From Leucoraja ocellata (Eukaryota), in the NCBI GenBank assembly GCA_036785375.1, contig JAWMAR010001695.1:1-64000 (forward strand): a stretch of 64,000 nt of DNA. The letters are read 5' to 3'. The notes beneath the pieces are model-generated. The model saw only the letters and a program-made list of their open reading frames with translations. It did not search any database and had not been told where the DNA came from. This document shows positions 1 through 64,000 of this stretch, piece after piece (position 1 is the first letter of the stretch; the number at the start of each line of letters is the position of its first letter). Position numbers and translations under genes: made by a program.

Positions 1-11659: not shown

Positions 11660-12462
11660 ACCCAGGCACCAGTGCAGGGAGATTGCCGACAAACTTGCCT
11701 GGAACTGGATTGCTTTGTACCGACCTAGTTTCAATCCACGACTTGATTCCATTTCAGTGAGAAGACGGACATGGTGGAAATGTGGATCCTTGCAGCAATT
11801 TACGTGAAGTCTGGAGGCCCCGCCAGGTGTGTGACGGGTTTTGTGCCCTGAGGATCCCGGGCGCTCTTTTAGAAAATAGGTGAGGGGGAACTTCTTCAGT
11901 CAGAGGGTAGTTAATCTGTGGAACTCATTGCCACAGAGGGCTGTGGAGGCCAAGTCAGTGGATATATTTTAAGGCAGAGATAGACTGATTCTTGATTAGA
12001 ATGGGATTAGGACGCGTAGATCAGCCATGATTGAATGGCGGAGTAGACTCGACGGGCCGAATGGCCTGGTTCTACTCCTATAACTTGTGAACGCGAGCCG
12101 TGCTGCGTCCTGTAGATGTGGATGTTGAATGGACCAGCCAGTTGAACATTGCTGCGTTACCTGAAACTTGTCCATTCCCAGTGCAGTGGGTTGACCCTCA
12201 GGCAGACTGGCACATTGCAGGCAGCAACCAAACTAAGGGCTTTGTGGAGATGGAACACGTCTACTGGCCTTCTGCCGCTGGATACTCAAGAGCTAAGTCT
12301 GGTGTAAACGCCTCTCAAACACTTGAACTTCGGAGTATCTGCAGTTTCTTCCCACTCTATGTATTTGTGGTGTTGTTCAGTCTGTACATTCAGATTGTTT
12401 TTTTTTAATTATTTTTTTTTTTAAGATTGTGCATCTTTTAACAAATAAAGTTTATTTTTGAA
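11660..12462 (+). mobile_element. Decayed Tx1/L1-clade LINE 3' end (copy 1)
   Basis: 12210-12330 is homologous to 13660-13783 (shared gcctctcaaacacttgaa); AATAAA at 12444; 5' boundary uncertain. Confidence 0.5.
11870..12090 (+). mobile_element. CR1 3' end
   Basis: FFSQRVVNLWNSLPQRAVEA plus 3' hairpin. Confidence 0.8.
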
Positions 12463-12589
12463 ATGACTGCACTTTTTTGTCCTTCTGGGAAAGCTTTATC
12501 AGGAAAGCACCTTTGATGTGGTGTCCATCAGGCAGTGAGTGGCCAGCATGGAAGGTCCTGCAAGGTCACCAGGAGAAGGACACAGGTTC

Positions 12590-13010
12590 ACAGGTTATGA
12601 GAGTAGATTTAGGCCATGCGGCCCATCGAGTCCACTCCGCCATTCAATCATGGCTGATCTCTGCCTCCTAATCCCGTTTTCCTGCCATCTCCCCAGAACC
12701 CCAGACACCTGGTCTAATCAAGAATATTTTAGAAAGAACTGCAGGTGTTGATAAAATCGAAGGTAGACGCAGATACTGGAGTAACTCAACGGGTGAGGCA
12801 GCATCTATGGAGAGAAGGAGTTGGCGACGTTTCGGGTCTCGACCCGAAACGTCGCCAATTCCTTCTCTCAATAGATGCTGCCTCACCCGCTGAGTTACCC
12901 AGCATTTTGTGTCTACCTAATCAAGAATTTGACTATCTCTGCCTTAAAAATATCCACTGACTTGGCCTCCACAACCCTCTGTGGCAATGAGTTCCACAGA
13001 TTAACTACCC
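12590..13010 (-). mobile_element. CR1 3' end hosting a PLE palindrome
   Basis: Tail hairpin at 12610-12660; RVVNLWNSLPQRVVEA on minus strand at 12960-13010. Confidence 0.75.
12726..12916. mobile_element. Fold-back PLE-terminus insertion
   Basis: Palindrome centred on cgtttcgggtctcgacccgaaacg; 12-bp TSD ctaatcaagaat at 12714-12725 and 12917-12928. Confidence 0.9.
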
Positions 13011-14029
13011 TGGATGGATGGATCCTGTGGGATGCTTCCTCAAGTAGATCTTTAAAACCATTCTGGTTTTAACGATCACTCACCCAGAACACCAAGACCT
13101 TGCTCGGCTGAGACTGACTGAGAGCGGCCCTCCCCATCATTCCTTCCCACCTGCTCAGAGTTTCACGCTGCCCGTGGGACTGCTACAGGGGTAAGGGTGA
13201 GATAATCCACATGGCTTTGCGGGCTGTCCATTTGGAAAAGGATGCAAGGATACTTGTCATAGTTTATAAACGACTGCTTAACAGAGGACCCTGTTTTGGG
13301 GTGACGGGGAGATGGGTTATGGAGTCGGGGTGGGTTATGGGGAGAAGGCAGGAGAATGGGGTTAGGAGGGGGAGATAGATCAGCCATGATTGAATGGCGG
13401 AGTAGTCTTGATGGGCCAAATGGACGAATTCTGTTCCTATCACCATTGACGCGATGACTCTCTGAACTGCAGGCTGGTCCCAGCCACACGTACCGTGACT
13501 AACTTCGGCTGCAGCAGGAAGATCATCAACTCGGTAAGAGACGCACTTTGCCTCTGATGCAAAATGTGTTGAGCTTTGCTCTTTGTTGACCCAGCACAAT
13601 GGGACATTGATATGAGAATGAGAATGCTGCCAACTGACAAGCGTGGAGGGCGTGCTGAGGCACACAGCAATGATCAGTGCAGCCAAGGCAAAGGCTCTGT
13701 GGAGTTGGACTGCAATCTAAGGTCTTTCTCCCACTACACATTAAGGGGATAAACCCTGTGCAGAAGCCTCTCAAACACTTGAAGTTTGCATCTTTTTTTC
13801 CCAAATAAATTTTCTGCAGAGAAAAAATATTCCTAAATCAAAATGTGCAAATCTCTTAAGACACAGTTTGTGTCTAAACATTCAATATTACTCATGTAAT
13901 TCCCGGTAGCGTTAGCACCTGGCTTTTTCTTTACTCCATTGCCACTCAAAGTTTATATCATCTCATGACACCGTCTGAATGGTGAGGGTGTTCTGTACAC
14001 ACAAAGTGCAAATACTTTCAAAGTATAAA

Positions 14030-14298
14030 AGGGGCAGCACAATGGCGCAGCGGTAGAGCAGCTGCCTCAGAGACCCGAGTTCGATCCTTACTCTGGGTGC
14101 TGTCTGTACAAAGTTTGTACGTTCTCCCCGTGACCTGCGTGGGTTTTCCCTAGGTGCTTCCGTTTCCTCCAAAACTCCAAAGACTTTAATTGGCTTTGGT
14201 AAAAAATTGTAAGTTGTCCCTTGTGTGCATAGGATAGTGCTGGTGTAATCGCTAGTTGGCGTGGACTCAGTGTTTCCATGCCGTATCTCCAAAGTCTA
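14030..14298 (+). mobile_element. HE1-like SINE
   Basis: A box tggcgcagcgg, B box gttcgatcc. Confidence 0.85.
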
Positions 14299-14299
14299 C

Positions 14300-14475
14300 A
14301 AAAAGACACAAAATACTGGAGTAACTCAGCAGGTCTGGAGGACGTGGATAAGTAACGTTTCGGGTACTGAAACTTCACTGAACCAATGCCGTCCAGAGAT
14401 GCCGCCTGACCCGCTGAGTTACTCCAGCATTTTGTGTCTTTTCTTTTGTAAACCGAATCTGCAGTTCCTTGTTCC
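14300..14475. mobile_element. Fold-back PLE-terminus insertion
   Basis: Inverted arms agacacaaaatactggagtaactcagc / gctgagttactccagcattttgtgtct. Confidence 0.75.
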
Positions 14476-15699
14476 TCTATCAAAGTAAAACACTGTTAAT
14501 GTACTGTCGGAATGACGCTATTGAATACGGTATATTGAAAGCCATGGACAGTCGGAATGACAAGATGAATGTATTGAAAGCCATATACTTTTTTTCGTAC
14601 ATAGTCAAAGGGATTTTGCGTACATATTTTTTTGAATGAAGTTTATTTTGGAAAGAAAGAAAAGTCAGGCGAGGGAAAATGGGACAGACTGAGAATAAGC
14701 AACGAGGTTGGGAAAGGAATTGCAACCGGCAGAAGAGTTGTTTTATTCATTGCGCAGACCAATGAGATCAAGCTCGCAGAAACATACAGAAGGAGTGGCA
14801 TTGGGTAGAATGGGTTTGTGCAATGCGATCTGGAGAACAATAGACCGAGGGCAGGCCAAGTGTTTGTGGTGATACACCAGTGCTGTAAACTGCTAAGTGT
14901 TTGGTTATTTAAATAGTGCTTTGATTTTTTGTTTTACGGCTTACTATTTATCATGAATATATTATTCTTTTGATGTGTTATCAAAGTTTCATGGGGACAC
15001 ATAAAATCCATTAACTCTTCTCTGAGCCACTGATTAGGCACAAAACAATACCCAGCCGGCTGGGGAAGAATGCAAGTCGATAAATTCACGTGCAGATGAG
15101 AGCCATTGATAGAGGTCCCTCCCTGTAGAGGATTCTGCCTCCGGGGGAAAGCAGGCCGGTTTCTCTGCTAACGGAACAGGTTTCTGAGTCGAATGAACAG
15201 TGCTCGCCTTGTCCGCTCACTCGCTGCAACCGGCCCCCATTGAAATGAGCAAACGTTGGGGGGGGGGGGCTGGATTAATGCTGGAATCTGTGCAGTCAGA
15301 GTAAATTCTGTACATTTTTGCTCTCAATCTGCCCCGGCTTTGAGGAAACTCAATGCTTGTGGGATTTGCAAACTGGAACGAATTGGGAATTAGTGCTGTG
15401 TGTAAATATTTTCCCTCATTTTGTGACTGGGGTCACTCTCTGAGGCTGGTCTATGAACTGAACAATGACTGGTGCGTTGGCAGACAATGCAGCTATTTTA
15501 CATGAATCAGTGTCCCCAATCACAGCAATAAACCAAACACCAAGTGTCACGTGTGCCAGGGTTCTACCTGTACCTGATAGTGCAAAGGATGGGCCTGGCT
15601 TCATTACTGCACATTGTCCATTGTGTCATAGAGTCATACAGTGTGGAAATAGGCCCTTCGGCCCAACTTGCCCACACCGACCAACATATCCCCCGAATT

Positions 15700-15787
15700 G
15701 GGACCGGCCCCGCGCGACCGTACGCCTCAAGCGACCACGTTTGGTCGCGCTAGACGCATGCAATTGCATGCTGGTGGGACAGGCCCT
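15700..15787. mobile_element. One end of a TGTCCCAC-TIR MITE
   Basis: Ends gtgggacaggccct followed by tta; CpG-rich interior. Confidence 0.5.
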
Positions 15788-16719
15788 TTACCCTGATGAA
15801 ATGTTTGAGGAGGAAAACCTGTTGCAACATTTACCTAATGTAAATATCCTGATGGAATACAATCTGTCTGAAGAAGGGTCTCGACACAAAATGTCGCCTA
15901 ATTCCTTCGCTCCGTTGATGCTGCCTCACCCGCTGTTCCTCCAGCACTTTTGTCTACCTTCGATTGTCCAGCATCTGCAGTTCCTTCTTAAACTGAGGCA
16001 GTACCCTTCGGCCCATTGATTCCATGCTGACTATCAACTATCCATTTACACTCGTCTTAAGTGAATCTTATTTTTCTTTTGCAATTGCCTTCACTTTCTC
16101 ATGAACTTCCACCCTGATTCTATCCCTTCATCTGCAGCCAGGGGCAATTTAAAATGGCCAATTAATAATCTACCAACCTGCATGTCTTTGGGATGTGGGA
16201 TAAAACTGGAGCCCCTGTAGGATGCTCAGGTGGCCATCGGGAGAACATTCAACACTTGAGGTCAGGATTGAACCTGGGTCTTGTGTATACTTGCTGGGGA
16301 TTTTGGCTCCGGCAGCTGCAATGTGAGGTGTGGCGACTGCTAGGCCACCTTTGCTTTGGTCCAGAAAGAGCACGTGTAAATCAGAGGTGTGGGCTTGAAG
16401 GTGACGTGCAAGCTGAAAGCCTTGGAAATACCCCCCCCCCCCCACCATGTAAAACGCCATTCACCGATTCAGGACTTAGATGGACTTGCCTTGTCTGCAC
16501 ATCTGGACGCCCGCAGGAGGGACGGCTGCGGAGGGTTGTGGGAAAATGGAGGAGGACTGACCAAATGTTGTGCCTTCCACCTCAGTGATGAATGCTGTGG
16601 TGGATGTTTGTGTTAAATTTTTATTGTGTATTGTGTGTCCTTTTTTATTGTACCGCTGCTGGCAAATTAATTTCACGTGACGAATAAAACTGACTTGACT
16701 TGACATATGCATGAAAGTG

Positions 16720-16953
16720 GTGTAGGAAGCAACTGCAGATGCTGGTTCAATCCAAAGATAGGCACGAAATGCTGGAGTAACTCAGCGGGACAGGCAGTAT
16801 CCCTGGGGAGAAGGAATGGGTGACCTTTCGGGGGGTCCAGACCCTTCTTCAGACACAGAATCTGAAGAAGGGTCTTGGCCTGAAATATCACCCATTCCTT
16901 CTATCTAGAGATACTGCCTGTCCTGTTGAGTTACTCCAGCATTTTGTGTCTAT
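16720..16953. mobile_element. Fold-back PLE-terminus insertion
   Basis: Inverted arms meeting at cttcttcagac...tctgaagaag. Confidence 0.85.
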
Positions 16954-17704
16954 GTGTTGCTGGCCGAGGGGAGGGTGAGGGTCCCCCGTCTGGTCGCCCC
17001 TCGTTCACAGCGGACCCCCCCCCCCCCCCAGTTGATGATAAGATTGCAGGTTAAAATATTGTGACAGGATTTCCAGACCCCCGGTTCTCCCAGACTGTTT
17101 ACAGGCAATTACGCCACATTGTGGAAAAGCCGAGGCCAGTGTATCGGTCTCCACAACCCCACTAGTCAGCGCCCCCAGCTATGACCTTTGGTTACCCACT
17201 GTTAATCCTCCAAGCTCTCCCAATTCACTAGTTGAAACTAAAACACTCTGCTTCCTTCCCTTAAGCTAATTCCTCATTCATCCCCCTCAATCTCTGTCTT
17301 TTGAAACTGTCAAAAGCTTCTGCAAGTGTCGGGTTTATTCAAACACAGAATGAAACACCTGCCTGGGGTTGGCAACATCCCAGCCCCCAGCTACACCATT
17401 AGCGATGCTCCCCCCCCTCCTCCCCTACCACCCCCCCCCACCTCATGTGCCTTTGGAAGCCACACACAGGTATGTAGCTGACACCATCAAGTCACCCGGT
17501 CCGAAGATCGCAGAGGGAAACCCACACAGTCACGGGGAGAACGTACAAACTCTGGACAGACGGCACCCGTAGCCAGGATCGAACCCAGGTCTCTTGTGCT
17601 GTAAGCACCGTAAGGCAGCAACTCTACCGCTGCGCAACCGTGCCACACACTGGCGTATTAATGTAACGTGTACTGAGATACAGTGAAAATCTTTCATTTG
17701 TGTG

Positions 17705-18003
17705 CTATCCAGTCAAATCCCAGTCAATTGCTGCCTTACAGCGCCAGAGACCCGAGTTCGATCCTGACCACGGGTGCTGTCTGTACGGAGTTTCTACGTG
17801 CTACCTGTGACCGCGTGGGTTTTCTCCGGGTGCTCCTGCTTCCCCCCCCACATCCCAAAGGCGTGTGGTTTTGTAGGTTAATTGGTTCGTGTAAAATTTT
17901 CCCAAGTGTGTAGGATAGCATTAGTGTACAGGGTGATCGCTGGTCAGCGCGGCCTCGGTGGGCCGAAGGGCCTGCTTCCGCCCTGTATCTCCAAAGTCTA
18001 AAG
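17705..18003 (+). mobile_element. HE1-like SINE (a second partial copy on minus at ~17500-17645)
   Basis: B box gttcgatcc, V-core, (ctaaag) tail. Confidence 0.8.
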
Positions 18004-18439
18004 CCCTGCCCTTCTTGCCCCTTGAGGTGGCAGAGACCAGGGCTTTAGAATGGTGTTGTCAAAGACGCAGGGTAAAATACAATATTTTCCGACAGTTGTC
18101 CCTTTGGCAAAACTCTCTTCATCTTATTCTGAAGAAGGTATTTCATGCACAAGCATAAAATGTGCACTGTCACATTGTTCTCAAATAGACCAGATAACAT
18201 ACACACAAGCACCCTTAAGGCTGGTATCTACAGAATGTGGCAGGGTGAAGGAGAAATGTCGGCTGGCTCGGCAGCGGGTAACTTGTACAAGCAGAAGGAT
18301 GGCTGGTTTCACAGAGGACCGATTATAATTCCTTGTGTTGGAAATGACAAGAGCTAGTCCAAAACCTTTTGAACATGCACTTAGTGTCAAACCCACTCGA
18401 GCAAGCTTACCATGTTATTTGCTCCACTGGCATCAAAGA

Positions 18440-18915
18440 GCATAGATCAGTACAGTACTACAGTACAGGAACTGGCCCTTCGGCCCACAACTGCTACGCC
18501 AAACATGACGCCGAGTTAAACTGTGTAAGGAAGAACTGCTGGCAGATGCTGGTAAAATCGAAGGAAGACACAAAATGCTGGAGTAACTCAGCGGGTGAGG
18601 CAGCATCTCTTGAGAGGAGGAATGAGGGACGTTTTGGGTCGAGACCTTTCTTCAGAGTTAAACTAATCTCCGCCCGCTGCACATGTTTCAGATCCCTCTA
18701 ATCCCTGCACATCCATTTGCCTGTATAAAAGCCTCTTAAATGCCACTAGCGTATCTGCCGCTACCACCACCCCTGGCAGCACGTTCCAGGCACTCACTGC
18801 TCTCTCTGCAAAGATCTTGCCCCGCACATGATCACCTCTTTTAAACACTGCCCCTCTCGTCTTAAAACTGTGCCCTCCAATATTTGACATTTCCATCATG
18901 AGGAAAAAGATCCAA
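18440..18915 (-). mobile_element. CR1 3' end with a PLE arm inserted at 18523-18654
   Basis: ORF 18663-18932 GGHSFK...AWNVLPGVVVAADTL; PLE arm flanked by 10-bp TSD gagttaaact. Confidence 0.8.
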
Positions 18916-18923
18916 ATTGGCCA

Positions 18924-19161
18924 CAGACACAAAAATGCCGGAGTAACTCAACGGGTCAGGCAGCATCACTGGAGAAAAAGAATAGGTGACATTTTGGGTC
19001 GGAATTCTTCTTCACACTCAACCAAGTCTGCAGAAGGGTTGCGTACCAAAACTTCACCTGTTTTTTTTTTACTCCAGAGATGCTGCCTGACCCGTTGAGT
19101 TACTCCAGCATTTTGTGTCTATCTTCGGTGTAAACCAGCATCTGCAGTTCCTTCCTACACA
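18924..19161. mobile_element. Fold-back PLE-terminus insertion
   Basis: Inverted arms with decayed centre. Confidence 0.8.
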
Positions 19162-19541
19162 TTCAGATTGTCTACCCTATCCATGTCTCCCATTGTATTA
19201 TTTACTTGCATCAGGCCTCCCCTCAACCTCCAACACATCCATCAGCTTTGAATTGTGCGTAAGCCCAGTACGCCTTCGTGTTTCAACCTCCCCCCCCACC
19301 CCCCCCCCCCCCCCCCCCCCCCCGCCGCTGACAACAGGCCGTGACCATTAATGAGCAGTGGTCTTCTTCAAAAAGTCAACATCTATTTCATTTACGATGT
19401 GGTATAACTGAGTCGAAGTTGAACCTGGGCCACATGTTCTGAGGAAGAGCGTAGTGGAGGCTTCATGTTTTACTCCTCGTTGGAAATGTTGCTCCATTGA
19501 CATCAGTGGAACTGAACCGTGGAAAGAGAGAATAACACACA

Positions 19542-19757
19542 CATAGAAACATAGAAAATAGGTGCAGGAATAGGCCATTCGGCCCTTCAAACCAGCACCA
19601 CCATTCAATATGATCATGGCTGATCCAATATCAGTACCCCATTCCTGCTTACTCCCCATATCCCTTGATTCCATCAGCCCTAAGAGCTAAATGTAACTCC
19701 CTCTTGAATACATCCAGTGAATTGGCCTCCACTGCCTTCTGTGGCAGAGAATTCACG
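19542..19757 (-). mobile_element. CR1 3' end
   Basis: (catagaaa)n tail, hairpin, NSLPQKAVEA on minus strand. Confidence 0.85.
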
Positions 19758-20824
19758 CAGGCCTCTTTACAGACTTTTGGTTTGAAAACTCAGACCACAG
19801 TCCCAACCACTGTCACCTATTGTCAGGAGCAGAAAATAGCACAAGGGCATTGTAAAATCTCTTTTGTGTTATTGAAAAAGTCATTCGGGGTTCCGTCCTG
19901 TTAACTTATCATCCTTTCGTGTAAGCTGTCAAAGGCTCCATTTTGCAGTTTTCTGCCCTATATCCTGTTCCCACGGAACGGATGCTAATGTAATTTAAGA
20001 CCGGACTCTCCCCTCAACCAATTAGTGGTTATGATTTTTCTTTGCGAAGGAGTATACCTTTTAGCAGGCAAAATCCTTTTATAAAACTGAACCTGCAACG
20101 GCTCTGCAAGGTAGCTGCTCGTTGTTCCAACATGCTGACTGAAGGTTGGCGGCAAATTGGCAGGTACGTTGCCTCGAGCACTTTCTTGGGCACCTTCAAG
20201 CTGCCAGCTCGAGAGCATTGATGCGGAAGCTCGGGAAAAGGTCATTGACCTTTCAAGTCACATGGGTCTAGCTTGCAGCATGAGGCATTGAAAGACAAGG
20301 AAGGAAACGTCTAAAACCAGGGAGAAGATGAGAAGCAAGGAGTTTTGAAGTGAAAACAGAAACTGCTCAAAGCACGTAAAAACAGAAAAACGTGGATCAA
20401 AGGAGGCCATTCGGCCCTTCTTCACCCTTCATTATGCTCATATCCATTGTGGTTATGGGGTTGAGTGGGAAAGATTGATCAGCCATGTCTGAATGGCAGG
20501 TATAGACTCGATGGGCCGAATGGCCTAATTCTGCTCCTATGACTAATCAACTGCTTCAGTATCTTGCCTTCTCCCCATATCTCTGACCCTTTCAACATTA
20601 CATATAGGTAGATACATCTCTATCCCATGTTGACCACATGTAACGGACTGCCCCCACTGCCTTGTGTGATAGATAATTCCACAGGTTCACCATCCTCTGT
20701 GTGAAGAAATGTCTCTCAGTTGCAAATGGCATTCCCCCAGACACTGAGGCCGTGACCTCTGATTATGAACCCTCAGATCATTAGGGTCATCCTCCCCGCA
20801 TCTGTTAGTCTTGTTCGTCTTTTG

Positions 20825-21115
20825 AGAGTTACAGCATGTAAACAGGCCCTTCAGCCCACTGAGTCCATGCCAACCACCACCAATCACCAGTTCATGTGAA
20901 TTCTATGTCATCCCATTTTCTCCTATATACTTGAGGCACATTGTAAAAGGCCAATTAACCCACAAACAAATGTGGGAGAAAACCGGACCACTCGGAAGAA
21001 ACCCGCGCGGTCACAGGGAGAACGGGCAAACTCCACACAGACAGCACCTGAGGTCAGGATCGAACCCTGGACTCTGGGGTTGTGAGGCAGCAGCTCTGCC
21101 CGCCGTGCCACTGTG
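20825..21115 (-). mobile_element. HE1-like SINE
   Basis: B box, V-core and tail. Confidence 0.75.
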
Positions 21116-21261
21116 GTGCTCTTTTATAGAACTCTATGAGGATGTAGGCAGTGGTGTGGTAATGTTGTGATTATAATCCAGAACATAGGACCGACATTCT
21201 GGGGACACATTCAGATCCCACCACCACAACAGCACAATGGAACGGACACTTAATTAAATCA

Positions 21262-21491
21262 TGGCAGACACAAAATGTTGGAGTAACTCAGCGGGTCAGG
21301 CAGCATCCCTGGAAAATAGGAATAGGTGACCTTTTTAGGTCGAGATCCTTCCTCAGACGGGCTGAAGAAGGGTCCCGACACAAAACGTCACCTCTTCCTA
21401 TTCTCCAGAGAAACAGCCTGTCCCGCTGAGTTACACCAGCATTTTGTGTCCAGCTTCAATATAAACCAGCATCTGCCGTTCCTTCCTACAT
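21262..21491. mobile_element. Fold-back PLE-terminus insertion within an older tRNA-SINE
   Basis: 14-bp TSD acttaattaaatca at 21248-21261 and 21492-21505. Confidence 0.85.
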
Positions 21492-21601
21492 ACTTAATTA
21501 AATCAATCTGGACTTAATGATCTAGAAGGGACGGTGGTGGTGAAACTAGTTGAGTGCCTTACAAATCCTGGGGTTCATCAATGTCCTTATCTAATTATAC
21601 T

Positions 21602-21914
21602 GTTTAAGAAGGAACTGCAGATGCTGGAAAATCGAAGGTACACAAAAATGCTGGAGAAACTCAGCGGGTGCAGCAGCATCTATGGGGCGAAGGAAATAGG
21701 CAACGTTTCGGGCCGAAACCCTTCTTCAGTCTGAAGAAGGGGGGGGGGTGGGGGGAAGAAAGGATAAAGGAGGGGGAGGAGCCCGAGGGCTGAGGGATGG
21801 AGGAGACAGCCCGAGGGCTGAGGAAGAGGAGGAGACAGCGAGGGCTAACAAAATTGGGAGAATTCAATGTTCATGCCCGCAGGATGCAGACTCCCCAAGC
21901 GGAATATGGGGTGC
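21602..21914 (-). mobile_element. PLE 3' fragment (subfamily B): ORF end, UTR and hammerhead
   Basis: Minus strand ...IFRLGSLHPAGMNIEFSQFC*; 9-bp TSD aattatact at 21593-21601 and 21915-21923. Confidence 0.85.
21702..21729 (-). ncRNA. Minimal hammerhead ribozyme core (intact copy; another at 33331-33358)
   Basis: CUGAAGA-A-GGGU(UUCG)GCCC-GAAAC-GUU; matches the minimal type I hammerheads known from PLE terminal repeats; stem I is very short. Confidence 0.65.
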
Positions 21915-22569
21915 AATTATACTCGTGATTCCAGCCCAGGTCAATGATTGAACAAGTCGCTCAATGCAAGGACATCAGGGATTGGTATCAAATCCAGGCC
22001 ATGCCTACATTCTGTGAAAAAAATAAAAAATAAATTAGCTTTCAACAGAAGTGATGAGAAGATGTTTAGTGAGTCAGAGAAAGATCAGCATTGCCCCAAG
22101 ACGATCGATTCGATGTGCCATTAGGCTATTTTTAGTTCTAATTTATTGGGTGTTCAGACTAATCTGGATGGTGTAACATGTTGTATTTGAGCCATATATT
22201 GATTCAAGTTCAAGAGTTGGAACACAATGTCCTATGAATTAATCCCTCTGAATAACAAAGCTGTAAGAAGGTTGGATCTGGAATGTGCCAAGTTGACTTT
22301 GTTGCAAGTGTGATATATGAACCAGCATGTGAAATAGATTGAATTGTATCAAGATCCAGTGGTTTTTCCGTTTCAGGTGATACTGTTGGCATAAAGTTAC
22401 AAGGCCAAATGATTCCCAGTTGGATTAGGTCTGAAGATATTTGATGGCCCCTGAACAATTACAGAGTTAACAATGGTATTTAGCATCTTGGGTTTGAAAA
22501 GTGCCTCTTTTTCTCAGCTATGAATTTAACTCTCAGCGGTCCTTTCCTTTGGCGGTTTCTCTCTTGAAG

Positions 22570-23655
22570 AAAGCATCACGGACTGGTTTGGGAACAACTC
22601 TGCCAAGCTCTGCAAGAAATCGCAGAGAGTTGCGGACATAACCCCGTCCATCACACAGACCAGACTCCCCACCAGTGACTTCATCTGTACTTCACGCTGC
22701 CTCGGGAAAGCAGCCAACATAACGAAAGCCCTTTCCCACCCTTCCTTTCCTCAGTACTCCACATCGAGCAGAAGACACTTGAGAGCTTGCGCCACCAGAC
22801 TCAGAAACAGCTTCTTCTGAAGATAGCCACAAAAAGCCGGAGTAACACAGCGGGTTAGGCAGCATCTCTGGAGGAAAGGAATAGGTGATGTTTCGGGTCG
22901 AGACCCTTCTTCACACTGAGAGTCAGGGGAAAGGGAAATGAGAGATGTAGACGGTGATAGAGAGATATAGAACAAATGAATGAAACGCATGCAAAAAAGT
23001 AACAACGATAAAGGAAACAGGCCATTGTTAGCTATGGGCTAGGTGAAAACGAGTTGCAGACAATGAAACTCACCAGGATGACATTGAAACTAGTACATCA
23101 ACTAGACAGAGAGAGATGGGATGCAAGAATTACTTGGTTAGAGAAATCAATATCATACCGCTGGGTTGTAAGCTGCCCAAGTGAAATATGAGATGCTGCT
23201 CCTCCAATTTGCATTTGGCCTCACTCTGACAATGGAGGAGGCCTAGGACAGAAAGGTCGGTGTGGGAATGGGAAGAGGAACTAAAGTGTTTGGCAAACGG
23301 GAGATCTGGTAGGCCCAGGCAGACTAAGCAAAGGTGTTCAGCAAAACGTTCACCCAGTCTACCATTGGTCTCGCCGATGTAGAAGAGTCCACACCTTGAA
23401 CAATGGATACAGTGGATGAGGTTGGAGGAGGAGGAGCTTCTTCCCCTCTGCTATCAGGCTTCTGAACAGTCCTTCCATAGACTAGCATAAAGTAAATTCC
23501 TCTTTGCCTCATTGCAAACATTGGACGTTGTCTCTGGAACTGTTGCGCTATAATGCTGAGAAATATATTCTACACTCTATAGCTTTCCCTTCACTCTACC
23601 TATTGGACTTGAGTTTGACTTGATTGTGTTTATGTACAATATTATCTGATTTGGT
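22570..23655 (+). mobile_element. Rex1/Babar 3' fragment interrupted by a PLE
   Basis: WFGNNSAKLCKKSQRV...SITQTRLP...TTRLRNSFF | FFPSAIRLLN, followed by 3' UTR. Confidence 0.75.
22818..23434 (-). mobile_element. Penelope-like element 3' fragment: GIY-YIG endonuclease, 3' UTR and hammerhead terminus
   Basis: SNLIHCIHCSRCGLFYIGETNGRLGERFAEH...LSVLGLLHCQSEA; 9-bp TSD agcttcttc at 22809-22817 and 23435-23443. Confidence 0.9.
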
Positions 23656-24019
23656 TCAGTTTAGTTTATTGTCACGTGTACCGATGTGCAGTGCAAAGCT
23701 TTTGTTGCGTGCTAACCAGTCAGCGGAAAGAAAATACATAATTACAATACATGATTACATTCGAGCCATTTACAATGTCTGAATAAATGATGAGGGAATA
23801 ACGTTTAATACAAGGTAAAGCCAGTAAAGTCCGATCAAAGATAGTCCGAGGGTCACCTGTGAGATAGATAGTATTTCAGATTGGATAGTCAAGAGTGTTT
23901 TTTTGCCATATATGCCAGTCACGGAGCAATGACATTGTGCAGGATAAACAAAGCATTTCACCGTGTCTCGGACAACAGTAAACCTAATCCTAAAACCCCC
24001 AATGCCTCCAGCGCCTTCA

Positions 24020-24660
24020 AGGTCACTGAAAGTAAGCATGCAGGTACAGCAGACAGTGAAGACAGCTAATGGCATGTTGACCATCATAACAAGAGGAGTT
24101 GAGTATAGGAGCAAAGAGGTCCTTCTGCAGCTGTACAGGGTCCAGGTGAGACCACACCTGCATTATTGTGCACAGTTTTGGTCTTGCATAGGTTCACAAG
24201 GTTAATTCCTGGGATGGCGGGACTGTCATATGTTGAAAGAATGGAACGACTGGGCTTGTATACACTGGAATTTAGAAGGATGAGAGGGGATCTTATTAAA
24301 ACATGTAAGATTATTAAGGGATTGGACACGCTACAGGCAGGAAACATGTTCCCAATGTTGGGGAGGTCCAGAACCAGGCGCCACAGTTTAAGAATATGGG
24401 GTAGGCCATTTAGAATGGAGATGAGGAGAAACGTTTTCACCCAGAGAGTTGTAAATCTGTGGAATATTCTGCCTCAGAAGGCAGTGGAGCCCGATTCTCT
24501 GGAAGTTTTCAGATAGAGCTCTTAAAGATAGCAGAGTCAAAGGATATGGGGAAAAGGCAGGAACGGGGTACTGATTGTGGATGATCAGCCATGATCACAG
24601 TGAATGGCGGTGCTGGCTCGAAGGGCCGAATGGCCTACTCCTGCACCTATTGTCCATTGT
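24020..24660 (+). mobile_element. CR1 ORF2 C-terminal fragment with tail
   Basis: SLKVSMQVQQTVKTANGML...LYRVQVRPHLHYCAQFWS; FTRLIPGMAGLSY... Confidence 0.9.
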
Positions 24661-24974
24661 CCCACATTCAAAACAAAAAGGAAGAATGTGGGCAAAGTAC
24701 TTAGTCCTGAAAATCCAAAGCTTCGATGCTCAACGCCTGGAAAGCACAGTCACTGTTAATGAAGCACTTGAATTCAGAATTGGTCAAGAGGCTAGTGTAG
24801 GAGGAGTACAATTTCAGAGCTTGCACTAAACGTTATTCACTTTATTCCCTTTATCATGTATCTGTTAATTGTGGATGGCTCGATTGTAATCATGTTTTCT
24901 CTTTCCGCTGACTGGATAGCATGCAGCAAAGGCTTTTCATTGTACACGTGACAATAAACTAAACTCAACTCAAG

Positions 24975-25490
24975 TCAAATCAGGATTGGAGAGTTGGAGA
25001 AGATTATGGAGACGAGGATGGTGAAGCGAAGACTAAGACGTTAGTAAGGAGAAGAATTCAAGCCATTGGAAATTTGCAACCATGAGGATGATGGGTGAAC
25101 AGAAATTAACGTCAGATGGGATGCAGACACTAGAATTTGAGTTTGCGCTTGTTCATGAAAGATGCGATGGTGTTTAGCAAGAAACAGAATGGTCCCGTCT
25201 GGATGGGGTTTCACCAAATTCACCAGGAGATGGACGTAAATCCTGGCCATTGAAATTTGGGTGTCATACCAGGAATACAAACTGATTCTTGGGTGATTGC
25301 CAGGGAGAGCAATGAAGTTGGTGGCCACAGAACCACGATTGTTACAAGTACTGCAGACGATACCTTCGTTCCTTGCGATATGTGGTTGGAGAAAGTTTCA
25401 GCTCACCCAATATTGGATACTGAAAAGTGAGCGAGTGGAAACACCATGGGAGGTGGGTGCGAGATCAAGATGGTGTCATTGGTGTTACTG
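24975..25490 (-). mobile_element. Old, highly decayed L2-like LINE fragment
   Basis: Weak resemblance to elasmobranch L2 RT region (tgggtgtcat..., gatcttcgttcc-like motifs). Confidence 0.3.
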
Positions 25491-26137
25491 ATCTGGTGTT
25501 AAAGAAGGAACGGCAGATGCTGGAAAATCGAAGGTAGATAAAAGTGCTGGAGAAACTCAGCGGGTGCAGCAGCATCTATGGAGTGAAGGAAAGAGGCAAC
25601 ATTATAGTGCTGATATAGTGTTACCTTTGCCACCAGAACGTTGCGGATAAGTCAACAAGAAAAAAAAGTTTATATTCCCATCCTTTCCAAGAATTAAGCA
25701 TTTAACCACGGTTTCAATGTAAATAACATGTTCACCTGTTCAGAAGCTGCTTGTAGGTTTTAAAGGACGTCCATCCATATTCATTATCTTTTAGCTTTCT
25801 GTAAGGTTCACAAGTGCAACTTTTCAACTTTGAGCCATTTACAAGTCATTGAAAAGTGCCATTAACTCAGAATTGTCTTTGGTGCAAAGCTAACACTTGA
25901 CTGAAGCATTACGAGTCGATGGCCCATTAACGACACTGAATGTCAGTTGTACACGCTGGTAAATCGTTTAACATGATGACACACTTCACACATTTGAAAA
26001 ATCCTCTGTTGACAGCAACACAACCCACAAGTGGACACCTTGTAATTCTAAAATGATGCTGCTGGAAAGAGTGGATGTGAAATGGTCTTGGCTAAGAATA
26101 AGGTCTTGGTTGGTGTGTGTGTGTGTGTTTGTTGCCG

Positions 26138-26340
26138 CAGCTCCTCCAATTTACGGTGGGTCTCACTCTGGCCTTGGAGGAGGCCCAGGACAGAAAGGTC
26201 GGATTTGGAATGGGAGGGGAAGTTGAAGTGCTGAGCCACCGGGAGATCAGGTTGGTTATTGCGAACCGAGTGGAGGTGTTGGGCGAAGCGATCGCCAAGC
26301 CTACGCTTGGTCTCACCGATGTAGAGCAGTCTTTCCCCCA
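26138..26340 (-). mobile_element. Penelope-like GIY-YIG endonuclease fragment
   Basis: LLYIGETKRRLGDRFAQHLHSVRNNQPDLPVAQHFNFPSHSKSDLSVLGLLQGQSETHRKLEE. Confidence 0.9.
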
Positions 26341-26799
26341 CTCTGCTCTTATTTCAGATTGGTAGCATTTTGAGTAATATATGTATAAATTATGTATAAT
26401 TTGTTTTGGGATTTGCCAATGTCCCTGTGATGCTGCTGCAAGCAAGATTTTTCGTTGCACTCATAGCACTCACACATTTAACAATAAATTTGAACTTGAT
26501 CTTCATTAACTTTCATAATCGCAGAACTGATTCTCGCCAGAAGTCATTTGCAACATCCACAAGGATGGACACATACTGTCGCATCAACACAAATGATTAA
26601 AAATGGCAATTTAATTTTGCCTTTTTTTTTACTTCATTTGGCTGAGGCAGATTTTTAATCTAATATTAATTGAGTTTATTAAGTCACCCTTCATAAATAA
26701 GTCTGTAAAGTCTGCTTATAAATGTTTTGCTCTGTTAAAATTAAAGCACAGCAAAAAACAGGTTTCTATTCACGAAGCTACATTGAACCAAAACAATGT

Positions 26800-27095
26800 T
26801 TTAGTTTTATAGTTTAGAGATACAATGTGGAAACAGGCCCTTCAGCCCACCGAGTCTATGCCAGCAAGCGATCCCCACACATTATCACTACCCTACACAC
26901 ACTAGGGACAATTTGTACATTTATACCAAGCCAATTAACCTACAAACCTGTACGTCTTTGGAGTGTGGGAGGGAACCAAAGATCTCGGAGAAAACCCACG
27001 TGGTCACGGGGAGAATGTACAAATTCCATACAGACAGCACCCGTCGCCTCTGGTGCTGTAACGCAGTAGCTCTTCCGCTGCGCCACCGTGCCGCC
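26800..27095 (-). mobile_element. HE1-like SINE
   Basis: A box, V-core, (TTTAG) tail. Confidence 0.85.
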
Positions 27096-27666
27096 CATTG
27101 TTCATCTTAGTCTGGTTGGATGAATTGGGCTGAAGGTCCTTTTCCGTGCTGTATGACTCCGTTACTAAGAGTGGGGACAAGAGTGGCCTTGCTACAGTTA
27201 TGCTCACTGTAAGGGAATGGCTTTACATTGTTCAAAGACAGTTGCAAATGATCAGTGGCATGCCATATACATATGCTATATACATATGATATATATGCCA
27301 TGTCACAAATCCATGATATTGTGCATACTGCAAATACTGCACTCTTTTTAACTTCTAATTGAAGGGGATGCCAAGTGTGAAATTAATATTAGACTTAACA
27401 GGAATCAAATCAGTTTTTGATTTTAAACATGGTTTTGAAATGGGTCATAATTTTCTTGAACTAAGAAGAGAAAATGCTGGAAATACTGCGCGCATCAGGA
27501 CGCATCTCTGGAAAAAGAACACGTTTTGTTTCCAAGATCCTTAGTTAGAACGGGGAAAGAGAGAAACCTTGATCATTATCAATAGAAGAAAAGAATGGAA
27601 GCGTCAAAGGGAATATTTGCAATTGGGTGAGACCAGATGAGTTAATGTGAGAGTAAGTACTCATGT

Positions 27667-28283
27667 TTGAGTAAGGGTGGGGGAGACAGCCTACCTGGGG
27701 GCAGCGACAGTGGCTGGGCCTCTGGCACAAAGACCGGTCCTGTTGCTCAGAAGGGTAAGGAAAAGAAGAGGAGAGCAATTGTAATAGGGGACTCTATAGT
27801 TAGGGGGTCGGATAGGCGATTCTGTGAACGCAGACAGGAGACCCGGATGGTAGTTTGCCTCCCTGGTGCCAGGGTCAGGGATGTGTCTGAACGTGTCCAA
27901 GAAATCCTGAAATGGGAGGGAGAGGAGCCTGAGGTTGTGGTGCATATAGGTACCAACAACATAGGTAAAAAAAAAGAGAAGAGGTCCTGAAAGAAGAATT
28001 TAGGGAGTTAGGTAGAGAGTTAAGGAGAAGGACTGCAAAGGTAACAATCTCAGGATTACTGCCTGTGCCACGCGACAGTGAGAGTAGGAATGGAGTGAGG
28101 TGGAGGATAAATGAATGGATGAGGGACTGGTGCAGTGGGTGTGGATTCAAGTTTCTGGATCATTGGGACCTCTTTTGAGGAAGGTGCGACCTGTACAGAA
28201 AGGACGGGTTGCACTTGAACTCGAGGGGGACCAATATCCTGGCGGGGAGATTTGCAAAGGCTACTGGGGAGACTTTAAACTAG
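27667..28283 (+). pseudogene. CR1 ORF1, SGNH/GDSL esterase domain
   Basis: VIGDSIVRG, CLPGARV, HIGTNN and DGLH blocks; frameshift in the A-run at 27967-27975 and TGG>TGA stop at ~28177; ends ETLN*. Confidence 0.9.
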
Positions 28284-31228
28284 TATGGTTGGGGGGAGGG
28301 ACTCGAATTGGGAAAGCTAGCAGTCAGTGTGTGAGGCAGGAGGCAGAGAATGGTAGCACTCTGACCCGAAATGTAGGGGAGAGAGAAGAAAAAGACAATA
28401 AACAGAGAATAAGAGAGGGTGGGTTTCTTAAATGTGTATATTTTAATGCTAGGAGCATTGTAAGAAAGGCGGATGAACTTAGAGCCTGGATTGACACCTG
28501 GAAGTATGATGCTGTGGCGATCAGTGAAACATGGTTGCAGGAGGGCTGTGATTGGAAACTAAATATTCCAGGATTTTGTTGCTTCAGGTGTGATAGAATT
28601 GGAAGGGCAAGAGGTGGAGGTGTTGCATTGCTTATCAGGGAAGATATTACAGCAGTGCTTTGGCAGGATAGATTAGAGGGCTCTTATAGGGAGGCTATTT
28701 GGGTGGAACTGAGAAATGGGAAAGGGGTAGCAACACTTATAGGGGTGTATTATAGACCGCCAAATGGGGAGCGAGAATTGGAAGAGCAAATATGTAAGGA
28801 GATTGCAGATATTAGTAGTAAGCACAAGGTAGTGATTGTGGGTGATTTCAATTTTCCACACATAGACTGGGAAACACATTCTGTAAATGGGCTGGATGGG
28901 TTGGAGTTTGTAAAATGTGTGCAGGATAGTTTTTTGCAGCAATACATAGAAGTACCTACTAGAGAAGGGGCGGTGCTGGACCTCCTGTTAGGAAATGAGA
29001 CGGGTCAGGTGGCAGAGGTATGCGTTGGGGAATAGTTCGGGACCAGTGATCACAATACCATTAGTTTCAATATAATTATGGAGAGGGTCAGAACTGGACC
29101 TAGGGTTGAGATTTTTGATTGGAGAAAGGCTAACTTTGAGGAGATGCGAAAGGGTTTAAAAGGAGTAAATTGGGACAGTTTGTTTTATGGGAAAGACGTG
29201 GAAGAGAAATGGAGGACATTTAAAGATGAAATTTTAAGAGTACAGAATCTTTATGTCCCTGTTCGGTTGAAAGGAAATAGTAAAAATTGGAAGAGCCATG
29301 GTTTTCAAGGGAAATTGGACACTTGGTTCGAAAAAAGAGAGAGATCTACAATAATTATAGGCAGCATGGAGTAAATGAGGTGCTTGAGGAGTATAAAGAA
29401 TGTAAAAAGAATCTTAAGAAAGAAATTAGAAAAGCTAAAAGAAGATATGAGGTTGCTTTTGCATGTAAGGTGAAAGTAAATCCAAATGGTTTCTACAGTT
29501 ATATTAATAGCAAAAGGATAACGAGGGATAGAATTGGTCCATTAGAGAGTCAGAGTGGACAGCTATCTGCACAGCCAAAAGAAATGGGGAAGATATTGAA
29601 CAATTTCTTTTCTTCGGTATTCACCAAGGAGAAGGATATTGAATTATGTGAGGTAAGGGAAACAAGTAGAGTAGCTATGGAAACTATGAGATTCAAAGAA
29701 GAGGAAGTACTGACACTTTTGAGAAATATAAAAGTGGATAAGTCTCCAGGTCCAGACAGGATATTCCCTAGGACATTGAGGGAAGTTAGTGTAGAAATAG
29801 CAGGGGCTATGACAGAAATATTTCAAATGTCATTAGAAACGGGAATAGTACCGGAGGATTGCCGTTATGCGCATGTTGTTCCATTGTTTAAAAAGGGGTC
29901 TAAGAGTAAACCTAGCAATTATAGACCTGTTAGTTTGACATCAGTGGTGGGCAAATTAATGGAAAGGATACTTAGAGATAATATATATAAGCATCTGGAT
30001 AAACAGGGTCTGATTAGGAACAGTCAACATGGATTTGTGCCTGGAAGGTCATGTTTGACTAATCTTCTTGAATTTTTTGAAGAGGTTACTCGGGAAATTG
30101 ATGAGGGTAAAGCAGTGGATGTTGTATATATGGACTTCAGTAAGGCCTTTGACAAGGTTCCTCACGGAAGGTTGGTTAAGAAGGTTCAATGGTTGGGTAT
30201 TAATGGTGTAGTAGCAAGATGGATTCAACAGTGGCTGAATGGGAGATGCCAGAGAGTAATGGTGGATGGTTGTTTGTCAGGTTGGAGGCCAGTGACTAGT
30301 GGGGTGCCACAGGGATCTGTGTTGGGTCCATTGTTTGTCATGTACATCAATGATCTGGATGATGGTGTGGTAAATTGGATTAGTAAGTATGCAGATGATA
30401 CTAAGATAGGTGGGGTTGTGGATAATGAAGTGGATTTTCAATGTCTACAGAGAGATTTATGCCAGTTGGAAGAGTGGGCTGAAAGATGGCAGATGGAGTT
30501 TAATGCTGATAAGTGTGAGATGCTACATCTTGGCAGTACAAATCAAAATAGGATGTACATGGTAAATGGTAGGGAATTGAAGAATGCAGGTGAACGGAGG
30601 GATCTTGGAATAACTGTGCACAGTTCCCTGAAAGTGGAATCTCATGTAGATAGGGTGGTAAAGAAAGCTTTTAGTGTGCTGGCCTTTATAAATCAGAGCA
30701 TTGAGTATAGAAGTTGGGATGTAATGTTAAAATTGTACAAGGCATTGGTGAGGCCAATTCTGGAGTATGGTGTACAATTTTGGTCGCCTAATTATAGGAA
30801 GGATGTCAACAAAATAGAGAGAGTACAGAGGAGATTTATTAGAATGTTGCCTGGGTTTCAGCAACTAAGTTACAGAGAAAGGTGGAACAAGTTAGGGCAT
30901 TTCTTTGGAGCACAGAAGGTTAAGGGGGGACTTGATAGAGGTCTTTCAAATGATGAGAGGGATAGACAGAGTTGACGTGGATAAGCTTTTCCCACTGAGA
31001 GTAGGGAAGATTCAAACAAGGGGACATGACTTCAGAATGAAGGGACAGAAGTTTAGGGGTAACATGAGGGGGAACTTCTTTACTGAGAGAGTGGTGGCTG
31101 TGTGGAATGAGCTTCCAGTGAAGGTGGTGGAGGCAGGTTCGTTTTTATCATTTAAAAATAAATTGGATAGTTATATGGACGGGAAAGGAATGGAGGGTTA
31201 TGGTCTGAGCGCAGGTATATGGGACTAG
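28280..31228 (+). pseudogene. CR1 ORF2: AP endonuclease plus reverse transcriptase
   Basis: YFNARS, ISETWL, YYRPP, GDFNFP, SDHN; KSPGPD, NYRPVSLTS, QHGF, DFSKAFD, GVPQGSVLGP, YADD; stop at 29033 and frameshifts at ~29285 and ~30900. Confidence 0.95.
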
Positions 31229-31499
31229 GGGAGAATACGTGTTCGGCACAGATTAGAAGGGTCGAGATGGCCTGTTTCTGTGCTGTAATTGTTATATGGT
31301 TATATGGTTATGATCCTACTTGTTTATGTGTATTAAGATGTAGCATTGACATGTTTAGAAGGCCATGTCTAGAAGGCCAGTGTGATATACAACATATATA
31401 TCATGCATATATATCTATGCAACATATGCAGGGTTTTATTTTTGATTTTCTGATTAAAAAACAAAAATCAAAGTTAGAGACACAAGAGACTGCAGATAA

Positions 31500-31855
31500 T
31501 TTCATGTTCAGAGGAACAGAATTAAGCCAATCAGCCCATCAAATCTACTCTGCCATTCAATCATGAATGATCTATCTTCCCCTCTCAACCCCATTCTCCT
31601 GCCTTCTCACCATAAACTTTGACACTTTTACCAACCAAGAATCTGTCAGTTTCCGCTACAAAAATACCCAATGACATGGCCACCACAGCCATCTGTGGCA
31701 ATTAATCCACCACCTTCTGGCTAAGGAAATTCCTTCTCATCTCTTTTCTAATGGTATGTCTTTTATTCTGAGGCTGTGCCCTCTGGTCCTAGACTTCCCC
31801 CACTAGTGGAAACACCCTATTCACATCCACACTACCCAAGCCTCTATTCAGTAAG
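31500..31855 (-). mobile_element. Older CR1 3' fragment
   Basis: Tail hairpin, and FPLVGKSRTRGHSLRI on minus strand. Confidence 0.7.
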
Positions 31856-32029
31856 TGGTTAAATTAAATCTCTCAGGAGAAAATTTGTTAAAACCCCCTG
31901 ACAATTTTAGTTGTACGCATATCTTCCACCCCATCAAATATCAGGGCAACAGGTTATAAGAGATGACTGAAACATAAGGGGGGGGGGGGGGGGGCTGTAT
32001 TCACCTGAGGTAAGATGACTGAAGGGGAA

Positions 32030-32407
32030 TAGAAACGTAGAAACTAGGTGCAGGAGTAGGCCATTCGGCCCTTCGAGCCTTTCAATATGATCATGGCTGA
32101 TCATCCAACTCAGTATCCCGTACCTGCCTTCTCTCCATACCCCCTGATCCCCTTGGCCACAAGGGCCACATCTAACTCCCTCTTAAATATAGCCAATGAA
32201 CTGGCCTCAACTACCCTCTGTGGCAGAGAGTTCCAGAGATTCACCACTCTCTGTGTGAAAAAAGTTCTTCTCATCTCGGTTTTAAAGGATTTCCCCCTTA
32301 TCCTTAAGCTGTGACCCCTTGTCCTGGACTTCCCTAACATCGGGAACAATCTTCCTGCATCTAGCCTGTCCAGCCCCTTAAGAATTTTGTAAGTTTCTAT
32401 AAGATAA
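32030..32407 (-). mobile_element. Young CR1 3' fragment (near-identical to 3730-4040)
   Basis: LIETYKILKGLDRLDAGRLFPMLGKSRTRGHSLRIRGKSFKTEMRRTFFTQRVVNLW. Confidence 0.9.
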
Positions 32408-32914
32408 GAATAATGATCAACGTGTTCAAACGTAGGTGTTTTGGTTACAATTACAAAGAGTATTGTGGGAAATTTGTGTCTGCGTGTTATTGTGAAAAGA
32501 CTACAGGTTACTTTCAATAGATGGATTAACATGGCTACATGCCTGAGACTTCCTCCCATACAGACCCATTGAGTGCCATTTGCACTGAGAAAGACAGGCG
32601 ATGGGACCACCAACAAAAGAAGGCATTTTCCCTGGGGAAGTAAATGGGTGAAACCAGACATTAGTCTCCAGATAAACAGGAAATGCATTCAGTAAGAGAT
32701 TTTGAGGAATCTTCAGTGAAAAGAAATTGGATTACCAAGTGATTTGCCTCACTCCTCTCTATTTGTGACGTGCCTCTTGTCTCTTTGCAACAACTCCTCT
32801 GATCCTCGCAATTCCTTGCTTTCATTGATTGATTGCTTGATTGAAAGCTACAGCAGGGAAACAGCCCCTTCAGGCCACTGATTCCACGCCACCTATCCAC
32901 CCGAGTTCTGTGGG

Positions 32915-33460
32915 AGACAAAAATGCTGGAGAAACTCAGCCGGTGAGGCAGTATCTATGGAGAGAAGGAACAGGCGACGTTTCGGGTCGAGACCCTTACG
33001 GTACCATTGATCCAGCCACTTTACTGTATGTAGACTCTGGATAGAAGGAATGGGTGACGTTTCGGGTTGAGACCCTTCTCCAGTCTGAAGAAGGGTCTCG
33101 ATCCGGTAAGTCACCCATTCCTTCTACCCTGAGATGCTGCCTGTCCCGCTGAGTCACTCCAGCATTTTGTGTCTACCTTTGGTTTACACCAGCATCTGCA
33201 GTTCCTTCCTCCAGCATACTGTATATATATGTTTAAGAAGGAACTGCAGATGCTGGAAAATCGAAGGTACACAAAAATGCTGGAGAAACTCAGCGGGTGC
33301 AGTAGCATCTATGGAACGAAGGAAATAGGCAACGTTTCGGGCCGAAACCCTTCTTCAGCCTAAAGACGGGTGAAGGGTTTCGGCCTGAAACGTTGCCTAT
33401 TTCCTTCGCTCCATAGATGCTGCTGCACCCGCTGAGTTTCTCCAGCATTTTTGTGTACTG
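32915..33460. mobile_element. Cluster of three PLE-terminus insertions (subfamilies A and B)
   Basis: Arm at 32915-32997, palindrome at ~33040-33210, palindrome at ~33232-33458. Confidence 0.85.
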
Positions 33461-34379
33461 TATGCAGAGCCAGGTGAGAGTACAAAAGCAAATGGTATAT
33501 TTCCATGGTACAGATTACATCTCACTGACTGAAAAACTATTAGTTAAACTTGCAGAATTTGTACAGGGAAGAACGTGCCATGAATATTTATGTGCGATGT
33601 TACATTTCAGAAAGGGACTGTAATTGTTTTCCTTTGTCAGGCAGAAATTTAGTTCATTGCGGCATTTCCATCTGATTGGAGCGCTCTTTGAGTGAAGGTG
33701 GTTCTCTGGTTAATTTACTGTTGGGCTCTGTTTCAACAAAATCTTTTTTTTCTTTTTTGGACAATATTTGTTGTGAGGACGTAAGCCGGCTTTTGGACTG
33801 TGTCCAGGAGGAGAGACAGTCCTGTGAACAAGCGGCAGGCAGTGAGCTGTAGGCAGTCTGTGGGCTGATAATTCTGTAATCACCTGTCTGTTTGCTCCGG
33901 GAATGGAATTCATTGAGGTGATAATGGCTTTACTGTGCAGGCGTGTGCCTCCGAGACTGACGCACCTGCCTGTGTAATTAAATACGTTGAAAGGCAATCC
34001 AGGATCGTGAGTTTGTGTCGGGAGGGAGGAAAGGAGCTGACAGGAAAAATCACACAGGTCGCCCTGTGTTCCCTGAGAGCATAAAGCAGTAACTGTATTG
34101 CGGGCCACGTTTTTTGTTTTTTTTGCCAGCGGCTGAAGGCATTTTTTGACCACGGTGAGTGAATTCCTGCTATTGTTAGCGTAGATTGAGTGTGGCCATG
34201 TGCATCCAGCAACAGTAGCAGTGGCTTTAACCCTTCCTCCACACCATCCGCTGGGAGGAAGAGGGTTTTGTTCTCCCCAACCAAGCGACATGTCTGACAT
34301 GAAAATAACAGGGCATGCTGGAAATACACAGTAGGTCAGGCTGCATCTGGTAAGAAACAAGAGTTTGCAAGCTCATAAT

Positions 34380-34593
34380 GTGCAGGAAGGAACCGCAGGT
34401 GCCAGTTTACACCGATGAGATAGACAACAATTGCTGGAGGAACTAATCGGGACAGGCAGCATCTCTGGAGAAAAAAGGATGAGTGACATTTCGGATCGAG
34501 TCTGAAAAAGGGTCTCGACCCGAAACGTCACCCATTCGTTCTCTCCCGAGATGCTGCTTGTCCCGCTGAGTTACTCCAGCATTTTGTGTCTAT
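34380..34593. mobile_element. Fold-back PLE-terminus insertion
   Basis: Inverted arms; core ctgaaaaagggtctcgacccgaaacgtc at ~34502. Confidence 0.8.
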
Positions 34594-34931
34594 CATAAGA
34601 TCATAAGTTATAGGAGCAGAATTAGGCCATTAACCTAGGGACCTGAACCCAAACCTGACACCATGACAACGGGGTTATGGCAAGAGGAATGGGATTGTGA
34701 ATGATTTCACTGGCAGCCAGATCTTTTGAACCATTGATTCAAGGGCATTTCTTCAAATCTCTCCAGAACGCCTGGGGAATTTAAATCCAAGTCAATAAAT
34801 GAACTTGGAATTTAAGAAAACAAAAATAAAAGCCAGTCTCGATAATGGTAACAAAAGAAGTGTAAGATTGTCACAGAACCCCTTCTGGTTCCTCATTGTG
34901 TGTGCGCCGAGGGAACTACCATTGTGGACCA

Positions 34932-35023
34932 TGGATAGACACAAAACGCTGGAGTAACTCAGCGGGACAGGCAGCATCTCTGGAGAGAAGGAATGGGTGA
35001 CGTTTCGGGTCGAGACCCTTCTT
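34932..35023 (-). mobile_element. Single-arm PLE-terminus insertion within an older SINE
   Basis: 12-bp TSD cattgtggacca at 34920-34931 and 35024-35035. Confidence 0.85.
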
Positions 35024-35984
35024 CATTGTGGACCACCCTGGCCTGTGTGTGATCCCCAGACCCAACAGGAGAGTTGACTCTTGACTGCCCCCTCACTGGA
35101 GGACCAGTAAGAATGGCAGCACAATGAGTGCAGGAATAAATACATAAGATTCAAGCTTGTTTTTGGTTTATGATTGTCATGTGTATCAATGTACGGCAAA
35201 ACGCTTTGTCTTGCATGCTAGCCAATCTGATCAGATAATACTATGCATAAATACAATGTTAGTAAGTAAGTAAGTTTATTGGCCAAGTATTCACATACAA
35301 TGAATTTGCCTTGGTGCTCTGCCCACAAGTAACAACATGACATACAGTGACAGTTACAAATGATTCAGAAAACACTAAACATTAATAATAATAAAACATT
35401 ACTGAGAAAACACCATTGATCAAGCATGTGAACCAACAAAATACCAGGAGGCTACAGATTTTTGGCTCTTGAGTAGAGTCAAACTCTACTAAGTAGAGTC
35501 ACCTCTACTACTAGAGCAAAGGGGGAGATGTAGAGTGCTGAATATAGTTCTCAGCATTGCAGAGCATCAGTTCCACAGACAAACTCCAATATCCACATTG
35601 ATAATTGTGTAATCACATATCCACAAAGGAGGAAGATGACTGAACTTTACTGCCTTCCATCAAAGTGAGGAATGTTGATTCCACTGTGGTGGATGTTTAT
35701 GTTAAACTTTATTTTTTGTGCTGGGTGTATTTTTGCTTTTTACTCAGTCTGGCTGTATGGTAACTCAAATTTCACTGTACCTTAATTGGTGCATATGACA
35801 ATCAAATTGGATCTTGAATCTTGAGGTAGAGGTGAATTGGACAGTACCCTGGCTTATGGAAGGACCATTCAGAAGCCTGATAACAGTGGGGAAGAAGCTG
35901 TTCCTGAGTCTGGTGGTGTGCACTTTCAGGCTTCTGGTGAAGTAAATCAGGAGCTCAAGACAATCCAGAGTCAACAAAGGGATT

Positions 35985-37015
35985 CATGTATGCACTACTC
36001 CAGGTGTGGTCTCACCAAGACCCTGTACAATTGCAGTAGAACCTCCCTGCTCCTATACTCAAATCCTTTTGCTATGAATGCTAACATACCATTCGCTTTC
36101 TTTACTGCCTGCTGCACCTGCATGCCTACTTTCAATGACTGGTGTACCATGACACCCAGGTCCCGTTGCATCTCCCCTTTTCTTAATTAGCCATCATGCA
36201 GGATAGAAACAGGGCCTCTTATCATTGTGTCGTCTGTGCTGCCTATCTATGCTAAGCCCATAGCCTGCATTAGGCCCATTTTCCAGGTTTTTATAACTAC
36301 CCATTTTTTCTATCTAACGCCTTCTAAATGATGAAACATTATCCACCTCTACCACCTTCTCTGACAACTCCATCCAGCCAACCACTCCCCACATATGAAC
36401 ATTTTACCACTCAGATTGCCTTTGCAATTCTCTCCTATTGCCTTAAACTTATGACTCTAGTAGTAAACTCCCTTGTCATTGGAAGGGGACTCTGACTATC
36501 TATCCTATCTATGCCCTTCATAATCTTATAAACCTCCAGACCGTTCCCCATTGAGTTCCCTGCATTCCATTGAGAATAAACCCACCCCATCCAAACTCTC
36601 CTTATAACTAAGATAGGCACAAGGTGCTGGAGTAACTCAGCAGGTCAGGCAGCATCTCTGAACATAAAAGATGGGTGACATTTCGGATCGGGACTCTAAT
36701 TCAGACTGAAGAAGAGTCCTGACCCGAAACGTCACCTATCCTTTTTCTCCAGAGTTGCTGCCCGACCCGCTGAGTTACTCCAGTGCCTTGTGCCTATCTT
36801 TGGTATAAACCGGCATCTGCTGTTCCTTGTTTCCACATTCCGTCCTTATAACTACAGCCCTTGGCTTCAAACCAGGCAACCTCCTGGCCAATCTCTTCTG
36901 CTCCCTCTATCTATTTCAGCCACACTCTTCAATGGTGCAGCAACCAGAACTGTACACGATACGCCAAAAGCAGTCCGACCGATGTCTTATACAGTTGCAA
37001 TATGATATCTCAGCT
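35985..37015 (-). mobile_element. CR1 fragments (two ages) with a PLE palindrome at 36611-36842
   Basis: QAVKKANGMLAFIAKGFEYRSREVLLQLYRVLVRPHLE on minus strand; PLE has 12-bp TSD tccttataacta at 36599-36610 and 36843-36854. Confidence 0.8.
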
Positions 37016-37957
37016 TTATAATTGATCCGTTACACGTTCTGCCTGTTTGGTGATTCTTATCTCCTGGTAGGATGGCTCATTCATGAATTGTTTAACGAGC
37101 CATTCAGAACAGGTGGTGCCATTGAGATTTACACCCTTGAATGATTAAAATGAAAAATATTAAAAATCAGAAGAACCCCTTCACGCAAACTAAATTGAAC
37201 ATAGAACAGTTACGGCACAGAAACAGGCCCTTCGGCACACAGTGTGAGTGCTAGATAAACTAATCTCATCACAGCCTGCACATGACCCACATCCCCATTG
37301 GATCTATTGTTCCAATTTATTTACCTGCAATACACCAAAGTCAAGGTGCAGACAAGACATTGTAATTGGACAAAAGATTTGGGAAGTGTCCAACAATTAA
37401 CAATTGCCCATTGTGGAAGTGTCAGACTAAGTCAAAGCTGATATAAAAAAGGTCCACAAAGGTTTTCAAAAATGTATTTAGACTGTGAGGTGTTTCCCAC
37501 CAAGTTTTAATGTACTTAACACGGGTTTCCGTTACAGCTTCTCACTTCTCCTTTCCGACATGTTTAGATAATAGAAAGGAACTTTAGCCCTGTGGCCCCT
37601 GGTGCTGTTTCTCATGATAGCCTCCCTTGTGAAGGTGGGAAGGCACTGAATCTTAATGAGCGTGCACATCAAAGTAACAATACAGTCTCACCCTGTGGCT
37701 TAGTAAGATTTCCCCTGTGATGAACACATGATAGGGCCGAGCATAAACTGGATACAGTTGAAATGGAGACCTTTAATAAACACAATGGCATGACGAACAA
37801 TAGCATGAGTTGAAGTATAATGCAGTTGACGCCCTTTTAGCCTGTCATTAGTACCATTCACAGGAGGTGTATTGGCGGGTATATTGGACCAGTTGGCTGG
37901 CTGACCTAGTTGCCACTTAGTATGCCACTTAGTCATTGCCGCTACACCATTTTCTGG

Positions 37958-38050
37958 AGTCTGATGAAGGATCTCGACCCGAAACGTTACCCATTCCTTC
38001 TCTCCAGAGATGCTGCCTGTCCCGTTGAGTTACTCATTTTGTGTCTAACT
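37958..38050 (+). mobile_element. PLE arm with canonical CUGAUGA hammerhead core
   Basis: ctgatgaaggatctcgacccgaaacgtt at 37961-37988; approximate TSD ccatttt(t)ctgg. Confidence 0.75.
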
Positions 38051-38127
38051 CCATTTTTCTGGGTTCTAGTAACACGCAGGACAATAAATAAATATATATA
38101 TAAATAAATAACTAAATAGATAGATTA

Positions 38128-38338
38128 CTGCAGGTGCCAAACATCTGAAATAAAAACTGAAAATACTGGAAAAACTCAGAACATCAGGCAGCATCGGTTA
38201 TGAGAGGTACAGGGTTAAAATTTCAGGTCCATCATCCTTCTGACAAAAGGTCTTTGAATCTGAAACATTGACCAGTATCTACCTCCACAGATGCTGCCTG
38301 GTCTCAGAGCTCTTCCAGTATTTTTCTGTTTTTACTTG
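38128..38338. mobile_element. Older-family fold-back PLE terminus
   Basis: aaaaactgaaaatactggaaaaactc ... ctcttccagtatttttctgttttta inverted arms. Confidence 0.6.
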
Positions 38339-39140
38339 AAATTAAAAAAAAGAGAGATTTCTTCTTCTCAAACCTCGAAAGTACCTGTCCCCCGATCATG
38401 AGACCAGATTTGCAAGTTAATGATTCACTGTTTACAATTTATTTTGCTTTCCTATTTTGCAATAATTTGCCATTTATTTCTGTGGCATTTAATGGGGCGA
38501 ATTGTGCTCTAAATGTGGTTATTTTAATTGCAGATGGATCCAGTGCAAAAGGCTGTAATAAACCACACGTTTGGCGTAACACTGCCACCGAAAAAGAAGC
38601 ACGTCATCTCTTGCAACGTATGCCATCTGAGATTCAACTCAGAGGTGAGATGCTTCCCTCCACAAAAGCCCTGGTTGAAACATTGCCCTTGGTAACATCG
38701 TACAGTTTAACAGCCTCCCCGCTGGCACGGGCAAGCAAGCTTGCTGCTCAAGCCTCAAAAAGGCAGAGATAGATCGGTAGATTCTAGTACGGGTGTCAGG
38801 GGTTATGGGGAGAAGGCAGGAGAATGGGGTTAGATAGATCAACCATGATAGGGTAGACTATGGGCCAAATGGCCTAATTCTGCTCCTATCATTTATGAAC
38901 TTATGAACTTAACATACATGGCACACACATTTAATTCTGGGAACAAATGGTTCCTGACATGATGGAATATTATGGGGAGTGAAATAACTAAATGCAAAAT
39001 CCACATTTCTGGCTCAAGTTTCTGCAGACTCATTTGTCTTAACATCTTATCACAATGAAGGCACCTAACATTTTTTGTTCTGAACAAAATGGTAACTTGG
39101 TGGTGCTCTATTAACACAGTTGAAAAATGTGTTTATCACA

Positions 39141-39890
39141 TTAGTTTAGTTTAGTTTAGTTTAGTTTAGAGATACAGCATGGAAACAGGCCCTCCTGCCC
39201 ACCGAGTCCGCACCGTCCAGCGATCCCGATGTTGGAGGAGTCCAGAACCAGGGGTCACAGTTTAAGAATAAGGGGTAAGCCATTTAGAACGGAGATGAGG
39301 AAACACATTTTCACACAGAGAGTTGTGAGTCTGTGGAATTTTCCACAAACACTTTCTACACACATTAGGGACAATTTACGCTCATACCAAGTATACAAAC
39401 TCAAGCCAATTGGCCTACAAACCTGTACGTCTTTGGATTGTGGGAGGAAACCGAAGATCTCGGAGAAAACCCACACGGTCACGGGGAGAACATACAAACA
39501 TCATACAGACAGCACCAGTAGTCAGGATCTCAGGCGCTGCAAGTGCTGTAAGGCAACAACTCTACCGCTGCACCACCCTGCAGCATTTTAGAGATACACC
39601 GCAGAAACAGGCCCTTCGGCCCACCGAGTCTGCGCCGACCAGCGATCCCCGCACAGCACACTGTCCTACAAACACTAGGGACAATTTTACATTTATACCG
39701 AGCCAATTAACCTACAAACCTGTACGTCTTTGGAGCGTGCGAGGAAACCGAAATTCTCGGAGAAAACCCACGCAGGTCACGGGGAGAACATACAAACTCC
39801 GTACAGACAAGCATCCGTAGCCAGGATCGAACCCGGATCTCTGGTGCTGTAAGTGCTGTAAGGCAGCAACTCTACCGCTGCGCCACCGTG
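39141..39890 (-). mobile_element. Two tandem HE1-like SINEs; the first carries a + strand CR1 fragment at ~39225-39340
   Basis: (TTTAG)n tail; units 39141-39580 and 39586-39890. Confidence 0.85.
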
Positions 39891-41119
39891 ACTCCCTCAA
39901 ATAGGCATATTACTGGCATTGGTTTGTCTTGGAATCATGTTTAGCACAGATATTGTGGGCCGAAGGGCCTGTTCAAAACTTCTATGTTCTAATAATAAGG
40001 GTAACATGTGAGTAACTTGATGTTAAAACCCTAAAAATGAACATTAACAACAATATAGGAATACGAGGAACTGCAGATGTTGGAAAAAGGGTCCCGACTA
40101 GAAACCTATCTATTCCCCCCGCAGATACGTGCTGAGTTCCTCCAGCACGTTGTGCATTGATACAAGAGTACTTGCATATTTTACAGGTGTGTTATACACA
40201 AGTTCTAAGTATGTTCAATATGTTTTGATATTTAAAAAAATGTTAAACAGTGTGTGCAGAAAGTGCATTTGTAAAAAGCGTTTTCAACACCTCTATGAAG
40301 ATCGATAAACAGAGGCACTTTTATCTGCAGGCATTGTCAGTCTTGCGAACAATCTCTTACCCTGGTATGACCACTCATTGTAGTTGCTCTGGATATAACA
40401 GCTCATTGATGTAGAAATGTGGCCCAAAGAAAGATAAAATCTCAATCATCCCGCCAAACAGACCCTTGCCAAACATTTCGATATTCACCAACTCCATGGC
40501 CTTGTACGGCAGTTTCAACAAGGTTGGCAACTTATACAAAGTAATTGCAGCATGTTTCAGGCACGTCGTGACTTCTTGTTAAACATGCAATTTATTTTGT
40601 AGCACAATCAAAATTTATTCTGCATTCTGGTTTCCTCAATTGCATAAATCTTCTGCTTAATCTCATTTCGTAGCATCTGTGGTGACCAACAAACCCTCCC
40701 GTTTCTGCAGCACCTTTCACGTAGCTATGGGTTCAGAAGGCACTTCACAAGAGCCTGACTATTGGTGCCAGGCTGTGCAAGGAGAGGGCCAAAAACCTGG
40801 AGAGGAGAACAATTTTAAGCAGCCGTTTTAAAGGGAATTAAGAGGCAGAGTGGTTTAGGGAGGAACTTTTAGAGCTTCGATCCTTGGCATGCCTTTTAAT
40901 GGCAGAGTGATTAAAATCAGAAATGTACAAGAGCCAAAAGTAATGGACGCCCTGATGCTTTGATGTGATATGTTCCCATAGATCAGGTTCTAATCAGGGT
41001 CCAAATGTACGAAATAGAAATTGGAGGGGTCGCCATGACACTGGGCAGAAATGTGATCTGCCCCACTGTGTGTATTCGCTCTCTTGCATTTGGAGCGTTA
41101 ACCAGGTACTTCTGAGTTT

Positions 41120-41530
41120 GAGTTCAGTTTACAGTCACCTGTACCGAGGTTCAGTGAAAACGGTTTGTTGCGTGCTAACCAGTCAGCGGAAAGGCAACAC
41201 ATGATCACAATCGAGTGTGCAGATAGGTACTTCTTGGAGAAAGGGCATCATTTTCAGGAAAGGAGACAATTCCTGTCTCATCTTTTCCGCATGCATGTTT
41301 TCAAACTTCTGTACCTCTTGCCTAATGGGAGCGGGGAGGGGAGAGGCTGGTCCTTGATTATGCTGGTGGCCTTGCCGAGGCAGCGTGAAGTGTAGATGGA
41401 GTCGACAGGAGGGATGTTAGTTTGCGTGATGCTCTGGGCTGCGTCCACAACTCTGCAATTTCTTGCTGCCTTGGATGGTGCTGTTCCCAAACCATGCTGT
41501 GAAGCCCGACGATAAAATGCTTTCTATGGC
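41120..41530 (-). mobile_element. Rex1/Babar 3' fragment
   Basis: VVDAAQSITQTNIPPVDSIYTSRCLGKATSIIKD...PLPLGKRYRSLK. Confidence 0.75.
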
Positions 41531-41905
41531 GTTAAATGCTTTAATGTCTCCGGTGAGGGCTAGTAAATCTCTTACTGGTGCACTCCCCTCACTCCTGAAG
41601 TGACAGCTCGTGATTTTGTGCTCAATTCTCAGGCGTAGGACTTGAATCCAGAGTTGATCGGCACTCCTAATAAACGTACCGCGCAGTCATCAAACATAAT
41701 TACATTTCATTTATTATTGTGCAATGAAAACCAACAACTTGTTGAATTGGATTTCAAATGCCATTACTCTGTGTCATAAAGGAGGTGGGCCCAGTTGTTC
41801 ATTCAGAGTAAAATTCCTGCAGTTGTTACAAAGAAAAGCTGAATATTTTATGGACCTTCAGGAAAGAGAAACGGGGTTAACTGCGCAGGTCATTGACTTT
41901 TCATC

Positions 41906-42000
41906 TGAAGAAGGGTTTCGGCCTGAAACATTGCCTATTTCCTTCGCTCCATAGATGCTGCTGCACCCGCTGAGTTTCTCCAGCATTTTTGTCTACCTTC
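41906..42000 (+). mobile_element. PLE subfamily B arm inserted in an older PLE palindrome
   Basis: 11-bp TSD gacttttcatc at 41895-41905 and 42001-42011. Confidence 0.8.
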
Positions 42001-42244
42001 GACTTTTCATCAGATCTGATGAAGGAAGGGTCATTGATTTGAAGCATTGACTCCGTTTCCCTCTCCACGGACACTTGCTGACCTGATGAGAATTTTTTGT
42101 TTTATTTCAGATGGTTTTTTTCATTTTGTTTTCCAGTCATTTAAACAAAGTTGTATGACTAAATTCTTCAGTGGATTATAGAATGTCCCATTAACTATTT
42201 TACCTACGATTAATTGCAAACCAAAGTCCTTTTGGTAAACCGCA

Positions 42245-42447
42245 TAGGAAGGAACTGCAGATGCTGGTTTACACCGAAGATCGACACAAAATGCTGGAGT
42301 AATTCAGCGGAACAGGCAGCATCTCTGGAGAGAAGGAATGGGTGACGTTTTGGGTCAAGACCCTTCTTCTTGGTCTCGATGTCTGGATCTCTTCTCTCCA
42401 GAGATGCTGCCTGTCCCGCTGAGTTACTCCAGCGTTTTGTATCTATC
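42245..42447. mobile_element. Fold-back PLE-terminus insertion
   Basis: Inverted arms; imperfect TSD cctttt(gg/t)taaacc. Confidence 0.8.
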
Positions 42448-42943
42448 CTTTTTTAAACCTCTGGTTTTCAATTTGTTCACTATTTGCTGACTTTCCATTC
42501 CTCTGCTGACTATTTCAAGATTATTTTCCTCTTTTCCCTTTGCTTCTCTCTGCCGCACAGAATCCCTGTATCAGATGCCGTACACCTGTTGCCCAAGACT
42601 TGGCCAGCTTAGGTTTAAAAGATTAATTAGAGTCTCGTGGGATGATAGAATCTTTGCAGCAGAGAAGGATGCCATCAACCCATCAAAGAGTTAGTCCCTC
42701 TGTAGAATTGTTCAGTGAACACCAGATAACAGAAGTAAATAGGAACGAGAATAGTTCACATAGATCCTCATGCCTGCCCCACCATTGAATATGATCATGG
42801 CTGATTTATCCCAGGCCTCAACTTTTTTGTCCCAGCTCCCCATAGTCCTCAACTCCCTGATCTTTCAGTGGATTAATTACCTCCTCTTCAAACCCCACCC
42901 CAATGATCTAGCTACCCCTTCTTCCATTGCTCTTTCTTTGTAA

Positions 42944-43263
42944 TAGCCTTGTCCCACGGTACGAGTTCATTCCAAGAGCTCTCCCGAGTTTAAAAAAAAT
43001 CAAACTTGTGGTAAGCACGGAGAATGAATGTAGCGGGTACGTTGGAGCTCGGGGACGTCTCTTAGCGGTAACGGCAAGTACTTGGGAAGACTCGCTAACG
43101 GCAGTTACTCACGGGAAGACTCGTGAAGATTTTTCAACACGTTGAACAATGTCCACGAGAGCCCCGAGTACTGACGAGTGGCCATTACCGTAAATCTCCG
43201 AGTTAGAATCAGTGCAAACTCAGGAGAACTCTCCGAATGAACTCGTACAGTGGGACAGGGGTT
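42944..43263. mobile_element. MITE, probably PIF/Harbinger-type
   Basis: TIRs ...tgtcccacggtacgagttcattc / gaatgaactcgtacagtgggaca...; TAA on both sides (42941-42943, 43264-43266). Confidence 0.8.
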
Positions 43264-43319
43264 TAACTACAAATCATTTTCCAAGTGTCAGTACCATGCT
43301 CTTCTGAAAACCCAGATGG

Positions 43320-43582
43320 GTGCCAGACACCCGGGTTCGATCCTGACTACGGGTGCTGTCTGTACGGAGTTTGTTACTTCTCCCTGTGACTGCGTGAGTT
43401 TTCTCCAGTTTCCTCCCACACTACAAAGACGTACAGGTTTGTGGGTTAATTGGCTTTGGTACAAAAATTAGTAAATTCTCCCTAGTGTGTATGATAGTGC
43501 TACTGTGTGAAGTGATCGCTGGTCGGCACGGACAGGGTGGGCTGAAGAACCTCTTTCCACACTGTATTTCTAAAGTCTAAAG
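43320..43582 (+). mobile_element. HE1-like SINE, 5'-truncated
   Basis: B box ggttcgatcc, V-core, tail. Confidence 0.8.
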
Positions 43583-44436
43583 TGCACTCATTGGAACCTT
43601 GTTGAACCTGTCTCCATTGCCTACACTCCGTTCTACAGCTCTCCAGAGGTGCACCTGCCTTGTTTCACTTGCTGGATTCCCCTTGTTCACCCTGTTCCCA
43701 CCACGCCACTGGGTGTTTGAAGTCCGTTTGTGTTGGAAAGCCTTGGTGGTTGACATCGTAGAGTGTTGTTAACAGTTCCATTTATATTATTCAATTTGAG
43801 AATGATTTCACCCATATATCTCAAGGAAAAATATATGTTGGTTACATTGGGTTTTCAAGAAGAATTCATTTATTTTCCTCATTATGTTCATGCTGGCTCA
43901 GTATGTTTAAGGATTGATTCATTTATGGATCTAGCTTGGGTTATGGAGGGCCAAGCTCAAGATGAACTTCCACACGCCCTGAAACATTGTTTAGTTTAGT
44001 GTAGTTTATTGTCACGTGTACCCAGGTACAGTGGAAAGCTGTTTTATTACGTGTTATCCAGTCAGCGGAAAGCCTGTACGTGATTACAATCAGCCCGTCC
44101 ACAGTGTACAGATACAGGATAAACGGAATAACATTTAGTGCAAGATAAAGTCCAGTTACAACAAATCAGATATTAGAAGTTTTATTCATCCATGAAAGAC
44201 CCCATGCGATATTATGGATTGTAAATGAGGAATTCATAAAAATCCCCCAATCCCAAGTTTTGGTCCAATAATTGTTTACACTAGAGCAAAGAGTTAATGG
44301 TGTAAGCCAAGCTTGGCCCCTTGTTGCAAAAGGCCATTTTAATGCTGGAAGAAGAGAACTCCGAAAGCTCTTCCATCTATCCCTTGCTCCAGATGTTGAA
44401 GATTTATATTTTTAGCTGCACAACATTGACACAAAA

Positions 44437-44580
44437 TGGCTCAGTTTGTGTCACTTGGCATCTGAGTCAAACGTTTGTGAGTTCATGACCCACTCCAAAG
44501 GCCTGAACAGAAATATCTGTCCTGACATTCCAGCAAAGATTTGTGGGGCTTCTACACTGTGGGGTGCTGTCTTTCATTAG
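44437..44580 (+). mobile_element. Ancient DeuSINE (SacSINE1-like) tRNA head
   Basis: tggctcagtt...tctgagtca...gagttca...cccactcca...ctgacattccag...gtgctgtcttt; matching 3' end at ~45790-45948 (tataaatgcaagccttccttt). Confidence 0.55.
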
Positions 44581-45035
44581 AATTAGATTTTAGAGTAAGA
44601 TTTGGTTGCATGGGGAAATATGTTTTTGTCAAATCTAAACTCCAAATATATTAAATAGTTAAGCAGGCAATCTGATTAATGATGTCCATTCAAACTATTT
44701 GCAAATGTAGTTGAATTTTGCATGATTTAATTCCATCTCGTGGAATCATGGAGTTTAGATGATCCATGTGTCTATCTTTGATCCTGTCCATGTTGTTGAA
44801 ATCATCAGTCACAAGCAGAGCCTACTATCCCCGTCACCTCTCTAGCCATCAGCTATCAAGGATTTCGTTTCACCCAGTTGTCTTGGAGAATCATTTCTGT
44901 AGCACGGTTTCTGAATACCAATCATTGGATTTATCCATCAAGGTGATGTTCTATTCCCCTTGCATCCAAAACTACAATCAATTTATTTCTATTAGTTTGT
45001 AAAGTCGAGATACAATTTAACATATCAGTATAGTC

Positions 45036-45340
45036 GGGACGGCACGGTGGCGCAGCGGTAGAGTTGCTGCCTTACAGCGCTTGCAGCGCTGGAGACCCGG
45101 GTTCGATCCTGACTACGGAACTTGTACGTTCTCCCCGTGACCTTGTGGGTTTGCTCCAAGATCTTCGGTTTCCTCCCACACTCCAAAGACGTGCAGGTAT
45201 GTAGGTTAATTGACTTGGTGTTTGTGTAAAATTGTCCCTAATGTGTGTAGGATCGTGTTGCTGTGTGGGGATTGCTGGGCGGTGCAGACTTGTTGGGTCG
45301 AAGGGCCTGTTTCCTAAACTAAACTAAAGTAAACTAAACC
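45036..45340 (+). mobile_element. HE1-like SINE, full length
   Basis: A box tggcgcagcgg, B box ggttcgatcc, (ctaaa)n tail. Confidence 0.9.
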
Positions 45341-47221
45341 ATTGATTTCTCAGGCACACACAGGATCCTACCGCGTCGTTGTGAAATGAGCAGAGAAGTT
45401 ATTCAATATTTATATTTATTATTTATTTATTTTTTTATTTATTTTTTATTAGAACAATATTTATTAGAACAGTGTGGGAAAGAACTATAAAATGCTGGTT
45501 TAAATCGAAGGTAGACACAAAATGCTGGAGTAACTCAGGCAGCATCTCTGGAAAGAAGGAATGGGTGACGTTTCAGGTCGAGAACCGTCATCATTTATTA
45601 GAACCACAATGTCTGTGCTGAACGTGATGCCAAGTAAAACTGATCTCATTTGCCCGTACATGATCCATATCCCTCCATTCCTTGCACTTCCATGTGCCTA
45701 TCTAAATGTCTCGTAAAAAGCCACTATCGTATCGGCCTCCAACTGCACGCAATACTCCAAATTTATTCCCCAAACGATATCACTGAATCAAATTGCCCAA
45801 TGATTATCCTGTTACTGTATAAGTGCAGATTGTTGTAATATTGTTCATGTGGGAGACAAAGTTATAAATTATTTCACTGGCTGTAAAATGGTGTGAAACA
45901 TCTTGAAAGGACCGTGAACAATAACATATAAATGCAAGCCTTCCTTTATTGTGTGGCAGTCGAATGGTGTAATCTCTCTCCGACAAACTCCAAAACCCCA
46001 TACACAGTTAGGCCGGTTCCCTCGAACCCCCCCTCCCCCCCCCCCCCAACCCCCCTCCCCCCCCCCACTCACAAGGCCGCAGTCTTTGGAGGGGGCAGGG
46101 CGTGTGGGTGAAGCACAGAGCCGTCCTGAGCCTTTTCCCACGCACATCATTTCCTTCAGCATCCTTCAGGGGCAATGATGCGGTGAGAATGGCTTTTACG
46201 ACTCAATTCATTTTTGTCAAATTGAGGTTCCACTGTTAAACTCGCCAGTATCATTTGCATTTTAATGACACAAATGCATTTTTTTGTGGAATTCTAATAA
46301 AGTGTGATGAAATGGAGTGATAGAAGAATAAACTGGTGATGGGGTAAAGAGTGTCTGAAATCTGTTTCACTGAACTGTAGTAAATTTAATGACAAATAGT
46401 CATGTGAGAATCATTAATGAATTCTGTCTTTGCACTGAGAAAGAAAATAGCCTCGCTTCTTGCAGAAGCTGGTTTGACATTTGCAAGCTGCAGAAGTCCA
46501 TATTTATTTATGCCTGTTTCATATTTATAAATCTTATATTTGCACAGTAGATTATTTAAACTAAGGCTAGAAAAAGCGCATCCTTTAAGTATAAAACTAT
46601 ACGTACCCTGGTGAAACATTCTTACCCAGAATGTAAAGGACTTTCAGAAGTTGGTCACTGGAGCTAAGTTCAAAACAATGCATTCGGAAATAACAAGGGA
46701 TTTTTTTTTTCTCTTTAAAGATAGGTCAAAGATTTCTATTAATCGATGCACTGCAAAGCGAAATTGAAGGGTAAAGATATTAATAGCATCACTAAAGTGA
46801 TATCAGGCAGCCAAGGAGAGGACACATTGTAAAAGTCTCAGTGTTTGGCGGAAATACTTTTGATGAAGATGAAGTTACATTTTCGTGTGAGGGAAGGGAG
46901 GAATTAACAAAGAAATAGGGTATTCGTTCATTAAAGTGATGGAAGACGAGATAATGAATCCTAATCTTCTTATTATCGAGTCCACATCAAGATTAGAAAT
47001 TGTTCAGCCAGAGCTGATCACATTTCTCGGCATCTGCACACAATGGTGTCTGTCATGTGCTTCTTGTGCGTGGTGGTGGAAATATTGGTGGAATCAGGGA
47101 ACGCTCTTTCCTTGACCCCTTGAATCCTAATGGACTACCGTGTCCAAGGCTCTTCTGTTTTGCTGATCATCAACAAACATAACAAGGGCAAATTCCCCAA
47201 CCAAACAATGTTTGTTGAAGG

Positions 47222-47428
47222 TACACAAAAATGCTGGAGAAACTCAGCGGGTGCAGCAGCATCTATGGAGCGAAGGAAGTAGGCAACGTTTCGGGCTGAA
47301 ACCCTTCTTCAGACTCGGCCTGAAACGTTGCCTATTTTCTTCGCTCCATAGATGCTGCTGCACCCGCTGAGCTTTTCCAGCATTTTTGTGTAACCCCAAT
47401 CAGTACCCCTTTCCTGCCGAAACCCGAT
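47222..47428. mobile_element. Fold-back PLE insertion (subfamily B)
   Basis: 13-bp duplication tgtttgttgaagg at 47209-47221 and 47429-47441. Confidence 0.8.
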
Positions 47429-47964
47429 TGTTTGTTGAAGGCAGGTAACACTCAACTAACGGCAGTGGATGCTCAGACAATGTATCAAAAGTTATACCAT
47501 ATGACAGATCCCGTTTTCGAGTTATAGCCATTACTTGCAGGAACAGGCCGTTCAGCCCAACTCATCAATGCTGATCCAGGTGCCATATGTATGATGTCCC
47601 ATTTGCCTGCATTTGGCCCATTTCCTAAAGGGTACGCTAACAGTCAACAGACTTCTTATATAGAAATTTCTATATGCGACATGAAATAGTTTATGTTCAT
47701 GAATGATCCACAACAACACACATAGTGAAAGATTAATCTTTATTCCATAAGCAATCAGGAACATTTGTACTGCCAGCCATTCACGTCCAGCTCGGCGTGG
47801 CTTGTGAGAGCCAACTGACCTTGACTAGGGTACAGCTGTGTAGTACCGTAATACCATGTAAAGGGTGGCATGCAGAAATGTGTAGTGAAGATTATAAATG
47901 GCAAGGATTAATAAGGGTTAATCTACAGTTTATAATATTCTTCAGAGATCTGTTAGAAAGTGAA

Positions 47965-48161
47965 TATATGTCGGAAGGAACTGCAATTGCTGGTTTAGAC
48001 TGAAGATAGGCAAAAAAGCTGGCGTAACTTAGCAGCATCTCAGGCAACATCTCATGAGAAAAGAAAGAATCTGAAGAAGGGTCCCGACCCGAAATGTCAC
48101 CTATTCCTTCTCTCCAGAGATGCTGTTTGACCCGCTGAGTTACTCCAGCTTTTTGTGTCTA
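47965..48161. mobile_element. Fold-back PLE-terminus insertion
   Basis: 11-bp TSD tagaaagtgaa at 47954-47964 and 48162-48172. Confidence 0.85.
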
Positions 48162-48551
48162 TAGAAAGTGAAACCGCATCTGAGGATTGGAATATTGCAC
48201 CAAATTTTGAAAAGGAACTTGTGTAGCACAGCAATTAAAAACAAATGAGACTAACAACAGTTGTGAGATTATTAGCAGGATCCCACAGAGAGAAGATAAT
48301 GATCACTTAGATAGGTCTGGCACTGGAGGACAAATAGCCACTGAAGGAAAGCTTGTTGTATCAAGCTTTTCGGAAAGATCTTTCTAACCGATGATCTACA
48401 GATTAACAAAGAAGGTTTTAGTAAAGGTTTGACACTGACCTGTACCCTCACTTGTATCCACCTATCACTTGTCAGGCTTTGACCCACCTGCCCCCCCACC
48501 ACCCCCCTCCCTTATTCTGTTTTCTCCCTCCTACTATCAATCTGAAGAAAG

Positions 48552-49118
48552 ATTGCTATTGAGGGAGTGCAGCGTAGGTTCACCAGCGTAATATATTAGG
48601 ATGGTGGAACTGACGTATGATGAAAGAATGGGTCAACTGGGCTTGTATTCACTGGAATTTAGAAGGATGAGAGGATATCTTATAGAAACATATAACATTC
48701 TTAAAGGATTGGACAGGGAAGATGCAGGAAAAATGTTCTCGATGTTGGGGGAGTCCAGAACCTCCAGTTTAAATTCCAGTTGGAATATTTTGGAGGACCA
48801 AGTAACCAAGAACCAAGAACCAGGGGTCACAGTTTAAGAACAAGGGGTGGGCCATTTTGGACTGAGATGAGGAAAAACTTTTTTACCCAGTGAGTTGTGA
48901 ATCTGTGGAATTCTCTGCCACAGAAGGCAGTGGAGGCCGATTCACTGGATGTTTTCGAGAGTTAGATTTAGCTCTTAGGGCTAATGGAATCGAGGGATTA
49001 GGGGAGAAAGCAGGAACGGGGTACTGATTTTGGATGATCAGTCATGATCATATTGAATGGCGGTGCTGGCTCAAAGGGCCGAATGGCCTACTCCTGCACC
49101 TATTTCCTATGTTTCTAT
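48552..49118 (+). mobile_element. CR1 3' fragment inserted in a PLE terminus (~48430-49205)
   Basis: AIEGVQRRFT...LEFRRMRGYLIETY...; (tttctatg) tail; the PLE reads ctgaagaa | aaggtcctgaccc across the insertion. Confidence 0.85.
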
Positions 49119-50290
49119 GAAAGGTCCTGACCCAAAAGGTCCTCTGTCCTTTCCCCCGACAGATGCCGCCTGACCCGTTAGGTTCCTCTAGCACTATGTC
49201 TTTTGTAGAAAATCAGCCTGCCAGGCAAGCATTGACTAGAAGGCAAGATTGTTGAATTGACAGTAAATTGGCTTAACTATGCAAGAGAAATGAGGTTGTG
49301 AATGTGGCAGAGAGGTAGGGATTCAGTGCTGTCCACTGTGTATATGAACTTCACAGACAGACTGGGGCTCTGAAACCAAGCTGCTAAAGCCACCACACGA
49401 GGTGTTGTATGTGACATGGGGTCCACTATTGCAGCACAAAGGTTATCTAATGCATACCAGTTCAGTGAACCTGAGGTTGAAGGTCATTCCCGGTCACTAG
49501 CATCAAATGCGTATTATATTTGCAACGACGCATTCAATCTGTCTCCAGAATGTAGTTCCTTGGAGAGTATAATAAGCTGCTGTCACTGTTAGTGCATGGC
49601 TGGAGCAATGTTGATAAACTGCGCACAGGGTCCATAATCCAAAGTATGGACTTTCTGGAAAGGGCTTTTTTAAAAATCTCCAATAGAACACGGAACAGCA
49701 GTACAGCAAAGGAACTGGCTCTTCAGCCCACAATGTCTGTGCCGAACATGATGCCCAGAAAATCTAGCCTCATCTGCCTGCATGTGATCCAGATCAATCC
49801 GTTTTCTGCATGTGCGAGTGCTTATCTAAAAGCCCCTTAAACGCCACTCTCGAATCTGCCTCCACCACCACCTCTGGCAGCTCGTGGCAGGAGCCCATCA
49901 CAAAATGTGTAAATAAAGTTTCCCTTACCTGCCTGCTGTAAACTTTGGCCCTCTCACCTAAAGGCTTTGCACACTAGTCTTTGACAGTTCCACCATGGGG
50001 AAAAATGTTCTGATTGTCTACCTTATCTGTACCTCTTGTCCCCTTATATATATACTTATAGGTGCATGTTCTCCCTGTGACCACAGAGCAGTCCAGTCTC
50101 TCAAAAGCAGCAGAGATGTTTCTATAAGAATAGGAAGGTAGACACAAAATGCTGGATTAACTCAGCGGGTGAGGCAGCATCTCAGGGGACAAGGAACGTC
50201 GCCCATTCCTTCTCTCCTGAGATGCTGCCTCACCCGCTGAGTTACTCCAGCATTTTGTGTCTACCTTCAATTTTAACCAGCATCTGCAGT

Positions 50291-50361
50291 CAAGAGCGGA
50301 ACTCGCTATCAAAACATGGAGGGGACCAGGGGACACAATTTTTTGGTGGCCATGCGTGCAT

Positions 50362-50445
<84 letters not shown>

Positions 50446-51240
50446 GTGCGAGGCTTCGGAGGCTCAATCCAGTGCTAAATGCAGCTCAACTCTGCCTGCC
50501 TCACCGGGCTAACTACAACCCCGTCTGGACTGACGGGATACCAGCGCTGCTTCTCCGCGTTGGCCATATTTCCCGCAAGTCCAGGAAGGGCTGTAGGCTT
50601 ACCTGGCGGGACAGGCAGAGTTGAGCTGTGTTTAGCGCTGCTTCTCTGCGATGGTTGTGGGCCTGGGGGCACCGCGCCCGTCTGACTCAATTCAATTCAA
50701 TTCAATTCAATTTATTTGTCATTTGGACCCCTTGAGGGCCAAACGAAATGACGTTTCTGCAGCCATACATTACAAACAAATAGACCCAAGACACAACATA
50801 ATTTGGACTCCCGACCAAAGATCCTATAGCAGAGGATCTTTGCTGCCGACCACTCTGGCCATCCGTGGGGGGGGGTGGGGGGGTCACACGGGACAGCGCC
50901 GGCCGGGATCGATCCTGACTGCGGATGAGGTGCAGGTCTGTGCCACGTCTCCCTCCTCCAATCACCGGACTCCATCCTCAGTCCCACCCCCCCCACTCCT
51001 CCCTCCTCCAATCATCGCGCTGAATCGTCATGTCCCGCCCTCATTGCCCGCTGCCCGACTTCTCTCTCGTCCAATTGGCGCCCTCGATCGTCAGCCCCAC
51101 CCCCACTGTCTCGCGGAAAGCGGAGATTTCACCGGGTTTTAAAATCCGGATTACAAAGACTTGGGGGGGATGGCTCCCACCTTTCAAAACATGGGGGGGA
51201 TGTGTCCCCTCTGGCCCCCCCCCCCCGGGTTTTCTGCCCG
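50291..51240. mobile_element. Non-autonomous hAT-like DNA element (~950 bp, GC-rich)
   Basis: 8-bp TSD tctgcagt at 50283-50290 and 51241-51248; degenerate termini; subterminal tcaaaacatgg(a/g)ggg near both ends. Confidence 0.65.
50365..50439. repeat. (CA)n microsatellite
   Basis: Direct reading. Confidence 0.95.
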
Positions 51241-51689
51241 TCTGCAGTTCTTCCCTACACTTTCTATAAGAAGAAGTCTCTGCATTTCCTTGGAGCTGCT
51301 CCCACTTTCCCAGTTTAACTTGCCAAAAATCTAGCTGGTGCATAATTAAGCTGTCACCTCAGATTGATAAAAAGTCAGCTTTCAAATGCATCAATAAAGG
51401 AATGGTAGTGAGGGGTGAAAGGCACTTAGTTTGGCATGCACAATGCACAAGATTTTCACACTTCATGCCTCCAATTTCCCATCTGTTGTGGACGGGAAAG
51501 TGAAGCCGAGCCGACTGCAAGTTGGCAGCATGCCATCTTAGCAGGCACCAAGGAATAATGCAACAGAACTTTAAACCCTGCAACTTAGGGGATGCTGTGG
51601 GTTCACCAAAAGGCAACAACTCCCCTCAAGTATCTCCCACCAGATTGAGTTCACAACGAGAGCGTTGCAACTTCAATTGAAGTGCAGAC

Positions 51690-51888
51690 ACTAGAAACTG
51701 CAGATGCTGCTTTACAAAAAAAAAAGACACAAAGTGCTGGAGTAATTCAGCAGGTTAGGCAGCATCTCTGGAGAATATGGATAGGTGATGCTTCACAAAA
51801 CGTTCTCTGGAGATGCTGCCTGGTCCACTGAGTTACTCTAGCACTTAGTGTCTTTTTCTGTAAAGCAGCATCTGCAGTTCCTTGCATC
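51690..51888. mobile_element. Fold-back PLE-terminus insertion
   Basis: Inverted arms aactgcagatgctgctttaca / tgtaaagcagcatctgcagtt. Confidence 0.8.
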
Positions 51889-53584
51889 CAAAGGTCCTCC
51901 CATAAACTAGGATCCTATCCAATTCATCTCTACCCGATTGAGGATATTGGCCTTTGTCTATGGAACTGAAGCGCTACAATGCTGAGCACTCTATTCTGCA
52001 CTCTGTATCTTCCCCTTTGCTCTATCTATTGTATTCAAGTTTGATTTGATTGCTTTTATACATGGTGTAAATACAAGACAAAACTTTTCACTGTACGTCA
52101 ATGTATGTGACAATAATAAGCCTAAACCAGTAATATTTTGTGGAATAAAAACATTCATCATTTATGCTTTAAATTAAAACACCTTCCGTTGATCACAGTG
52201 CAGCAGCTGATCCTACCTCTCAAAGAAGCTGCAGGTCATTTCATCTCACCACTTTATTTTTGTGCTGAGGTTTCTTTGAGCCATATAAGTATGAGATTAT
52301 TTTCTCCTTTTACTTCCCACTGTGATACAGGCTACTTGTTTCCCAGTGTCTTTGTAAGAGTTTTATTTCCAACATCGAGTAAAAAAAGACGCAAGGTGCT
52401 GCAGTAACTCAACGGGTCAGGCAGCATCTCTGGAGAACGTGGATAGGCGGCCTTTCGTGTTCGAGACCCTTCTTCAATATCTATGGTTCAGGGTCATTTC
52501 ATAGTTTATGTCTGACCTTTTAACCTTTCAGATAATCTCCTAATCCCTGCCCTTCTGAGGCTTTCCCCCATCTTGAGTGAATTTGGTTCAGTCATAGAAA
52601 CATAGAAAATAGGTGCAGGAGTAGGCTAGTCACTATATTAGCCGACCGTGCATGTCAGTCAGCCTGCCGTGGTTATATTGGGATTGCAGTACCTTCGTGA
52701 GTATTAAGTGAAGTCTAGGAGGTGCCTCGTCGAGATTAGTAAGCACTCTCCCCTTCTAAATGAAATTCCACTGAACAGTGTCACTTCTCAGAGCGATGAA
52801 TCTTTGGCTTGCCAGTCAGATTGAAGCCAGGCCCAGCTAAGATTGAAAAAAATTCAACTTCTCCATCAAAGTGCAGAGATTAAGAAGCAATCTTAGAGTT
52901 CCTCTGACCCATCAAATCCAAGACAAAGTTATAAACGCAAAAGCTGCGTTCCCAACCACCCCGGGACACGGGACGTGTGTTTATTCTTGCTTTGAGTTTC
53001 CTGCCAGACATAGAAGTCGTGACAACCTACAGCAGGCATCCTGGAGCACTGAAGACCCCCACCAACACTCTCCTGGCAAAATCCTACCAGTGCATTGGCA
53101 GGATAAACAATTTAATGAGAGCCTCCTCTTCCAGGATAACATTCCCTGCACAATGTTCAGATCACACTTGTGGAATTCTTTGCCACAGAAGGCTGTGGAG
53201 GCCATGTCAATGAATATTTTTTAAGGCAGAGATAGATAGATTTTTGATTAGGTTAGGAGGGAGAGATAGACCAGCCATGATTGAATGGCGGAGTAGACTT
53301 GATGGGCCGAATGGTCTAATTCTACTCCTATTACCTATGACCTTATGACACTTAACCCTCAGCTTAGTGGAAGGAATCCAAACCACCCTCTCACCATCCT
53401 GTCAGTAACCACCTAGAGTACTCCACCTGTGGCAGGGCGTGGGGCCCATGTTGTGTGACATTGTGCTTCACAGGGGGTCTGCTGAACATAGTTTAATGTC
53501 AAGCTGCAGGTGGATGGGCGACAAGAAGCTCATAAACACAGACAGGTCTTGAGGAGACAGAAGGTGGAATCTCTGGCACTGTTA

Positions 53585-53812
53585 ATGCCCCTGTCCCACT
53601 TAGGAAACCTGAACGGAAACCTCTGGAGACTTTGTGCCCCGCCCAAGGTTTCCGTGCGGTTCCCGGAGGTTTTGGTCAGTCTCCCTACCTGCTTCCACTA
53701 CCTGCAACCTCCGGCAACCACCTGCAACCTCCGGGAACCGCACGGAAACCTTGGGTGGGGCGCAAAGTCCCCAGAGGTTTCCGTTCAGGTTTCCTAAGTG
53801 GGACAGGGGCAT
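53585..53812. mobile_element. Young palindromic MITE inserted in a HE1 SINE head
   Basis: ~85-bp near-perfect inverted arms atgcccctgtcccacttaggaaacctgaacggaaacctctgg...; flanked by TA on both sides. Confidence 0.9.
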
Positions 53813-54789
53813 TAGGCAGCAGCACCACCGCTGAGCCACTGCGCCACCCTCTTTGAATAAGCTCTTCAAAGTCAGGGTGTTGCAAATCAAAGGACAAATG
53901 AGGTCAGCAAGCACAAGCACATGCCCACCTATCAACTTAAAGTCAACCAGCATGGGAACCGGCCCTTCAGCCCAACCTGTCCACGCCAACCAAGATGCCC
54001 CATCTAAGCGAGTTCCATGTGACCACGTTCGGCCCACTTCCCTCTATACCTTTCCTATTCACATACCAACTTCAATGTCTTTTAAATGTTGTTATAGCAC
54101 TTCCTATAGTACTACGTCACCTGGCAGCTCGTTCCATATACCCACCACACTCATTTCCTAACCATTTCTAATGTCTTGCAATTTTGACCCACGGGCACAC
54201 GAAATGTTAAGCTAAACTGTTGAAGGGCTCATACCCTCTGGTATATTATGCGTGTAATTTTATTTGTAAAATGATGTATACGCTTTACAATCTTGTAGCA
54301 TCTTAGAGAAACCACGACATGGGTGAAATGGTTATTTTGCGAATGAATTGATCCTTTCACCTTAAATGTTACAGTTCATCTAAAATCAAAACCCATCTTA
54401 ACTATTGCACGACATGATCAGGCTTCTGAATATAAAAACCAATGGGAAAACTATGATAAGCAGTCCCTGTTATCCATCATTTCTCAATGCAGATTTCTTT
54501 TGCTTTGGTCGGCAGGGTTTGGCAACATGAGCCTGAGCTAAATTGTAGAAACATGGCGCAGCATTTACATTAAATAAATATTTTTTACGCCGTTGATCAT
54601 CCCGTGTGCCTGTGAGACGTTCCTTGAGCTCTTCATCCTGACCTTGTGGAATTTCCCAGCGCCGCTGAGCATCGGAGCACTCCGGGCTGAACTCCGAGCT
54701 GTCATTTCAATAATGGAGAGACATGCGGGCAAGCTGTGCGGAGGGGCCAAAAAGCTAAAGACTTCTGGAATTGCCCAGTGGGTCAGGCA

Positions 54790-55190
54790 GCACCTGTGGA
54801 GAAAGATCCACCAACACTTAAAGCAATTCTTAAAGATATGGTCTCCTTTCATCGATTTATTACAAGTATAATATGGTGCAACATAACTCTGGAAATTAAC
54901 TGTTTCAGAACAGTGAGGGGTGTGGAAAGATATGAAGTAGGTAAATCCCTTTTCTTTTCTGTTCTATTTTATTCTTTTTTTTTCCTTTTTCTTTTTCTTT
55001 TTCCTCTCTTTTTTCCTCTTTTATTTTATATCTTTATGGGTTCTTTCTCTCTATCCTTCCACAAACTATCCTGGAGTGGTACTCCATGGGTTTACACATC
55101 ACTACTTTCCTTAATCTTCTCTTTTCTCTCTTTTTTGTGCTTCTGTTATATATATTTTTTTAAATAATTTAAAAAAAATTTAAAAAAGAA
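54790..55190 (+). mobile_element. L1-clade LINE 3' end
   Basis: ORF2 terminus QFLKIWSPFIDLLQV* (stop at 54871), T-rich 3' UTR, A-rich tail. Confidence 0.7.
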
Positions 55191-55289
55191 CCACCGACAC
55201 TTGCGTAGCTTTTCAAATTATTAACCTACCCTAGTAATAAACACCGAGGTACTGGAATGTGTTTCAATCCTCTGTCGCTCAGAATAATA

Positions 55290-55600
55290 TCTAGAGCTGT
55301 GGGGCAGCGTAACAGTAAAGCTGCTGCCTAACAGTGCCAGAGACCTGGGTTACACCCTCATTATGGGGGCTGTCTGTATGAAGTTTGCACGTTCTCCCTG
55401 TGACCGTGTGGGTTTTCCACTGGTGCTCCGGTTTCCATCCACACTCCAAAGGCGTACAGGTTTGTAGGTTAATTAGCTTTGGTAAAATTGTAAATTCTCC
55501 CAAATGTATAGGATAGTGCTAATGTACAGGGTGATTTCTGGTTGGTGCGGACTCGGTGGGCCAAAGCACCTGTTTCCATGCTGCATCTCCAAAGTCTAAA
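55290..55600 (+). mobile_element. HE1-like SINE
   Basis: V-core and tail. Confidence 0.8.
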
Positions 55601-56139
55601 GAGCTATTAATAAAGAGAAAGCAGGGATTTAGTTGGGAATATGTTGGAAAATGTAGTCTGCTTTATCATAGGTTAGTGATGCAACAAGGTGACATATCGT
55701 TTGGAGCAACTTACTGGTGATGTCAAGTCAAGTCAAGCCAAGTCAAGTTTATTCGTCACATACACATACGAGATGTGCAGTGAAATGAAAAGTGGCAATG
55801 CTCGCGGACTTTGTGCAAAAAACAAACAAACTACAAACAGAATGGACCAGGATCACATATTTTACATATTAAATATTGTGGGCGGAAGGTTCTTGGTTAA
55901 ATGAGGGACCTTTGGCAAGATCTTGTATGAGGACACACAGGGCAAGCGTTGGCAGAGAAGGCCAAGACTCATGCTCCTACTCTGGACTTCAGGCCGAGTG
56001 ATGACCTGCTTTGTGTCAAGTTAGCCTTGCATTGCAAATCTAAGCTCCAGTGAAAACTGCATCAACTTCTCATCAGCACGACAGGGCTCTGGATGGCATC
56101 AAGATACGTGACCTTCCCTGCTTTAGCTGAACATCACCA

Positions 56140-56412
56140 GGCAGCATAGTGGCGCAGCAGGTAGAGTTGCTGCCTCACAGCATCCGAGACCCAGGTTCGA
56201 TCCTGACCTCGGGTGCTATCTGTGTGGAATTTCAACGTTCTCCGTGTGACCACATGAGTTTCCTCCCACATTCCCAAGATCTGTGTGTTTGCAGGTTATT
56301 TGGCATCTGTGAAATTGCCCTGAGTGTGTAGAAGCGGGATAACATGGAACTGGTGTGAATGGATGATCGGTGGTCAGTGTGGACTTGGTGGGCCAAAGGG
56401 CCTGTTTCCATC
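56140..56412 (+). mobile_element. HE1-like SINE
   Basis: A and B boxes, V-core. Confidence 0.8.
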
Positions 56413-57434
56413 AATTGGACAATCGATCAATCTCATATGCCTGTGGGTTAAAATTGCAAGCAATTAGAAATGATTAGGAAATGACTGATTAAGTAACATG
56501 TTCACATTTAAATGCCACCCACTTGGTTTCCACAGATCTGCTCGTATTAAGATCTAATACCAGGTATCGATCAGAATGGTTAATCACTGTAGGAAAACTA
56601 CAGATTGATGGTTTAGGATCTTATCTGGGTCAAGGAAACCATTTATTATCCTCAATCAATCTGCCCTTAATTGGTCCCTAATTGGCCAACTCAATGCAAC
56701 CAGGCACAAATTAATCCTTAATTATTTTATTGGATTCCATGTCAACTGCCTTGGAGCAAGTATTTACCTCTAATTGCTGAAGATTGGATATCTCATTATC
56801 ATCTATTACACACGGATATATATGTATTTATAAAACATGTAATTGAATATCGATAATTGATAAGGCTGGAATGTCCTCAGTCTAATGAGATGGATCTAAC
56901 AGTGTAACATTGAGTACTAATTGAATCTAGTGGTTACAGTCACCACTGGTAAAGACTTCATGTTGCTACTTCACAAGAAACCAGGTGATTACGGTTTAGG
57001 TCGGTGAGTTAGTCTAAAGTCTCACCACTTTATTCCTGCTGCTGCAGTTCAGGTCAACATAGCATGGGATGGTCGACTTGCCTCATGTGCGCTTGTAGGT
57101 CATGGTCCTATTGCGCAGCTTGGATCTCTGCACGATTGTAATGCAGAAATGCTGCACACCAGCCATTGCTACCTGACTCAGTGGTGGGCACTCACTTCAG
57201 TTATTTGCAGGTTGAGCAGCCTGTGCCCTCGTACCGTGTGTTAAATCACAGCACAGACTGTGAATGAAAACTGTTGATTGATTCCTCACATTCCCAAATA
57301 ACATGGAAGGAGGCCTTTCAATTCCCATTATTCCCATTTCCCCAATTATGTCATTTAGCTTCAGCTTTAATGGATCCGTCATGAGTGAATGGCAGATTAA
57401 TCATGAGAGGCCAAATGGCCTGTTTCTGCTATTC

Positions 57435-57680
57435 CCTTCACACTAGTTCGATGTTATCCCACTCTCGCATCCACTCCCTACACACTAGGGGCAATTCATA
57501 GAAGCCAATTAACCTATAAACCCACATGTCTTTTGGATGTGGGGGGGGGGGGGGGGACTGGAGCAAACCTGTCACAGGGAGAACGTGCAAACTCCACACA
57601 GACAGCACCCGAGGTCAGGATCGAGCGGGGTCGCCGGCTCTGTGAGATAGCAGCTCTACCAGCTGTGCCACTTTGCCACC
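57435..57680 (-). mobile_element. HE1-like SINE
   Basis: V-core and head on minus strand. Confidence 0.75.
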
Positions 57681-58444
57681 TGTGGCCACAGCCTGACAAT
57701 TTGGTGGCATGGGTTATTTGGTAAAATCAAATCATGCCTAGGACATAGAATGTAGGAGCAGAAATAGGCCATTTGGCCTCTCGTGGTTACTCTGCCATTC
57801 AATCATGGCGGATCCTATTTTCCACCTCAACCCCAGTCTCCTGCCTTCTCCCCGTAACCTTGGTCACCCTTACTAATCGAGAGCATATCAATACTCAATG
57901 TCTTGGCCTCCACAGCTGTCTGTTGCAATGAACTCCGCAGATTCACCACAGAGATTGACCGATTCTTGATTAGTGTGGGCGTCAGGGGTCATGGGGCGAA
58001 TGCAGCAGAATGGGGTTGAGAAAGAAAGATAGATCAGCCATGATTCAATGCCAGAGGAGACTTGATGGGGTGAATGGCCTCATTCTGCTCCTAGAAATTT
58101 TGAACATCAAGGATTGGCCACTTGGCTGATAGCAAGTCAGGGAACCAAGTCTGAGTCTGACGCTGGAACTGTGGACTGTAGATCGATCAGCTATCATTTA
58201 ACACCACATGGATTGCATTTAGAATTATCACCCACTGATAGCCAAGCTACCACAGTGAAGACCAGCTGATAAATCAGTGGCTGATCAAATAAAACCCAGC
58301 TAGTAACACCACACACCATATTCATCCCCAGGGAAGTCATTTTTCCTTTTGATCTTTATCGGTTGTTCTCGACAGTAGCATAAAAGAAATATATTAATGA
58401 ACGAAAATAAACGGCATCTTAAGGACAGGACTGAGCTTGGACAC

Positions 58445-58730
58445 AGGACAGGGTGGTGCAGCGGTAGAGTTGCTGCCTCACAGCGCCAGAGGCAGGGTTC
58501 AATCCTGACTACAGGTGCTGTCTGTCTGTCTGTGCGGAGTTTGTACGTTCTCCCCGTGACCTGCGTGGGTTATACCCGGATGTCTCGGTTTCCTCCCACA
58601 CTCCAAAGACGTACGGGTTTGTATGCTAATTGGCTTTGTAAAATTGTGAATTGTCCCTAGTGTGTGTGTGTGTTAGTGTAAGAGGATCGGTGGTCGATAG
58701 ACCTGTTTCCTCCACCCTATCTCTAAACTG
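58445..58730 (+). mobile_element. HE1-like SINE
   Basis: A and B boxes, V-core. Confidence 0.8.
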
Positions 58731-58803
58731 TAATAAGACACTTAGAAACAGAGACAATAGGTGCAGGAGGAGGCCATTCGGCCCTTCGAGCCAGCACCGC
58801 GAC

Positions 58804-58836
58804 CTTCTTCTTCTCGCGTATGGCGTGCGCAGCCTA
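58804..58836 (-). mobile_element. Very short RTE-type LINE 3' tail
   Basis: Minus strand taggctgcgcacgccatacgcgagaagaagaag with a (GAA)n tail. Confidence 0.4.
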
Positions 58837-60732
58837 GATCAAGGGTAGACATCCAGGCCAGGACAGCATCAGTTACTGGGTGCCCCCAGGGAAAAGCCTC
58901 AGTGGGCAGTCATTCACGATGTGTGGGATGGTCTAGTCTGGATGTCCGCAGTCGAATACAGGGCTGTCTGTCATCTCCCATTTATGTAGGTGATGGGCTA
59001 TTCTTGCATGGAGGGTGCGGATTCTGCACAGGGTCGGCCTTTGCTTGCGATGGAGGTCAAAACCCGATGGTTTCACAGTGGGGTCTGTGTTGAACAAACC
59101 AAGTCAGTGGTCCAATTGTGGAGTTCCTGTCTCTGTACCTCCATCGTCTTTAAAAACCCCAAATTGCAAATTAAAATGTTGATGGGTCCTTGAAAATTGT
59201 AGTTGAATATCTGTGTTTAAAAGATTATGTTTAAGTGCACAATCATTTTTGGATCACTACATTTTATGCTTACACTCATATGAGGCAGAGTTATGCATTC
59301 AAATACATAACGTGATAAAACGTCATTCAAGATATTACTTATGAATCATCTGCCCATTGTGTGCGTTCCGTTAATATTCAGTGCTGCCTTTGAAAGCAGT
59401 TTTCAAGAACACCACTGGTCAGTTTTTTTTAACAGATGTTCTTATCACCATTCACAGTGTGCTGTGTTTATGATGACAGTATCAGTCATGTTTTGTGTAT
59501 CCTGAATTCTTAAACAACAAGATTTATTGGCAAGATGAAGCTGAGATTTTTTTGTTCAATGGCCAGCCCTTTATTATTCATTAAACACGTACCAATCAAT
59601 ACTGCACGATAAGTCAAATAAAATGTAGATGCCAGGAACTGCAGATTCACTAAAAAAGACACAAGGTGATGGAGTAACTCAGCAGGTCAGGCAGCATCTC
59701 TGGAGGACATGGATAGGCAACGTTTCAAGTCGGGATCCTTCATCGCAGAGTAAAATATAATGATGGGAGGAAATCAATTATTAACTTTAAGCAGAAGGGA
59801 TAAAGAAGGGATAAAGTAGGCAGTATGGTGTTGGCAGAGAACCTGGATCGATCCTGACCTCTACACATTCAGTGTGGACATGGCACATTCTCCCTGTGAT
59901 CCAGTGTGTTTGCCCTCATTACTCCAGTTTCCTCCTCATGTTCCAGAGAAGAGGTGGTTGTCGGGTTAATTGTAGATTACCCCGAGAGTGATTAGATGGG
60001 AGGAGAATCAGGAAATGGACATGTGAAGGAGAACAGGCCATGGGGACATTAATGGAAATGCTCTGAGTTAGCATGGGCTCAATGGGCTGATTGGCCTCCT
60101 TGAGTACATGGAATGGGAACTCCACAGCACACAGAGATTTTCAGTGCAAACATTTGTAAGTGATGAGATCTGAGATGCAGCAAATCAGATTAAAATCAAG
60201 TGAATTATCTGAACTCATGAGAAAAGAAAAGTTAGCCAAACTCCTTGAAGCAAATGGATTATGAAAAGTAAGTTGTAAAGACGACTCATTGACAATATAG
60301 TCTAGTAAATTAATTCAACTTCTTCACAACTCGCAATAAAAGCTTTTCACGGTACCTCGGTTCCCGTGACAATAAACTAAACTAAATTATTTTAGTCAGG
60401 AATCACAACATTTTAAAGGAGTCCGAACCATAGAGAAACATCTATTATAACGATATGTTGCTGGCGTTAGCTCGTTGAATTTCCCACTCGCTGTTGCTCC
60501 AGTATATCTCTCATTCACAATAACTCATCTCCGCACTGAGTCAAACTGCCCGGCCACAAGCTGAGACCCTCAGCTGGTCTCTGCCACATTGGCAATAACA
60601 TCTGTAGTCTGCACCCCTCCCCTCAGTCCATACACAGGACAGCTTTGTGCATGCCTGCTCGCGCAGAAGTCCTGTTTCCGGCACATATCCTATCACCCTA
60701 TGGACTACTGTAATAGAGTCAGACAGTTCGGA

Positions 60733-60950
60733 GTTTAGTCTAATTTAGGGATACAGGGTGGAAGCAGGCCCTTCGGCCCAACGAATCCGCACAAACTAGC
60801 GATCCCCGCACACTAACATTATCCTACACACACTAGGAACAATTTGCATTTATACCAAGCCAATCAACCTACAACCCTGTACGTCTTTGGAGCGTGGGAG
60901 AAAACCGGGGCACCCAGAGAAAACTCGCGATCACGGGGAGAACGTACAAA
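60733..60950 (-). mobile_element. HE1-like SINE, head missing
   Basis: Tail and V-core. Confidence 0.8.
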
Positions 60951-61323
60951 CATAGAAACATAGAAACATAGAAATTGGGTGCAGGAGTAGGCTCGAAGGG
61001 CCGAATGGCCTACTCCTGCACCTAATTTCTATCATTCTATGTTTCTATTCGGCCCTTCGACACAGATTTTCACACAGAGAGTGGTGAATCTCTGGAATTC
61101 TCTGCCACAGAGGGTAGTTGAGGCCAGTTCATTGGCTATATTTAAGAGGGAGTTAGATGTGGCCCTTGTGGCTAAGGGGATCAGGGGGTATGGAGAGAAG
61201 GCAGGTACGGGATACTGAGTTGGATGATCAGCCATGATCATATTGAATGGCGGTGCAGGCTCGAAGGGTCGAATGGCCTACTCCTGCACCTAATTTCTAT
61301 GTTTCTATGTTTCGAGCCTGCAC
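60951..61323 (+). mobile_element. CR1 3' fragment with rearranged extra tail copies
   Basis: FFTQRVVNLWNSLPQRVVEASS at 61067-61220; tail pieces in both orientations at 60951-61060. Confidence 0.85.
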
Positions 61324-61334
61324 TGATAAGTCTC

Positions 61335-61610
61335 CTTATCTCCTTTTCATCTCTGGCCTTTGTCCACTCGTCCCAAAACCCTAACTCTAACCACCCCTCA
61401 CCTGCATCCACCTATCACTTGACAGGCTTTGCCCCATCTCCACCTCTTTTCCAGCTTTCTCCCCCCACCACCACAATTAGGCTGAAGAAGGGTCCCGACC
61501 CAAAACGTTGCCTATCCATGTTCTCCAGGGAGGCTGGCTGGCCCGCGGAGTTACTCCAGCACTCTGTGTTCCACACAAGATTCCAGCACCTGCAGTTCCT
61601 TGCGTCAACA
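61335..61610 (+). mobile_element. PLE 3' UTR and terminus
   Basis: Pyrimidine-rich UTR, ctgaagaagggtcccgacccaaaacgtt at ~61482, then the standard tail. Confidence 0.75.
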
Positions 61611-62032
61611 CTTATAATTACGTAGCTCTTACCCTTGAGAAGGCCCCAACCTTTTGTCATTGTGCCGTCTGCTGTTCCACGCTTCCTGTGGTTTGTATCT
61701 TTCTCCTTGAAGCAATCTTTTGTAAAGCCTGTTTATCATTCAACAGTTTATCAGAGAAGTCTGTGCAGTCCTAGTCAAAATGTACCCGTATATACAAAGT
61801 AGCCTTCAATGGTGGAAGCAGTGAGATGTGGCCTGACTGTGTTCATTATTGAAAGGACTTGGTCACTGACAACACTGATGCTTCATAGACACAATATCAA
61901 CTCACTTGTGCCTCAGTTGCCAGTCAAACCCAGGGAAGAGATACACTGCATCGACTTTCTCTGTGTTCCAATCGGGAATCAGCGGGGAGATTGTTCGTTT
62001 TGCATTTGCTTATTCAACAAAAAGACACTTGG

Positions 62033-62325
62033 GATGGCACAGTGGCACAGTGGTCAAGTTGCTGCCTTACAGCGCCAGAAACCGAGGTTCGATCCTGATA
62101 TAGGTGCTGTCTGTATGTAAGTTCTCCCCGTGACCACGTGGGTTTACCCCAGGTGCTCCGGTTTCCTCCCACACTGCAAAGATGTACACAGGTTTGTAGG
62201 TATATCGGCTTTGGTAAAAGATAGTTAGTTGTCCCTAGTGTGTAGGATAGTGCTAGTGTATGGGATTGCTGGTCGGGGCAGACTCGGTGGGCTGAAGGGC
62301 CTGTTTCTGCGGTGTATCTCTAAAA
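62033..62325 (+). mobile_element. HE1-like SINE
   Basis: B box ggttcgatcc, V-core, tail. Confidence 0.8.
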
Positions 62326-62361
62326 GCTCAAAAAATAAAACTATTTTTAGCCATTAAAGTG

Positions 62362-62622
62362 GAGACAAAAGGATCTGCAGGTACTGGATTCCTGCATAGA
62401 GCCCAGTGCTGGAGTAACTCAGCGGGTCATGCAGCATCTCTGGAGGACATGGATAGGCGACGGTTTGGATCAGGACCCTTCTTCAGGGTGATTATATTAC
62501 AGGGAGAAATTTGAAGATGAGTCCCGACCCGAAACGTCACCTATCCATGTCCTCCAGAGATGCTGGCCTGACCCAGCGAGTTACTCCAGCACTTTGTGTC
62601 CTTTTGTGTGTTAACCAGCATC
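62362..62622. mobile_element. Fold-back PLE-terminus insertion
   Basis: Inverted arms with a ~25-bp central filler. Confidence 0.8.
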
Positions 62623-62894
62623 CATTTCTCCAGTCAGCTCCGTTTGTAGATGTCATAAAAAATATGTGAATCGCAGCCAATACGAATATCTCTTCTCCAA
62701 TTTTGACCTTCAATTTTCAGAGTGCACTAAACTTCCATCCACTAAATGCAGAATGTGCAAGTCTTCTTTGTATATCATTTAATTGCAGTGATTTTATTAA
62801 TAAGGCTACTCAAGCTGATTTGTGCATTCAAAGGCTGGCACCTATTGATCCAGGTACCTCAATGCTGTTGACAAAGAATTATCAACTACTTGGG

Positions 62895-63220
62895 GGGACG
62901 GCAGAGTGGCACAGCAGGTAGAGCTGCTGCCGCGAAGCACCAGAGACCTGGGTTCGAACCTGACCTCCACTTCTGTCCGCGTGGAGTTTGCATGTTCCCC
63001 CTGTGGCCGCACGGTTTTCCTCCAAGTGCTCCGGTTTCCTCCCGCATCCCAAAGACGCGCGGGTTTGTTGGTGAATTGGCCTCCGTAAATTGGCTCTGGT
63101 GTGCAGGGAGTGGATGAGAAAGTGGGAAGGCATCAAACTAGTGTCAACGGGTGATCAGTGTGGACTCGATGGGCCAAAGGGCCTGTTTCCATACTGTATC
63201 TCTGAACTAAATTAAACTAA
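62895..63220 (+). mobile_element. HE1-like SINE
   Basis: A and B boxes (ggttcgaacc), V-core, (ctaaa) tail. Confidence 0.8.
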
Positions 63221-64000
63221 TTTCCCCATATGCAATCAAACACTGTAAATGTATCCGTGTGTTGGACGTGATGAACCTTTCTCCGAGCTTCCCAACCGTG
63301 TTTCCTCAAAGACTGTGAACTTGTAGTGCAGCCTTAGTCAGACAATTTTATGCAACCTTAGACAATTATTTTTTCTCAACAGTCTTCTGAAAAGCTGTTA
63401 TTTGTTTACTGGCAGAAGTAAGTCACAGTTTGGAGCAAGAGCTATTAAAGATGTTTTTCAACTGTGTCAGACACTTTTCTTGCTGGAGATAAAGTGCCTT
63501 TGGCTCCACGATACGCAAAAAAATTCTGTCTCTTGCTGGTCCCCGAGAAAGGAACTGTGTGCTGCCTTGTTCTAGCGATTTCGAATATTCAAGGGTCATA
63601 AATCAGCAGAAGTCTTCGGCACAAACAGTCGAAATGCGAAAGTTTTTATAAACTTTCACAGCAAGGCACTTCAAGTCAAGCGGAAAGCAGTCGGCTGTTG
63701 TTTGTGGACATTATGAAAAATGTGAGAACCAAAACCAATACAAATATCTCTTCCCCAAGTCTGACCTGCAATTTTCAGCACGCATTGGATTTTTTCCAAC
63801 TCATTTATCTTGCCGTTGACGGCGAGAAGTCCAATAAACTTTTCACTGGGATGATTTTTCATGATCAGTTGAAGAAATTCATATTGCAAGTCAGATGTTT
63901 TGTGCTTTGAAGAAGTAAACCACAAATTTTGCCTGTTCCCTAATAACTAGGAAGAGAATACGAGTCATCCATAGTTCAGACGCGGTGGTCTTTTTGTTCG

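Follow-up and report, generated by a model that had tools for sequence, protein, structure and literature searches.

Translation of the second open reading frame (ORF2) has been worked out in few LINEs (L1, SART1), and reviews generalise reinitiation (PMC2881922, PMC5972666). In both elements a bicistronic RNA makes ORF2 dependent on the translation of ORF1, across a 63-nt spacer in L1 and an overlapping stop-start in SART1 (PMC5972666), and ORF2p arises by reinitiation as a separate protein. A -1 frameshift is stated to be needed for ORF2 in Dictyostelium TRE5-A and TRE3-A, which are likewise two-ORF APE-type LINEs; these are, however, amoebal, tRNA-targeted elements with another ORF1, and the passages describing them in PMC5911963 give neither a slippery site nor a stimulator.

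Viral -1 sites follow the consensus X_XXY_YYZ, of which GUU at the first three heptamer positions is a tolerated form (equine arteritis virus), and they give access to the polymerase in a constant proportion (PMC3542737). The usual spacer behind such sites is 5-9 nt (PMC3542737), and G-quadruplexes stimulate best 6-8 nt after the site (PMC3919603). The -1/-2 frameshift of PRRSV nsp2 uses no RNA structure and depends on a short conserved protein-binding motif 11 nt downstream (PMC7939443). The coronavirus U_UUA_AAC, the arterivirus G_UUA_AAC and the retroviral gag-pol sites all share the consensus. G_GGA_AAC is the site of SRV-1, and in RSV the stop codon directly follows the slippery site.

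In birds, reptiles and other vertebrates the predominant LINE is CR1. CR1 subgroup 7 (type IVB esterase ORF1) and L2 subgroup 9, with ZfL2-1, combine an esterase ORF1 with an APE-RT ORF2 (PMC4120745, PMC3905857), the layout of the element described here; the passages of these papers that deal with them do not address ORF2 translation. Our literature search, which covered sources other than the CR1 papers of 1997, found no description of frameshifting for CR1. Here we analyse a CR1-type element of Leucoraja ocellata in which the end of ORF1 is, judging from sequence, probably a programmed -1 ribosomal frameshift signal that joins ORF1 to ORF2.

A decayed CR1-type copy

The window (the whole stretch of 64,000 nucleotides analysed) contains the following features of the element.

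27649..31311, + strand: CR1-type LINE copy, 5'-truncated and decayed, with esterase ORF1, APE-RT ORF2 and 3' 8-bp repeats
27649..27966, + strand: first ORF1 remnant, comprising the linker and the SGNH esterase's N-terminal half (tblastn 43-73% identity; profile match)
27969..28283, + strand: second ORF1 remnant, with the esterase's C-terminal half and the end ...GETLN* (profile and Pfam)
28427..29035, + strand: APE endonuclease of ORF2 (PF03372, E 8e-15; PF14529, E 1e-9)
29036..31228, + strand: remaining ORF2, open reading frames in three pieces (29036-29374; 29284-30975, with the RT; 30896-31228)
31291..31311, + strand: 3' terminal 8-bp tandem repeat, GTTATATG x2.6 (repeat search)

Homology to ORF1 begins at about 27649 (tblastn with ORF1 relatives), and no direct repeats of at least 7 nt were found at the ends of the copy, 27649-31311. 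The best solved match of the ORF1 profile is a LINE ORF1 esterase (PDB 4c1b, E 4e-45). The esterase-type features of CR1 are present, the SGNH esterase in ORF1 and, by Pfam, APE followed by RT in ORF2: the APE match covers residues 57-243 of the ORF2 frame counted from 28274, and the RT lies within 29284-30972 (PF00078, E 1e-31). Many stork (Mycteria) RT proteins share 43-45% identity with this RT, and in a tree built with no curated CR1 reference its place is with these and with bird-like loci (SH-aLRT 89), well away from the L2-type locus L005; bird LINEs of this kind are known to be CR1. CR1 elements end in short 8-bp tandem repeats without poly(A), and the 3' end of the copy fits this type; the GTTATATG unit also ends a second copy, at 6620-6642. 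An ORF1 of this type also has a zinc finger or leucine zipper at its N-terminus; several ORF1 relatives carry a CxxC-x12-16-CxxC pattern, for which the copy has no 5' end to compare.

The copy is dead, because both reading frames carry frame breaks and premature stops: ORF1 a break in an A-run near 27967 and a TGA at 28176-28178, ORF2 a TAG at 29033-29035 and breaks near 29300 and 30900. The signal is a property of the family, of which each sequencing run yielded thousands of contigs.

The end of ORF1 is a phased slippery heptamer

28274..28280, + strand: slippery heptamer T_TTA_AAC, predicted -1 shift site (phase, conservation, covariation)
28281..28283, + strand: ORF1 stop TAG, adjoining the heptamer
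28274..28426, + strand: linker in the ORF2 frame from heptamer to endonuclease, 51 codons without stop or Met
28285..28287, + strand: ATG 1 nt past the stop; it opens an 11-codon ORF in another frame than ORF2 and cannot start ORF2

ORF1 ends in the codons ACT (from 28272) TTA AAC TAG, which places the heptamer in X_XXY_YYZ phase directly before the stop. Read from 28274 in the -1 frame, the same letters give TTT AAA CTA GTA TGG (FKLVW), and this frame stays open for 253 codons, up to the TAG at 29033-29035, with no Met. Within the linker the -1 frame holds no stop and the two other frames hold four each. Letters and codon phase thus agree with what a sequence-only reading of this DNA had reported, namely a heptamer phased before the stop, an ORF2 open across it in the -1 frame, and a G-rich tract 6 nt downstream, which begins at 28287. 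The out-of-frame ATG at 28285-28287 was absent from that account.

The junction is conserved in distant relatives

The sequence-only reading had proposed looking for the phased heptamer and the -1 frame in other lineages, and both are kept there. The DNA of 14 metagenome loci, ten of them located from the ORF1 stop without use of the heptamer, reads T_TTA_AAC in ten cases, G_GGA_AAC in three and G_TTA_AAC in one. AAC is invariant and is preceded by TTA or GGA, so that the free synonymous change that would have spoken against a signal does not occur between lineages; from each element's own codon use, the joint chance of such codons is 0.3-1.7% for the TTA form and 0.6-6% for the GGA form. The first base of the heptamer swaps together with the following codon (T_TTA, G_GGA, G_TTA), as required for tandem tRNA slippage. 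In 12 of the 14 loci the heptamer runs straight into the stop, the other two having TAC TAG and AAG instead. Most T_TTA_AAC loci are related bird-like elements, and the number of independent deep lineages is therefore about four rather than 14.

The same pattern appears at the protein level. Asn is the last residue in 35 of 65 non-redundant esterase tails and another residue stands there in 30; Leu, Gly or Lys, the residues encoded by XXA codons, precedes this Asn in 31 of the 35 (background 0.28, p 1e-13). None of 23 LN ends follows a residue that has no codon ending in T (background 0.15, p 0.02), and all seven GN ends read QGN. The LN end is kept although the esterase tail varies in length from 25 to 39 residues.

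Wherever ORF2 is intact among the loci with a heptamer, it lies in the -1 frame, which is open for 438-835 codons in L001, L008, L010, L018 and L020. Counted up to the first Met, the APE domain or the end of the locus, the linkers of seven junctions contain no stop in 323 codons, versus 8.8% per codon in the other frames. Going upstream from the heptamer, the -1 frame is closed within one to three codons in 8 of 15 junctions, so that any shift there would be confined to the heptamer site.

Some relatives depart from this scheme. L015, with a CR1-type RT, lacks the heptamer and has its ORF2 in +1; in L035 and L039 there is neither a heptamer nor an ORF2 match. In L012 and L027, C_CCA_AAC precedes the stop and the -1 frame closes after seven codons; heptamer and stop can therefore occur without a -1 ORF. 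No relatives were found in viral contigs or plasmids. The junction reading [FGKVP]KL followed by G was sought at the N-termini of ORF2 proteins and occurred in 1 of 45 (2.3 expected), 10 of the 55 long proteins given having been dropped for want of an APE motif; the test gave no support and was uninformative, because most of these predicted proteins begin further downstream and belong to other CR1 lineages.

That the heptamer and the -1 relation arose by mutation after insertion of a decaying copy was rejected as next to impossible: the copy does carry several private breaks, and canonical heptamers precede 0.4% of stop triplets (12 of 2976 on the + strand of the window), but the phased junction recurs in lineages with RTs that share 42-47% identity with that of the copy and in a divergent subfamily among the family contigs (loose end 28255), which ends in GGT TTA AAC TAG. 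TTTAAAC with a stop occurs at two other + strand places, 10194 and 46555, both outside LINE ORF matches, and the contig scan used as negative control, which returned only 16 bacterial esterases, gave 1 of 13 ends with a canonical heptamer (L064).

ORF2 has no conserved start codon at the junction

28115..28117, + strand: ATG in the ORF2 frame within ORF1, private to the LINE copy

Family variation was taken from the contigs of 4 of 24 listed sequencing runs, with 40 of the 97 variants within the family among those listed. At 28115 the family reads G in 95-99% of the depth (4/4 runs). This ATG, which the sequence-only reading had named as a conceivable family start, is private to the copy and is therefore not the family start codon; it was rejected. 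The further statement that ORF2 has no ATG stood for the copy, up to a point past the APE domain, but not in general: 4 of 14 junctions (L009, L010, L011 and L018, all of the bird-like clade) have an ATG in the ORF2 frame 2 nt beyond the stop. L001 has one three codons before the heptamer. Within 18 nt of the stop, the 14 junctions have an ATG in the ORF2 frame in four cases, in the ORF1 frame in two and in the third frame in two, and none in six; no ORF2-frame start codon next to the stop is conserved.

These counts bear on termination and reinitiation of the SART1/L1 type, in which ribosomes would stop at TAG and restart nearby at an AUG or a near-cognate codon, giving a separate ORF2p. Such a mode is shown for SART1 and proposed for L1, where an AUG is dispensable and downstream sequence matters (PMC5972666; PMC2881922; PMC5009743). 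The four in-frame ATGs, with GTG in two more junctions, agree with it, and an open linker would likewise be maintained if ribosomes restarted close to the stop. It leaves unexplained, however, the phased X_XXA_AAC, its constant codons and the paired exchange of T and G; where restart would occur, the codon varies (ATG, GTG, TCG, TGG, AAG, GCG, GAA, TCC), and in the family of the window LINE the nearest ATG is out of frame. We regard reinitiation as an unlikely general explanation, though it may operate alongside frameshifting in the bird-like clade.

A reason outside translation is less probable still, and we give it little credence. A constraint on a Leu-Asn C-terminus would suit the very common C-terminal Asn among ORF1 relatives, but it would leave synonymous codons and the last base of the preceding codon free to vary, and Leu is replaced by Gly or Lys in relatives. 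The motif could instead be a DNA or RNA signal, either a splice acceptor or the internal start of an RNA with ORF2 alone; the TAG-G of several loci resembles an acceptor end. Against a splice acceptor, there is no pyrimidine tract, L049 ends in TGA, and no joint at the site was seen among the 15 of 23 rows listed, from runs not on record as RNA.

A G motif follows the heptamer

28291..28300, + strand: conserved G motif G6-A-GGG, 10 nt past the heptamer, candidate stimulator (13/13 junctions)
28310..28312, + strand: last GGG of the proposed quadruplex, not conserved, absent there in most lineages

A run of at least four G starts 7-12 nt downstream of the heptamer in 13 of 13 junctions (background 1-11%). 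In 12 of these it starts after 9-12 nt, which exceeds both the usual viral spacer and the optimum for G-quadruplexes. The four-tract quadruplex that the sequence-only reading had put forward as stimulator did not hold and was rejected: the first G-run and usually a second GGG are conserved, the third and fourth tracts are not kept across lineages, and one family variant lacks GGG at 28310-28312. ViennaRNA placed a quadruplex in the best fold of 3 of 12 junctions.

No conserved local hairpin was found in 12 junctions compared with shuffled sequences (z -1.2 to +2.1; -0.4 at the junction of the copy), nor any Rfam match at the junction. A long-range partner of the G motif was not conserved across the window, L020, L009, L010 and L018; the best duplexes lie at -430 (window, L020), at -650 to -690 (L009, L010, L018) or a long way downstream, and each falls in an unremarkable coding stretch rich in C.

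Proposed mechanism and wider meaning

The frameshift first suggested by the sequence-only reading is supported. Of the refuting conditions named there that sequence can decide, none arose: the ATG at 28115 does not belong to the family, and the -1 relation and the heptamer codons are kept in distant lineages. In active elements most ribosomes would stop at TAG and release ORF1p, while a minority would slip back one base at T_TTA_AAC, presumably with the tRNAs for Leu (or Gly) and Asn slipping in tandem, to give an ORF1p-ORF2p fusion. Esterase, flexible linker, APE and RT would then be made as one protein in a constant small proportion, much as Gag-Pol is. Some 10 nt downstream, the linear G motif might stimulate the shift, either by binding proteins or by forming a quadruplex of two tiers, perhaps aided by slow decoding of the adjacent stop.

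Unlike the viral sites, the site belongs to a LINE of the host genome and has a linear G-run at about 10 nt and no conserved hairpin at 5-9 nt; compared with TRE5-A and TRE3-A, it offers a defined heptamer-stop-G motif conserved across animal lineages. PRRSV nsp2 likewise pairs a slippery site with a short low-complexity motif without RNA structure, by analogy only, since its motif is C-rich and bound by nsp1beta/PCBP and that of the LINE is G-rich.

If frameshifting occurs, the CR1 reverse transcriptase would be fused to ORF1p, in keeping with the particle-like role proposed for the esterase, and the ORF1p:ORF2p ratio would be fixed. Annotation of CR1 ORF2 and the design of retrotransposition assays would change, and CR1 would be exposed to host anti-frameshifting factors. 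To our knowledge few conserved -1 sites encoded by vertebrate genomes have been described; this one would be very old, with a stimulator unlike a pseudoknot.

The L2-type loci have another junction, in which ORF1 ends in TGA-C and ORF2 follows in frame 0, a candidate for readthrough. More tentatively, and with rather less than even confidence, we suggest that esterase-ORF1 LINEs across animals may make a Gag-Pol-like fusion RT, CR1 by an ancient -1 cassette (X_XXA_AAC, stop, G-run at about +10 nt) with a new structure-free G-motif stimulator and the sister L2 by UGA-C readthrough; the CR1/L2 split would then mirror that between frameshifting and readthrough retroviruses. In the L2-type esterase clade, the clades being read from a quick tree, none of 13 proteins ends in LN or GN, and the esterase fold therefore does not need such an end.

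The ORF1-ORF2 junction and its variation in the family

The element under study is laid out as follows, and we take its sequence to be like cartilaginous-fish CR1.

~27649-31311, + strand: CR1-type LINE copy, 5′-truncated, with an 8-bp tandem repeat at its end

Both ORFs are broken; the copy is thus dead and the question concerns the family, not the copy. The sequence-only reading had proposed a −1 frameshift from ORF1 (esterase) into ORF2 (APE-RT), and the layout on which it relied is present. TTTAAAC lies at 28274-28280, ORF1 ends ACT TTA AAC TAG in X_XXY_YYZ phase with the stop adjoining the heptamer, and ORF2 (FKLVWLGGG...) runs one base back, in the −1 frame, for 253 codons without Met. 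A domain search placed APE in the first open piece of ORF2 and RT in later pieces. Across the window, a canonical heptamer precedes 12 of 2976 + strand stop triplets. A 3′ fragment of the element's own family (91.6% identical) and several 3′ fragments from other CR1-type families were seen at 6163-6640, 3353-3700, 24023-24261, 35998-36186 (−) and 32110-32688 (−), and an interstitial telomere-like repeat, (GGGTTA) x8.8, at 11055-11107.

Family variation was followed by mapping contigs from 4 of the 24 listed runs (four organisms) onto 27900-28700, with 2,998-8,715 contigs mapped per run. No variant fell within 28274-28283 among 40 of the 97 variants listed for the four runs. Position 28115 is G in 95–99% of depth in all four, so the upstream ATG there is private to the window copy and was dropped as a family start. 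A divergent subfamily, seen as the loose end of mapped contigs, reads GGT TTA AAC TAG: the codon before TTA changes from Thr to Gly and its final T is kept.

Heptamer junctions in related loci

On comparative sequence grounds, the −1 frameshift signature in CR1-type LINEs is real, deeply conserved and covarying. A metagenome scan gave 51 loci; the ORF1 end was unreached in 18, the contig ended first in 5, and the stop was readable in 28. Although the motif was not used to find the stop, a heptamer directly precedes it in 10 of these (T_TTA_AAC in 7, G_GGA_AAC in 2, G_TTA_AAC in 1). Other readable stops belong to 9 L2-type loci, 3 exceptions and 3 loci that we read as bacterial-like. Four damaged copies (L004, L009, L043, L049) were added by the motif itself and are therefore biased. 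The −1 relation extends to relatives, ORF2 being open for 438-835 codons in L001, L008, L010, L018 and L020.

In the swap of T_TTA for G_GGA, the first base and the codon change together. This covariation is predicted by neither protein constraint nor a restart signal and is the mark expected of tRNA re-pairing. The G_TTA_AAC locus resembles the GUU form tolerated in the equine arteritis virus slippery site, as described in passages of PMC3542737. Given each element's own codon use, the exact codons would arise by chance in 0.3-1.7% (TTA form) or 0.6-6% (GGA form). Moreover, the −1 frame closes 1-3 codons 5′ of the heptamer in 8 of 15 junctions, where the shift is thus possible nowhere else. 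The heptamer junctions represent about four deep lineages in quick trees, and the effective sample is therefore small. A canonical heptamer was found at 1 of 13 bacterial esterase ends; L012 and L027 carry C_CCA_AAC, yet their −1 frame is closed, showing that the motif by itself proves nothing.

Among the exceptions, L035 and L039 have no ORF2 match, and L015 has a CR1-type RT with ORF2 in +1 and no heptamer. At ~850-1150 of L015, the intact +1 ORF2 begins before the ORF1 stop, its first Met lying 195 codons in; this locus either uses another mode of recoding or has suffered damage at the junction. An esterase ORF1 was also observed in a sea cucumber protein (P0154) and, with CR1-type RT, in L001 and L008, lineages distant from the vertebrate clade. 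PMC4120745 reports it from vertebrate CR1/L2 subgroups alone.

ORF1 protein ends

From the 5,768 esterases matched in a profile search for ORF1, the best 150 were taken; together with earlier matches and cluster members they made up the 171 proteins examined. The catalytic motif lies near the end in 131, 122 have a 20-45-residue tail, and removal of similar tails left 65 for counting. Asn is C-terminal in 35 of the 65 (23 LN, 7 GN, 1 KN, 4 other), preceded by L, G or K in 31 of 35 versus a background of 0.28. XXA codons encode L, G and K (and P). An LN end requires the previous codon to finish in T, and M, W, Q, K and E have no such codon; these residues precede 0 of 23 LN ends, and 1 of 63 when redundant tails are counted. 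A GN end calls for a preceding codon that finishes in G, and Q is found in 7 of 7. LN is kept across tail lengths of 25 to 39, and its carriers include Pelodiscus, Chrysemys, Varanus, Zootoca and the eel Synaphobranchus. The L2-type clade and broken copies are among the 30 tails without final Asn, as are some CR1-like lineages that end differently.

Several observations concern individual proteins. A Holothuria protein ends in SN. P0103 and P0127 end in KN, for which A_AAA_AAC is predicted from amino acids only. P0006, a CR1-like ORF1 relative filed in UniRef as Proteus mirabilis, is probably a contaminant there; its end runs into an ORF2-frame reading FKLIWQGDG. At the amino acid level only, F[FL]Q or FF occurs in the ORF1 tails of P0083, P0106, P0155, P0146, P0092, P0099 and P0131, and [GE]FF in the ORF2 N-termini of P0266, P0271, P0283, P0285, P0286 and P0295, a hint that other CR1 lineages may have slippery sites rich in U.

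Frameshifting or restart at the stop

We consider it very probable that a minority of the ribosomes translating ORF1 would slip −1 on reaching the heptamer, most terminating there, and that the slipped fraction would yield an esterase-linker-APE-RT product. Reinitiation at the stop is improbable as the general route and stays mainly for the bird-like clade. Of 14 junctions, 6 have no ATG within 18 nt of the stop. Where one is present, it is in phase with ORF2 in 4 junctions (all bird-like) and with ORF1 in 2, and it occupies the third frame in the remaining 2. The absence of an in-frame ORF2 ATG, noted earlier, holds for the window junction, one of the two with a third-frame ATG (28285), and is not general, as the bird-like four show. 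In L001 an ATG lies 3 codons 5′ of the heptamer. In 7 junctions with a distant first Met or none, the linkers contain 0 stops in 323 codons versus 8.8% per codon in other frames. This excludes a start at the first ATG and still allows a non-AUG restart at the stop. Reinitiation and frameshifting may also occur side by side.

Partial texts of two reviews (PMC2881922, PMC5972666) assign ORF2 of L1 and SART1 to reinitiation, and that of PMC5911963 states that ORF2 of TRE5-A and TRE3-A requires a −1 frameshift. CR1 is unmentioned in 300,000 of the 449,034 characters of a frameshifting review (PMC5009743). The word "frameshift" is absent from the accessible parts of PMC3905857, PMC2734521 and PMC4120745, and denotes mutations, not recoding, in those of PMC1925062 and PMC4255032. 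The literature covered gave no account of a CR1 slippery site; an early remark on frameshifting is quite possible in Kajikawa 1997, Kapitonov and Jurka 2003 or Kojima 2005.

The downstream G motif

Of the proposed G-quadruplex, the first G-run is conserved and the four-tract form is not. Each junction with enough sequence (13 of 13, background 1-11%) has a run of 4-6 G that begins 7-12 nt past the heptamer, the distance being 10 nt in 9 of them, and 11 of the 13 carry another GGG within the next 1-4 nt. A quadruplex appears in the best fold of 3 of 12 junctions, and one family variant lacks the last GGG of the proposed quadruplex. No conserved or unusually stable hairpin was found in the junctions folded. 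According to PMC3919603, frameshifting on UUUAAAC can reach 7% when a G4 lies behind a spacer of 6-8 nt, and is lower with fewer quartets. The CR1 spacing is nearer to that of the PRRSV nsp2 site, where, according to part of PMC7939443, a protein-bound C-rich motif lies 11 nt downstream. We infer a linear G motif, protein-bound or forming a two-tier quadruplex, as the candidate stimulator. The G motif at 28291-28300 is complementary to the CLPG-coding stretch 27852-27862, ~430 nt upstream in ORF1; the same complementarity is seen in L020 and is absent in five other loci tested.

L2-type relatives

In 7 of 8 L2-type loci the ORF1 stop is TGA-C:

L005, ~1817: ORF1 end with TGA-C
L006, ~1080: ORF1 end with TGA-C
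L007, ~1315: ORF1 end with TGA-C
L012, ~1260: ORF1 end with TGA-C
L027, L038, L046: ORF1 ends with TGA-C

UGA-C is a leaky context. ORF2 lies in the frame of ORF1, with 64-102 open codons to APE, and four loci have no Met before APE. These arrangements point to the TGA-C junctions as candidates for stop-codon readthrough, and to a general drive for ORF1-ORF2 fusion in esterase LINEs. The L2-type esterase motif is DG[LI]HP, the same as in the solved ZfL2-1 protein, and the ORF1 end reads TGA CTA G in L006 and L007.
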